A stretch of DNA of 63,773 nt, filler included, from Sphacelaria rigidula (taxonomy: Eukaryota): NCBI GenBank assembly GCA_964200075.2. It is 10 parts of 10 records of this genome, joined end to end, with 100 filler letters (N's around TTAATTAATTAA, not from the genome) between each part and the next. Parts side by side here need not be neighbours in the genome. Positions count along the whole stretch, not along the records: positions 57,487 to 63,773 come from CAXNAA020021006.1; 9 more parts are not named here. The stretch is one strand, 5' to 3'. A program made the position numbers and the translations under genes. The first letter of the stretch is position 1. The number at the start of each line of letters is the position of its first letter. This document shows positions 1 through 63,773 of the stretch, in pieces. The notes under the pieces are model-generated. The model ran no database searches, was not told where the DNA came from, and saw nothing but the letters and a program-made list of their open reading frames with translations.

Positions 1-599
1 AATGAACCCAAAAAGACCCAAGACGAGAACACAAGATAGAAAAACCCAAAATAAACAAATAAAAACACACACAAAAAAAAAAAAAAAAAAACGAACGGAG
101 TCGAACCGAAAAACAAGAATAAAACAAACAAAACAAAAAGAACAAGGGGAATCAGGGAAAGGAAAAAGAAAGGGGAGGAACTGAGAAGAGCGATACAAAA
201 TGTATATATAACGTAAGGAAAACGAGAAATAGCCGGCCTCGACATGGCTCCGGGAAAAGGGCCATGCGCAAAACTCACACACGCAAAACAAAACAAAGAG
301 ATCATTACTTCCTTATATCTTCTCCAGCGCGATACGAGTGGAAACAAGCTTGTGTTATCGATTGACGAAGATTAAGCAACTAACTTTATGCTCCTTAGCA
401 CCCATTAATCCACGGTTCGGACGAATAAAATCGTGACTCGCTCATCTTCAACATTTGGACGAATCAATCATACGACTCGTACACAAGTTGTGATTTGTAC
501 ATGTTTTGGTTTCATGACTCGTACGACGCCACCTTGAGTGTACACATTCCCAGTTCGTGATTCGAGCGGTACACCGTCAAAGGTACACGCTTCTTACCT

Positions 600-945
600 C
601 CCATTCGTATGGCGTGAATCGTAGGTACATGTTTTCCAATTTTCATTCATTCAGCATGAGTCATGGGCACACTTGCCCCACCCTCCATTTATACGAGGTG
701 AATCAAGCGTAGATATTTCTCAATTCCCGTCCATTCAGCATCAATCATACGCACGTATTCCCCGCCTTCCTTCCATACGAGACGAACCAAGCGTACATAT
801 TCACCAATTTCCATTCATGCGGCATGAATCATCATACGTACATGTTCCCTACCTTCCATTTATACAAAATGGATCAAGTGTATATGTTCCCCAGTTTTCA
901 TTTATGCAGCGTGAATCATACGTACATGTTAATGTTCATATGAGA
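600..945. repeat. Degenerate ~42-bp tandem array (first block)
   Basis: Recurring unit RTGAATCA..CGTACATGTT(C)CC...TTCCATT; no unique spacers. Confidence 0.7.
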
Positions 946-1444
946 TAAATATTGTAATTATATTATTTCCTATCTCTTATTTCATGGGGCGCGACTTTTT
1001 GGTGGCGCGGCCCTTTTGCAGGTGGGGTAGGCAAAAAAGAGCGTACAGGTCGTGAACTGCTCAAGAGCCAAATCTTCAATAAACCCAACTTGAAATATTT
1101 TACTCACACAGAACACATCAACTATGGTAGTACAACACACCCGTCTGCGTGCCCAGAGCGTTTTTTCTACGTTAGCCAGTTTTCTCCTGGAGCTATGCTG
1201 TTGACAGCCTGTGCGCTTTCATGTTGTGTTCTGTGGTACAGTTGACCCGAGCATACTGTATACAATACCACGAACACTTGCAAAGAACACAGCACCAGTA
1301 CGAGTTGTTCTCGCATGCTCGCCGGAGTTTTCCGAAAACTCTGGCAGCGTACTCTGCAGTCGGCGGACAATACGGTACGGTATAGTATGGCACAACACGC
1401 ATCTGCGCGCCTAGAGTGATTCTTTTAGCTGTTTATTCCCTCAT

Positions 1445-1790
1445 GATTCATACAGCATGAATCACGTGAGTCATGTACGTGTTCCGCACCTTGCGTTCGT
1501 GAGCATGAATCATAGATACATGTTTCCCACCTTCCATTCATACGAGGTGCATCAAGCGTACATGTATATCCCCTTCTATCCATACGAGATGAATCACACG
1601 TACGTGTTTCCCCATTTCCGTTCACGTAGCATGAACCATACGTACATGTTCTCCGCCTTTCGTCCGTCCGAGGTGAATCAAGCGCACATGCTTCCCTATC
1701 TCTGTACATGCAGCATGAATCGTGCGTACATGTTCCCCATCGTCGATTCATACGAGACGGATCAAGTGTACACGTTTCTCACCCGAGATT
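1445..1790. repeat. Degenerate ~42-bp tandem array (second block)
   Basis: Units start at ~1456, 1503, 1547, 1589, 1631, 1672, 1715, 1758; same consensus as 600-945. Confidence 0.75.
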
Positions 1791-2228
1791 CACATAGGAA
1801 ATGTGATTCGTACATATTTTACACTCTTGATTCGTCTGATACTCCTTGAAGTGTACACATTCCCACTTGGCGATTCGAGCGGTATAACCTTGAGCATACA
1901 ACTTTACCATCCGTGATTCATACCGGATGAATCTTTGCTACGTGATTCGCATTCAACATCCATGGGGAGTCAGCCCGTATGAACTCTGATTCGTCCGAAC
2001 GGTGCATGAATCGCTCACTCTGAGCGAAATACGCCCATTCGCTGTGCATGGGTAGGCCGCGGTACGTTTGCCACTGCGTATGCCGCACGCCCCGTATCGC
2101 GTACACTATTTCCCCTAGGGTACCGACATGCCGTATTTGATATTTTTGGCTGCATCGCTGCAAAATATTTTTTTATTCGTTGTTGGCTTACCCGCCCATT
2201 GAATCTTTGATGTTCTCCTCTGTGGCAG

Positions 2229-4658
2229 ATGCTGTTGGCTGAGCTCGACCAAGCTCGTGCCGCTACACAGAAGACCCTGGAGGACTACGAAAACGCACGC
2301 CAACAGGCTAAATGGATGGAAAGACGCCTTGCAGAAGCTGAGAGTATTTGGCGAGGAGAGAAAGAAACCCTCCTGATAGATCTGGAAGATGCGAAGAAAG
2401 TTGTTTGTAGCAAAGAGTCACAAAAAGCAATGGGTGCGGATGGGACCTCTCGAAGTAACGAACGACCACACGCTGATGCGGCAGAACATCCCCCTTTGAA
2501 AGTTCCTGAGAAAGCGGAGCACGGTACGACTGCGGCAGAACATCCCCCTCTTACAGTTCCCGAAAAAGCGGAGTACGGTATCACTGCGGTAGACGAGACA
2601 TGCAAGCGACTGGTGGACGATGGGTCTGACGCAACGAGTCAAGGGTTGGCAGAAGAGCTGTTGCAACAACTGACGAAGGAGAACAACCTACGGCGCGAAT
2701 CCAAACAACAAATAGAGAATAAAGTGAGTGACACCCTATTTACAAGGTCCACCCGCAGCGATATGCCAAAACAGGAAGAAAAATCTAATGCATCGAGGGT
2801 ACAGTCGGCCATCTAGTGTGTTGTAGCTGACCGATAACGCCACTGATTCGATGGGTACATGCAGTGCGATCGATGTATGTAGAAACGTTGCACAGGCATA
2901 GATGAATGGCAAGATGTGTTTGAAACGGTGCGCATCACGGGATGAGGAATTCGAGCACGCATGATATATATGTTACAGGACGACAAACTTGTGAGAAATA
3001 AGAAGCTAGTGTAGGAGAACGTGGCCATGACACCGTAGTATCTGGTGAACTGTGCTCGTGTTCTCGTAATTTTCACAGCACAGGGCGACTGAACGATGGT
3101 TGCATGTCTGCCATGAAGAACCTTGAATATGCAAGCCTTTCTTACTTACATTGTCTACCCTGCGGTTGCAAAAGGCGTCACGGAGCTGGGAGAAAAAGCT
3201 GGAAGCCGAGAAGCGCATGCTTGTCTTGGCGAAAAAAGTTGTGAGGCGCCAGAGAGAGCGGGTAAAGATGCGCCAACACCATCTTGCCACGTGCCAGAAC
3301 AAATGGCGGGCCCGGCGGCATCACTTCGGGTAATTGGTTGATGTTGGATCTAGAGGCGATCCGATTCGTGTCGAATTCCCGGCGTTTTGACATCAACACG
3401 ACCAAGTACTCTGTGTGTGATATGGGAGGATATGCCTCTGAAGGCGACAGTTCTCCGTCTGCAGTTAACGAAGCTACCTGCGTACAGGTTTTTGCTTTTG
3501 CGTGAATTGTAAGCTAGTGGCTGTTTGCTTGTGTAGTTTTTGTTTCGTTATCGCCAGCCCCTTGAAGTTGTGATGACAAAAGTCTTTGTATCCACATTGA
3601 TGCGGCCGCACGATTAACACATGCGCAGATGCATGTTAACGCTATCACCTGTAGGTTCACCCCGCGCGCTTCGTCGAGGTCTCGTCACCATGCATCACGT
3701 CGTGGTTTGGATGAAGCAAAACGCGAACTGGATGGTGAGGTTAACGAGCTCAACAAAGTCGTCGGACAACTGCGTTCAAGCAAGGACTGGCTTGATAGTC
3801 GCGAGAAAAAAATTAAGATCCTCGAAACATTGCTGCAGTCTGGAGGTTCCAGCTCGGAGTCAAGACAGGAGGAGGGTGCATCGTCTACGCCGAGCTCTCA
3901 TGTTCCATCCTCTTGTGAGAGCGGCACTGTCAGCGAGAGACTTCATGCTCTTCAAGCTATGCAGCAGGCGAGCTAAGTTGCTTGTACCCACACACTCACT
4001 CCCATTCATATTTTGTGTGGTGGTGGTGGATATGTTAGATAAACCCTTCGTGCTACTGTCCAAAACACTGATTCCACCCACACTTGTCCCTTTGCAGGAA
4101 TTGAACAACGACGTCTCCGACTTCACTGTGAGTAGCGTTCCAGAAAGCGGCGATGAAAACCTCCGAAGGCGAGACGTCTGGAATGGAGTGCACCAATCAA
4201 AGCATTGTCCTCGGCACGGGAAAGTCCACCGCAACCCCTTTCAACGAGGCAAGGAAAATGCGCTGCCACCACAAGCAACGTTTGATACGTGTCCACACCT
4301 CCCCGCCTCAGCAGGATTTTGGCCACCACAGTCGTGTCAGTTTTACGATGAGTCACACCGCAGAAAACCCAAGAAAGCTGCATCAAAGAGTCGGTTCGGA
4401 CAGCACCATCGGCAAGGCCAGACCCGTAATCGAGACGATCTACTTTTCGCTGATGGAGGAGTGGTGCACGAGTGCAATGGAACTGATCTGTCGGAGGCTT
4501 CCGAACAAGATCTCCAACGCTGGCTAAATAGGACAGCGGTGAATGTCGGGGCGCACGTGTTGAGCAATGCTTCTGCTCGTGGGAGGTCGAACCAAATATC
4601 GAAAATGACGGTGGAAGGGCAGCAAGCTCAAAGCACGGTTGCCGTTCACGTCGAGTGA
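2229..4658 (+). CDS. CEP164: 3' part of a spliced gene, CEP164-like centrosomal coiled-coil protein (exons 2229-2723, 3175-3329, 3655-3967, 4098-4658)
   Basis: AG acceptors and GT/GC donors join in matching phases (0, 2, 0). The spliced peptide LEAEKRMLVLAKKVVRRQRERVKMRQHHLATCQNKWR...LDEAKRELDGEVNELNKVVGQLRSSKDWLDSREKKIKILETLL follows the pattern I recall for the CEP164 C-terminal coiled coil (L.AE...L..AK....Q......RQ..L...Q..WR...L+.E...L......R.....L..+E.K+..LE..L). Family call from memory only. Confidence 0.6.
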
Positions 4659-5562
4659 GTGCTCCCCGATTAAAGAATAGCTCTATGCCCAAAACGGATT
4701 CCTGCTGGTTCTACTCCCCACCAGCTGACTGACACGCGGTACGCCCATTATGATCGCCTCAACTACGTCGTTCACCACACGATATCGTCGTGAAATATAT
4801 TGCCCTCCGACCGCTTGCTCTACTTCCGCGTTTTTCTCCAGTTGGCTCCGCACACTGAGGCAGGAAATGGCTCTTCTTGGTGGTGGTGCTCCAAGTACCA
4901 AGGTTCGGATGCTCCCCCCGGCTTTGGCGGACGTTTCCGCTGCTGTGGATGCGCTCACCTCTCCCCGCCGAGTGATGAAGACTGCGGTGTCGGCAGGGGC
5001 AAGACGAGCCCAAGACATTTAGTCGCGGCCTCTATGTTGGGTGTACGGTCGCGTCGTCTGTCGATCGGTTCATTACCACTTCCGCCAAAGATGCTGCGTG
5101 TGAACCACGCAGTACGTACAGGGCGTTGTTACAACGTAGCGTGCATAGTTTCGAATCAAACGCATTATGTGTTTACACTGCGCGATATATGGTCGTAAGA
5201 TATATGATGGGCGACCTTTCATGTGATCGGCGTTACACGTGTCTTATGCACGTACCCATAGTCCTGAACCGGTTCAAAGATGGTTATTGATGTGAGACTC
5301 ATGCACGATTGCAGGGATGATCATCTGAGATTTCCACACCCTGGACAATAGACGGCATCTATTGCGATGACAATATAATCTGCTGCAGTAGATGCCAATA
5401 TTGTCGTCCGCGATGGCCATCGATCGGCGAGTTTATCTTTCTATTGTCGTTGGCAATGTCTATCGATCGACCAGTTTCCCACACTCTTGTGTGAACAGCC
5501 GTCTGCTAGGGCCGTACAACGAAATCTATCGCGGCCAACCAAATGCATCGATCGATAGCTTT

Positions 5563-5735
5563 CCAAATGTATTGATGACGGCAATGGCTATCGATAGACC
5601 GCGTGCCAAATATTTTGATGCCGACGATGGCTATTGACAAATTGTATACCAAATGTATTGATGACGGCAATAGCTATTCATAGGTTGCGTATAAATCTAT
5701 GCATGGCGATGAATATCGATAGATATATACCATAA
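5563..5735. repeat. 43-bp tandem repeat, ~4 copies, inside an ATCGAT/GACAAT-rich repeat element (~5335-6288)
   Basis: CCAAATGTATTGATGACGGCAATGGCTATCGATAG-like units start at 5563, 5606, 5649 and ~5692. Confidence 0.75.
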
Positions 5736-6288
5736 TCAACTGTGGAATATAACGCCTACCGACAGATTTTCTCTGCCGTCTATTGCCACACCTACATCGT
5801 AACATACTACGTATAGAGCATATTATACTCCGTAAAGGTACGGTAGAGAAGCCGCAGGTGGACGGACATGCAGTGGATATATAATGATACTACTTGTGAA
5901 TGTATGACATCACGTTTCTACAATTTTGGAACGCTTGTATTTTGTGGGAATCCGCAACACGTGGAGACAAAAGTTTACAACTTTTGTTGTTGGTATGGTG
6001 TTGGTACTTACGGTTGTCCCTCTGATGGACATGAGCGCTTACAGTACTTTTGTGTGTGGGTAAGATGTGCTTATATCCTGGACACTTGACTATGTAATAG
6101 ATTATTGGCGCTGCCATAGCCCCGAAAATTTTACTGTCAATGTTCATTGTCGGTCATAATCGACTGGCATCAAAGTCTATCGATAGCTTTTGTAGGCGAC
6201 AATAGATTCGGGACAAGGGACATGATGTATCATTGCCGTGACAATGGAGGGACCCAGTTGTCTATCGATAAATTTTATTTGTTGCAAT

Positions 6289-6388
6289 NNNNNNNNNNNN
6301 NNNNNNNNNNNNNNNNNNNNNNNNNNNNNNNNTTAATTAATTAANNNNNNNNNNNNNNNNNNNNNNNNNNNNNNNNNNNNNNNNNNNN
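6289..6388. other. Artificial contig linker
   Basis: 44 N + TTAATTAATTAA (stops in six frames) + 44 N. Confidence 0.99.

Positions 6389-6458
<70 letters not shown>
6389..6458. repeat. Poly-A homopolymer at contig start
   Basis: About 70 consecutive A. Confidence 0.9.
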
Positions 6459-6461
<3 letters not shown>

Positions 6462-8762
6462 TTCTGGTTCTCAAGCCGAATGTTACGTCAACAGATTTTT
6501 GGCCGCGGATGTTCAGATTTTGAAATTATTCGTGTTACACCCATCTTATGGGTACGGATTATTCGAAATTTTGGGTGAATAATCCGCGGCCAAGATTCGG
6601 GGCCCAGGTCCCACAGATTTTTTGGCCAACTGGCGAGGGTCGGCAAGCAGATGCACACGGATTTTTGCGTTTTGGCCGGCAGACCGTCATAATGGGGTCA
6701 CGCCGCGTTTTTCTTTCATGTGCCGGCGTGCTGGTTGCGTCTTTGTGAGTGATCCTGTCGCGACCACAATCAACAAAACACGAAGCAACCACACGCGCCA
6801 CCCGACGCGCGATGGACCCCGCTTCGCGCGTACGGGACAACGACACGCCTTGCTCTTCGGTCTCCTGGCAAAAGCATTGCAGAGACGTCGAGAGAGGAGA
6901 CATGTGATGCGCACTGTCTCTGTCTGGCGGATGGTTCTGTGAGCTTTCGAGGAAGATGCCGAGGGGAGCATGGTCGCTTACTTACGTGCTCGAAAGAACC
7001 GGCACTGGTGTTAGTGGGGTGCTGATGACCTCTCTGCGGCAGTGACGCTGTATCACTACAGCACATCACAACAAACGAGATACCTGCGGGGCTATGAGCT
7101 GTTGAAACGCGCTACACATAAAACTCGAAACTCTGATGGAGGTATACAAATCAGAACAGTGTGGTATGAAAATATGTGTGATGTCATAAGATGGTTCCGG
7201 AACCCAAACTTGCCGCGGATTTATTTCACCAGGGTTCAAAAATCTGTGGGCGAAAAATCTGTTGCCATAACATCCGACTCAATCCTGAAAAGTCGACAAT
7301 AACAGTTTTGATGAACAAAACCCATTTTCGCGGCAGTGCTAACGCGAGTTTGTCGTCATAGTTCATGATTGTCGCATCACCCAAGGATTGAAGTTCGTGC
7401 TACGGATACGGTTAGGGTATGTTGCAATTTTCCCAAGGTTGTGCTTTTGTAGAGTGCAATGTTTTTCAAGGGTGTGTTGGGTCGGATATTTCCCGTATCT
7501 GAGTATTTTGGAAAATCGTACTCTTAGTACCCATCGTTGGGTAGATTGTTCACATTGTATTCAACAATGCCCAGGTATTGGGTAAGGTAATGCGATCGTA
7601 TCTAAGCTTACCCAATTTTTGGGTAAAAATTGGAGATCGGACTATCGCGACACGAAATTGGGGAGAGTAAATACCCTGGTATTTACCCGAGACAACACAC
7701 CCTTTGATATCTTGTATACCAGGGATATTACCCGGATATTACCCGGGTATTCGATCATACCCGGCAGTTTTGTGCGTTCTGTAAGCCTCTCATACCGACA
7801 CACGAGAGTCGTAAGTTCCGTAAGAAAATATCATACCCTGTCGAACATGCCTGTATTATACAGAACACAACGTCGCAACTTTCGGTTAGGGTATTCGCAG
7901 TTCCATGTTTTTGTCAGCCATGGAAAATTCTTGACAGGCGGACTCGTGTTAAACCGCCTCCTCTTTTCAAATACTTGTTGTACTCTTGGGTATTTTTTGT
8001 TCTTCACAAAATCGCGCATGAATCCGAAGTTGTTTCAACCCCTCATGGTATACCACGCTTTTTGTGCATAGAGCGGATAACCCGTGGTCCAAATGTTTTA
8101 GCACGATCAGCTTCTATTGCCTCTCTCGTATAATGTATACCGTGACTTTGGGGCAGACCCCAGTTTCGAGTAAGTTTTGCTGTCGGAAAGTCACCCAAAA
8201 AAATGATTTTTTTGTATCCCTTTATTATGGAACAACTACGGACTAACGCCATTCGATCGCCGTAACTGCCAACAGGCGGACCTGTCAAGCACTGCTTGAA
8301 CTAACCTACGTTACAGAGAATTTCGACTGATCGTAGTACTTGTTGATTGCTCCCCGGTGTATCATGTACTCTCCGTTTCGGGGCCCCCACTTTTAAGCAA
8401 ATGTTATATATTGCAAGCTACCCAAAAATCAAACTGCTGGCCCCGGACACCCTACATTTCCCCCGCCCCGCCCCTTCTCCCGCTCCCCTACCTTGCCGTG
8501 ATTATGGTGGTGCTGCGCTTTGCAGCACACGGGGGGACAGGCGGCCGATATGGAGGAGCAAAAGAACAAACATACGTGTTGTTTCGCGGTCGATGTCTTC
8601 GACGATGCCCAGGTGCGTTCCGTGGCACATACATACACTTATCCACCCCCCTGAAAATTCCGGAGTGTCATCCCCCATCTGTTGAATCGGCGCGCAATTT
8701 GTGTACTCTATGAATGGCTGTCAGATATATATATATATATATAGCTGTGTCGTCTAAACATG

Positions 8763-10090
8763 TACTGCAGAAGGCCTACGATTCCGTATACCGCACGCTC
8801 CTCTGGGAAGTGCTTGCGCGGCTCGGAGTCCCGCCGCAAATGATTACGATTATCCGTATGTTTCACGACGGCATGCGAGCTCGGGTACAGCTGGGTAGTG
8901 GAGAACTACCAGCGTGGTTCCACGTTTGCCAGGAACTCGGGCAAGGGTGCGTTTCGTCTACGCTGTTGTTCAACATCGTCGGCGCAGCCTTGGTCAACGT
9001 GATCGTCCAGCGGTTGGCAGCGGACGCAGCCATCGTCTCAGACTTGGTTTTCCTCGATGATGCGCCGAAGATGACGATGACAAACTTCTAAAAGAGACAC
9101 CGCTGGAGGGGGTACGGCGCGCGGTGTGGGCAATGCTTTGTGCGGATGACGCCGACGTAGTCTCGAGGTCTCCAGACGGCCTTGCTAGAACGATGGCCGT
9201 GGTAGTAGTCATCTACCAGGAGTTTGAATTGACGATATCGGAGAGAAAGACAGAAACCGCCCTGCGTCTTAAAGCCCAGCTATCCTTGAAAGTCCGACTG
9301 CTTGAAGCGGAGGTTGTGAAAGCTCTGTTACACGGATGCATCAGCGCGGCTGGTCAGCTGTATAAGCGGACGACCAAGTTTGCTCATCCTTGGTGCCGTC
9401 AACACAGTTAGGAAAATTTCCATCGCAATCAATCGCCGCATCAGCGCGGTGTGGGCACGTCTCGAAGAGTAAAGTTCCCAACTCTACGATCGACCTAACT
9501 AACGCCCAGCTATCCTTGAACGTCCGGTTGCTTGAAGCGGAGGTACAGTAGTAAAAGCTGTGTTGTACGGATGTGCCACATGGAAGTAACGTTCCCGAGG
9601 GCTTCGGCAGTCTGCGCACTGCTCATCACAAGCTTTTGCGACGAGTGGTTGGATCCCGTAGGAAAGATCGAACGGACTACATGACTCTTTCCTACGCAGC
9701 TGTGCTCGAGATGACCAACTGCAAACGCATCGAGGCGACTACCAGCAAGCATCATCTCTTGTTCGCGGGGGCCCTTGTCCGGCAGGATGAAAGACGCCTC
9801 CTTAAGCATATCATCCACGGACGGCTGTCCCCACAACGGCTCAAGAAGGCTAGCCGCCCCCCCAAACACTGGGGAACAAACTCCAGGAGAACCTATGTAA
9901 ACTTGGGACTTCCCCTCGCGAAGGAGCTCGACGTAAATGGATCGCCTACGACGCGGAGATTAACGACACACACGATTGGGTCACTGTGGCGGAGAATTTG
10001 AGCATATGTCATCTTGGAGTCAAGGAAGGGGCGAAAGCGTCTGAGGACACGTGGCGACGCGAAGACAAATGAGAATCGGACCGCCGTCAT
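8763..10090 (+). mobile_element. 5'-truncated, frameshifted RTE-clade LINE reverse transcriptase relic
   Basis: RT motifs across frames: LQKAYDSV.RTLLWEVLARLGVP..MI.IIRMFHDGM.ARV; QELGQGCVSSTLLFNI (QG..QG motif); MLCADD (decayed YADD); FELTISERKTE; then LSL.VRLLEAEV..LLYGC and HHKLLRRVVG. Multiple stops and frameshifts. The probable 3' UTR runs to ~10925. Confidence 0.9.
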
Positions 10091-10268
10091 GAACGAGAGG
10101 CCGCTGCGTCGAGAGCCGCCGATCGGAGAGATGTCCTCGCCAGCACAACAATAGCAACAGCTAGCGGAGAACCTAAGATGGAAATTACCGAGAAAATGGC
10201 CCGCCTTGTACCCGACTAGTAGGGATGAATGCGAGAAGCCGGGCTAACATGGAAACTGATGTACCTCT

Positions 10269-10709
10269 AACACGGGATTTTACAAATTGGGGATGGATTT
10301 TTTATTGGGGATGAGAAATCCGGAGAATTCAATTTTCTTATCCACATCAAATCTTCGAAATATGGTTCCATTTCTTCACTTGCTGGTAGCTATTGACAAC
10401 CACTACACGCGATACAAATTTGGATCTCGATAACCGAAATGTTGGGGTCCCAGGTGAAAAACCAATTTTGGGGAATTTCGGCTATCTGATCGGATCATGT
10501 AAATCCCCCAAGATTGTTTCTGCACCTAGGACCCCAACATGTCGGTTATCAGGATCCAAATTGGTATGACGTGTAGTAGGTGTCATTAGCTACCAGTAGG
10601 TGAATAAGTAGAACTATATTTCGAAGATTTGGTATGGATACGAAAATTTTAATTCCCCGGGTTCTCATCCTCCTCAGAAAATCCTCCCCAATTTGTAAAA
10701 TCCCGTGTT
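10269..10709. mobile_element. Foldback MITE (~440 bp, ~210-bp arms) inserted in the LINE 3' region
   Basis: AACACGGGATTTTACAAATTGGGGA ... TCCCCAATTTGTAAAATCCCGTGTT; complementarity continues inward to a ~20-nt centre. Confidence 0.9.
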
Positions 10710-11097
10710 CCCTGTTTTTTCCCGTTGATTGTTGAGGGTGTCCTTGGTCGGTGGTTTTGGCGATGCTCCCTGGTGTGTTTGTCTAGTACCCGCTCTACTG
10801 TACTGTGTCCTATGCGTTTAATTACGTCTGCAGTACACTTCTTCTCTGTTCTCGCTTTTCCGTCACCTTCTCTCTTTCCCTATGTGTGTGTGTGTTTCCC
10901 CCGGTGTATGCAAGTAGCATTTTAATGCCTCGCTTCCGTAGGGTTCATGGATGAGAGCTTTTACTCAAAATTGTGCGGTCGAAATGAATGAGCCACAACC
11001 TGTTCCCAAGATTTGGTGTGCTTTTTGCGCAAGATTTTTTCCATCGAAGCTATCTTGCAGAGGCTGTCCACTTTGTTATTTCTTGAATTTTCTCTGC

Positions 11098-11458
11098 CGA
11101 TCGACCCGGTGGCTCAGTTGGTAACCTCGACCCGTTCTGACGGTTGGGTCGTGGGGTCGAATCTCGGTGCAATCACACGATCTGGTTTTTTTTTCGCTCA
11201 CACCATGCCCAACAGTGGAGGGCGACTATGTCGTGGGTAGACAAAAAATCGATATCACGGTCGACGAGGGAAAGGGACCGCTGAACCCCTCTCGCGATAC
11301 AAAATGAAACAAGCACCGCAGAAGGAAGATGGAGAACTGAAGAAAAAAAAAAAACTATGTTGGCCTTCCTTCTGTGTGACCTCGGCTGAATCACCCACAT
11401 GTACCGAAAGGTACACACTGGCGCCCAGAATAGATGGGACGGCAACACAAAAAAACAC
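11098..11458 (+). mobile_element. tRNA-derived SINE, apparently full length
   Basis: A box TGGCTCAGTTGG (11110-11121), B-box-like GGTCGAATC (11155-11163), ~270-bp body, tail GGGACGGCAACAC(A/AC)n. Second copy at 35943-36292(-), 3' fragment at 44231-44309. Confidence 0.8.
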
Positions 11459-11545
11459 GTACTCCGTGTGTTGTACCTCCATATTTTCTTCGATTTTCTT
11501 CGGTGAGTGTGTCTGATTTGTTTGTTTTTATCTCGGGGTACGTAT

Positions 11546-11627
11546 ATCATGTGAATAATGACTCCTGGGGGATCAGCTAAGGTGCGATAACAATGAATCA
11601 ATGGATGGATCAATCAATCAATCAATC
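11546..11627 (+). repeat. 3' tail of the (AATC)n-tailed dispersed repeat
   Basis: TATCATG...CCTGGGGGATCAGCTAAGGTGCGA + (AATC)n; homologous to 28745-28800, 42484-42530 and 45910-45980(-). Confidence 0.7.
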
Positions 11628-12361
11628 ATCTGTGGGCGGCCGACGAGAGGTCGATATAGTGCCGCTGCGGGATGGCCATTCCGGAATTTTTCTTCCAATA
11701 CATTTTTCGAGTAAAATTGACCAACCCATCCGTGCGTATCGTTCTTTTTTGGCGACAGCGCAAGAAAGTTCAGCGGTCCGCAAACATAGGGAACGAGACA
11801 CACTACAGTACCCGCACGAGTATATATATATATATATATATGAAGTGAGCACATCCGTACACCGACGGAAGCATGTTCATTCCACTGGGGAAGTATAAAA
11901 GAAGAGTAATGGGTGACTAGCCTGCTATTAATAGTATTTTCTGTATCTGTGACGAGAGTGTTTTAGTTTACTCATTTCTCAGACTCCTGCGGGAGTTTTC
12001 CCCCCTTGTTTTTCTAGGCGTTATTCTCCACGTCTCACGGTCCACTTTTCCGAGTCACTTTTTCCCATCTTACCCTGCTGAGAGGTAGCTGCAGTACCTC
12101 TGGGTCTGATTTATGTACGGGAAGAAGATATGTAAAAGTTTTGACCTGCCCCCCGGGGGTACTTGTACGGTAGGGGTCCGCCGTTACTCCGGCTGGTGAT
12201 GAGGACTTTACGCTCCTTATTAGCTCGCAAATTCCAGCCGCCACGCCCCAATGGTCCACAAAAGGTACATCAAAGAGCCAGCAATGGGTACATGGAATAT
12301 ATCCCGAGCGGAAGGTTAAGGGTTCGAATCTCAACATGTATGCTTTTTTTCGCACAAACCT

Positions 12362-12475
12362 GGTTTCCGCCGCTGAAAGCGTGAGAGTGTGAGCAGCAAA
12401 GGAAATGTATGAAAAAATGGCGATGAATTTCGCAAGTAGTGCTGGTCCGATCCGCGATATAAAAATGTTTTGCGG
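12362..12475. repeat. Dispersed repeat shared with 27225-27345 (inverted)
   Basis: GAAAAAATGGCGATGAATTTCGCAAGTAGTGCTGGTCCGATCCGCGATATAAAAAT matches the reverse complement of ATTTTGGTATCGCGGGTCGGATCATCAGCACT...TCGCCATTTTTTTC. Confidence 0.7.
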
Positions 12476-12676
12476 GTACCGAGGAGAAGATAAGGTTGAC
12501 CCCTTGAGCCACGGACTTGTTGCGCTAAGGAAGGGAAAGAGGGATGGGGTACCCCCGCCAGTTTGCCCAAACTGGCGGGGATCGGCACTCACAGAGTTTT
12601 GCGCACCAATTTTTGTTCAGCGGCCAATCTCGAAACCTTGGAGCCAAGCGAATCTGAAAAGCAGACTAGGCTCCTC

Positions 12677-12776
12677 NNNNNNNNNNNNNNNNNNNNNNNN
12701 NNNNNNNNNNNNNNNNNNNNTTAATTAATTAANNNNNNNNNNNNNNNNNNNNNNNNNNNNNNNNNNNNNNNNNNNN
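12677..12776. other. Artificial contig linker
   Basis: Same 100-nt linker. Confidence 0.99.
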
Positions 12777-12806
12777 GGGGGGGGGGGGGGGGCGGGGGGG
12801 CGGCGG

Positions 12807-12839
<33 letters not shown>

Positions 12840-12887
12840 TGGTCCGATGTTCGATGCAACGATGGTGGCGGCAGTATGTATTCCTCA

Positions 12888-13215
12888 GTTGCGAAGACTT
12901 GAGTGCTTCGGTTCCGCAATGTAGCATTATACACGCTGATCCGCAAAACAAAGTGTGCATCCGGTAGCCATTTCTCATGCCGTCGTTGGGACTTGGGAGA
13001 TGAAATGTTACATGCCTACTGCTAAGGGAAAGCCCGAGGTCGTGTCTGCTTACGAACTCATCTCGGGCTTTCCCTCAGAAACACGCATGTGAAATTTCAC
13101 CCCCGAACTTCGAACAACGACGTTGGCAACGGCTACCGGCTGTATTCTCTCGTCGTTTGGCGCATCAGCGTGTATGATGATGGGTGACGGAATCAAGGCG
13201 CAAAAGTTCGTGCAG
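12888..13215. mobile_element. Degenerate foldback MITE
   Basis: Paired arms: ATACACGCTGAT/ATCAGCGTGTAT, CCGGTAGCC/GGCTACCGG, AGGGAAAGCCCGAG/CTCGGGCTTTCCCT around a ~23-nt loop. Confidence 0.8.
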
Positions 13216-14809
13216 CGAACCTCGAAGCGCCGAAGCGGTTGTTATTGCTGTTGCTGTTGTTATTTGTTTCAGATTGCTTAATTCAATTTATTTCGTCATT
13301 TTTTGGGGAAGAGCAGGCTTGTCTAACTGAACGAGACAGCAAAGCGCGACCCTGAATTTCTCGCTCGAGGTTTGAGAGTTGGGTTCTTGAATTTTTGAGG
13401 ACAGGTGCAAATCGACAATTTTCAAGGTTGTCATCGAATTGAAGTAGTTGTCTGTTTTTTGTTTTTGCTCTCCCGGTTAGGTTAATTTTCTGGATTCCCG
13501 AGAAAAAAAATCTGCCCATATTTTCGCAACCAATTAACAAGGACAGCTACTTCATCTTCGACCAGAAAAAATTCCATTTGCACTTCTACAAGTTTTAGAC
13601 TCCAACCCTCAAACGTCGAGCGAGAACTTTAAGATACGTGGATGCCAGAGGGCGAGGGATTTTGACGCATATTCCAGATATTCTCCCTCATTATCCGTTT
13701 GGCCTGTAATTTTTGGGACGGCGACGATTTAGGAGCCGAAAAAGACATCTGTGTTCGCCCGTTTATGCCGACTCAACACCCACCAATTCACATATTTTCA
13801 GCGCAGTCGAGTAAGAAATCGTGTTTTTTTTTTCTTACACTGTACCAAACCACCACTAACGAACGGGTGTACCTCCATGAGGCCGTGTTCGGTGTCCGAA
13901 GATGGTTGGAAATGATGAAAGTGCCTGGATGAGTGGGCGTACTCCAGGTTGATTTTTTTTTTTTTCGTTTTCCTTGACGGAAGGAAGAACCCTGACCCAA
14001 TACTGGACCCCGCAAGCGGGTTCGTGTGCCGATTATCCGAAGGCTCGGGTAGACCGCCTGACGGCAGTCGGTAGGCGATGTGGGGATCGCACCCACTTAG
14101 AACCCGCATCAACTTGGCGCAGTCCAGGCGCCGCCATGCTCTTCAGAGCTTCGTCCTTATGTGGAGGTTGGCCTGTGCGGTTTGCGGGGACCACAGTTGC
14201 TGTTTCTTTTTGTACTGTTTTTTCTTTTTTTGCGCCTTTGGCATTTTGGGGGGGTCAACTGTCGAACTAGTAGGGCCATCCTGTAGTCCGTACAGACTAG
14301 TGCGAAAATGTTGGGAGGAACTCGACACAATACGAGTGTACGTGAGGTGTAAAGGCACGGGCTGAACGCATTGAGTTTTATAATTTTGTGAAGAGGTAAT
14401 TTCTTGACAGACACGTGCGGGACTTTGTCCCCTCTATGTGGTGCTTCCCGCATCAAGCCCGCCCCTACAGGGTGGTCGTACTAGTTGGAGGTTTTATAGG
14501 AGTCATCTTTCGTCGGATACCGGTTGGAATCTTGCCTTTTAAATCACGTATCTTTTACGTATGTTTCATCCAACCAACAATCGCTGCAGGAGAGTTTCCG
14601 TGAGTTTTGAACTCTGCAGCAGAGGGTATGCACCAGTTTTTCATTGACTCCCAACATCTTGGTGGGATCCGGGGTTTGAACCCTGGACCTTGTTCGTGGA
14701 GCGCACGAGCTATCTCATGGTGTCGCCAGTATGGAGAGGTGATTCCTTTTTATGTGGAAACCATCACATCAGCGCTGTATAATGCTGGTTGTGCACTGCA
14801 AAAAATAAC

Positions 14810-14930
14810 CATGATATATTGTCTTTCCCTTGTCCAAAATATTAAATCCAACCAACCATCCAACCATCCATCCTCAAACAATATTTAATTGATTAATTTA
14901 GTAACTAATTAGTTAGTTATATCTATCTAT
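14810..14930. repeat. Dispersed repeat with (CCAA/CCAT)n core, shared with 59160-59270 (inverted)
   Basis: ATATTGTCTTTCCCTTGTCCAA..AAATCCAACCAACCATCCAACCATCCATCCTC.AACAATATTT matches the reverse complement of 59197-59269. Confidence 0.75.
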
Positions 14931-16332
14931 ACTTTTGTTATCAGCCCGTGGTAGACTCTGCTATTTTTTCGCTCGAAAGTCCTGCGCCAAAATAAAACAA
15001 AAAAACTTTGTCTCGGAACAGAATCTGAGCTCTTTAATCCCCTCGCGCACTGTTGCAGCGCCCAACCTCAGATTCAGACGAATGGACTTGCTGATTGTGG
15101 TTTACATAACGTAGGATCCAAGTTTTAGCGCCTTGCAGCGACGATAGCGTGCCTACGACCGTGCCTCTCGCGCTGAGCATCTCCACAAACGATACCGGAA
15201 TGACTATCTCTAGATATCGTCATTATCCAGAGGGTGTGCCGGTACTGATCTATGTTCGTTTGCCAGCAGTGTACCCTCCCAGGTGATCATGATGTAGAAG
15301 TGAGTGCACCACCATGTCCACGTATGTATTCAATTTCAGTAAACAGAATCTTGGCTGCGAGATAGCCGTTTTGAGGGCGTATCGACGGTATATCGGTATT
15401 CGCGTTGTTTCATCTGCTCGTTGGTCGAAAGGAGCTGTTCTCTGGTGCGCATACTGCCTGTGTTGTGTCCAACTACTGCACCAAGTTTCACTGGGGTGAC
15501 TTCACCCACGGTCGAGACATGCACGAGCAAAGTTTCCGTTCAAAAGTGTAGCGATTTTTGTATGCGGGCTAAGTGCGGACAGCCACGAATATAGGGCGGG
15601 CATTCGGGTATATATGATATTTACATATATATATATATATATATGTTTTTTTTATTTTGGCGCAGAACTGTTTATCGCCTTGACCGTGAGAGTAGGTCAT
15701 CTAGCTCATGCATTGACTCTTTGGGTGAAAGTGATGCCGATTCAAAAGATTTACTATGCTGGCTGTCAAAGGAGTTAATGTCAATAGCCTTTCCGATGAC
15801 GAGAAAATATAATGCACCATGAATGTGGGCTTGAAAAAATTCAACACCGTCAGATACATCGCTGTGACAAAGAGGAGGGTTGTGTTCATGTAGAAGATCA
15901 GAAATGCAAGTTGATCAATGTGCATGTTGTTTGTGTTGGAGAGGGTGATGCAATGATGATGATTGAGACTCATGTACGAGCTGAGAATAGATGCAGTACG
16001 TATATTTTACTGTTTTGATACGACAACAGTACTGGATAAAGGTCTCTTGTTCTCAGAATGTACAAGTATGTACGCTTGAATCAATCGATGCTTGCGCTTT
16101 TTTTCGCCGTTTGTATGAAGCGAAGTCGCCAGAGAAGTGAACTTTGTTTCCCCGTCGTGTTGCTCCTCGCCTCGAACTTGCTTCACCGAGATTTTCCGTT
16201 TGTTTCATTACAGTCCCATTGAGTGTGGGGCATAGCGCCCAAAAAACGACACCCCGAATAAAATAGTAAAAAGCGCGGAGGAATGATGAACACGTCATCA
16301 GCTGGCCGGACCTCTGTCGAACAGAACCAGCA

Positions 16333-17120
16333 GGGTTAACGGCGTTGGGCTACCAAATGTTCATGGTTGATATTACTTGATTTGAGTGTGTACAACGAGA
16401 ATCGGATCTTTGGTAGGGCTGACAGTCCTGTGTGCCCCTCGGGTGTGCAGAACGCGTTTTCTAGTGAATCGGCGCCACGGGCGTCGATTTTGGGTCTACC
16501 AAGGGAATGCTACAAACCACCCTTGCCCGAGGGTTCTCGGTATGCGTTGGGTTGGGGTTAGCCTGCTCCTTATAAGGGACGATAATAAAAATCTGGAAAA
16601 GTGCTTTTTTGGAGCTTTCACGTCGTTTTACGCCCCAAAAGAGAGCTAGGCGGACGTTGACACGTTGGAATGACTTGCTCTACTAGTTGAGGCGGTTCCA
16701 GGACATCTTCCCGTTTTCCGGTTGCCGCAGTTTTCATTTTGGCTGATCAAGAATTTTTGTCCCAAAACGGTGGAAAAAATAGTCGAAGTCCAGAGAAAAG
16801 CGGTGATTTTTTCTAGATCTGACCGTTTTTCACCGTTCTTCGACAAATATTCTTGTTTGGCCAAAATGAAAACTGCGGCCACCGGAAAACGGGAAGATGT
16901 CCTGGAACCGCCTCAACTATTAATAGTAGAGCAACTCATTCCAAGGCGTCAAACTCCGCCTAGCTCGCTTTTGGGGCGTAAAACGACGTAAAAGCTCCAA
17001 ACAGGCACTTTTCCATCTTTTTATTCTTGTCTATTAGAAGGAGCGGCCTTAGGGTTAGAGATAGCGATACTTGTAAAAATGTGCCAATCACGAACATTTG
17101 TAGCCCAACGCCGGTTAACC
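16333..17120. mobile_element. TIR element hosting a nested MITE
   Basis: GGTTAACGGCGTTGGGCTACCAAATGTTCATG vs CACGAACATTTGTAGCCCAACGCCGGTTAACC. The same terminus recurs at ~41476-41497. Confidence 0.75.
16561..17048. mobile_element. PIF/Harbinger (Tourist-like) foldback MITE
   Basis: TTA TSD on both sides (16558-16560, 17049-17051); ends GCCTGCTCC / GGAGCGGCC; ~230-bp arms. Related copy at 23211-23706. Confidence 0.88.
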
Positions 17121-18719
17121 AGCCTCAACAGGACACACGCTTCATCCCTGATTACTTGGTTCAGTATGCGACAGCTGTAGCGCTTTCATCGCGCTTTTCT
17201 CGACACAGGAAGCAAGCCGGCCTGTGTCACTTCATAGCTCCCGCGCACACTCAAAAGGTAGAGAATCCCGTACGAGTAGGCGATTTGCTCAATTCGCCAC
17301 AGTGGACCGAACAGCCCTAATAATTGATTATGAAAAACACCCTTTTCAGTACATTTCTTCTGTAGACAGGTGTCGATGTCCACTTTTCCAAAGTATCTGC
17401 ATAGAGTCCAAAATCGGCTTCCATTCACCGACCGGCATAACTGCGTCTTTGGTGCGTGCGTCTGTCGTGTGACCACCGATAGATTTTTGTCGAACGCATT
17501 ATTATAGTGTGCAACGCTGAATGAGTCAAAATATTGAATGAATAAATGAATCACTCAATCTATTAATGCGGGTACGGTCTGGGAAAAAGGTTGTGTCGTA
17601 TGAAAGCTGAAAAAAACCTGTCTGTAGCGGCGGGTGTCGATGTTTTGACGCGAACGCGTTTTTTTCTTGCTTATTTCCATCATGATTCTAGGACACCTCC
17701 CACAGATGGGGGGTAACTCAAAATAGTTATATGTTCGCGCAAAGTGCGATTATGGCCGAACGTTTGAAAATCGCCACTGGGCAAAAATCGAGGACCCACT
17801 CGAAATCAGGGAAAGAACTATCGAATGGGACATGTCCTGTACCACTGTGCTGCAGCACAAACACACTCATGCTCTGTCATGGGTGCTGTAGCTGTCGCTG
17901 TGCTGTGGTGTCTCCAGGCCTTTGTGGTGGCGGTTTGATCTCCGCTGGGGGTGCCTGAGTTGCTTTTTGTGTCTCCATGAAAAGTAATGTTGTCGGCACC
18001 CAGTGCTCTCTCTCTCTCTGCACACCGTTGAAACGTTCAAGGTGTGCTGGCTGTTTCGTCTCGAGTCAAAGGAATAAGGCACTCCCCAAACCCATCATTT
18101 TTATGCTGTAGTTGTCGCTGTGCTGTTGGACATCCAAACACTTGACGACGATCACGGTGCGATGTGCACTGGAGAGTACCTGAGCAGTACAGTCGTACTG
18201 CTGCATGCCGTGTTTCGGGCTGCACAGAATTGGGGTGGGATCAAGGTGCTGTGGAAACAAAAAAAGGTTGAAACAATCGTCACATGACGGCTGTCGAGCT
18301 GTCTGTTGAGTCTTTCCTGATACTTCAGTTATAGTCGGGTGCTGTGATGAGGGAAGACACGCAAGTTGCGTGCGTGCAGGTTGGGACAAACAAACTGAGC
18401 CAGCACGGAGCTGCTGTATCCTCGTTTATTGCCGGTAGCAGCTGTCTGTGTCGCAGCGGCGTAATGTGTGAACCAATCAAAACTGCTTTTCGAATTATCT
18501 CCCTCTCATATATTTCATCTGATTGAAGAAGGGTCGCCGCATTTTGGTGTATTTAAAGACTCTGATTGGTCGAGAAACCTCACCACTCATAAATCTTGCC
18601 CCTATCTGTGGGCCCAGTGCCATGATTCTTACTTCACTTCTTGCTTGCTTCATGTTTGTCGTACTCACTGCGTGTGTATGCACGTGATACTCCTCCTTTC
18701 TCTTTTTGTTGTTGTACAG

Positions 18720-18865
18720 GAGCCAACCACGCGTCGGCCTTTTTCGCTCGTGCAGCTGGCCGATCTAGACGCGTTGGCCGCTAGGGCAGGCGCCAAGGTT
18801 AACGGGTCGTTGGTCACTTCTTATCAGGAGGGCCAAGCCAAGTACCGCGAGCGGCGAGAGCGAAG
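18720..18865 (+). CDS. Isolated internal exon, unknown protein (EPTTRRPFSLVQLADLDALAARAGAKVNGSLVTSYQEGQAKYRERRER)
   Basis: Pyrimidine tract + TACAG acceptor, AG|GTATGT donor, open GC-rich frame. Confidence 0.65.
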
Positions 18866-19064
18866 GTATGTCCTTGTTTACGTGTACACTTCCTCTGTTT
18901 CATAAGTCTGGGCACTTATGGACGTTTAATCGTTTGCGCATTCAAACCTTTCCGATCATCCTATGGTTGGGTTCGTTGGAAAGATGAAACGCCGACGAAG
19001 CTGATGCAAAAAAAAAAGTGAAGAAAAGTCAGTGGTCTATACTAAAATGACGTCAAAATGTGCC

Positions 19065-19164
19065 NNNNNNNNNNNNNNNNNNNNNNNNNNNNNNNNNNNN
19101 NNNNNNNNTTAATTAATTAANNNNNNNNNNNNNNNNNNNNNNNNNNNNNNNNNNNNNNNNNNNN
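19065..19164. other. Artificial contig linker
   Basis: Same 100-nt linker. Confidence 0.99.
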
Positions 19165-19170
19165 GCAAAA

Positions 19171-19224
19171 AGTGGTCAATGGTCAGACGACTAAGGCAAA
19201 CAACAAATGAGTACGCCCCCCCCC
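19171..19224 (-). repeat. Head of the poly-G/CGTACTCATTTG repeat family
   Basis: Reverse complement reads (G)n CGTACTCATTTGTTGTTTGCCTTAGTCGTCTGACCATTGACCAC. Confidence 0.85.
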
Positions 19225-19547
19225 TCCACCCCCGCGCGCGAGCCTTCTACCCTGCAACACTCCCACCTCGCCAGAGTCAGGGCCGAGGCTCCTAAGAGCA
19301 GGGCGGCGCGTGCACGGCGCCAGGTTGATAGGGGGTTTAGTGGGAGCATCCCCCATACTGCTTTGAGCCACCGCTCGAGGCGCCTTCCCCACATGACTGC
19401 CGCGAGGTGGTCTAGCCGAGCCATCGAGTAATCGGCACACGAACTCGCTTGCGGGGTAAGTGTTGTGTTGCGTTTCCTCCTTCCGTCAAGGAAGACAAAC
19501 AAAAAACTCGCCAGAGTCAAGACAACCAACTCGCTTAGCTCACTCAC

Positions 19548-20599
19548 CAGTAGGGACAGCTTGCCAGAATACATGGTACGTAGTGAAACGTCCACGCGGG
19601 CATTGCCAGCCCCCAGCCCTTGGCCACGAGGAGGAACGTGACAGCGACGTCGCCGAATACCCTGGAAAGACTCGTCAGCGCATCAGCCACCAAAACCTCG
19701 GCGAAGTGAACGTCCGTGGCTGGAAAGAATACCCCGGCCAGCGAGGTGAAGAACAGGGCCGTGTGCTCCCTGGAGAATGACGATCGGTGTAAAAACGACC
19801 AACGCCAAAAAAAGAATACACGCGCACGCGCGCGCGCATACACACATACGCACATTACGTACACGTCAGGGCAAAGTGAATTCAATATTTTCCCATGATG
19901 CTAAGTCGCCGTTAAGTCGCCGTTAGGTGTACTTTTGAGCCATGCCCCAGTACCCTCTGCCCCCACCCCCCCCCAAAATAAAAACTATCCCCAAAACTGT
20001 CACGAAGAAAATGGCCATACAGAGCATGATAGCTAGTTGCAGACTTCATGAATTTGGCCGATACGCTCCCGAACATGAGAGTTCCCAGCTGCTCGGTGTG
20101 CTCGACTTTCGTCATTTTCGGTTCACATGCACATTTTGCTCACCCCCCCCACGTGACCCGCCGAACGCATCACGGCGCTCCGCGCTTGGTGACTAATTGC
20201 GAGCTCAATCCGGCGAAAAAACCGGGGTGCTCCGTCCCGGCTTGGCAGGGATACGAGGTCAACGGCCATATGACCACGCCATGCAAGACCAGGAGCACCC
20301 CCCCCTGCGCGTCCCTCCAAAACAGGGTTTACTATGTAGCAGATAACCCCACACTGCTCACCTGATGGACGGCGCCTGAAGTGGCACCAGTAGTGCACCT
20401 CCAAGGATAAAGTAAAACCCTCCCACCGCTACCGTAGGGGGTACCATGAGCATCTGGGACCCGTATACACACGCCAACAGCACTCCTAGAAACCCCGCGG
20501 CGGCCGAAACCACCTGTCTCCAGGTGGGAGGCGTGGGTACTCGTGGCGGCTTTTCTTTACCGGCCACGTCATCCTCCGGAGCAGTCGCTACACGAGGTC
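19548..20599 (-). CDS. EXS-domain (ERD1/XPR1/PHO1 family) membrane protein, two internal exons (20599-20362, 19769-19548)
   Basis: Phase-2 junction AG|G gives ...GFYFILGGALLVPLQAPSIREHTALFFTSLAGVFFPATDVHFAEVLVADALTSLSRVFGD...PCILASCPYW, matching the EXS motif V.F.D..LAD.LTS...F.D...P.....PYW. Donors GTGAGC and GTGAGT. Confidence 0.85.
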
Positions 20600-20797
20600 C
20601 TGCTCCAAAAATGATGGAATACGACGAGAGGGTTCCAAGAGTGGTGTGAAAAAATGTGAAGAAAAAAAAAAGTAGATGGAGAAAAGAAGAAAAAAAAAAA
20701 ACAGGAAGAAACAAGAGAGTCGCAAGGATTAGAAGGAAAAAAAAGTGTCGTGAACACTTACTCAGTTACCTCCTTGACCAGACCTTACGCAACTGTA

Positions 20798-22767
20798 CTG
20801 TTATGGGTAGGAATTGGGACCCTGACGACCAAAAATCGGCACAATATTTAAAATAAGAAATATCGCGCAGGAATAATGAACACGTCAGTAGGTGGTCGGA
20901 CCTGTGCCGAGGCCCTCACAAACTGAACATAAGCTTCATCACTTATTAAGTTGGTGTAGTATGGGAAAGCTGTAGCACTGGCGATCGCGCAGTTCTCGAC
21001 ACAGGAAGCAAGTCGGTCCACGGCACTTGACAGCACCCCGCACACACACAAGATCTAGGGGGCCTAGTTTGATATTTTGCTGGCGTCGCATCAGCGGCAC
21101 GAAAATCCCCTCCCAGAGCAGAAAACACCTTATTTTAGTATGTTTATGTCATTTGCGAGGCAGCATCATGCGCAAACGCAAAAACCAAACTAGGCGATAT
21201 AGCTTGGGTGTGTGGGAAGCGCACGCAAGAAACCGCAGTCCAATCCCTCGCTTCTTTGCCGAGTTTAGCGGTGCGCGATCGGCACTTTTGGGTTGAGGAT
21301 CGGTAGCGTCTTTCGAGGTCGAAGATGGCAAATTCAAAAAAATCGATGCGCATACAGTACTCGTACTACTTTTCCTCCCGCAAGCAAGTTGTGACAACAT
21401 GCACTTGGGTTGCGTGCCCCCAAGCGCTGCTTTGTTCTGAGCGGCTGTGCACAAAGGGCAAACTCGCCTTTCAGCGGCGAGTATCCTTTGAAGTGTCGAA
21501 TTACAGAGGGAGAGTTGACAGAAGAAAGACAAAGCTGGCGGCTGCTTCATGTCAGGGCTCCAGTGCAGAACCCAAGGCGTCGAGAGCGATTTTAGTACGA
21601 GTATGTGCGTTACACCTGCCGGTGACCGCGGTCATGTATTTAGTAACTATCTGTATATATTATTTATAGTATCAGAATGAGATGCAGACTCTGCGATGTT
21701 CTACGAGCTTCGTTTTGGGCTGCGCGTATTTTTTCTTGCGGCGAGCAGTGTGTGACGGATGGCATTTCACTTTGTGCCATGCCACCAGGTGCTCCTTTGT
21801 TCTGTACGGCTGTGCACGAAGGGCAAATTCGCCATTCAACAGCGAGTGCCCTCCATGTATTGAGATGCAGAGAGCGAGGTCACACACGAACTTCGGCTGT
21901 TGTGTCTGAGGGTTCCAGCGGAGAAGCCAAGGCGCGAAGGGTGATTTTGATTTCAGACTGCGCACCATGTATGCCTAGGTCGGCAGAGCCACGATGTTTC
22001 AAGTGACTGCCTGTACATACTGAAAATAGGGGAAAAAATGACGTTGAAGATGTTGGTCTGGACAGAGAGCACCAGACCGTGCCCAAGCGACTGAAAATAT
22101 GGGATTCCTTCCACTCATGCCATGACCCAGACCCCATGGGGCCCATGGGGCCCATGAGAAATTCACTCTCCAATTCTGCAGTCATAGCTGTGTGTAGGAC
22201 ATGCAGCGCGTAGCCAATCCGCACAGCATGAACCTCTTAATCGTCAACATCATCAGCATCGTTCTCAGTAGTTTTCGGCTGCGCGACGCTGCTGCTCATG
22301 ATCTCAAATCTCCGTACTTTCTCGTTCTAGCACCATGTCAGGCACGCCTTTCACTGCAGTTACGTTGGTGTGTAGCGGCCACAACAGCTGCTGTTCGTGC
22401 TCTTGTTTCGTCATCTTCGCAATGACGGTAAACGTAGGGTGGCAGCTCGCGGGCGTGTGCTTCCCGACTGGTACAGACAGGAGCAGGACACTATTGGCTA
22501 GTGCAACAAGATCATCCATCTACTGATGTGGAGCGAGCTTTCCGGAGGAACAAAATCACCTCAACACCAACCACTTCAAGGCTTGAATAAATGTACTAGA
22601 AATACACTTCATTTCTTATGAGCCAAATCGTCATCCGTAGGTGACGAGTGTATTTTCCATTAATAAGATTCGTTGGATTACGAACCACTTCTGACGCATG
22701 TAGCTTTCACCATGCACTTTCCATGAATATGGTACCCAAAATCGGCCCCCATTCCTACCCATAACTG
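20798..22767. mobile_element. ~2-kb non-autonomous TIR element with an internal duplication
   Basis: CTGTTATGGGTAGGAATTGGG vs CCCATTCCTACCCATAACTG; flanks ACTGTA / TCTGTA; internal direct repeat ~21400-21590 vs ~21768-21947. Confidence 0.55.
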
Positions 22768-23210
22768 TCTGTAGCGCGTGTTTGTATTTCAGCTGTGTTT
22801 GCTCATGTATATATATAGAATATGTACTACATATATATACCGCACTGTAATGTTTTCGTAGATTATGAGACGCTGTTTGTTTTCACATAATAAAACGATT
22901 TGATGGCGAGCAGTAGTGGCGCCTGATAGTACGGTTTACGTGAAATCATCGTCGAATTATCGCGGTCGAAAAATACTCGATATGTTATTTGAGGACCATC
23001 GTCGTTCTAGACCTTCAATGGGCTGACAGTCCGGAACGCTCCGATCATGCCCAGCACGCGCCGTTGCTGTCGCATGGGCGCTCAGGAGGCATTCATTTGA
23101 ACCTGCACACCAACGCACTTGTTTGCTAGTTCTTCTCCCTTTCGTTCCTTTCATTCCCTTCCCTTATCTTACTTGATTTCGTTTTTTGTTGTTTTGATTG
23201 TCAGTTCACA

Positions 23211-23706
23211 GGTCGCTCCTTATGGCAGACAAGAATAAAAATCTGGACAAGTGTACCTTTTCCAAGATCCTGCGCCGTGCTACGCCGTAAAAGAGAGCTA
23301 TGATGGGCGAATTTTGACAGCTTGGAATGAATGTCTTTGCTGTACTCGTTGCGACGGTTCCAGCACACCCGCGTGTTTTCCCGGTAGCCGCAGTTTTTTT
23401 TTGTATCCAACTTGCATTTTTCTCGAAGACCGGTCGAGTGGAGACAAATCTCCGAAAGTGTTCCTGAACTTGACCGGTCTCCGAGAAAACTGCAAGTTCG
23501 ATACAAGAAAAAAAACTGCGGCTACCGGGAAAACACGCGGGTGTGCTGGAACCGTCGCAACGAGTACAGCAAAGACATTCATTCGAACGCGTCAAAATCC
23601 GCCCATCATAGCTCTCTTTCACGGCGTAAAATGACGTACATTTAAGCTCCAAAAAGGCACTTCTCCAGATATAGATATATATTGTTGTCTGCCACAGGGA
23701 GCGGCC
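23211..23706. mobile_element. PIF/Harbinger-like foldback MITE (same family as 16561-17048)
   Basis: GGTCGCTCC...GGAGCGGCC ends; long near-perfect arms (AATGTCTTTGCTGTACTCGTTGCGACGGTTCCAGCACACCCGCGTGTTTTCCCGGTAGCCGCAG and its complement). Confidence 0.88.
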
Positions 23707-23912
23707 TCACTCCGTTCGTTTGTTCTCTCCGTGTTTTTCCACTCCTCTTCTGATTTTCTCTAGCAGCAAACGTTTCTGCTTTGTTCACCTGGGGTATGTC
23801 TCTATCTAATTAGTAGATAATGACCACGGGTGGGTCCGACGGGGATTACTTAACGTGCGACAATCCATCCCTCACTGCAAACGCACAATTTGCTCAAGAA
23901 CCCGTATGCATA

Positions 23913-25105
23913 CAGGCTGGGCCAGCCTACAAGCGGGTTTGTACTTTGGAGCGAATTCGCAATTTTTATTAGAGAGTTGGAAAATGAAAATTGGTATGGA
24001 CAATCAACAGGGCATGAAGAAAAGCTGTCTGTTAGGTCCCAACGATTTTTTTTTCGTGAGTTAGGGGCATTTTACTGAAACCTCATCCTGATTTTTGCCC
24101 TTAATTCACGGAAAAAAAAATCGTTGGGACCTCACAGACAGCTTTTCTTCATGCACTGTTGATTGTCCATACCAAATTTCACTTTCCAACTCCAAGAAGA
24201 AAATTACGAATTTACATTTGAAAAACCGAGGCGGCGGAAATTCGGAACAGTATTTCCCAGGCCGTTTATTGGCCCACATTTGGTGTTTGTGGGTTGAAAC
24301 TTTGTGCGGGACCTTGCTAGGTCGTGATGAACCAACAAGATGCGTGAGGTTGGGTTTTATTTTATTTTTTCACTGGTTGAGGGCATTTTAGTATGGTAAC
24401 GATGATTTTTTTACGAGAACATTCGAACCTCTCACGAAAAAAAAAAATGAAGGCCCATTTTTATTTTCTACTCAGCATACCTCTGTCGTTCTCCATGCCA
24501 AGTTTCAAATCACAATTCTAAAAATTGAGCTGAAAATTTGAGTTCAGGCCCAAGAGCAATGTTCATTTTTCCTCAAAACCCCCCTAAAAACACGAGAAAA
24601 AACGAGAAAAAACGGGAAAAGTCGAGTTTTTTTTCGTTATGCACTAGCGGTTTTTCATACCAAATTTTATAGCACAACTCTCAAAAATTGAGACGCGATA
24701 TCCAGATTTAGGTCATCTAGTGCCTCTGCTCGTAATATACTGATTTTAGTATTGAAACTTATGTGCGCCATTTCTCGAGATAGATGGCGAATGAGGTGAA
24801 AGTGAGGGTATCTATCGTCTCCCCGTGCTCCAGGGAAGGTACACACCAAAGATCGTCATCATCCGCTTGATCGATCGTTCGGGGTTTCATATAGATTTTA
24901 ATGTGGACGCTATCTCCGCCAGGTATAGGAAAAACTATGCATGGGGTTTACTCGACGAGGGAAAATTGGCTCAGATTTTTGAGCAGATGGGCACCTTCCC
25001 CTTGATCAGACGATTAATACGATATGCGGATCACGGCCCAACTCGTCTGTGTCGTTGAGATATCGCTTTTAGAGCTTAAATCTGTTTTTAGGCTGGCCCA
25101 GCCTG
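23913..25105. mobile_element. Tc1/mariner-like non-autonomous element with an internal foldback (23954-24212)
   Basis: Perfect 17-bp TIR CAGGCTGGGCCAGCCTA / TAGGCTGGCCCAGCCTG; TA on the left flank, TG on the right; ~120-bp inverted arms inside. Confidence 0.7.
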
Positions 25106-25376
25106 TGTTCTTCTCCGGAGAATTCTCGGTATGCCTGGGGTTGGGGTTACTGCACGACCGCTGTGCGCGTTGGGGCCTACCCTCTCTCACGACAAGGTAA
25201 ACCCGACGTGCTATGCCTTTGTGGAAGGGTTCTGCCATTGTGTTCCATAATTTTGGCAACTTCTTGAGCCTTTTGAGTTGTGCTCCGCAATGTCGTGACT
25301 CGTTGGCGCCAGTTGCACGCGCGCACACAACGGTCGTGCCATTTGCCAACCACCTCACAGGGGGTCTTGTTTTTGT

Positions 25377-25439
25377 GGGGGGGGGAGGGGGAGGGCGTAC
25401 TCATTTGTTGCTTGCCTTAGTCGTGTGACCATTGGCCAC
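25377..25439 (+). repeat. Head of the poly-G/CGTACTCATTTG repeat family
   Basis: (G)n CGTACTCATTTGTTGCTTGCCTTAGTCGTGTGACCATTGGCCAC at the contig end. Confidence 0.85.
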
Positions 25440-25451
25440 GCAGCCCTTCCG

Positions 25452-25551
25452 NNNNNNNNNNNNNNNNNNNNNNNNNNNNNNNNNNNNNNNNNNNNTTAAT
25501 TAATTAANNNNNNNNNNNNNNNNNNNNNNNNNNNNNNNNNNNNNNNNNNNN
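25452..25551. other. Artificial contig linker
   Basis: Same 100-nt linker. Confidence 0.99.
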
Positions 25552-25825
25552 CATGCGGCCGCCATTCGTCCAATACAGAACGGATTTCCGTCAAACAAAG
25601 GCTGCCGTGTGTAGATTAGCGAGGGCTAGCAGTAACACTAATGCGAGTGAGTGGTAGGTGTCTGTGCGTGTTTTTTGGGGGCTGGGTGTGTAGGTGTTGT
25701 GTTGCCTTGTTGTGCATTGCCTGCAGCATTACACAGACCTTGGACGTGCTTGGACTAACGACCACTTCTAAACCCGCCGCGTTTCTCAATCTGCGTGCGG
25801 ATCTGGGTTCCAATCTGTACAAACC

Positions 25826-26160
25826 TGCTTGTCGATAGGATTCGGGAGTGGTCGTAATGGTGCCAATCCCCTGTCAGAAGAGGATTGTGAAAAAGGGGAT
25901 AATCCCCTTCGTGAAGAAGGGCCCTGAGCGCGCTTACGGAGCTAATGCCTAAAAATTGCTTGTTGATAGGACTCGGGATTGGTCGTCATGGGGCCAAACC
26001 CCTGTCAAAAGGGGATTGTGAAAAAGGAGATAATCCCCTTCGTTAACCCTTAGACCGCGAGGGTAGTCTCTTCTCTGTTGAATCGGCATCAATTTCAAGT
26101 GAAAAAAAGCATGCATGATCCAGAAAGACTAATGTCGCGGTAGAAGGGTTAAGAAGGCCC
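25826..26160. repeat. Tandem duplication (~131-bp period); second copy interrupted by a micro-MITE
   Basis: TGCTTGT.GATAGGA.TCGGGA.TGGTCGT.ATGG.GCCAA.CCCCTGTCA.AAG.GGATTGTGAAAAAGG.GATAATCCCCTTCGT at 25826 and 25957. Confidence 0.85.
26047..26148. mobile_element. 102-bp piggyBac-type micro-MITE
   Basis: TTAA|CCCTTAGACCGCGA ... TCGCGGTAGAAGGG|TTAA. The adjacent duplicate copy shows the empty site (CTTCG TGAA GAAGGGCCC). Confidence 0.9.
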
Positions 26161-26426
26161 CCATTACACGAGCGAAATGCGCTTGGCTTGCCCACGCACA
26201 TGGCAAACGTGGGATAGTCCTCGACCTGAAACGGGAGTCCTTCTCAACAAGAAGGGAAAGAGCTAAACCACAAGGATTTATTTTGCTTGCACGTAAAGTA
26301 TTACTCGTACACTGTTGTAATTCTCGATGAAGTGTGTCTTTTTCAAGTTCACCGTCGTTGCAGGGTTTGTTGCGTGCGACGTCAATTTTGTTTTCGCCAT
26401 CTTGCTCTATTTTATGTGGTTCTCAG

Positions 26427-26610
26427 ATACCACCGCCGCACAGGGTGAAGGCTGCCATCAATGAGTGGAGGGAACGGTGGCCGAACAAACTCGTCGACGA
26501 GAACGCAGGCGACGACGACGTGCTTCAACCTCCCCTCGAGATGGCGGAGGAAGACCGGGAATCGTGGCACATGGCAAGGGGCTTCGACGGCATCGCAGAT
26601 TCGCTCGGAG
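26427..26610 (+). CDS. Isolated internal exon, unknown protein (IPPPHRVKAAINEWRERWPNKLVDENAGDDDVLQPPLEMAEEDRESWHMARGFDGIADSLG)
   Basis: TCTCAG acceptor after a pyrimidine tract, AG|GTACGA donor, GC3-rich open frame. Confidence 0.7.
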
Positions 26611-27369
26611 GTACGAGCGCGTGCTAGATCTGCACGCCATGTTACAGTATTCGTGTGTGCGCGCGCGTAATACAGATATATGAGTACAGGAATCCTTCTG
26701 GAACCGACTATGGAGTATGCGTCCTTTCCTTGCTTGCGGACACAAATGTTTGAAAACGATCAAGAAACACTATTTCATCCGGTCAGCGTAATGGACCATA
26801 GAAACAGGATCGGCTGTAATGGATATTTTCACAGAGAATATGTCAATGCTAGCGTACTTGCATCCCCAAGTTTTTGCCACCTTCCATGATGTTGACGATA
26901 TCACCTTACGTTAGCAGGGCTGCCCTGAACCTTTTCGTGGATTCTCCAACTACTCCAGGGGTATAATGCATGGATGTTCTCGACAGGCAAGAGATTGGAT
27001 CACGACGTGTAAGACGAGTCCTCATCTGGTCTGAGTGAGGCCACCGTGTCCTCTTTGTACGGTACCGAGCTACTGGTCGTCGCATCTTGTTTTTAATATT
27101 ATTTTTCGACATAGAGTTTCGACCCCTCCCCTTCATCGGGACGGGTCCGTTATTCTCCAAGGATCAACAAATTAGCCTGTCTTTCTCCAACAACTTCCCT
27201 CCCCTGACACATCAATACGTGCCTTGATATTTTGGTATCGCGGGTCGGATCATCAGCACTCCTCGCACCGCGTCGACTTTCGCCATTTTTTTCAATGTTA
27301 TTTTCGTGCCACTGACGTCCTCTTGGCTTTCAACCATGGAAATGAGGCATTATTGTTAACCTTGAACCG

Positions 27370-27495
27370 ACCGACCGACCCGCAGGTGGACGGAGATGGA
27401 CTATGCCAGATTTGGGGTTCCGAACAGCTCTTTTCTCGCTTCACAAAACGCCTTTTTTTCATGAACATGTGGATGTTAGGCATCTATCTATATAC
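27370..27495. repeat. Repeat present in inverted orientation at 29965-30085
   Basis: CCCGCAGGTGGACGGAGATGGAC...GAACAGCTCTTTTCTCGCTTCACAAAACGCC...TTTTTTCAT matches the reverse complement of 29965-30085. Confidence 0.75.
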
Positions 27496-27835
27496 GTGAA
27501 AATAAAAAAGTACCGGATAACCCCTGATCGCTTTTCACCCTGCAGTCAATTGCGTGCAGCCAGTATGTGCGCTGTGTGTTTTCGCTGGACACGAAGGCGA
27601 CAAGCAGTCAGCGTGCAATCACTCTCCACTGAACACAGTCTACTGCACGCTGCCGATGTCTCTGCTTAGTGTTGTACAACGACACTACAGGCAGTGTGAA
27701 GCTTTATACTGGCAACACATGAGGAGTCAGGCAGGCGGCATAGACCACGAGCAGAGTAGAAAGCACGTTGTTTGTGTCCACGTTATCTACGGTTGAAGTG
27801 TCAGTACGAAATGACAAGGTCGGCTAGACGGCGAA

Positions 27836-28472
27836 GTAGCCCACCTGTAGGGAAACAGAAGCGAACATTTTGACAGCCGTGGTTGGTCAGAATGGTCACT
27901 CCGCTCCCCTCGGGCCTCGTTCGTGGCTCAAAATTTTCCGCGAGAAACTTCCAAACGCACATGGTTGACACGGTGAGCTTCTTGGCTGTCCTGAAACAGG
28001 CCCTCACCCCAGTGTCAAGAACCAACCCCCTGCTCCCTGCAAACCGTCGGATGTCCCGGGACTGTCAGCCGGTGGAAATTTTCCGAGGAGACGTTTGCTG
28101 TCTAAGGGTCAACTGTTATACTTCGTACAGTAAAGCGAGCGTCGCCTCGGAGCATTTTTACGGGCTGACAGTATGGAGACATCCGGAGGTTTCCAGTGAG
28201 CGGGGCGGGTGGTTTTTCGGGGGGGGGGGGTACTTATCTGTTGCTTGCCTAGTCGTATTTGACCACTGACCACGCATCCCTTTCGAGACGAAGCACTGGG
28301 GAAGAGGGCTGTCCGCAGAGCAGCCGGGAAGCTCACGAAGTCAACCATGTGCGTTTGGAAGTTTCCCGCGGAAGATTCTAAGCAAGGGACGAGACCCGAG
28401 AGGCGCGGAATGACCGTTCTGGCCAATCACGGCCGTCAAAATAGGCACGCAGTTCCCCCACAGGTGGATTAC
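27836..28472. mobile_element. Foldback MITE (~640 bp) with a poly-G repeat head inserted in the right arm (28219-28273)
   Basis: GTAGCCCACCTGT / ACAGGTGGATTAC ends; arms pair throughout (e.g. GAAACTTCCAAACGCACATGGTTGAC / GTCAACCATGTGCGTTTGGAAGTTTC). Confidence 0.85.
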
Positions 28473-28510
28473 AAGTAGACTACAGGTGGACTACTCCTAA
28501 CGGTATTTCT

Positions 28511-29648
28511 TAAAGCTCGGAAATGGTACCAGTTACAACTGGCCACTATAGTCATAATGGTAATGATGGTACAGTAGTGGGCGGTCTAACTATTCAGAGA
28601 TATTTTGGGGTTTTCTGGCGTACTACTCTTCGATAGAAATCGAAATTGCTAGCGTCGGTAGATTTTGGTACAACCAACAGATCATCCTCGAAACACAGTG
28701 CCCACGTCAGTGTTAGTTGGTGGTTTCGTTTTTGTTGGGTACGTCTATCATGAGACCACGGCTGGACTCCGGGGGGGTCAGTTAAAGTGCGACAATCAAT
28801 GAAAAAAACGAGTAAATTCCCCGTTTATCAGGAGGGTGTTATTGACCGTGAAACACAGTTTTTCGGCTCTAGTGCCATGAGTAGGTAGAATTTCGAAAAA
28901 CTGAAGAATTGTACATTTCTTAATGAGTATGATCGAGACAGGCTCGTCATCGTCCGCCAGCTCTGGTCGTGTTACACCCGGGGTCATGTACACCACCCTG
29001 TTGTTGCATACAGTACCAGCCACACCGAACTGGACCGTGGAAGTGCCCATGTCTGGGTTGGGCGGGCGGTGATGGGACCGAAAATACCGAGGAGAGAGAA
29101 TCCGGGCTGAAACGTGGCGGGACCCCCGATGACCGGTCAGCCCGTGAGTCTCAATGTTGAGTAAAGATGATTTTTTCTACTTGGAATGTGACCTCATACA
29201 AATATCTTATGATCCCCAATGTAATAAGCGGTGACAAGCGGAAAGAGCCCACGAAGATCGCCAATTACGAAAAAATCACGAAATGCCACAAAATTCATAG
29301 TTAGACCGCCCACTACTGTAATGGTTGTATAAAAAAATGATTAATGTTATCAAACCATTATTTGCCGTTACCGGCTTTATAAGCCGTTACCGCCTACGTA
29401 TGCTACATATAGCCCTTGAAAATTGGCCCAAATTTGCCGTAGTTTTTAGCTCTAGTGAAGCCAAATCGCGTACAAACGTGCCTCGGCACGGCGCCTCCAG
29501 CGGGGCCCCCCATGCCGGGGAGGGCTTTTTGGCTCGCGGCTGCGCCGCTCGATGACCAAACCATCATGTACCATTTAAATGGTTAATGAGTGCGCTACGC
29601 GTAACCATTCAACTGGTTCATGCTTGGATAAACCATTTCTGAGCTATA
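28511..29648. mobile_element. Outer TIR element interrupted by the mariner-like element
   Basis: TAAAGCTCGGAAATGGT vs ACCATTTCTGAGCTATA; AATGGT/ACCATT-rich interior on both sides of the insertion. Confidence 0.55.
28572..29318. mobile_element. Tc1/mariner-like non-autonomous element (747 bp)
   Basis: Perfect 22-bp TIR CAGTAGTGGGCGGTCTAACTAT, TA TSD on both sides. Confidence 0.9.
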
Positions 29649-30204
29649 GTATTTCTCATTTTGGACATGGCAATTCAACCATAGATTACGTATCGTAGAC
29701 ACAAATAACGTATGCTCTTCTACTTGTGCCGCCTGTCTGACGCCTCATGTGTTGCCAGCATAGCTTCACATTCTTTGGTGCCGTTGTGGAACATTGAGCA
29801 GAGGCATCAGCAGTATGCAGGAAGTCGCGTTCAGTGGAGAGCGATGGCACGCCGACTGTTTGTCGCCCTTGTATCTAGCGGAGACATATCGCACACATAC
29901 TGACCTCTACACGCTATCGAGACTGCACGATTAAAAACTCTCAGGGGTTCTCTGGAACTATTGTCTGTATAGATACCCAGCATCACCATAATGATGAAAA
30001 AAAAATGGCGTTTTGTGTAGCGGGAAAAGAGCTGTTCTGCACTCCCGAATGTGGTATTGTCCATCTCAGTCAACCTGCGGGGGGGTTGATGTCTAGGGAT
30101 TGAGGAAAAAAGTACAGCGTGTACTCGTAGAATTGAGTAAATGTCGTGGAATAATATTTTCTGGGGGATGGACCACACCCGGTGCGGCAGCAAAAGTAAT
30201 GTGG

Positions 30205-30276
30205 TGGAGGTATGGGGATTTGAACCCCAGACATTTCGCATGCGAAGCGAACACTCTACCCCTGAGCTATACCCCC
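30205..30276 (-). tRNA. tRNA-Ala (anticodon CGC)
   Basis: GGGGGTA TA GCTC AGGGGTA GAGT G TTCGC TTCGCAT GCGAA ATGTC TGGGG TTCAAAT CCCCA TACCTCC A: full cloverleaf, G3:U70 Ala identity pair, TTTT terminator just downstream. Confidence 0.95.
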
Positions 30277-30557
30277 GACTGTTGATATGAGGAGGAAGAG
30301 ATGTTGCCAAGTATTTGCATCCGATAACGGGGAACACCGATAACGTTGGTTCATCTCCGACATGCGTCGGTCGTCGAGGACATTTTTCTCTTGTTTTTCA
30401 GTCGCGACTTTCGTACAAGAGTGAATTATCATCATGTGAAACAACATTACTCGTGACGGCGGGACCGTAGCTACCTACGTCGGTACCCGCGGATTTTACG
30501 TTTTCGGACAAAATGCAAATGTTTGGGCCTAAACTATCTCGAACCTATAGCAGTGAG

Positions 30558-31420
30558 TTATTTCTGCCCTTGAGGGCGTGACTCAGCCCTTTTTTTTTCG
30601 GTAGAATAAATGGGGCGGTGGAGTCGATTTGAGCGAGATCTTCACGTTTTTGATGCAGCTGGGTCAAGATGGATTTTCAAGCTTTCGATCGAAAAAAGAC
30701 GGTGAAATTTGTGAACAGGTACATGATCACTCGTGTACCGTATAATAGTACAGATAGTCCGTACTGTCTGCACTGCTTGCAAGCAGTGTCTTTGGTGCGT
30801 GTGTGCGTGAGTCGTACAGGAGGGTGTAAAAGAGAAGCGGGCAACGTGCAGTGCAGACAGCCCAGGACTATCAGTTATCTCTGCTTACAATGCGACGTGA
30901 AGAGGACTTCAGCAACGTGCGGCTTTGTAATGCCTGCACTGTCCATGAGGGTGCACGCAACTCGGTTGCCCACCGTACCACGCAGGTCCGTCGCTGATTC
31001 CTACCATGAGAGGAGATGCGCAAGTTTTAGCCAACAAAAAATAAACAAAGCACACCCAACCACTGCAGTGTATCTACCCCTGGGCTCAGCTCGTGCTCTA
31101 TGCTGCAGGGTTGCAGTTCTGGCTGAGAATGAGTTGGATGGAGTTGGCGTGGTCCTGTGAACAGGTGTTATCTGGCGTGGTGGTATATAAGATAGGAGTC
31201 AAGTGCCGCTTCGTGCGTTTCGACCGCATGTTTTCGACCGAAGATGATTGTTTTTTTACCTCGAGTAATAATTCTCCGCCCGCCGCTAATTATAATTTTG
31301 AGTCGAAGCCTTCTAGGAACATGAATGCGGGGGACCTATCAGATCGGCAAAAGAAAAATCGACCGCACTTTTTCGATCGAAAACAAAAGGTGCGAAGACA
31401 CGCCCTGAGTGGGCAAAATA
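30558..31420. mobile_element. Old TIR element with degenerate inverted ends
   Basis: TATTTCTGCCCTTGAGGGCGTGACTCAGCCCTTTTTTTTTCG vs CGAAAACAAAAGGTGCGAAGACACGCCCTGAGTGGGCAAAATA; true boundaries uncertain. Confidence 0.45.
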
Positions 31421-31838
31421 CGCCCAATTCTCCGCGACACGAATCGATATATGCCTGTTAACTTGATCAACACTTGGAACTCGAGGAGAAAAATCACCCA
31501 TTTTCGAACCTGGATTCCTCCATGTTATATTCGACGATTGTCATTTACCATGGTCCAATTTGTTTTTTGCACTGTGTGCGCATCATATATATATATATAT
31601 GATATGATATTATGATATATTTATCGTATGATTAACATAAAAAAGCTTGCAAACCGATGTACACTAAACCATTTTAACCCTGTTGGCACCAACACTCCAC
31701 TAACACAGGGTTGACCTTGTGTTAGTGAAATGACTAAAAATAAGTCTTCGAGCAACCTGCCCAATCACGGCGAGGTGATATTTATCGACCAGACCCGAAC
31801 GACCAGCGCGGGGATTGTTGGCGAGTGTGATGCCACTG

Positions 31839-31938
31839 NNNNNNNNNNNNNNNNNNNNNNNNNNNNNNNNNNNNNNNNNNNNTTAATTAATTAANNNNNN
31901 NNNNNNNNNNNNNNNNNNNNNNNNNNNNNNNNNNNNNN
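31839..31938. other. Artificial contig linker
   Basis: Same 100-nt linker. Confidence 0.99.
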
Positions 31939-32769
31939 ACTGCCCAAGGGGGGTGTTGAGGTGAACAGCCTTTTCAGTGTAGTCTACAGTACTGATCAGC
32001 CACGGTACGGAGGTATCCGTCTTCACGGGTTCTGACAGTTACATGCGGTGGGATTTGATACCGTAGTAGGCGTATGTCTTGTACCTACGTACGCAATGTT
32101 CGCTGGTCATGGTGATGGGGTAGCCACACCGAGCCACTTCGTTCTCTTCGTTCTCTTTCCTTCCTTGACTTGCTCAGTCAAGTTATGTAATTCTATTCTT
32201 CTACAACAACATGATCGGGTCAGCCGTGTCCTTTGATCGACCTCATCAGTCGTGCCCAGCTGTCCCTGTTTATGGATCACGTATCGAGGAACAGGTCCTT
32301 CGAAAATTAGCGTACGCGATCGTCCTCCAACAGGGAGTAACGGACGAGGTTCGAAAAGAAGGCTACACATGAAATGCACATATGATACTGGTAACTAGTA
32401 TAGAATACTGCATGCCTGGGAAAAATAGGAGTCACTCCCGCCAAGCTGGTACAGCACCAACGCTCACATCTTGAACTGCAGCGACCACTTCGCGCGGGGC
32501 ACGATGGCTTCTACTTTGGCTATCTCGCGACCGATGTCCTTGGACCACTAGTCGATCTTCCCACACTCCTCTTCGGAAGGGATCTACCCGACGAGCGCAA
32601 CCCTGCCAAACAAAGGTAGAAAACGGACAACATGCCGACGGGGCCAGAGATTTCGGGTCTTTATGTCGATATACAGGATGTAAGAATACGCGTGTCTTCA
32701 AGTGGGAAGGCGCAGCTTGTGGCCACCCGTGCAACAACAATTAAGATGTACAAACGTCGGGTTTGAAGG

Positions 32770-33220
32770 CACAGCTAACGATTGCTCAAACTAGACAGAC
32801 GCCCATCGGGCGTGCTCTGCGAAAATAGGTGTTGGATCGAAAAGAAAAGCTCAAGCATTAGTGCCATCAAGCCGGCTAGAAGGTTTGAACACATGACTGT
32901 AACAAAGCCAAAGGCACGCACAACCAGCCGTACCTTGTCAAGCGGTAGATGTAGACCTCCTGCTCGTGCTCCTTCATTATGATAAACTTCGGCCTGCCGA
33001 CCATCTTGAGTGTCACTCTGTTGCGGTCGGAACGTTTGACGTCCGGGTGCTTGTCGTCGCGGCCGTTGAGATAGCTGACGTCCAAGAACATGTCAAGCGC
33101 GGCCTCCTTCAAGTTGGTGGCGATGTTGATGTACTTCGTGAGGGTGTTGTTGACAGGCGGCTTCTCCTCTTGCTGTTGGCCGAGGGAACAACGAAGGAAA
33201 GTGGTCACAGCGCCGAGCAA
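32770..33220 (-). pseudogene. Possible decayed pogo/Tc5-type transposase N-terminus (CENP-B-like HTH)
   Basis: GRPKFIIMKEHEQEVYIYRL..YG..CV resembles the GRP....E..L...+...R..G.P+ HTH pattern. A later LSNR*L may be the S.GWL motif with a stop. Weak. Confidence 0.3.
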
Positions 33221-33439
33221 AATGCATTCGAGTGGGCCCTGGAGTTCAAGAGACGATGCTTCAGCTACTTTAGGCCGCTTCTTAAGAGACTGAAAAAGTA
33301 TCTGGACGACAATCCTCAGAGACGTTTTTCAGATAAATCAGTTTTCAGAACCCCACCTCTCAGACTTTGAAAAAATCCTGGGGATTTGTACACCCGAGGC
33401 CATCATCTAGCCTACGCGCACACGTGGCCACTGGGGGGA

Positions 33440-33660
33440 GGCTCCAGGACCTTGCAGGCACCTTGCGCAATCTGGCCCGGCAAGGTGGAGGTTGCGCAAG
33501 GTACGTTGCATAAGGTCCTGGAAGGTCGTGGAAGGTCCCGTAAGGGACGTTGCACAAGGTCCTGCAAAGTACGTTGCACAAGGTCCTGTATGGTACCTTG
33601 CACAAGGTTCTGTAAGGTACCTTACACCAGGTTGCGCGAGGTACCTTACACCAAGGTCCA
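33440..33660. repeat. 24-bp minisatellite (GTTGCACAAGGTCCTGYAAGGTAC)
   Basis: At least six degenerate units, built from ~12-bp subunits. Confidence 0.85.
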
Positions 33661-33939
33661 GCATTTGGACAGGTGTCAACGTCTCCAACACGTTGGAGTC
33701 AGCAACATGAAGCTTTCCTTGCAGCTGATCATGTCGTGTATGCTTCCTCTCTTTGCATCACATTATTCTACCGCTTTAAGGACATGGCACGAACAATATA
33801 TACCCCCCTCCCCCCGAAAAAATATAAAAGGGACATACGCCGGCCTCAGGATGCTCCTGTGCTGGTGAGCAAGGTTCTGTACTCGATCATGAGTATAACT
33901 ACCAACAAGTCGCGAACTGTTTTCAAGATCATCCCGTAG

Positions 33940-34410
33940 ACCCATTCAAGCTGTTGACAGGATATGTGTTCTATTTATGCAGGCGTCTATCGTGGTCATC
34001 CACGACCCCAGGTCCCCCCTCCCCCCCATCTTCACGTACAGCAGCATAAAAAACGGAGAGCTTCCACAGTATATATATATATACCGAACACCATGCAGTA
34101 TATACCCACTCAACCCCTTCAGAGGCATCGTACATGACGCCTTTGACATACTTATGCAGTATATGGCCATCAACCAAAGCCCTTCTCCCCACCCCATCTT
34201 CACCTTTAATAGGAAAAAAATAAAATTACGCCCACACTATACCGTAGACCGTCTCGAACGCCCATTCAAGCCATTGTCAAGCAATGCATATGACGTCCTT
34301 GCCACATATATATATATATATAGTAACTATCGTGGCAATCAACTTGAAGTTCTCCAGCCCTCACCCCATCTTTACTTTCGACAAAAGACAAACAACAACG
34401 AACGCCCCTA
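33940..34410. repeat. Degenerate ~170-bp tandem repeat
   Basis: CCCCATCTT(C/T)AC recurs at ~34023, 34192 and 34364; CCCATTCAAG at 33941 and 34261. Confidence 0.55.
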
Positions 34411-35232
34411 CTATATTCGCGGATGCATAGGAACACCACGCGCCAGGCTGGGTCCGCTCCGTGTCCCCCATCCGAAAAGGATTATGCGCCAGTAGTCACA
34501 GGGGAAATGTGGGTGGGCACAGTGCAAGGGGGGAAAGGACCGAGGAGAAGAGCCGTAGCTCGACGTCAGGTACATCATCTACAAAACATGCTATGAATAC
34601 GACACAGTTACACTATCGACACCGCACCCCGTAACGTGGCCACTCGAAACGGAGTCTTCGTGAAGTGAAGAGAACAAATCCTCTGCAGGAACGGGGGAGT
34701 ATCTCCGATCATCAACCGCAAGATGGGCATGTCGGGGAACGAATACGAGCTGGGCCAGCGACAAAATATTCGGTTGCACCGTTATGCGGAGGCCAAAGTT
34801 TGCAGTTACGAGCTGAATTTTTGTCACATGATTCGTATCATCAATACGTAAAAATTCAGGGGAGTAGCGATGAAAAGATGGAACAGAATCATACAAGAAA
34901 ACGTTAGAGTGATCTGGGCTTATGAAAATATCGGACATGTCGTAACCTGACAACATGAAAGAAACAAGGCTGCTCTCATAAACTTATTCAAATTGCTTGT
35001 ACGAAGGCCTTGTCGACTTTTGGCTCCCAACCCGTAGAAGTGGGCACCGCATGCATCACACGTTTTATGAATACTGTTCCGAGATTGTACCGTCTTCAAA
35101 TCTTCTCCTAATACACGGAAGGCAGTGCGTCGGGTAATACTTTCCGGCGAAGATTAATCACAGCATGAAGCTTTTAACCGTTCCTTTTCTCGCGTCGGGA
35201 TTTGCACGATCATAAAGTTTGGTCAAGTTTCC

Positions 35233-35721
35233 AAGAAGGCGATTCTTACGGTGCGTATTTTTGTGGGCTTGTATTCACCACTTTTGATATATTCGATACA
35301 CTGTTTTGGCCGCAGAACAGAGAACATCGCCATCACAAGTCTTCGGCACTTTGCATCGCCCCACCGGAACTGGTCTAGCCCACGTTTTTTATTCGATCGA
35401 CTCCTGCGTTTCAAGAATGGCTTCTTCGACACAATTGCGGTAGGAAAAGAAATGACGTATCTGCTCGTACTTTACCGACCTGCAGACACCGTTTGTTGTT
35501 TTCCTGCCGTGTTTCTGCCAAGAGGCTGTTCTCGAAATATCGGAGTCGAGTGAATCGGAGAAGTGGGCTGGACCCCTCCCGGCGATGCAAAGTGTCGAAG
35601 ACGTGTGGTGGCGATATTCTCTGTTAGCTGCCATAAATCGTATCCAAGTATCATAGAAGTGGATCATGCGAGCACAAAACGATATCAACCGTAAAAAACG
35701 ACCGTAGATTGACGCCTTCTT
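35233..35721. mobile_element. Foldback MITE (~490 bp)
   Basis: AAGAAGGCG / CGCCTTCTT ends; internal pairs GTCTTCGGCACTTTGCATCGCC / GGCGATGCAAAGTGTCGAAGAC and GGTAGGAAAA / TTTTCCTGCC. Confidence 0.8.
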
Positions 35722-35942
35722 CAAAGTTCGTCAGATTTCTTGCTGAAGATTTCTTGCAATGTTGGGAAATGTCCGGCCCCTTATCGTCGTGTAGCTCCAA
35801 GCTTTAGGAACCTCTCCATGAAATTGGTCATTGAGGGCTGGTTCCCATAGCTTGTGGGTAGACGAGAATGAGGGTCAGAATATTTCCCTTCCAAAAGTCA
35901 TGCGGAAAATCCCTGACCCACTGGGATGGTAATCGTCGGATA

Positions 35943-36292
35943 TGTGTTATCGTGTAGCCATCCCATTTATTCTGCACGTCCGTCGACGCCTTTCGGTATA
36001 TGTGGGCGGACCAGCCGGGGTCACACAGGAGGAAGGCCAACACAAGAGTCTCTTTTTGTTTTTGCTTTACTTCTCCACCTTACTCCTGTGGTGCTTGCCT
36101 ATTTTTTTCATCGCGACAGGGGTTCAGCACTCCCTTTCCCTCGTCGACCATGAAGGCGAATTTTGTGCACGCACGACACAGTCGCTCTCAATTGTTGGGC
36201 ATTGTGAGAAAAAATCCTAGATCGCTCTGACATTTGAACCGACCAATCGTCAGACGGTTTCGAGGGCACCAACGAAGCCACCGGGGCGACCG
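35943..36292 (-). mobile_element. tRNA-derived SINE, second copy
   Basis: Reverse complement is collinear with 11098-11458 (CCGGTGGCTTCGTTGG head, GGTTCAAAT B box, GGTCGACGAGGGAAAGGGA core, GTTGGCCTTCCT.CTGTGTGACC). Confidence 0.8.
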
Positions 36293-37043
36293 ATTATGCT
36301 TCTACATGGATCGGGCGTCCTCTGAAAGCTTTGCCATGTTTTTCGAAAGGATTTTACCGCGTTTCCTCGATTTTTCATAGGCCCGATTTTTTTTGGGGGG
36401 GAGGGGGCGGATCCCCAGTTTATTCAGTCGCAGCGAAAATCATCAAGCTGTCGGGGAAACAGTAATTTTTCCGGACAACTCGAGTATTTTTGCGGCGACT
36501 GAAAAATCGGGAGCCTGGCCAAAAACAAAACTGGGTGCACGAATGATTGGGAAAATGCGCTATTATATCAAAAGCTGAGCATATCTAGCAGAGGACACCC
36601 AATCCGCCAAGGTTCGTATTCCGCTCGGAATCCGCGATGAAAGGATAAAAACGGCAGTTCTCAGAGATTTCGTTTTCAGGCCATAAGAAGAAGCGGCCTT
36701 AGGCTACTTCTCATGCATCGAAAAAGCCGTTTTTCGGCAGCATGTTTTTCAACATAATATTTCGAAGGAGCCCTTCTTACGTGATTGCCGCTATCAACAT
36801 TGGAAGAGTAGTTTTCATCGTTCGCTACAGGGCGTGTGGATACAATGTCAAATTCTGAGGCGTGCGAGAGAGACACAGCACTCTGCTGTCGTGTCGTGGT
36901 GTACGGTCCGCACTGTCTCTTTGTACTACTGTAATATATTGACCGAGCAATACACGGTGGGCTGAGTGACGCAATCAACGAGCAAGAAGAACACAACCTT
37001 GCTGTACCAAGTGACTGTAGAGCTGATGGTTGGGCTCTTCGGC

Positions 37044-37500
37044 TACACCGTAGTACTCGATCGTACGGACAGCAAGGGCAACAGCACAGACAGTGCTGTA
37101 ATATATGCATTGGCTGTAGTACAACAACAGTAGCATTATCCATACTCTTGGGTGCACTGTCAGTAGTGTCCTGTATCTACAAGACTTGGTGCGTAGGCAG
37201 TCTGTACTGCAAAGCGAGGTCTGCCCGCAACACGTTGCATGCACAGACCTGAACTGAGCTGCAATGTCGCTGCACCGTAGTACTCGATTGAACGGGCAGC
37301 ACGGACAACAGTACAGACAGTACTGTGTTGTATGCATTGGATGTACTACAGAGTAGAACCACTCATCTTTTAGTCTTGTGTGTGCCGTCAGTCCGGCCCT
37401 GTCTCTACAAGGCTTGAGTGCGTGGGCAGTCTGTAAGACATTGCGACGGCCGTTCGCAACACGCTAGGTGCACAGATCTGGACAGAGCTACAATATTGTA
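37044..37500. repeat. ~228-bp tandem duplication
   Basis: CACCGTAGTACTCGAT...TATGCATTGG.TGTA...TCTACAAG.CTTG.GTGCGT.GGCAGTCTGTA...CGCAACACG occurs twice. Confidence 0.8.
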
Positions 37501-38225
37501 CCGACTATATATAGTCTGCTGTCCTGCCAGTACAGCACTCGTCATCGACCTTGCCCTCCGCTGTTGTTCTCATGGGGTAAAGGGCCACCACGCTACTGGC
37601 AAGCGAAGGACAATCCTGCAACACGCTGAATGCCCGCGAGCACCAGCGACAGCAGTAGTGATGGCAGCCGAGCCATCACAGGTGCTGTCGTGGGCTATCA
37701 CGTGTGTTCAAACGCTTTTTCAATAACATTTTTCGATAGCCCAAGGTTAAAAGAACATCACGATTTTGTGATAACTTTGGGTAATCGAAAAATATCATCA
37801 CATAACTTCCTCTGAGAAAACGCGTTTTCTGATCACATAGTAAATGCGTTTCTGGTCATTTATCAGAAAACGCGTTTTTTTATGGAGGTTTTGTGATACA
37901 TTCGAAGTAGCGTAAGAGTCGGAAGTATACCAAGGAGTCCTAATTTCTACACTTCATGAATAAATTCTTGACGGTAGCAGCAAAAGGTTTTGGTTTATCC
38001 ATCGACTTACCACATTTCCTGTTAGCGCCAAAAAATTGAATTCGCAAACTGTTAATATAATGCCCATTTTCTTACAAGTTGACTCAGCCTGGGTGCGAAT
38101 TTGTAATTTGTAGGCCCCATCTCACCTCAATTTTGAGAGTAGGACTTTCAAATTTAACAGCCGATCCTAATTTTTGGGGTTGAAACATAAAATGACGTTG
38201 AAGTCCCATCCCTCCATTGCAGGGA

Positions 38226-38325
38226 NNNNNNNNNNNNNNNNNNNNNNNNNNNNNNNNNNNNNNNNNNNNTTAATTAATTAANNNNNNNNNNNNNNNNNNN
38301 NNNNNNNNNNNNNNNNNNNNNNNNN
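38226..38325. other. Artificial contig linker
   Basis: Same 100-nt linker. Confidence 0.99.
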
Positions 38326-40933
38326 AACCTCCTACAGTGTCCCCTAGCTCGACTCTGTACACGAGTCACCCTACCCATCCGGGCGTCGGTCCTCAGGTTC
38401 TCAGCCCTTTATCCAGGTGTCGCATGCCATTGTGTTCGGAGGAAACAAATCGCGAACTGTTGAACGACCGAATAGCGTATTCGCCGCTTGCGTCGTTTTA
38501 AAGATCGATCTCTAATAATTCGATAACCACTCGAGAAATGCCTCGTTTTTCACCGATCGATTGCATCTTCCCTCCCGGCAATTTTATGCCTCAAGTTTAT
38601 CAAATGAAATTGAATGTCTGGCAGGGGCACAGGCCGTTTTCCTTGAATCCAAGACCAAACCATTGCTGTTCAGCGCGTTTTTTGTAGATTTCCCTCACAC
38701 ACATCTGTTCAACCCGGCCTTGCTGTTCCTTTCATCCGCCCGTCACATTGGTTTCCATCCCGGGCGAGGAGACAGAAAATTCGGCAAAAAATCAAATCCG
38801 ACGCCATCTCCAGTTATTGTTTTTTCGTCCCGATTTGACGGTGTCTGTACGGTCACTTCACCCGTCAGGTTTTGGACGGGCCTCAATGTGCCACCAAAAT
38901 ATGTTATTCTTGACTGAACAACTCGAGTTTTTTTTATCCCTCCAACACTGAAGTGGCCCATCTTCGCCTCCAGTCATTTCGCGCCCGCCCAAGTCCCGAA
39001 TCGACCTCGATTGTAGGTGCGCGTTCGTCAGATCGTGCGTGTTACGTTACTCGGTAGTCGTCGTTCGGCTGCCAGTTATCAATCAACCATGCCTTGCGTT
39101 GCCGTCTGCTCGCCGTCGATGTGTATTTTCTCGTCACCGTCCACGACACAACCGAAATATGAAGACTTTGTCAGGAAAACGGACGGACAGAGTGCATCAT
39201 CAGAGGACGGAAGCCATTGCGTCGCAAGAGTACCAGGGTCGCTCTTTCCCGCGCTGAAGAGGGCCCTATTGCTGTGGGGCGGCGGGAAGGAACAGAATCG
39301 GACGCAGGTGCCGCAAATGCCTCGAGGCAGGTCACGACACCCGAGCAAGGAGAGGTTGGCCTGGGTCCGCTCAAAAGGTGACAGTGTGACTAACCCCCAG
39401 TCACTGTTGTGTGCGCCCCAACTGCCAAGGGCACAAGACTGTATCACGTTCTCCAATGCGCAGAAGGCGAACGCCCCTGTCGGCACATGAAGTGGTGTCT
39501 ACATGGACAACTCTAGGTTGCTGCAGTTCACAGAGGCCATCTATGTCTGCGGTATCAGATGGCAAATGTGATTAGGTTACTTCGACACGCTCGTCAGGTG
39601 GGTCGAAGTTCTACGGCATAGTAACCTTGAGAAAACAAACGATACGGAGAGACTACCCGGAGGAAGACGGGCCGCTCGTTCCAACCAGTGGCTTACCTTC
39701 GGGCGCTCCATCAATCACGCAAGTTGTAAAACGGCCAGTGTATCGTGGAGTTTGCGGACGATTGAAGACGGGCTTATCTTTGCTCTACCTCAACTATGCA
39801 TAGTACCTTCTCTTGGTTAAGGTAACTACTCTGAGAGTATCAAACACTCTGCGAGCGCCATGGCCACGTATTTCGAAGTCATCTGTTCAAACGGTTTTGC
39901 AGTATGTTGTGTTTGTTTGCCCACCGTGCACAGACTCGGCTGACTTCGCTGGAAATCCCGCCATAAAGGACATGCTGGGCAAGGGTTCTCTCGCCCCCCG
40001 TTGGAGGAACATAAATACACAGACATGTATTTTTTTCTTCCTACATCAAAATCACCACCGTTCGCCCGGGCCATTAGCACTCTCGGGTTGTTCCTTGAAA
40101 TTGCTTTCTTGGAACCCTGTGCACGTTTTGAGATGAACCTCAACTTTTGTGGAAACCCGATATGTCTGCCAAGCAGGCGCGCACTGAGAGAGAAGAGCCA
40201 CCCGAGAATCGACTTTTGTTTGATTTGGGCTTCCGTCGTGTAAAGGAACACCTTCATGATTTTTGCCCCCGCAAAAACATTGGTTTTGTACAAATCGCAC
40301 AGTTGATAAGAACACGCCACATACAGTGTGTTTTCTCGGCATTCTATAGGCACATCAAAATGGTATATATATGGTGCACCCGTGTCCCGAGAGAAAAAAA
40401 AAACGGCGTTTTTTCACGTCGTAGGCCCCGCGCGTGAGAGATGAAGTTGTCAACCAAAACTACATCAAATTACAACAGCCTACACCGCACCTATCTTGGG
40501 TCATATTTCCTCAAATACATCTGATGTGGTCTTCCTTTGCCCCAACCCTTGTTTTTGATCTACTCTCCCACTACAGTCCTTTCGAGGTATGTGGCGGGTC
40601 ACGCCCATACCTCTTGTAGTCAGCACGTGCGGCTCTCCATACGCACAGAACAGGTATCCGCGGCGCCTGCAGAACCGATCATTAGCGCATAACGCGCCGA
40701 AATTTCAGGTGCCAAGTCGAGACGGTCACCTCCGCGTGTTGATATTTGCACTCATATACAATATGTAGGACTGTAGGGGTTTGGACGATAACTTCCGAAC
40801 GGCAATGAGTCACGGAATGCGACCCTCACGCTTTTATTTTCGCCGCGGAGGTTACCCGCTCAGAAAGTTTGGTCAAATTCGCAGTACTGTCTTTTCCGTG
40901 GTAAGTCTTCAGAAGAGCCAACCCACAAATGTC

Positions 40934-41213
40934 CGCGGTTTGGAGGAATCAGAGGCTTCGAACGGGTTGACTCTTTATGAATGTTGAGTGAAATCATGTA
41001 GCGAAGGGTTATCCGGTATGAATCAAGGATGGCAAAGTTGTACGTTCAAGGTCGTGCCGCACGAATCACGGACTGGGAATGTGTACACTCCAGGTTGGAT
41101 GTGCCACACGAACCAAGAGCGCAGAATATCTACGAATCACAATTCCTGTATGAATCATTGGTGGGAACAATTACACTTGATTCATTTCGTATGAATCGGA
41201 GGTGGGAAACATG
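40934..41213. mobile_element. Terminal fragment of the 411-2004 element family (inverted)
   Basis: ATCCGGTATGAATCAAGGATGGCAAAGTTGTACGTTCAAGG...TGGGAATGTGTACAC matches the reverse complement of ~1850-2004. Confidence 0.8.
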
Positions 41214-41470
41214 CACACGTCGGACAGCTCATGAGCTACCTAAATATTACTTCTTATTAGTGTACTGATCCGGATCACGAGCTAGCTCATGTGATCGCTT
41301 TTTCCATATTTTCTCCCTACAGCGCTGGACACCGAGCACGCGGAGAAGCGCAAAGGTAGCGCTTTGGCTTCTCGGGCCCTGCTGTCACGTAATTTGTGTT
41401 TTTGGATGAGTAATCTGAGAGTCCCCTTCGATTTGTTATTTTCGGTAGCTCATGAGCTGTCCGACGTGTG
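41214..41470. mobile_element. 257-bp MITE with a perfect 27-bp TIR
   Basis: CACACGTCGGACAGCTCATGAGCTACC / GGTAGCTCATGAGCTGTCCGACGTGTG; no clear TSD. Confidence 0.8.
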
Positions 41471-41852
41471 GATAATTGTAGCCCAACGCCGGTAAACTCT
41501 ACTGGCCTCGCTACACCGAGCCTCACAGCAGTGTGTACAGTAGTGCGGGCCCTGCTGACGAATCCTTCCCACAGCAGGTAATAACATATGAATTTTCTTA
41601 TTTTGCCGTTAGGACAAGCGGTGGTACATTCCTCAGCTCCGGTACCCACCCCACCACACTCAAACCCAATAAATAAGTATCCTTGATAAAAAAAAAAGGC
41701 CCTTCAAGTCGTTTCTAAAAACTCGGACCTCTTTCATGAGCATACCTTCTGGCTGAATGTTGGAATATCATTATTTTTTGTCGGTCTCTAGAACACTTTG
41801 TTTGGATGACCGCTGGCTGGGTCCGCCTCTCTGTTTCCCGTGCCGCATGCAG

Positions 41853-44465
41853 ACGGCTACGCCGGAGGATGTGGAAAGATCCGACCGCGAGTTAGCGAGG
41901 CTGTTCGTTGAGATGTTTGACGTCATCGGAGAGCAAGTGGTGAGCTGGTTTTTTTTTAGCGGAGAGGAGGGGGCGGTGGTTCGCACACATGAAGCATAAT
42001 TCTGATGCTGTTTGATGGTGTAGGTCTATTTGTGCGAAGGATGGTTAAGCTTACGTACCAGTGTTGGTGGGTTTGACGCAAGTGTAACGCTGGCATGGAA
42101 TGGCTGGGTTTTTGATTACGTCAGATTTGTGTGCAAGTTCCAGCGTATGAAGATCCCAGTCAGAGGGCATTGACGTGACGTTTTTTCTGTTCTTGATTTT
42201 TTCCTAGCTGCCAGTACCACCTTCGAAAACATGAACACGCCTTGTGTTCGTATGACCCTGATCCACGATGACAAGTGTGTGCGAAGCAAAGCGAGTGAGC
42301 CAAAATACTTTCCTTCGCGTACAACATATCCTTTGTACTACGTCTCAAGGCTTCGCATGCACACCCACCCACCCATCACCCCATGTGCAAAGGACATAAG
42401 GCACATTCCTTTTTCATTACACCGGACCCCCGGGGGTGGGGGTGGGGGGGCGTACTCATTTGTTGCTTGCCTTAGTCATGCGACCCCTGGGAGGTCAGTT
42501 AAAGTGCGACAATCAATCAAATCAATCAATTACAGTTGTTGCCCACATGGCACATGACCCTAGCATACACTCTACCCACACTCCACGTGGGGCGCTACTC
42601 ACAGGAACAAATCCCCCCAAAATGAATCTCCCACACACAAATCTACCAAAAAACAACTATACCAAAAAACAAATCTACTACAAATGATGTATACCAAAAT
42701 TGAATCTACCATAGAAGAACAAAAATCTACTGAAAACAAGTATACCAAAAAGCGAATTTACCAAAACAAAAATCTACCAACAACAAAATCTTCGAAAAAA
42801 AAATTCTATCAAACCCAACACGAACAGGTGATCGCATTCCCCACGGACCAAGACGCACAAAAAGCGCGCAACGTCTGGGATCAGGGTACCCCGTACAAGG
42901 GGCGGGTGACCTCCATGAACCCCAGAGGCGACAGGAGCCCCAAGCTCAAGCGAGGGGACACCGCCGCTTTGATGGCATATGCATCAGCAGCAGAGGCGAA
43001 GCAAAAACTCAAGAGAGCCGCTGCTGCGGCGAAAAGGAAGGGCAAGAAGGGGGGCGGTGGCCCCAAGGCAGGGAGTGTGAAGGCAGAAGCGGGCGATGGG
43101 GAAGGGGAGGGGGGGGGAGGAGAGGGGCAAGCGAAAGCATTGACGAGTAAGATTGCGCCTCCCGGCACAGAGGTGCTGTTGGTGGTTGCGCCCAAGCAGC
43201 AAGAACTATCCGTGAGTCTCTAGGCTTTTTGGTTTGCGATTTTTTTGGTACGTACGTTTGCTTTTTTTCATGTTTTTGTCTTCTCTTATCTTGATTTTGG
43301 TGAGGTTGAGGTGGTTGGATTGCGTCTCTAGTCGGGTTTGGCTTGGCGTGCGGTTCGATTGCGTGTGTTCCATCCTTGTATTTTTTGGTGAAGAGCGACG
43401 GTCGGACGAGTATAGTAATGGTTCGCCTGAAGATTACTTTGCTTTGTAGAGCAGTTGATTCGTACCATGCGAATCAAATCCCTTGGCTTTTTTTTTTGTG
43501 TGTTCATCATCGTTGCGCCTCAGGTTCGCGCACCTCAGGCACGTGGAATAGCGCAAGAATTGTGTGGACTTTTCATTTTACCCGCGACAGTTTTTACGAT
43601 GCGCCCCCCACAAGAAAAAAAACAGCTCAAAACTGCTATGGAGAAAATGGTCATTCAGCACCTGACGGTCGGTTTCAAGCTGTAAGAAGCGCCTCATTTG
43701 GGCGACATTGGCAAAAACGAACCCAAGCGCGGGGATTCCCAGCTGCTCGTTGTGTTCGGCTTTCTTCATTTCGATATGCGTGTAGATTTTGCCTCCCCAA
43801 ACCAGCCACTTTTTTTGGGGGGGGACGGGGGGGGTGCTATCGCAGAAAGTGTCCTGCGGTGTCTTTTTTTTCTTTCGTGCAATCAGGCCTCAGAAATTGT
43901 AGATTTGGTGATTCGAACCAGTGATGATTCGTCTGACCCTTTGGTACCTAAAGGGTGCCTCACTGGGAGATTGATTGTTGCACATTAAACTGTTTCCGCT
44001 ACCAGTCCAGGCGAGTGTGTGGCCGTTCCCGTGCTACTAGTACTGATCCCGTCTAGCTTCTTCACATGGGGTGATGAACTCCGTGTTGCCGTGTTTTCGC
44101 GTTTTGGAGGCACCAACCCCGAGCAACTGTGGCTCCTCCGTTGGTGTGTGTGTGTGTGTGTGTGTGTGTTGCCGTGCCGCTCATTGCCACTGATCAATGT
44201 CTTCCCTTCTGTCACGTGTACGATGTGTGCGATCCCGGCTGATGCGCCCACATATCTCGAAAGGGGCAGACTGGCGCCCAGAATAAATGGGACGACAACA
44301 CACACACACCGATGATTCTGTCATCCTGTTTCCTTGTCCCTGCTTGTGCAGGTGGTGGAGATGATATCCAAGGAGCTGGGGCAGGGATGCCTCATAGTCT
44401 TGTTGAATGCCCGTTTACACCAGGCGTCATTCTCCAGCGAAAGTCAGCGACAATTCTTTGAACAG
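41853..44465 (+). CDS. DUF1995-family protein, three internal exons (41853-41939, 42828-43211, 44352-44465)
   Basis: All phase 0. Spliced SDRELARLFVEMFDVIGEQV-VIAFPTDQDAQKARNVW...EVLLVVAPKQQELS-VVEMISKELGQGCLIVLLNARL fits the DUF1995 pattern I recall (FP+...A..A...W; +VVAP; ++LN.RL). The last donor is GC. Confidence 0.75.
42431..42530 (+). repeat. Short copy of the poly-G-head/(AATC)n-tail repeat with head joined to tail
   Basis: (G)n CGTACTCATTTGTTGCTTGCCTTAGTCATGCGACC joined to CCTGGGAGGTCAGTTAAAGTGCGAC(AATC)n. Confidence 0.85.
42605..42815. repeat. A/C-rich minisatellite (AAATCTACCAAAAAAC-like) directly before a splice acceptor
   Basis: About a dozen degenerate units; source of the spurious N-terminus of ORF 42684-43223. 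Confidence 0.75.
43581..43859. mobile_element. MITE; second copy at 44713-44937 in the next contig
   Basis: GACAGTTTTTACGATGCGCCCCCC / GGGGGGTGCTATCGCAGAAAGTGTC ends; internal sequence collinear with 44725-44937. Confidence 0.75.
44231..44309 (+). mobile_element. 5'-truncated fragment of the tRNA-derived SINE
   Basis: CGGCTGATGCGCCCACATAT..GAAAGG...ACTGGCGCCCAGAATAAATGGGACGACAAC(AC)n matches the SINE 3' end. Confidence 0.75.
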
Positions 44466-44612
44466 GCGAGATCTCGGTATGAGCACCTCCGTGCAGCAGT
44501 CGTACAGTAGTCAAATCATCGCCCGTGCGTTGTTCGTGCCCGAAGTAGCAGGTCCGCTTCTCTGCCCCTCCCTTCGTACTCTACTTCCGTCCGTCTGTAG
44601 CTGCCCCTCTTT

Positions 44613-44712
44613 NNNNNNNNNNNNNNNNNNNNNNNNNNNNNNNNNNNNNNNNNNNNTTAATTAATTAANNNNNNNNNNNNNNNNNNNNNNNNNNNNNNNN
44701 NNNNNNNNNNNN
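44613..44712. other. Artificial contig linker
   Basis: Same 100-nt linker. Confidence 0.99.
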
Positions 44713-45909
44713 CCCCCTCCCCCCCAAAGCAGCTCCAAACTTTCACGAAAAAAATGGTCATACAGCGCCTGATGTTTGGTTTCAGGCTGCATGAAACACC
44801 TCATATGGGCGACATCGGCGATAACGAACCCAAGCTTGGGGATTCGTAGCTGCTCGTTGTGCTCGGCTTGTTTCATTTCGACGTATTTCATCCCCACACC
44901 GGCCACTTTTGGGGGGGGGGCTATCGTAGGAAGTGTCATAATATGTGGTTGGCACGTACATCTTTGGGTAACGGCGAGCAGACCTCAAACGTTTCCCACC
45001 ACCTGCTTTGCATATCCTTAGTGTGACCTCGAGGTGTTTCACTTTTCGTTGTACAGGTTCCTGGCTCCCGCGTTACTCTGAGCGTTTGCGTGTTGTCGGC
45101 TCATCACCCCAAAGTCGAAAATTCTTGGAACCCTGACTATATCCATCTGCACTCATGAAAGCTGTCTCAAGATTCCAGTTTTGGGGGGCAAAAATTGTCT
45201 TCTTTTGCTTGTTTGTGGACGACCTCTTACCCAAGTTGAGATGTGCACTACCCACGCGTGCCAACAGTTTCAAAGATGTATCCATCTCTGTGCTGATGCT
45301 TTTGTGGCTTTAGGGTATACCATGGCCCTGGCCTGCACGTTGGGACGGGAGTCTTGATGCTGTGGAGTACCCACGCAGATCTTTCACCCCCCTACCCCCC
45401 CGCCCCCCCCCCCTCGTGCTTCCTCGATTTTTGGCTTTTGATCAATTTGTTCAACCTCCGATGCAGCTAGGTGAAACGCCTCAAAACGTTTGTGCTCATG
45501 TGCTTCTGGTGTTGAGGCAACACATTTTCCCAATCTTATTATCTCGATACAGACGTCGTTTCCAACCACTCCTCGCAGTTTACGATGATCCCTCTTGCTC
45601 ACTCTGGTCGCTTCTTCCTGTGTATGCGTGTCGGCTCTTCGGTCCCCCATCCGTCTACCTCGAATGCACCGTGCAGCGAGGATCTCGGACTGCACAGCTA
45701 CATGCTCTTTTACGAGGTGTGTTGTAATAGTACAATAGTCCTCGGTATGATTGTTCCCGGTCGTTCGGCGGCACTGTCGTCGCCTGTGTGCTTGCTTGTG
45801 TGTGCTTGATTCTGGAGGATCGGTTTCGTGTTCGTTTTTCCCGGCTGGCAGGTATGTCGCACCCTATTCACTGAACGTGCCGGGAGTGTTGGACGTTCGG
45901 CGCCGTAAA

Positions 45910-45980
45910 ATTGATTTGATTGATTCGATTGATTGTCGCGCTTCAACTGACCCCCCAGGGAAAGGCACGTTTATCATGAT
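45910..45980 (-). repeat. 3' tail of the (AATC)n-tailed repeat
   Basis: Reverse complement reads TATCATG...CCTGGGGGGTCAGTTGAAGCGCGAC(AATC)n. Confidence 0.8.
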
Positions 45981-47110
45981 ACTTGACTTGCCTTTTGATC
46001 TCGCGGGGAGGGCGGAGCCTTTCCCGCCCGCGTCGGCCCCCATCTCCAGTCCGCCGAATCAGGTGCTCACTCACACGTGCCCCATCTTCATCAATGTGCT
46101 CCCCGTGACAGTATCCCAACTAACTCCGGGTAGAACGCTGCAGCTGTAGGGTTCAATTTGGTTCCCAGTACACGGTAAAACTCCGAAGCTGCGGGGTAGA
46201 GCCTGGAGGTCAGCACTGTCTGCACGACCCACTGCCTAGACTGTGTGTTACATCACCGCTGACACGAAACACAGGCTATTCTGTAGGTCAAGTTGCTGTA
46301 ACCTAGTTGTCGGTTGTACCATCGGTGGAGGTAGCTTACCCCGACACAACCACCCCCGTCGGGTGATGGCCGGGGGAGGAGAGAGAGATTTTGGACTTGA
46401 TATTTTCGCCCCAAACCTCTCGCCGTGCCCCCCTCTCGCCAGCGAGAATGGCGTAGTTATTAGGATGAATATTAAGCAAATATATTTCCTAGTACGACGT
46501 AGTTCGTGGGCGGTTCCTAGAAACAAACTGGGCTAGAAAAAAGGTCCCCGTAGGGTTTTACTCTGTTACCCCGGGTATCATGTCTGCCTGTACGGGTGAC
46601 GTTTGGCGATGTTCGTGAAAGTGAGCAAACAATATAAAATGTATTTGCAGCCTCACAACAGTTTATTGTTTAGTGAAGTGAGAGCTCTGCTTTAACATTT
46701 CCTCATGTGCTGGGATGGCAGGTGCCCAGACCGCACTCTTTTTGAGGTATGGATCAGGACAGGTGACCCGAATTTTACGTAAGAAAGTTGTATATGTTTG
46801 GTCAAGCGTTGGGTGTCATCGCCTGTTCATTTAAGACTGCGGCGCATGAAACTTGAACGTGTCGTGAGATTGAGAGGTATGCACTGTAGCTGCATCAATT
46901 TCGAGAACACAAGGGACACCATCAACATGCATACTGACGTTGGGGTCAAATCGGTGGGTACGTGCATGTGTGCTATATTTGCAAATATTAATTTTATTGC
47001 CAATTCATATAATGGCCGCAGCGGTCGAGGCGATGTTTCCTAACGTTTCTATATTTTTTGCGTGTGCTTACTCCGCCTTCCCGTTTTGCCTTCTCCGCAT
47101 CTTCGTCTAG

Positions 47111-48047
47111 CTGGTAACGCTGAACCTGGACGAGGTCGTGAAGGCACAGGTATGTTGAGCGTTTCGTTTTTGCTCGCTGACTTCTTGCAAGAACCCGGTT
47201 CATGTTTCCTTGAAGAGTCGAATTGAACACGTGGCCGACGCTTCTCTAATTCGAGAGACAAGACAGTACGGGCGTTAGTGCCTCCTTCCGTGTTCTTGAT
47301 TGCAGAAGGGGGTGGGATGTGTTAGCTCCAGGCAGGGTCTCTTGTTTTTGTCATTATATACGCGTGTTGAGCTACTACCCTTCTTTTTGCCGGTAGGAGA
47401 CATGCTGCTGACCCATCAGCCTAACCGAGAGCGTACGCATATTCAACAGCCCTCATTATGTATGTTTCAAACTGCCGAGTTGTAATCCTGGTTGTGCCGC
47501 CGTATTCCACACGTATTGGATCATTGTAGTTGTAGCTACTGTTGGGTGTCCTGTAAAATTGTTGGAACACTGTTTATATGCACGGATCTGAGGGCTTGGG
47601 GAAAGCTTTCGAACCTACTTCGTACATGATACTGATATATATGACTGAAGTTTGATGTCTTGTCTGCTATTAAGCAATCACCCTTGACTACATATGCCCC
47701 CCTCCCCCCCCCCCCCCCTCCTATGCCCCCCTTTTGTTTTTTTCCGCCTCTTATGAATAGCTGGTTCATTGTTCGCATTTTCCCTTGCGTTTTCCATCAG
47801 GGGTTACTGTTTACTGTCGGAGTGTTCGCTCCGCCCCTCCCCCCGCGACCCATTTCTCTGATTCTTTTCCCGCTGTTTTATGTCGGCTGTGCTTGTCTGC
47901 CAGGCGGGGGAAAGTTACCGTCTGATCGAAACCCAACAGGACTACGAGTTCGCGCAGCAGGTGCAGCAGCGATACGACAACAGGGTCGCATCAATGAACG
48001 AGTGGGGTCCCAGGGGCCAAGGCTCTGATATGTGCTCCATCTCTTGA
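47111..48047 (+). CDS. 3' end of an unknown gene ending in a CaaX box (exons 47111-47149, 47940-48047)
   Basis: CTAG|LVTLNLDEVVKAQ|GTATGT and ACAG|DYEFAQQVQQRYDNRVASMNEWGPRGQGSDMCSIS*; both phase 0. Not in the ORF track. Confidence 0.65.
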
Positions 48048-49904
48048 TTTACTTCGTACCCACAACTCATTACGACGTCTTTTTGCTCGGACTTTGCCAC
48101 TGCAATAATGGGCTCGTTGCTGGGTGTCCTGACTGGGTTGCTACAGTAACTTGCGTTGTGCTCTGGCAGCGAGCCCAGTGAACTAGAGGAAGCGCGAAAG
48201 GGTTTTGCTGAATCCCACGTTTCGTTGTATGTATGCATGCGGCAGTGTCAGTTGAGCGTATAGTTGGCTTGACGATATCAGTAAGCACATCTTTCCCGGT
48301 TTCCATTTGTGTGTTGGGGTTTGTTGCTTGTGGGCTACTGGGCTGTTTATTTCAAAAAAAAAATTTGCTACTTGTCGACTAGCTCATTTTTGTGGATGAT
48401 TGTGGATATTTGTGGAAAAAACAGTCCTAAATACGAGAATGTGTGTCGTGTGTCTTTCGTGGTGAAGTTATCGTAGCTACTATAGTTAGATCAACGTATT
48501 TGCATTGTCGCATGCTGTTGATGACTTAATTTCCCGTATGTGAACATAGATTTTTCCTCTAGGTGGTACAACGTCAACATGTTCAGTTCTTCGTTAGCCA
48601 GCGGAGTTCGCAGTTTTTTTGTTTCGCTGATGTGTAGAGACGGTCGGGGGTGAGCTGCGTGATATGATGCGGAAAAGGATGTACATCGTTACCCCAAACA
48701 GCGCGTGAACTTGCAGATCCTCGTTACCCCTGTTGAGGCAAAATGATGCAGCCCTCTTTCACAGTACCCTGCCTTATGTATGTCTGGCTATTCAGGACGC
48801 CATGCCCTGATGTATACTGCGACTGCTTTGAAACATATGGGCTTCGGAGAGCGCGACGCATGGTCCATCTGGCTTCAAACACGCCAAACGCGGTGGAATG
48901 ATGCTGATTCGACGGAGACAGATGGATTTTCACGGCGCTATGAGTTCCCAATACTCCATGGTCCCAGAATATCGATTGCCGAAACAAATCAAAACTCCGG
49001 AATTCCATCGCTCCGATAGGGGATTGGGTTCGCCAGCGAAAATAGAAGAAGTGTCGTCTTATTGACATGTGTCCCCCCTTGTTCAATTGACCCTTGAAAG
49101 CTGATCTCGCTCGCCTACCATGATCTCGCGCCACTCGATGCATCTCCGGATCGGCAACATGATTTCGTGAGCTTTCCTATGTTTTTTTAGAAGCTATCGT
49201 CTTCTGCGGTATGCGAAAATAGACGCTGCACCTTCAGACGGCAGGCGACAGAGAAACCACCGAGCCTATCTTCATGGCGTAAAATACAAATGCATCGGCC
49301 CGTCCGACGTTTCGCCTAGGTCCGACTCTCGCCATTTCTTCACTTTTTTTTTCTTGTCACCTCTGCACACGTGGACAAATAGCACCCTGTGGGGCACGTC
49401 TACATGGTTAAGGAAACTGTCCAGTGTTTCCCGGGGGGATTTGAGGGTAGAGCATTATTTTGTGCCACACAGGGCGCTTCACAGGGTTTCGTCACTCCGT
49501 GTAGAATTCATCGCTGTTAATATGCTGTGCAGCCTTTATAGCACGCATACAATATACTCTATACAGCATAGGCATGGTACTGGCAGACAAAAACGGTCGA
49601 GATGTAGCAGGAATGAGAATTGAACTCACGTTTGTTGTGCACGGAAGTACGTCAGGTTGCCCAATGAGCCACCTGAGTTGTTGCATACCACGCCATTATT
49701 TTGTGCTTCTACTAACTATCAAACGAAAAACTTTCTCAACAAGAGCATACTCGGTTGAGTGATTTTGGTAGACTGTGGACCACGAGATCTTCAAAAGCAA
49801 TGTGCAGTGATATGCGAGGTATACATCACCACCCCAGTATCCACGTCTTGAGCGGAAGGTGCGTACCTAAACTCGTAGGCGTGTGGACATACACTCGATT
49901 GTAA

Positions 49905-50730
49905 TCAGTGTGTCGGATCTCCATTCAGCAAAAGCTGTTGAGAAAAATTCATCATTTAGCCCATGTGCATGGATCGGGGGGCAAAAGGATGAATTATTTT
50001 CAACATGTTTTTCTGCTTGTCGGATCCCATATGCTGATAACGGTGCAGTATGCGGGATATGCCCAGCTGACGCTGTTCGTAATAAATATATTTTCCCTCA
50101 TTCTCCGGATGAAAAGGAGGGCAAAGTGAAGATTTATTTCGAGCTTCATTTTTTGCTGTTCAAATTCCAAATCTGCGAGTGCGCATGGGATTTGCTCAGC
50201 AGAAGAAGCTGTACGAAGTAGATCCTTTTCTCGCCCATTTATATTGGGCGAAAAGATTATATGTTTCGTACAGCTTCCTCTGCTGTTCGAAATATATCAT
50301 TTTTTTGCCCAAATATATTGGGGGAAAAAGGATCTGTTTTGAATAGCTTCTCCTGCTGTCCGAGATAAATTCTTTCTTGCCCGATTTGTCCCCCAATCTC
50401 CGGATGAAAAGGAGGGCAAAGTGAAGATTCATTTCGAGCTTCTTTTGCTGTTCAAATTCCAAATCTGCGAGTGTGCATGGGATTTGCGCAGCAGAAGAAG
50501 CTGTTCGAAGTAAATCCTTTTCTCGCCCATTTATATTGGGCGAAAAAATGATCTATTTCGTACAGCTTCCTCTGCTGTTCGAAATATATCCTTTTTTTGC
50601 CCAAATATATTGGGGGAAAAAAGGATCTGTTTTGAATAGCTTCTCCTGCTGTCCGAGACAATTTTTTTCTTGATTCAAATCGAGCAACAAAGATTTTCTC
50701 TTGGACAGCAGGAGGAGCTATTTCAAAAAA
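49905..50730. repeat. Array of palindromic modules including a ~295-bp tandem duplication
   Basis: 50102-50396 is repeated at 50397-50670; each copy contains stacked hairpins. Confidence 0.85.
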
Positions 50731-50999
50731 CTAAACTCACAGATTTTGTACCAAAATAAATTGGAATTTTCCTAATTTGGAAAGCCTCTGCACAGGTTTC
50801 CTTGCAGGGTTTCGACAAAAACGCTATGCAAAATGCTATTACAGGTACTAGGGTATGCGAATGCTACACAGGAGTTTTCACAAAGACTGTTGAGAACCCT
50901 GTGCAGCTCGTCCTACAGGGTGCTATTTGTCCACAACAGTAGTGTCGTGAGATTGAGAGTCTACGATACGATTGAGAGTAGGCTTTTCATTCGATTCAG

Positions 51000-51099
51000 N
51001 NNNNNNNNNNNNNNNNNNNNNNNNNNNNNNNNNNNNNNNNNNNTTAATTAATTAANNNNNNNNNNNNNNNNNNNNNNNNNNNNNNNNNNNNNNNNNNNN
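51000..51099. other. Artificial contig linker
   Basis: Same 100-nt linker. Confidence 0.99.
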
Positions 51100-51568
51100 A
51101 ACCCAACTAGCCTCCTAGCACTCCAGCGTATCGCAAGCATGGACGAAAAGCTACGCAGTGGCGCAGTGGCATCCAGCATATATGGAACAACGACGGAAGT
51201 AACGGTAGGGTTCTCTATATGAATTCTGGATCCATGTCGTTCTCTTCCAGTGACGTTAGGCATATTTTACCCGACGAGCCTGAATAAGCCCCAAAAGCCG
51301 ATCTGTTCGTGTCTTTTCGTGCTTGGTCGGTGACACTTTTTTTGCCCAGTTTGGGGGATCAGGCGCGCCCATAACAGTCAATGCAGCGTCTTTCCTTGGG
51401 CCGCCGCCATCAGCCGGCCCAACTGTGCCTTAGCGCTCGAGGCCGAGGCCGGGGAAAAAGCGAAAACAAATAAATAAGAAAAAAACACCGGCGAAGACAA
51501 TGACAAAGACAAAACCAAGCGGGAAGGGAAAGAACGGAAAGGAACGGGAAAGAAGTGGGGTCTTATAT

Positions 51569-51701
51569 ATGTTACGTCCCGGCGTAGTGCGCATGGGTCG
51601 ATCATGACCAATAACCAAACACGAAAGCGGTACAGTATCCTATTTATGTTATGTTCCGGCGTAGTGCGCATGGGTCGATCATGACCGATGACCAAACACG
51701 A
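51569..51701. repeat. 77-bp-period tandem duplication
   Basis: ATGTTA.GT.CCGGCGTAGTGCGCATGGGTCGATCATGACC.AT.ACCAAACACGA at 51569 and 51646. Confidence 0.85.
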
Positions 51702-52083
51702 GAGCGATATAGTAAGAGATACGGTGGGCATGGGCAAACATGCATAGAACAAGCTCTTTAACAAGGCTTGTGCTTTGTAGGGTATACCCGGAGGTTGGGG
51801 CGTTTTGGTCGACATACTAAACCATATCCGAAAGTTTATCAAACATTCCAGTATGGTTGGGCGAGGTTTCGAGCCTCACTCCGAACACTCCGATAGGGTC
51901 CGGAAGGACATTTACCGATAATATTCCTCTTTTGTTGCTTTTGTAAATACTGCATGCATAATTTCAGCTGGTATACCCTACAGAGCTCAACCTTGTTTTT
52001 TTGTACTGATACAATGTAGGAGAAACTGTTGCTACTTCCAGGGCATATATCGTTACACGTCACAAGGCATCGTTACACGTCAC

Positions 52084-52144
52084 AAGTTAGGCGGCGTCGG
52101 ACCAGGCTAGTACTACGGTGGGGGACGGGAAGGGAAGCCCTGGT
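52084..52144 (+). pseudogene. 5S rRNA 3'-half fragment (internal control region)
   Basis: AAGTTAGGCGGCGTCGGACCAGGCTAGTACTACGGTGGGGGAC...GGGAAGCCCTGGT follows the eukaryotic 5S pattern AAGTTAAGC...GGCC...TAGTACT..GGTGGG.GACC...TGGGAA..CC.GGTGCTGT. Confidence 0.85.
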
Positions 52145-52160
52145 TTGACTTGACTTTGAA

Positions 52161-52219
52161 GAAACAGCGCCGGGGCTCCCCACGTGGTCCCCCACCATAG
52201 AACTAGCCTGGCCCGACGC
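52161..52219 (-). pseudogene. 5S rRNA 3'-half fragment, inverted
   Basis: Reverse complement GCGTCGGGCCAGGCTAGTTCTATGGTGGGGGACCACGTGGGGAGCCCCGGCGCTGTTTC reaches the 5S 3' end. Confidence 0.85.
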
Positions 52220-53051
52220 TTCAGGTGTGACGTGTAACGATAACTTGTGACGTGTAACGATAACTTGTGACGTGTAACGATAAGGGCCCTGATCCTTTTA
52301 TACGGTACTTACTTTGCCCGTACCCACCGGGTGCGGGAGACTGGTGACGTTGGGGCTTCGCTCGCCTTGTTTTCCGCTTTTCGGCGGAAAAACCAAGAGA
52401 GATCTGAATACTTAATTGTTCGTTTTCGGATAGGATAGGTAGGGGTGTTTTTTGGACAATGATAGTGGCGGCTTGAGGTGGAGTCATTTGTTTTGGTGAA
52501 AGGGAACACAAAGTGTAAGACGAACGTGAAACCGCTAGATGGATGGATGAGATGCCTTCAAAATCAGCATTTTTTTTGTTTTTGTCAAATTCGTCACGTC
52601 ACTCATTCCTTACAGTCTGGCGGCTATCGAACAAGGCATCGAAAATCTCGATTTTTTCCGAGGTGCGGGACCCGATTTTTGAACTCACTGTTTCGCACTG
52701 GATTGAGAAGCTCACACGAAAACGTCAATCATTGGTTATTTTTGTAAGGCAAACTAACTTTTGAGCTCCTCTGCTCGGTCTGTCCTTTGAATCTTCTAGC
52801 GTTTTTACACTGATGACTTGCGCTTGATTCTGTTGGTGTCGTTGTCCATGCTACTGTTTACTCCTATCATTTTCTATTTCTCGTTTGTTGTGAAATTTTC
52901 CCTTTTCTTTATTTATTCAACCTCCTTCTCTTCTTTTCTTTTTGTAATTTTGTTTTTCTCTTCTTTGTTCTATTTCTTATCTCTCATTTTTTTTCTCTCT
53001 TTTTTTTTGTGTTTATTTCCTGTGTTTTTGGGGTGGCATGGGGGATTACAG

Positions 53052-54937
53052 GTCATTGGAAGGCATTTCTGTGCGAGGGATGCTGGTAAACCTGTTCTTC
53101 CAAGTGGTCATATTCCTGTACCTCATGGACAACGACACCACTTCCATGGTGCTCATGACCAACGCGATAGGGCTAGCGATTGAGGTAACACTAGCAGGGT
53201 TCCCCACCGAATGAAATGCGCCGCGCCCAGCTGAACACCGGCGAACCCCCTACATGCCTTGCGCATCATGTCACGCAACGTTACGTGCTGTACGGTCGAC
53301 TGCGGAGTTTATCACCCGGGGCGATGAAACACCCCAAGCTCGACCATACGTATATTACCAAATTTTTACGATTTTTGAGGCCTGATTCACCCGAAAGAGC
53401 GAACAGAATGGTCACAGGACAATACATTCCGCAAGTATTTTCTTACGTACCTGGCGTGTGCGCGTACCTGGGGTGCAGTACAGCACTGAAAACAGAGCAC
53501 AAAGAATGATTCCTACGGCACGCATCAATTATAAAAAAAGGCGAGTAATATTCACACGAATCATTATTATTCCTACCCTTGTATCTATAAATTATTTCCA
53601 GTGCCGTTCCTTCCCCCGAAATAATCATGTGCTCCAGTTCTGAGAAATCCATCAGCGTATCTCTCTCTCTCGATATGCGCCTGACATTTTGGTACCGGGA
53701 TCGCGGATTTGGACCATGACCAGCACTCTCGTACCGCGTGCTGAATAAGCCACATCACAGAAACAAAGTAGTATGGCCGAGCACACAGAAATCCCCTCAC
53801 CGCACGTGGAAGGGTTGAGGTGCGATACGGTATTGACGCGATTCACCGCCAGTTGGAAGCGGTCGCGGGTCTGAAGGAAAACACGCCTTGGGCATAATAG
53901 TAGTCCTTGGAAGTTGCAAACAATCAACCATATGTTGTCAATTAAAAAGCACCTCGAATATATGTGATACACGTTGATATTTTGCTGTTCTCTTTTTTAG
54001 TCTGGCTTTTTTTTTCTGTATCGCTGCTCTGCTGGTTTTGCTGATCCGTCGGATTACAGTCGCTGGTCGCCCGATAAACGATCACTTTTGGGTCCAGCAT
54101 TGTCGGCAGAAGTCGAGACAACACTTGAATACGTGAAGGAGAGTGGTGATTTTCGTGTTACACGTGATTTTGGTGGTTGTTGCTGGTGCTATAGTTTCAA
54201 ACTGAAGTTGGTGATCGCGAACGGTTTAATCAGCGAATAAAACAACAGCTCGGACTCTTGTTCGCGGTCAGTGAAAATGAATATATCGTTCATGTGTTCT
54301 TATTTTTTATTTTGAAGAAATAAACACAAACACGCCTTCCTGCAGTGTCGCGCACAGGCGAGATTTGCTTGTGGTAATGATATCGGTGGTGGTGATTGCA
54401 GCGTGTGTTTTCCCGCTGTCGAAGGGTCTTGGAGCGCTTCTCCCAGGGATCACACCGCTCGCCCGCCCACCCCTCCTTTCCCCCACCACCGATATTGTTG
54501 GGAAAAATACGGATATCACGTACTTCCAAGTCAGATACAAATTCATTACGAAACTTGTTTTCATTCTGAAGCTTCACGTAGGACACATGTGATTATGGTG
54601 TGATATGGTGGATTACAAAATAACATGCGTAGCACTCTTCTCTTCCGACCTGTGCTTTTCCCGATTTTGCGGTTTTGTGTTTGTGGCCTCCTGTGGCAAC
54701 CCACCAGGACATCCTGCGTTCAATCTTGCACTTTGTGTTGTGTTACATTATTCATTTTAACTCGTGTGCGCGTGTGAATATATTTTGTGATTTCCTCGAC
54801 ATTTATTTTTCTCTTTTGTTCAGGTATGGAAGATAGGACGGTTTATTGCTGGAAAATTAGACTGGGGGGGACAAGACGGGCAGCCAGTCCGCATCATCCC
54901 CAAGCTTACGTTCCGAGCTCGAGAGGTCTACCGCAAG
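53052..54937 (+). CDS. CLPTM1: CLPTM1-family membrane protein, two internal exons (53052-53184, 54824-54937)
   Basis: Spliced SLEGISVRGMLVNLFFQVVIFLYLMDNDTTSMVLMTNAIGLAIE-VWKIGRFIAGKLDWGGQDGQPVRIIPKLTFRAREVYRK matches CLPTM1 SLEGLSVR....FQ..V.LY.LDNET.......IG..I+.WKI...P+L+F. Canonical AG/GT, phase 0. This frame is not in the ORF track. Confidence 0.9.
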
Positions 54938-57266
54938 GTGACGGACACGTTAGATGTGGGACGGGGGGGACGGAGGGACGCGAGAAGAAACGAACGCAAG
55001 CAAGAATAAACTAGAGGAAAGAGAACAAGAGAGGCGGGCGTGCAGTTTTGAATTTTGTTTGCGTTATGATTTTATCGCGTAGTTTTCATCTTCTGTTAAC
55101 TTTCATGAACAAGTGGGTGCCATTTTGTTGTATTCTTCCTTTGAAAATATACTGTAACGCCTCATTCGTTTAGGGCCGCAGAAGGGTCAGAACAGTAACA
55201 TCATTGTCAGGTGAGCTGCGGGTATTTGCTGGTCGTATCCGGATTCACCGTGTGTAGGGTCTATCCGTTGCCTTCATTCTCATTATCTACAAACGGCTCT
55301 AGTTTAATCGCACCAGCTTTCGGAGACGGCTATGGGCGTTACCACATAACGAGAATGCACCGCTCCGGTATCCCCCGCCGTTCCCCTCGCACACTTTGGA
55401 GTATGACCCTTCCGGCATCATGAACTCAGTTTTTATTTTCTTCTCGTCACTCATTTGTTCAATTCCTCGCCTTCCTCGGAACGAAAAATCTGTGGTCACC
55501 AGGGATGTACTGTACACACCTCTCCCCCGGTGCATGCACGCCTCATGTTTTGGTAATAGCGGGTCGGATCACCATTCTCGCTACAGCGTGGACTCTCTTC
55601 AAGTGCATATTTTTTATAAACACGTGCGTTCTCGCGTTTCCAAGGGCGGAAATTATATACTTCTCTAGGATTTTTTCCTTTCTCATATGCATCATCTGCC
55701 GGGAAACGCACCCGCATTTTCCGATGTATCGGCTTTCGGTTGTACCTGTTGTACCCCCCGGGGCGCAGATTGACCAACTACATAGATCTTAGAGAGGATT
55801 TTCTTATCTGGCTGTTGATGATGCGTGATTATTTGGTTGGCCTTACCGATCCTGTAGAAGGCATCGCACCCTGAAGAATAGCAATATTGTACATCACATT
55901 GTCAGAGAGATATAATGCGTACAGTGCGGAATCTTGTGTCTTTTGCAATAGACGCAATGGTTGATACTGTACGCAGTACAATTTTCGACTATTTAATCCA
56001 TAATCTAGGTTGTGGAACGCTTAGGGGATGTTCCTTTTTATTGAGGGGGATCTGCGTGATTTCGCCAGGGCTGCCGGATCACGAGAATGGTCCGATGCTG
56101 ATTTTGACCAGGATTAGTACAATCAGTGCGTTCCCCTGTGTACCCCTGGAGCACCATGTTCCGAACAGGCAGTTGTTGGCTTTCATTTTGTTTTTTTTCC
56201 AAGGTGATGACCTGATGCATTATGAGGGAGCTGTTCTGCCGCACCGTTCGCAATTCGTTCACCGAGCATTGATGTCACCCGACACTCGTAAGGTACAGTA
56301 ACATACCCCGGGTATCGCAGCATACAACCCGGCAGGGATGATACGAAAGCACAACCCCGGTTTTTGTCTATGAGCAAGGCCCCACTGTGTCATAATATCC
56401 CCTGGCCAGATGGACTTTGAGGATATATTTCTAAGGCGCGTTGGTGGCGTGGCCGCCGAATCTCACTAGAAAATGGAGGGTGTTACACTCCGTGCAACAC
56501 TGGTATCCAACCCGTGTTTTCCCTTCCTGCTGCTCTGGCGCTATTGCTTAGCGTTGGAGTCGTGTGTCCGTCGAATCGCGGCTCTTTCACAGAGTTAGCG
56601 CGACAATAGCGTTTACCCTCAACTCTAGTTCGTGTGTGGCTTCTATTTTCATTAGTATGGAGTACCCAGTGGCGCCTTGGGAAGAAAGGAAAACATGATG
56701 CCCAATTTTCATCGCGGAAGAAGCATACAGGTAGAAACAATCGTCACGATATGATGAACTTTATTTTCGCTCAGTTTCTCCCCCCCTCTTTTGTCGCTGT
56801 TTTCATGACTCCTAGTGGGTACATGACGGCACTCTGGCCCTTCTCTCTTCCCCACGTGTGTCCTTAGGTGTAGGGAAATAGTGCGGTTGGAGTCCCACGA
56901 GTGTACGATTGATTGCCTAGCTCGTAAGACCGCATCGGGATCTCGCACTATTCTCGTACTCAAGAACTATTTTAATGACCGTATAGCGACTCGAACTTGT
57001 GACGAGAAATTTATTTTGGTCGAACTGTAGTAAGACTCCCACGGTACTGCAGTAGTACTGCTGAATACAGGACCTTGAGTCAAGAACATCTCGTTCAAAT
57101 GGACAATATCATTCATTCTCCAGCCAGGCATGACTCCAGACGTTATATTCTGACCCCTGGGCATACGGCGCTTCTTACCCGAAAGTTTGTCATGAAATCC
57201 ATATTTTGGGCGACTTGCTTGTGAAAAAGAAAAACGCCCCCCTCCCCCTGTCGGGAAGGGATGAAT

Positions 57267-57324
57267 GGCCAATGGTCACGTGACTAAAGCAAGCAATGAA
57301 TGAGTACGCTCCCCCCCCCCCCCC
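57267..57324 (-). repeat. Head of the poly-G/CGTACTCATT repeat family
   Basis: Reverse complement reads (G)n AGCGTACTCATTCATTGCTTGCTTTAGTCACGTGACCATTGGCC. Confidence 0.8.
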
Positions 57325-57386
57325 ATAGCCCGGGCCGGCGAGGAACAGGAGGGGCCCCCTCTACCCGCGGCAACCAGTTTGCCCCA

Positions 57387-57486
57387 NNNNNNNNNNNNNN
57401 NNNNNNNNNNNNNNNNNNNNNNNNNNNNNNTTAATTAATTAANNNNNNNNNNNNNNNNNNNNNNNNNNNNNNNNNNNNNNNNNNNN
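57387..57486. other. Artificial contig linker
   Basis: Same 100-nt linker. Confidence 0.99.
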
Positions 57487-58987
57487 TGTCCATCTTCTTC
57501 CTCGTCCTTTCGACGACTGGTATATCTCTTTCTTCTTTCTGGCAGGTCTAGCACTTTACATGTAGTAAGGCCCATTGTTATCGTCACTATTTTTTCGGGG
57601 TTCTCCGAAATTGTCGGGATTTGAAAGTGCTGCGTTGCATTCCCGAAGTTTCGAACTTCTTCGAAAACGAAGCTGCAGATAAGGATTAAGCCGCTTCATT
57701 CTCGGAGAGGTTTTAACGCAAAGTCGGAGATCTGAAAAATAAAGGTTGTCGATACTGATAGGCCTGTCTCAGTTGGTGTTACAGTACAGTATGTCATTCT
57801 GGTCATGACTGTACAGTGCGATACATTCGGCATGCGGGTACTGTAATTTTTGAGCGGATTAAAGAAAACAGGACTGCAACCGCGAAATTGGGGGCATAGC
57901 TTCCAAAGCACTGATAGGGCTTAGAGGGTGTGCTTCCAGGCCTTGACCGCCGACACCACGGTGTCAGCCCTGTGTCGTTGTGCTGCCTCCAGCTAGCACC
58001 ATTGCCTACAGGAATCATGTAGGCGGAGATTGAGTTGTCGATGCAAGAATGATGACCAAAAAACGTTTCGCCAGTGGCTGTCGTCCTCTTCTCTACGTCG
58101 TGCGATGCAGTGGCTCCTTAACGACTAAGTGAAGGGGGACCCGGGAGCTCGTCATGAAAAAATGCAAGAATAGTTTTCGCGCCATACAGCAATGTGCCCA
58201 AGTGTGCTTGCTTCCGTATGGCGTGGTTGCAACCCAGAAATGGCTGTGACGGCTGGCTCTCACGCCTTCGCCAAAACGGTACAGTATTGTGTAGTGTATG
58301 TGATGTAGTACGGCACAGCAAAACAGTGTAGTACAGTACATTGTTGTACAGTACAGTGCAGCACATGATAATACGTATCAGTCACAGCAGTGTCACAAGT
58401 GCCATGTTCCACACATGTTGTACTATACATCACTCTGCATGTATTGTTATCAGGCCGTTGTGCGAGCCTACATATAACAGAATACTAATATACTCCCTGG
58501 TCTAATGTGCATACCTTATCCTACCTCCCAAGCTGTTTATCGGACATACCAACTTCGTCGTCTCCGACAGACACTACAAATCTGTCTTCGTGACGCCTGT
58601 ACCAATTTGACACACCCAGCAGGAGACAAGCACCTGGATTTTCGAGGTCTACGGGAACCTCATATTCTACGCCGACGGACACGACTCGCTTGAGGGTTCA
58701 CCGGTGAGATATTGTATCTATCGAAGTTGATTGCTGACAGAGGAGGATAGTGGCGGCCTCTTGAAAATAGCTGAACATGACAGAAGACACGACTACTGCA
58801 CAGCTGGGTAGACCGTAACGACTGAAAACTCCCCAGTGTGTACGGGCTTGTTCACGCTCATCTTCTAGAAATCATTCATCCGAAGATCTCAACCCGTCTT
58901 TTCGGAGTGAGACTTCAAAAAATTGCCCATAAATACTGTGGGTCATGACAAACCTTTGGAGGATCAGCGTCATTCTATTATTGTTTT

Positions 58988-59057
58988 TCGCCGGTTATCT
59001 GGGGTCCCAGGGTCCTGGCGGATCACATGTCCTTCTGGGACCCCAGATAACCGGCGA
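58988..59057. repeat. Perfect 23-bp hairpin, 24-nt loop
   Basis: TCGCCGGTTATCTGGGGTCCCAG / CTGGGACCCCAGATAACCGGCGA. Confidence 0.9.
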
Positions 59058-59269
59058 GAAAGGAATGATCGAAACACCTCACTCTGTGACGATACAAAAA
59101 ATAAAAACCATATCGCAGCAAACATTTATCCATCTATCTATTTATTTATTAAATAACTTCATAGATAAACCTTATAATAATGAATCAATGAATTAATCAA
59201 ATATTGTTCGAGGATGGATGGTTGGATGGTTGGTTGGATTTTGTTTCTTGGACTAGGGATGGACAATAT

Positions 59270-59716
59270 CGTAATGACCCACTGTTGATCCGTACAAATT
59301 CCATACCGGTGATTCCCGCCATAGAGACGGAAGGATGAAGGTCGACTTTCCTCAGGGGTGTCCGTCAGAATCACCCTCCGTGCTTGGTTGTCCGGGTCAT
59401 GAAGAAGCGGATCCAAAAACGATGGAGAAGATGAAGCGCGACCCGTAAGAAGCAGCACAAGCGGGAACGCTGGAAGCAAGGAGTCGTTGCTTTCCCGCTT
59501 GCGTTGCTTCTTACAATCGCGCTTCATCTTCTCCATCGTTTTTTTATCCACTTCTTCATGACCTCAACAAGCAAGCACTGAGAATCATCTAGCATGATGA
59601 GAGCTGTTTCTGCCGGACACCCGCGAGGAGGGTCGACGTCCGTCCGTCCGTTCCCATGGCGAGAATCCCCGGGTTAAACTATCGAAACTCGTACACGTGG
59701 ACAATGAGTTATTACG
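59270..59716. ncRNA. Gene-derived long inverted repeat; candidate hairpin-RNA / proto-miRNA locus
   Basis: Near-perfect core stem 59395-59470 / 59489-59563 with looser outer arms; both arms are homologous to the intron/exon junction at ~62530-62700. The inverted repeat is seen directly; expression is not shown. Confidence 0.5.
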
Positions 59717-61615
59717 AAAGTCTCCGAGGTTGAGGTCTTGCCTACTTTTTGTTCTTCCGCCGGTTTTCTGGAGCTCCAGGGTCCTTGCAGATTGCATGCC
59801 CTCCCGGTACCCCCCGTAGCCGTCGAAAAAAACAGAAGACCCCAACATGGGGAAGGCGTATAATGACCCATGCGGTAGTATACGTGTGCAAACATCGAGA
59901 GTCTAACTCCAAAAAGGAAGGCGCGAGGTTTTCCGTTTTTGTGTGACAAAGATTAGGTAAGCTTGAAAAATACAAAATTGTAAGTAGTCGATTTTAGTCT
60001 CAAAAGCGACCTCTCGGGTACGATTTATTGTAGCGTGAAAAAACGACTACATGGCAAAATCTTTTCGGGTCAGGCAACGAAACGTGGGACAAATATTCCT
60101 TGGGCTTCCCAGAGGCGTGTACATATTTATTTTTCGCTCTGAGGCATTCTGTAACGGTTGTTGGGGTTTTGCATGTCGGGACCCCGGGAGTCGACAGCGG
60201 GGAAACTTTGAAATAAATGTAAGCAACACTTTTTTTTTTTTCATTTCAAGCACGAATGCAGACTGTTTGCCAAGTTTGAGGGCAGTCACAGCTTTCCTAC
60301 GACATATATGAGATAAAGCGCCAGGAGGCGTTGTGGGTCTTAGGTGATAATCGTCAGTGGAAATCCGAAATTACCGAAATAGCACGGTTTGGAGTATGAT
60401 TTCGATGCCGTGGTAACCGTTTTTAATTCTATGCTTTTCGTGAGCTTCCCGAGCTGATTGCGAATACCACGACTTGGAGCATGTTGAGATTGGGTAGAAA
60501 GTGTGTGTATTGGTACTCATTTTCATTTCAGAACATTTTGGAAAGCGCTGTTCGGTCGAGCTACCTTTGTGTCCTCAGCGCAACCGCTATGGCCTCGAAG
60601 AAATATCCGTCTGTATCACCCTCTTCTTCAGTAAAACCATGGCGGTCAGTATGGTACGACGTATTCGGTCATTAGGCGGTTGTTGCAAAAGTCATTCGGT
60701 GATGATGGAATTTGGGGCGATGATGAGCGTAAGCAAGCCAGAAGGTGATAACTGCACGGGGTGGAGTTGGTAGCCGTCCACTGCCCGCGGGTCATGAAGG
60801 AGAAATTCCTGAGTTGTTCGTTCCCTCGGAGGACTGTAGCCTGTTTTACCTCTAGCCGCAAAGGTTTGTGTGTGTTTGTTGCAGAATTGGTGTCACTGTT
60901 TTCTGATTCAGGCAGCAAATCAAGTGTACTCCATGCGGAGTGCACAATCCGTCTGTTCACGGCAACGGTCAGGCTTTTCCTTGCGTCGTGCCTCTTTTGA
61001 CCTCGCGATACGTTATGTCCCGGTCCGATATGACCTCCTACCAAAAATGGGCATGAAATATTGCTCCTTCGTTTATGCACACGGAGCGCCGAGTTACCGC
61101 TTAGTTATCAATAAAACGCAGAAAGGAGGGTAGCGTTTCCGTGTGTGTGACATGAACGACTAACGATATACTGCAGTGCAAGCAAGGAAGAGCTACGCTA
61201 AAACCTAGACCAGTGTTTTACATCGCACCGTGCCACATGACTGCGGTTTTGGCAGCGAGATTAGGGTCGTAATTTTCGGTAGGTGTCCGTGGGCTCGGTG
61301 TGGGGGGCGGGGAAGGGGCTAGAATTTGGGTCGGAGTGCTTCAAAACGAGTAGACAAAGAAAGATACCGCATGTTCAGCGGAAAATTCAGCTACCGCCAC
61401 AAAGCATTTTTCTTCTCCAAAGCGAGCCCGCTTTTTCTCACCCGATCAGAATATTCAAGATGCTTGAGTACTACAGTACAAAGCGGTACTGCTTGCGTGC
61501 CATACGCCAATCTCTTCAACATGAGCGTACAAGCTCCCCCGTGCGCCAAAAAGTGCAAGACGTGATGATCTTGCTCCGACTGACTCACACTGACCAACCC
61601 TTACCGGAATCTCAG

Positions 61616-63662
61616 GAAGACGAGTACGGCATGATCAAGCAGCACCCCGGCTGCAAGGTCATTTCGGAGGGTCAGATAACCTACACCAAGAGCGGAATCA
61701 AGGCTGCGGCAGGCGTGCCCAAAGCCGGGGACGAAGACGACACCGCCGCATCCCACGCCGAAGCGACACCGTCACCGGCCACACCGGTGCCCGCTGACAC
61801 CACCGTCACTGTGCCCGTCACCGTCACCGCTGACACCACCGTCACCGTGCCCGGGGTGAGGTGGGACAGCCGGTGGGCGAGGAGGAGCCAGGCTGGGCGC
61901 AAAGCCGAGCCTGTCGAGACGCCCCCGCTGGACGAGAGCCCGACTATTGCGGCAGATTCTTCCCTCGAGCACCCATGGTTCGGTGCTCTGCTTACGGAGA
62001 GCAGGGAAAGCCTCAAGGTTGGGCAAGCGCTGACGTCTCCGGCCTCGCTGCACGCATCCTTCTTCGGCACTTTGGGTTTGGCGTTGGATGGTTCGGTCAT
62101 CCACAAGAGACCCGCTGCTGGGGAGGAGCTCAATGCGGGGATCAAGGAAGCGATGGTGCAGAAGCTCTGCCCCCTGTGCTCGTGGGACGTGGACATCGGA
62201 GGGACGGCCACTGCGACGGAGTTGGCCGAGGTGATCGGCAAGAGCGATATCGCTGCGGAGTCGGTGAGCTTGCTTACCACTAAGACCAAGGACTTCGCGA
62301 AGGTGAGGTCTCGGAGGTGTTGTGGCGGATTCTCACAGCCGTGGACTGCGTGTTGCACGTGTACGCGCCTCTCTTTTGGATCTGTTGTGCTTGTGCGGGG
62401 CAGGTGTCTTGCATGCCCATTTGTGCGGCCATCGTCTGTCGTGTCTCTGTGCATGCATCCAACACAGGGAAATGTTGGGCGTTGGAGGTCACCATAGAAC
62501 ACACAATTTGGTGCACCTGGCTTGAAGCGTGCGGTTCTCGCTGTGGAGACGGACGTGTGGACCTCAGATTCCTCTGCTGGTGTCCACTAGAAACAACACC
62601 CATTACTTTGTTTGATCCTCCGTGCTTACTTGTTCAGGTCATGAAGAAGCGTCGGATACAGATGTACAAGCTGGAGCGCGCCCGCAAGAAGCGGCGTGAC
62701 GTAAACACGACCCTCGAGGAGGCGCAGATGCAAGAGGCTGATGCACGGATGTTGGTGAAAGACTTCACGAGCACGCTGAGAATCACGGACAGAGGCTACG
62801 TGGTGAGTGGGCGCACTGTGCAGAGGAGCAATACAGTTCGGTTTCGTTCGTGTGTATTCATGCCTAAGCCTTGATAGGAACGCTCGGGTATTCGTGGGTG
62901 CACAGCCGGGGAGAGATGATGCGTTGGCCTCATACCATGAGACGACGGACTCGTGCCGCGGAAAGGAAGGGGTCAGAAGTGAGACAAAACAGGAAAGGGC
63001 GGCGCCAACCATGTCAGAAACATGTGTTGCTCGACTGCACATTCCCTGAGCATTATGCTGTGTTACTCACGGTGTCTTTTTTCAGGGTATTTACTGCGCT
63101 GTGGCGAGAGTCATCATCCAAGCGTTGCAGATTGTTGTGGGCTACGACAGAGTCCAGTGGGATACTGTCTAGAAATAAACAGTAACCAATCGTCGAAGAT
63201 GGTTATTTCGTGGTGAAGATAAGATAAGATATGGTCTGCTCGAGTGTGACAGACAGTGATCACACGTCGCGCAGATCACCTCCCTGTGAGCCCCGACTAG
63301 CCTTGTGCTAAAACCGCACACAATACAGTTGCCCAGGCCATCCCCAATCAAGGAGGGCCTCAGTTAACCCCGCCATGTGTCAGTAGCCATCGCAGTATCT
63401 GATGTGCGACTGTGTGTTATCGGCCGGGTATGCCTTGAATGTCCAGGAGGCGTTCGTCGACGGCGTTAAGGTGATTTCGGAATCTGGCCGAAAGTACGAG
63501 GTGAAGCCGCAGAAAAAGAAGTGGTTCACGAACCCCTTGAAGGCCTTGAAGGCAGCCTTCGCCAGGAGGAAGAAATCGAATGAGTACGAGCTTCATGTCG
63601 TGGAAGATGGCATCGAGATCAGGCTCGGGAAGGAGTTGGTGTGGGCGATTCGCGTGGCGTGA
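61616..63662 (+). CDS. Orphan spliced gene (exons 61616-62302, 62638-62802, then 63086-63172 with stop and/or 63447-63662 with stop)
   Basis: CAG acceptors, GTGAGG and GTGAGT donors, all phase 0, strong GC3 bias. P/T/V-rich linker and a basic coiled segment VMKKRRIQMYKLERARKKRRD. No family recognised. Confidence 0.65.
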
Positions 63663-63773
63663 AGGCCTTCTTGATGCGTGAAGCGGAAGAACAGAAGAAG
63701 AGCGGGGGGAATATGAAGACACGAAAAATGGCATCACAAAAAATGAACGAAAATTCGGTGGGGGAAGGGGGGG

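Follow-up and report, generated by a model that had tools for sequence, protein, structure and literature searches.

At positions 52039-52291 of the window, by which we mean the whole analysed stretch of 63,773 bases from Sphacelaria rigidula, there is a near-perfect hairpin of 253 nt. From the outside inwards it consists of a CAGGGC end, tandem units of 20 bp (two on the left and three on the right) and two convergent pieces of about 70 nt each, both derived from the 5S rRNA gene. The terminal inverted repeat pairs 52039-52089 with 52241-52291 (51 nt, 90% complementary), the outermost 6 nt being the same in both arms and the following 3 nt mismatched. The left terminus, CAGGGC, lies at 52039-52044 on the plus strand, where the inverted-repeat arm starts, and its reverse complement, GCCCTG, forms the right terminus at 52286-52291 (minus strand). 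The original prediction, made from the sequence alone, had placed the ends at GGGC and GCCC; the inverted repeat that it described stands, and the boundary has to be moved two bases further out on each side. Folding of 52036-52294 as RNA gave -168.8 kcal/mol (z = -16.6), a value equalled by none of 200 shuffled sequences, and the fold pairs nearly the whole hairpin around a small loop. With its 51-nt arms and identical terminal 6 nt, the element has the terminal inverted repeats of a MITE or non-autonomous TIR DNA transposon; it is also small and non-coding, being made up solely of 20-bp units and 5S-like sequence, and the inverted arrays of 2 + 3 units together with the fold give it a foldback structure. 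The inverted-repeat, repeat-count and fold results thus agree with the predicted TIR-bounded, non-coding hairpin carrying tandem subterminal repeats. Many other hairpin elements were observed in the same window.

The 20-bp units share an 18-nt core, ATCGTTACACGTCACAAG, which occurs five times in the window, always within the element: on the plus strand at 52049 and 52069, and on the minus strand at 52244 and 52264 (exact) and at 52224 (two mismatches). The shuffle expectation was 0.04 matches, and five were reached in 0 of 100 shuffles. In the repeat search, the left subterminal array (52049-52086, plus strand) comprised two exact copies of the core separated by GC, and the right one (52224-52281, minus strand) three units separated by TT, the innermost of which carries the two mismatches; the period of 20 was confirmed, as was the predicted number of units on each side. 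Comparison of the arms revealed differences at 0 of 36 unit positions versus 10 of 52 positions of the 5S parts (Fisher p = 0.005). This contrast, and the identical terminal 6 nt beside a 3-nt mismatch, argue for ends that may be under constraint, and tandem-repeat homogenisation instead of selection could account for the identity of the units.

The left terminal 14-mer, sought across the window with up to three mismatches, was matched seven times, compared with 3.8 matches expected (at least seven in 11 of 100 shuffles); two of the seven are the element's own ends, and nothing beyond chance was seen. All three matches obtained when the element was compared with the window by BLAST were internal to it. 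In metagenomes, the two-unit pattern was found at 18 loci, all of them unrelated simple repeats of the ACGTTAC type and none with a 5S-like arm, while a 17-mer of the unit gave six single matches in genome contigs, all from prokaryotic MAGs, none with a second unit and taken as chance; viral contigs scanned for the unit yielded 0 matches. Longer and more degenerate arrays of the 20-bp unit lie elsewhere in contigs of run X6 (seen at place 52245).

The Rfam model of 5S rRNA (RF00001) matched the middle of the element twice, at 52062-52154 on the plus strand (23.1 bits, E 0.022) and at 52159-52245 on the minus strand (22.2 bits, E 0.039), both below the gathering score of 38. The two matches do not count as independent evidence, one arm being a copy of the other (52094-52143 and 52170-52219 are 80% complementary), and a scan of the whole window with E up to 1 revealed no further 5S-like match. 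The locus does not qualify as a 5S gene: no match reaches the gathering threshold, and model positions of about 1-49 have no real 5S sequence opposite them. Stronger evidence of 5S homology than these sub-threshold scores comes from contigs of the same organism that run past the arm. Contigs of three DNA runs (X1, X3, and X4, from two studies) were aligned to 51100-55000 at 80% likeness, and 30, 21, and 29 of them, respectively, match from 52084 rightwards and share one other sequence before this point, which is read as the putative 5' half of 5S. The mirror case was found at 52219, with loose ends behind it in 22 contigs of X1 and 29 of X4. Likewise, 32, 17, and 31 contigs match from 52159 on and have one common other sequence before it, read as the probable spacer downstream of real 5S genes. 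Summed contig depth on the 5S arms, which is not a copy number, was about 2x10^5 in X1, as against about 70 for single-copy sequence. This genome yields 5S-related contigs in very large number and variety.

On the basis of the Rfam match and these contigs, the plus-strand arm extends over 52084-52155 and corresponds to the part of 5S that starts at about position 50 and includes the 3' end. Its letters depart from the 5S majority at 52090 and 52101 (5S positions 56 and 67), and the arm-to-arm alignment points to a further probable cluster of changes at 52127-52131 (5S 93-97). The minus-strand arm (52159-52229), placed by the Rfam match, the loose contig ends and the alignment of the two halves, departs from the majority letters at 52169, 52172, 52178, 52197, and 52201, the variant 5S positions being 78, 82, 101, 107, and 110; several bases are missing where its 5S part starts, and a self-complementary 8-mer, CCACGTGG, is kept at 52180-52187. 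The hairpin loop at 52145-52160, defined by the RNA fold and by the contigs that begin at 52159, consists of two 5S 3' ends placed tail to tail. A spacer of about 16 nt had been proposed at this point; no foreign spacer is present, and the 16-nt loop is simply where the two 3' ends meet. The proposal of two convergent 5S 3' halves, forming a core that comes from the host 5S gene, was upheld by the sub-threshold Rfam matches and the contigs. Matches to microRNA models were rejected: that to the mir-629 precursor (41.8 bits, gathering score 72) is unspecific, of the sort produced by a long GC-rich hairpin, and those to mir-4667 and other microRNAs, below their cut-offs too, reflect generic hairpin likeness.

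The plus-strand junction between repeat and 5S is the motif AAGTTA (52084-52089), as judged from the sequence, the comparison with the right array and the Rfam anchor. The anchor sets 52089 at model position 55, and the right array shows the unit running on through CACAAG TT A; AAGTTA extends the 20-bp unit (CACAAG + TT + A) and also represents positions 50-55 of 5S. Since it belongs to both, the join is a 6-nt microhomology, so that the microhomology junction first suggested is real and its overlap longer than had been stated. The two repeat/5S junctions of the element are unlike each other, with four substitutions and a small gap between them, which is not what a single palindrome-forming event predicts without later change.

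The locus is probably not a single-copy rearrangement, an outcome considered in the original prediction, as contig depth exceeds the single-copy level in all three DNA runs and six joints place the structure elsewhere. Relative to single-copy depths of about 70, 11.4, and 37.9 in X1, X3, and X4, the summed contig depth (again not equivalent to copy number) was 2,323, 506, and 1,090 at 52065 in the units (about 30-45 times single-copy), 10,351, 1,542, and 5,485 at 52261, also in the units (135-148 times), and 1,633, 327, and 936 at 52143 (23-29 times). Position 52143 lies past the stretch of the plus-strand arm that is unlike the minus-strand arm, and the abundant 5S contigs evidently stop short of it; another letter was found there in 18, 19, and 21 contigs of the three runs. 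Among the 15 joints listed (of 41 in total), seven are within the element, and for all of them it holds that joints of less than 95% likeness or with short sides are often repeat-derived. Four lead from the plus-strand arm or from the loop into the 20-bp array on the right (52244-52265), and two connect the plus-strand arm to the minus-strand arm (52124 to 52182 and 52125 to 52180); each of these six has about single-copy depth and appeared in two or three of the DNA runs. None of the 15 joints listed skips the whole element, as an empty site would. The recurrence of this architecture at other loci is supported by the depth and the joints of one contig alignment rather than by the sequence of a copy.

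In X1, the bin 52279-52409 has a summed depth of 541 and the one after it 69.9, which is the single-copy value, and the flanks are single-copy from about 52292 onward. In X4, which belongs to a separate study and is labelled as an algae metagenome, contigs cross the left edge from the flank as far as 52120 and cross the right edge outwards from 52254; both edges at this site are present in X1 and X4 and are not an assembly artefact. None of the contigs listed bridges 52121-52253, so the short-read contigs leave the centre of this copy unconfirmed. In a rival explanation, no transposon is involved, and a palindrome of a dispersed 5S pseudogene with a 20-bp minisatellite would have been spread by segmental duplication or ectopic recombination, without a transposase. 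Such an origin would suit the very abundant and varied 5S-related contigs, the longer degenerate unit arrays of the X6 contigs, and the lack of a target-site duplication in the flanks, of an empty site among the joints listed and of an autonomous partner among the window ORFs. Segmental duplication would, however, bring the flanks along, and depth is single-copy again by the bin after the right end; moreover, the outer ends are symmetric and conserved, and the structure fits foldback/MITE elements, which are frequent in the window. We consider this explanation quite unlikely.

The flanking sequences are GCTACTTC on the left and ATCCTTTT on the right. The original prediction had called for the target-site duplication to be defined. 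Inspection by eye revealed none of 2-10 bp at the two candidate boundaries (52039/52291 and 52041/52289), although a duplication may have decayed after insertion. PIF/Harbinger transposons create a 3-bp duplication, usually TWA; the 3-nt flanks of the element, TTC and ATC, are unequal and not of the expected kind, which leaves the proposed Harbinger affinity without support. The hAT transposons create an 8-bp duplication, and the terminal pentamer of the element resembles some hAT ends. Membership of hAT was also rejected, as the 8-nt flanks GCTACTTC and ATCCTTTT are unmatched, and the likeness of the terminus is a lead only. Assignment to a superfamily, Harbinger included, is not supported. 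Among the 24 longest ORFs of the window, Pfam indicated no family above its cut-off and no transposase domain; no homologue of the 404-aa ORF was recovered from proteins 222-707 residues long, and the ESM Atlas gave no usable match.

Outer ends without a target-site duplication would also be expected if the locus held remnants of a DNA transposon that targets 5S genes and inserts at about 5S position 50, with the 20-bp units as its subterminal repeats; a derivation from such a transposon had also been raised in the original prediction. The locus would then be a palindromised junction and not a mobile element, and the recurrent joining of units to a 5S 3' half would reflect repeated site-specific insertion. 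Transposons of this type exist, since Dada-5S of actinopterygian fish, a 5S-specific DNA transposon, is described in the accessible part of its report as producing duplications of 6-7 bp (PMC8869645). The 5S start position is nearly the same in both arms (about 46-50), and six X4 contigs match the deleted version of the minus-strand arm to 52224 and continue into one common sequence, read as 5S 5'-half-like, both of which are consistent with such targeting. Several observations argue against it. The outer edges both carry CAGGGC, unchanged beyond a 3-nt mismatch, as real termini would; the other loci are palindromic too (six joints), so that palindromes would have had to form repeatedly and independently; and the depth of the units is about 20 to 400 times below that of the 5S arms, so that such an insertion can be present in only a small share of the 5S genes. 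An identification with Dada-5S itself was rejected, as its published target motif, which by eye corresponds to about 5S 90-103 of the Rfam consensus, is unbroken in both arms and not at the junction, which falls at 5S 50-55, and the 5S sequence lies within the ends of the element. On balance, we regard 5S targeting as unlikely.

The reading that we prefer, with a probability of roughly 55%, is that the element is one member of a family of small, non-coding, foldback-type (MITE-like) DNA transposons, with passenger DNA of 5S origin in the middle. The CAGGGC termini, together with the two or three 20-bp units per side, would do the work, as putative binding sites of a transposase presumably made elsewhere in the genome; if the family is active, these units would point to the transposase binding site in a repeat-rich genome. 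The passenger would consist of two copies, in tail-to-tail orientation, of the last ~70 nt (3' end) of a host 5S gene. At first, a 5S piece would have been joined to the repeat array as DNA via AAGTTA, which could have happened by template switching or microhomology-mediated repair during gap repair, and the half-element would then have been made into a palindrome. Shorter members would have arisen by central deletion, aided by CCACGTGG, the self-complementary 8-mer of the 5S part. The 5S pieces themselves seem to be decaying and are most likely no longer Pol III promoters.

The original prediction had seen in the arms captured promoters, i.e., working 5S internal promoters on which Pol III, with TFIIIA and TFIIIC, would start about 50 nt upstream of box A. 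The start would then lie near the left edge and the whole hairpin would be transcribed, giving double-stranded RNA with antisense 5S, or the element would serve as a factor decoy. By the Rfam anchor, the plus-strand arm begins at 5S position 50, which we take, from Xenopus work, to be where box A begins. The predicted absence of T4 inside the element was also confirmed: within 51990-52340, T or A runs of four or more letters occur only as T7 at 51996-52002 and as T4 at 52296-52299, and neither of these is in the element. This T4, on the plus strand and 5 nt past the right end, is the sole possible plus-strand Pol III stop; it belongs to the unique flank and may therefore be absent from other copies, and its presence is put down to chance. 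In X6, guessed to be RNA, the right units reach a depth of 580 (at 52261), whereas the 5S arms have only 3.8-8.7, from one contig, and the nature of the run is itself a guess. An X6 contig (51849-52042) ends at the left edge of the element, and no conclusion on expression was drawn from this run.

The sequence of the arms speaks against a working promoter. The 5' 49 nt of 5S are absent, and both arms are changed relative to the majority letters, also within the putative control region. Placed by what we assume to be the corresponding Xenopus coordinates, this region includes positions 56, 67, and 93-97 of the plus-strand arm, the last group being a probable change, and position 82 of the minus-strand arm, which in addition lacks bases. 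That the arms differ at 10 of 52 positions while the units are identical is the opposite of what selection for a promoter predicts. The 5S core kept by the retroelement Cassandra is similar in size (~70 bp) and, in the accessible part of the description, comprises the A box, the intermediate element and the C box (PMC10853983), which is a point in favour of the promoter hypothesis; nevertheless, we find it very improbable. Even less credence is given to its widest form, in which mobile hairpins took up the 5S control region at the DNA level and still use it, Pol III or read-through transcription yields a hairpin of sense and antisense 5S, and the copies either sequester TFIIIA or supply small RNAs that target the 5S arrays. 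If true, Cassandra and the 5S-SINEs would thereby gain their first counterpart with TIRs, and 5S dosage would have a regulator carried by a transposon.

As a foldback-type transposon with passenger 5S DNA, the element would show that fragments of Pol III genes can be picked up at the DNA level, with a readable 6-nt junction, and that such 5S pieces can spread through a genome without a promoter role. Copies of this kind inflate and confuse 5S annotation as well as 5S-based repeat or FISH analyses, and each of them is a potential source of double-stranded RNA with antisense 5S.

Foldback-type MITEs include FB of Drosophila, FARE/Hairpin of Arabidopsis and SoFT of Solanaceae. The element resembles them in being small, non-coding and almost entirely inverted repeat, in having a short conserved terminus followed inwards by tandem subterminal repeats, and in probably having multiple copies which, judging by the contigs, vary in unit number and central deletions. 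It differs from them in its core, where part of a host gene of the Pol III class (5S) can be recognised as an inverted duplicate. Our literature search, with coverage that was without most subscription journals and Repbase and is no proof of absence, found no MITE or foldback element with a 5S-derived core. In the accessible part of a 2024 review, mobile elements derived from 5S are retroelements driven by the 5S internal promoter, namely SINEs and the TRIMs Cassandra and Ajax, and every 5S-derived entry shown in its table of rDNA-derived elements is a SINE or a TRIM. With the Cassandra/Ajax TRIMs and the 5S-derived SINEs (such as SINE3 and 5S-Sauria), as far as they are covered there, the element shares its non-autonomous character and a 5S segment of about 70 nt over the internal control region. 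Those elements move by an RNA route, have LTRs or LINE-type tails and conserve the boxes, whereas the element described here has TIRs, no LTR, no poly(A) or LINE tail, and mutations at putative box positions. A 5S-derived retroelement was rejected as an identification, since the 5S part starts at about position 50 and is an inverted duplicate, with neither an A-rich tail nor long direct repeats. The sole DNA-transposon/MITE entry shown in the same table, Pokey/mPok (piggyBac, Daphnia), is likewise a DNA transposon/MITE family with internal rDNA-derived sequence; there, however, the sequence is the IGS of the large rDNA and the target is 28S, while the cargo here is the body of the 5S gene. Finally, like Dada-5S, the element would be a DNA transposon physically associated with 5S, but Dada-5S resides inside 5S genes, with the 5S halves outside its ends, whereas here the 5S sequence is enclosed by the ends and the junction lies at 5S 50-55.

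The element at 52039-52291 (253 nt) is self-complementary over nearly its whole length. Its outer arms (52039-52089 and 52241-52291, 51 nt each, 90% complementary) uphold the inverted repeat of the original prediction, which had placed its ends at GGGC/GCCC, whereas the true ends, CAGGGC on the left and GCCCTG on the right, lie two bases further out. Inward of both termini, 20-bp units built around the core ATCGTTACACGTCACAAG are repeated in tandem, namely two exact copies on the left and three oppositely oriented units on the right, the innermost with two mismatches; the core count and the period of 20 agree with the two left and three right subterminal repeats expected. Within the 63,773-base window, this core (up to three mismatches) was matched five times, always in the element, against 0.04 expected, and 0 of 100 shuffles reached five. 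Between the unit arrays, a pair of ~70-nt arms converges, 80% complementary across 50 nt: the + arm (52084-52155) and the - arm (52159-52229). The predicted convergence of two 5S halves was retained, whereas the separate spacer of ~16 nt was not, the hairpin "loop" being the meeting point of the two 5S 3' ends. The RNA fold of 52036-52294 reached -168.8 kcal/mol (z = -16.6), and the only T or A runs of at least four near the element, T7 at 51996-52002 and T4 at 52296-52299, are both external, as the predicted lack of an internal T4 requires.

No 5S reached the Rfam gathering threshold in the element; when 551 nt were scanned permissively, the + arm matched 5S_rRNA at 23.1 bits (E 0.022) and the - arm at 22.2 bits (E 0.039). 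Both scores are weak, below the cut-off of 38, and the two matches are not mutually independent. The sole RNA gene of the window above its Rfam threshold is a tRNA-Ala(CGC) gene (30202-30276, minus strand). The decisive evidence for a 5S origin came instead from aligning publicly available contigs of this organism (DNA runs X1, X3, and X4, from two studies) to 51100-55000 at 80% likeness, the start being set by an adjoining N block. Such N44 + TTAATTAATTAA + N44 blocks occur at nine places (6289-6388, then every 6,387-6,388 bases, e.g., 51000-51099) and resemble sequence that was inserted or withheld rather than a biological feature. The summed contig depth in X1 was ~2x10^5 on the 5S arms versus ~70 on the single-copy flank. 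Contigs matching rightwards from 52084 shared one common other sequence before it (30/21/29 in X1/X3/X4), which we read as the 5S 5' half. The mirrored arrangement is seen behind 52219, in 22 X1 and 29 X4 contigs. The common sequence before 52159 (32/17/31 contigs) is read as the spacer that follows genuine 5S genes. Accordingly, the arms are the 3' part of the organism's own 5S gene. Rfam anchors 52089 at model position 55, so the + arm begins at 5S position 50 and reaches roughly to the 3' end; the element has no counterpart of 5S nucleotides 1-49.

The right-array unit continues ...CACAAG TT A(TCG)..., and therefore AAGTTA at 52084-52089 on the left is both repeat-unit continuation and 5S 50-55. 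This 6-nt overlap, longer than in the original prediction of such a join, makes a classic microhomology junction and suggests a join at the DNA level (template switch or end joining), not retroposition. The - arm junction is unlike it, with CACACC followed by a 5S start several bases shorter. That the junctions are palindromised remnants of a 5S-targeting transposon seems unlikely: Dada-5S shows that such transposons exist, but its target motif (PMC8869645) maps to about 5S 90-103, away from the element's junction.

Relative to the majority letters of 5S contigs, the + arm differs at 52090 and 52101 (5S 56 and 67) and the - arm at 52201, 52197, 52178, 52172, and 52169 (5S 78, 82, 101, 107, and 110). 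Arm-to-arm alignment added a 5-nt cluster at 52127-52131 (5S 93-97), where the contig alignment itself gave no difference; we infer that the + arm is the altered one, since the - arm is unflagged against the majority at the matching places. In Xenopus 5S, box A lies at ~50-64, the intermediate element at 67-72, and box C at 80-97. By this numbering, we take both arms to be altered within the control region, and part of box A to be gone from the - arm. The arms differ from each other at 10 of 52 5S positions versus none of 36 unit positions (Fisher p = 0.005), which locates conservation at the ends, not in the 5S core. A hairpin with working 5S promoters, as originally proposed, is very improbable. 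We favour, with a probability of roughly 0.55, a foldback/MITE-type DNA element that is non-autonomous: its ends would be the functional part, and the 5S core passenger DNA undergoing decay. The element's mobility and any 5S-related function are putative.

In X1, probably the source sample, one contig enters from the left flank and ends at 52120 and another starts at 52255 and continues into the right flank, both without differences, and the corresponding two contigs of X4, from another study, show 5 and 15 differences; both element edges are therefore independently confirmed. None of the contigs listed bridges 52121-52253, no empty site was seen in the contig alignment, and no direct repeat of 2-10 bp was found at either candidate boundary. 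A repeat of 5S pseudogene plus minisatellite, with no transposon involved, is quite unlikely.

Scans of metagenome, genome-contig, and viral-contig collections returned no copies of the element, so the case for a family is indirect and comes from the contig alignment. Summed contig depth, which does not equal copy number, was ~70, 11.4, and 37.9 on the single-copy flank in X1, X3, and X4, respectively, and rose to 2,323, 506, and 1,090 in the left units (52065; ~30-45x), 10,351, 1,542, and 5,485 in the right units (52261; ~135-148x), and 1,633, 327, and 936 in the distal + arm (52143; 23-29x). The last position is on the far side of a segment in which the two arms diverge; evidently, the abundant 5S contigs stop short of it, and 18/19/21 contigs show another letter there. 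Depth in X1 fell from 541 in bin 52279-52409 to 69.9 in the following bin, so the repeated zone stops close to the right terminus. Seven of the 15 joints listed (of 41) lie inside the element, each at about single-copy depth and present in two or three runs; joints below 95% likeness reflect repeats, here the thing sought. Of these seven, four lead from 52123-52157, in the + arm or loop, to the right array at 52244-52265, two of them with other 5S-like or unit-like sequence as printed intervening letters; two link + arm to - arm (52124 to 52182, 52125 to 52180), yielding a shorter hairpin, and one turns back on itself. The short-hairpin joints adjoin CCACGTGG (52180-52187, - arm), an 8-mer identical to its own reverse complement, which we infer to promote strand switching or deletion of the centre.

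The neighbourhood holds further repeats. A second small TIR element (51768-51990; arms 51768-51788 and 51970-51990, 21 nt, 90% complementary) lies 48 bp to the left, at ~20x single-copy summed depth, and four joints show its internal-deletion variants elsewhere in the genome. A very abundant repeat at 51100-51492 (X1 summed depth up to 157,000, ~2,000x single-copy) has sharp loose ends at 51323 (64-70 contigs) and 51378 (33-41 contigs), and gave no Rfam match in the whole-window scan. A dispersed repeat at 53720-53981 (~160-300x), matched by several contigs at ~85-90%, also occurs in X6, a possible RNA run. Tandem duplications are present at 51564-51714 (77 bp x 2.0, 89% matches) and 50500-50656 (74 bp x 2.1, 81% matches), the latter inside a nested-hairpin cluster (50197-50727). 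Moreover, the window carries many long hairpin- or foldback-like inverted repeats, whose arms measure 45-194 nt (10285-10694, 16560-17049, 23281-23628, 23954-24212, 27867-28442, 35316-35625, and 59376-59582), probably other MITE families; that at 23954-24212 gave sub-threshold matches to plant miRNA precursor families.

Full-text literature searches, with Repbase and most subscription journals outside their scope, returned no report of a 5S-derived core in a MITE or foldback element. In the accessible portion of a 2024 review on rDNA-TE links, 5S-derived TEs are SINEs and TRIMs only, and the sole DNA-transposon/MITE entry is Pokey/mPok. The architecture described here is that of an ordinary foldback/MITE; its cargo is unusual and clearly traceable. 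Cassandra retains a ~70-bp 5S core across the boxes (PMC10853983), whereas the arms of the element are altered at box positions by the Xenopus numbering; Pokey/mPok, as far as the review's entry goes, carries IGS sequence, whereas the element carries 5S.

Follow-up and report, generated by a model that had tools for sequence, protein, structure and literature searches.

A fold-back duplication of a gene-family splice junction forms a long hairpin, possibly a source of small RNAs, in the brown alga Sphacelaria rigidula

We show that the hairpin at positions 59270-59716 of the DNA analysed here (a stretch of 63,773 nt from Sphacelaria rigidula, hereafter the window) arose long ago by fold-back duplication of the junction between intron 1 and exon 2 in a brown-algal gene family, and that it comes from a subtype other than the one represented by the neighbouring gene. 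Judging from its sequence, the hairpin may also be a processed source of hairpin RNA, a reading to which we assign a probability of about 45%. Processing into small RNAs at some level appears somewhat more likely than an inert locus, and a role of the hairpin in silencing is plausible but unproven.

Structure and copy number of the hairpin

A repeat search of the window resolves 59270-59716 into a long imperfect inverted repeat of 447 nt with three collinear arm segments: 59306-59373 with 59605-59672 (68 nt, 78% complementary), 59376-59441 with 59517-59582 (66 nt, 88%), and 59445-59470 with 59489-59514 (26 nt, 88%), the last two lying 18 nt apart on either side of a loop at 59471-59488. A perfect 27-bp run, AAAAACGATGGAGAAGATGAAGCGCGA, pairs 59415-59441 with 59517-59543. 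Folded as RNA over the 447 nt, the plus strand reaches -258.9 kcal/mol with 176 pairs (85 G-C, 82 A-U and 9 G-U) and the minus strand -273.4 kcal/mol with 183 pairs, 16 of which are G-U; the z-scores are -20.2 and -20.3, respectively, and 0 of 100 shuffled sequences folded equally well. Repeat search and folding, at roughly 180 pairs, agree with the first-pass annotation, which had described arms pairing over about 200 nt with a 27-bp perfect run and a loop of about 18 nt; folding of both strands, which it had proposed as a check, yields a stable structure on plus and minus alike, with z about -20. A long-inverted-repeat siRNA locus is recognised by a stem of at least 100 bp, a short loop and stability as RNA, and the hairpin has 176-183 pairs in its stable folds and a loop of 18 nt.

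The short-read contigs compared with the window are those of Logan, which are based on 31-letter words, so that 21-nt reads cannot appear among them. One DNA contig (run X1, record 2) covers 59242-62311 with zero differences. Another (record 8 of X4, a run from another study than X1 that is labelled 'algae metagenome') spans 59242-61847 with other letters at 45 of 2606 positions and 17 gaps, and hence is about 2% diverged. At a likeness threshold of 80%, the depth of X1 is 62-70 in the three bins of the hairpin versus 59 for the spanning contig; in the flanking repeats it is about 1500. A BLAST search with the region found no other copy of the hairpin within the window, the matches being the hairpin itself and the gene 3 kb downstream. 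The hairpin is single-copy, real DNA: contigs from two studies span it at single-copy depth, and it is thus neither an assembly artefact nor a multi-copy MITE.

The surroundings of the hairpin contain a palindromic element of 76 nt (27-nt arms, 96% complementary) that stands as a direct repeat around it, with copies 75% alike. The X1 bin of the copy at 58986-59061 lies at about 25 times the single-copy depth. Many contigs join 59041-59057 to 60139-60637, which indicates that these are pieces of a multi-copy element that is differently arranged elsewhere in the genome.

Long hairpins are common in this DNA. Nine other long inverted repeats of 185-576 nt occur in the 64-kb window (10285-10694, 12958-13142, 16560-17049, 23281-23628, 23954-24212, 27867-28442, 35316-35625, 50197-50727 and 52039-52291), with folding energies of -0.47 to -0.81 kcal/mol per nt as against -0.58 for the hairpin described here, giving a density of about one long hairpin per 6-7 kb. 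This lowers the prior that any one of them is a selected gene, and a hairpin alone is therefore weak evidence of function. Two of the nine, 16560-17049 and 23281-23628, are about 67% alike and make up a foldback repeat family. Across the 128 ORFs of the window, the only Pfam matches are a reverse-transcriptase fragment (RVT_1, 8714-9088, plus strand, 27 bits, which is below the cut-off) and one exon of a protein in the EXS family (19547-19900, minus strand, 37 bits). The nine pairs of 44-base N runs around TTAATTAATT that recur every 6387 bases between 6289 and 57486 are masks and not biology.

A scan of metagenomes with a 20-mer from the hairpin core returned 85 loci (L001-L085), with no BLAST match to the hairpin or the gene among them at E 1e-5. 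We rejected these loci as relatives: a single multi-copy element with no relation to the hairpin (...LVEKARVMEKMKREVEGQ...) accounts for most of them, and the others are chance matches at scattered places. The element, found in a few metagenomes, carries the core 20-mer by coincidence; it reads ...LSIKDFAALVEKARVMEKMKREVEGQRPQQ..., which looks like a retroelement gag, and is unrelated to the hairpin.

Origin of the arms

Both arms resemble a stretch of the neighbouring gene at 62535-62695 (plus strand) that takes in the 3' terminal portion of intron 1 together with the opening 58 nt of exon 2. By BLAST, the left arm (59375-59456) is 78% identical to 62617-62695 and the right arm (59506-59665) is 70% identical to 62692-62535. 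In the outer parts, where the likeness is to the intron, the right arm can be aligned with the final ~104 nt of the intron at a local score of 51, which was reached by 0 of 1000 shuffles, and the left arm at a score of 24, reached by 2 of 1000. The match of both arms to the intron/exon junction of the neighbour, first noticed by inspection of the sequence, is thus borne out by BLAST, by alignment of the arms with the gene and by the shuffle-tested intron alignment. Because intron and exon occur together in the arms, it was genomic DNA that was duplicated and not an mRNA. As in plant proto-miRNA genes, the similarity of both arms to a protein-coding gene is extended.

The two arms have decayed differently. 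On the left, the intron-like part (59306-59395) has lost 20 nt that the right arm and the gene retain, and its acceptor AG has become GG; on the right, the intron-like part (59563-59672, minus strand) keeps the acceptor AG. The sense, exon-2-like part of the left arm (59396-59470) reads VMKKRIQK, then two extra bases, MEKMKRD, one extra base and RKKQHKRERWKQ. Its counterpart in the right arm (59489-59562), which is antisense on the plus strand, reads in reverse complement VMKKWIKK, two extra bases and MEKMKRDCKKQRKRESNDS. With two extra bases ahead of MEKMKRD in both arms, neither arm is usable as an exon.

In the exon-like part, the arms agree with each other against the gene at 16 sites, the other two patterns being found at 6 and 1. 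The earlier observation that the arms share changes absent from the gene holds for these 16 sites; the changes are not novelties, however, but the family-typical sequence of the homologue P0003, a 129-amino-acid 'unnamed protein product' of Sphacelaria rigidula (Phaeophyceae). The arms encode MEKMKRD.KKQ.KR, as does this homologue, whereas the neighbour has MYKLERARKKRR. Peptide identity to P0003 is 12/14 for the right arm and 14/19 for the left; to the neighbour's exon 2 it is 6/12 and 6/11, respectively. Since the arms match the P0003 type better than the neighbour, the hairpin descends from a copy of the paralogue type, and its descent from a very old state of the neighbour itself is less likely. 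The duplication copied about 130 nt of intron and about 85 nt of exon 2 from a family member of the 'QKMEKMKRD' subtype and not from the present neighbour.

The neighbouring gene and its family

One contig of the run X6 (record 27) joins 61992-62300, 62636-62801 and 63446-63758, and as it joins exons, X6 holds RNA and exon 2 of the gene is 62638-62802, with a true splice acceptor. The gene (plus strand) has a large exon at 61616-62302, seen in records 26 and 27 of X6; exon 2, of 55 codons and of the MYKLERA subtype; and a last coding exon at 63447-63662, 69% identical to P0003, which among the named relatives of the gene is the best match. A candidate last exon at 63086-63172 was ruled out, the RNA contig using 63447 onwards. 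No Pfam family was found for the gene's exons or for the ORFs in 57806-63773, the large exon had no match at 0.9 or more in the protein atlas, and tblastn found no further copies of the gene's exons within the window. Short tandem repeats at 61738-61853, within the large exon, code for TVTVP-like repeats.

Upstream of the large exon, the RNA contigs point to a further exon. Record 26 of X6 (574 nt, depth 18.4) begins exactly at the AG acceptor at 61615, and 207 nt of it are placed and 367 nt unplaced. Mean depth in the X6 bin 58550-58759 is 7.18, a value that none of the listed pieces explains and that equals 82 nt at a depth of 18.4. In this bin lies an open stretch of 84 nt between AG and GT, 58620-58703 (plus strand, phase 0), which is in phase with the exon starting at 61616. 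From this depth arithmetic, in which no joint is displayed, we infer that 58620-58703 is an upstream exon of the neighbouring gene. The hairpin, about 1.9 kb upstream of the large exon, thus probably lies inside the intron 58704-61615 (2.9 kb) of an expressed gene, on the gene's strand. Low-depth RNA contigs of X6 occur on either side of it (58187-58545 and 59877-60083); the lack of a contig over 59180-59809 in this tiny, RNA-like run says nothing either way about transcription of the hairpin, and the same holds for the sequencing runs listed as containing the hairpin, among which none is recorded as RNA.

The region of the last exon, 63380-63773, has about four times the single-copy DNA depth. 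Its RNA depth is 67-89 versus 18 for the gene's own contig, and there are RNA contigs that run off at 63566 and at 63660. The C-terminal domain encoded here seems to be common to other members of the family whose expression is stronger.

The first-pass annotation had taken the neighbour for an orphan gene. Protein searches do not uphold this, for they find relatives in brown algae: two for the large exon (P0001, 57% identical, and P0002, 43%) and 15 proteins in a full phmmer search with P0003. A scan of metagenomes with the family profile gave 202 pattern matches and no confirmed relatives. The relatives that cover exon 2 are of two types. P0003, P0006, P0012 and P0013 have ...QKMEKMKRDRRKQRKR... 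or close variants, and P0020 has MKERRKKMYKLDRALRQRRKR..., which resembles the neighbour's VMKKRRIQMYKLERARKKRR. The presence of the neighbour's form in P0020, from another genome, shows that this form is an old subtype. Paralogues are present in the same genome as the hairpin: records 3 and 5 of X1, contigs of single-copy depth, are about 85-89% identical to 61529-62311 and 62704-63299, and the X1 bins of the last exon, exon 3, are at about four times the single-copy depth.

Record 3 of X1 also contains a 144-nt piece on the opposite strand, two letters off the window's 61621-61764, that sits between the paralogue's versions of 61529-61794 and 61838-62311 (about 87-89% alike). Either the family has undergone a second inverted duplication or the contig is a chimera formed at the tandem repeat 61738-61853.

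Pairing of the core and change in a relative

The two arms are identical at 65/73 positions (89%) where they resemble the exon and at 70/96 (73%) where they resemble the intron (Fisher p = 0.011). The claim that the exon-derived core is better paired than the intron-derived part is therefore confirmed, and uniform divergence of the two parts, which had been named as what would speak against a small-RNA locus, is not what the alignment gives. When sites are sorted by which two of the three sequences agree (left and right arm, right arm and gene, left arm and gene), the counts are 20, 14 and 8 in the intron-like part, where the three sequences form nearly a star, and 16, 1 and 6 in the core. A better-paired core may result from selection on double-stranded RNA or from homogenisation of the arms at the DNA level near the tip of the palindrome, and these counts agree equally well with either.

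Compared with the window, X4 differs within the hairpin at no fewer than nine listed sites (59320, 59354, 59427, 59436, 59515, 59519, 59523, 59550 and 59710). At least six of these (3.6%) are in the 167-nt core, namely 59427, 59436, 59515, 59519, 59523 and 59550, to be set beside the 45 of 2606 for the whole contig. At least four lie inside the perfect 27-bp run and give A.C mismatches in plus-strand RNA. The window has the older state at 59436, 59519 and 59523, as judged against the other arm and the gene, so the changes at these sites arose on the line of X4. The changes in the core argue against constraint on a particular small-RNA sequence.

The eight variable paired sites listed are all transitions, and in seven cases the state that breaks Watson-Crick pairing is G.U on the minus strand and A.C on the plus strand. 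Among the mismatches between the arms, 12 are G.U on the minus strand, 6 are G.U on the plus strand and 13 are transversions (p = 0.24); three sites are counted in both sets, that of the arm mismatches and that of the sites variable in X4. This is a weak hint that minus-strand RNA would be the strand that matters, if any does; it may be due to chance, and it runs contrary to an intronic RNA of the plus strand.

Alternative explanations

Inverted duplications can arise as assembly errors, and this general fact is all that would suggest a chimeric palindrome at this locus. Artefactual palindromes have identical arms, whereas those of the hairpin differ by 11-27%, which excludes a palindrome made by the assembly; moreover, independent short-read contigs from two studies traverse the hairpin together with its flanks, so that the probability left for an artefact is negligible and we regard that reading as refuted. 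A transposable element, either a MITE or a foldback element, of which one half had inserted into the neighbour's intron as well and become part of its exon, would account for the related foldback repeats elsewhere in the window (16560-17049 and 23281-23628, about 67% alike) and for the two copies of the palindromic 76-nt repeat that flank the hairpin (58986-59061 and 59755-59830). Many copies in the genome are the mark of a MITE. The hairpin is instead at single-copy depth (62-70 versus 59, at the 80% likeness threshold) and has no second copy in the window; nor is a target-site duplication visible by eye at 59270 or 59716. The exon-like part also codes for a motif that is conserved in family proteins of other brown algae, which makes the exon the source and not an insertion. 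We thus consider a transposon origin very improbable.

The account that competes most directly with a processed hairpin RNA is that of an inert relic, in which a template switch during repair or replication produced a fold-back duplication that has since decayed and is either untranscribed or degraded with the intron, yielding no small RNAs of consequence, the centre having been homogenised by arm-to-arm conversion or quasi-palindrome correction of the DNA and without selection on RNA. We hold both the inert duplication and its homogenised centre to be a serious possibility, if short of an even chance. In X4 the core has diverged faster than the flanking DNA, and changes interrupt the perfect run; the same 2-nt frameshift is found in both arms, as arm-to-arm conversion would give; the star-like pattern of the outer part (20, 14, 8) against that of the core (16, 1, 6) is what recent conversion of the core would produce; and the nine further long inverted repeats of the window suggest a genome that makes or tolerates hairpins readily. 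An inert relic does not, however, lead one to expect that arm identity drops close to the boundary between exon and intron (the difference is significant, p = 0.011), or that a repeat this old, with an arm divergence of 11-27% compared with about 2% between the window and X4, is still intact in both lineages. Should the hairpin lie within an intron of an expressed gene, transcription would also follow regardless of selection. A true miRNA gene, from whose core a single discrete miRNA/miRNA* duplex would be cut precisely as in young plant MIRNA genes, would agree with the shape of the hairpin, its core being better paired than its base, and with a match, below threshold, to models of plant MIR hairpins (MIR847, 46 bits, E = 1.3e-07). 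A stem of about 200 bp is nevertheless much longer than that of a typical miRNA precursor. The MIR847 score of 46 bits compares with a gathering score of 184, and 0 of the 6 Rfam matches listed at E up to 1 reach theirs. Core 14-mers are absent from the miRNA supplementary files searched for Ectocarpus (three of the four files of PMC4513859) and Saccharina (one file). The perfect run, furthermore, has at least four changes in a relative only 2% diverged, as opposed to the constraint on brown-algal miRNA loci described in the available portion of PMC5381526. A precise miRNA gene is accordingly improbable.

Targeting and a possible role in silencing

The first-pass annotation had raised a linked gene/silencer module as a possibility, and one aimed at the neighbour is not supported. 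When all 762 21-mers of the hairpin (both strands) were compared with the neighbour's spliced mRNA, none had fewer than 5 mismatches, the best having 5 (15 of 762). Matches with one or two mismatches are confined to the neighbour's pre-mRNA, where they span the junction of intron and exon. The complementarity of a 21-mer to its target mRNA that is expected of a miRNA is thus lacking, a result that applies to the neighbour only. A paralogue as the better target, also raised in that annotation, fits the P0003-type peptides of the arms (12/14 and 14/19). As the conserved MEKMKRD motif is encoded in the core, paralogues of the MEKMKRD type are plausible candidate targets. The silencing interpretation as a whole therefore survives in part: the inverted duplication of family DNA and the better-paired core stand, and a module directed against the neighbour, given 21-mers with 5 or more mismatches, is not supported.

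Under the reading that we prefer, that of a processed hairpin RNA, the hairpin would be co-transcribed with the neighbour's pre-mRNA, provided that it is intronic; a place in the intron of an expressed gene would imply transcription with the pre-mRNA whether or not the hairpin is selected. The stem of about 200 bp, with a near-perfect centre of 90 bp, would then be a substrate for Dicer and yield heterogeneous siRNAs, as at a hairpin-RNA or proto-miRNA locus. The right arm would supply siRNAs antisense to exon 2 as it stands in MEKMKRD-type paralogues, and not in the neighbour. We make no claim that the hairpin has a function maintained by selection. The fullest version of this scenario, in which a hairpin derived from exon 2 of a sister gene resides in a host intron and the host pre-mRNA gives rise to siRNAs that hold down the MEKMKRD-type paralogues, is in our judgement unlikely.

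If true, the scenario would provide the first brown-algal small-RNA locus born by inverted duplication of its target, so that the plant-type route to new miRNAs would also run in a lineage with independently invented miRNAs, and the expression of one paralogue would be coupled to the silencing of others. If the hairpin is inert, it constitutes a clean, dated case of a splice junction duplicated by fold-back in a genome rich in hairpins, and a warning that gene-derived hairpins are not silencers per se. A hairpin derived from a gene would make the coding-gene route to miRNAs testable in brown algae.

Comparison with known systems

Brown algae have Dicer and Argonaute and evolved miRNAs independently. 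A literature search on hairpin siRNA loci of brown algae returned no brown-algal paper among the matches listed. Plant proto-miRNA genes and the hpRNA loci of Drosophila, which give endo-siRNAs, are the closest known kinds, and by analogy the hairpin would work like them if transcribed, although it is not a proven member of either. According to a model of 2004, plant miRNA genes are reportedly born by inverted duplication of their target genes, as with MIR161 and MIR163. The hairpin shares with such genes arms whose likeness to a protein-coding gene family extends well past 21 nt, a content of intron and exon that reflects duplication at the level of DNA, and imperfect arms with a better-paired part; it differs from them in its longer stem, in its brown-algal lineage, in being known from DNA alone and in that its nearest family member is a poor target.

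With the hpRNA loci of Drosophila and the long-inverted-repeat loci of plants, the hairpin has in common a long inverted repeat, a short loop and derivation from a gene family, and we would predict heterogeneous siRNAs acting in trans on the parental family here too. The difference is that the hairpin is probably intronic in a paralogue and not a free-standing transcription unit. The siRNA loci of this type in plants are collected in LIRBase (PMC8728187, in the portion available).

Neutral fold-back, or palindromic, segmental duplication and quasi-palindrome correction are known mechanisms as well. They share with the hairpin the symmetric breakpoints in mid-exon, the short spacer, the frameshift common to the arms and the homogenised centre; a break in identity at the exon boundary is not predicted by them, a point that rests on few sites.

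The miRNA loci of brown algae offer a third comparison. In Ectocarpus, as reported in the accessible text of PMC4513859, 75% of miRNA loci sit within protein-coding genes, for the most part inside introns and on the strand of the host, and the genome has many hairpin regions scattered throughout, which matches the density of hairpins in the window. The likely intronic position of our hairpin on the host strand, in a hairpin-rich genome, is thus shared with most Ectocarpus loci (same excerpt of PMC4513859). In that excerpt, from the one known systematic survey of where brown-algal miRNAs come from, zero Ectocarpus miRNAs derive from protein-coding genes or transposons and random genomic hairpins are concluded to be their source, so that those loci, unlike the hairpin, are without likeness to coding genes. 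The loci of Saccharina and Ectocarpus also evolve under constraint, as far as the part of PMC5381526 at hand describes them, whereas the core of the hairpin has changed at no fewer than 6 of 167 positions in a relative about 2% diverged.
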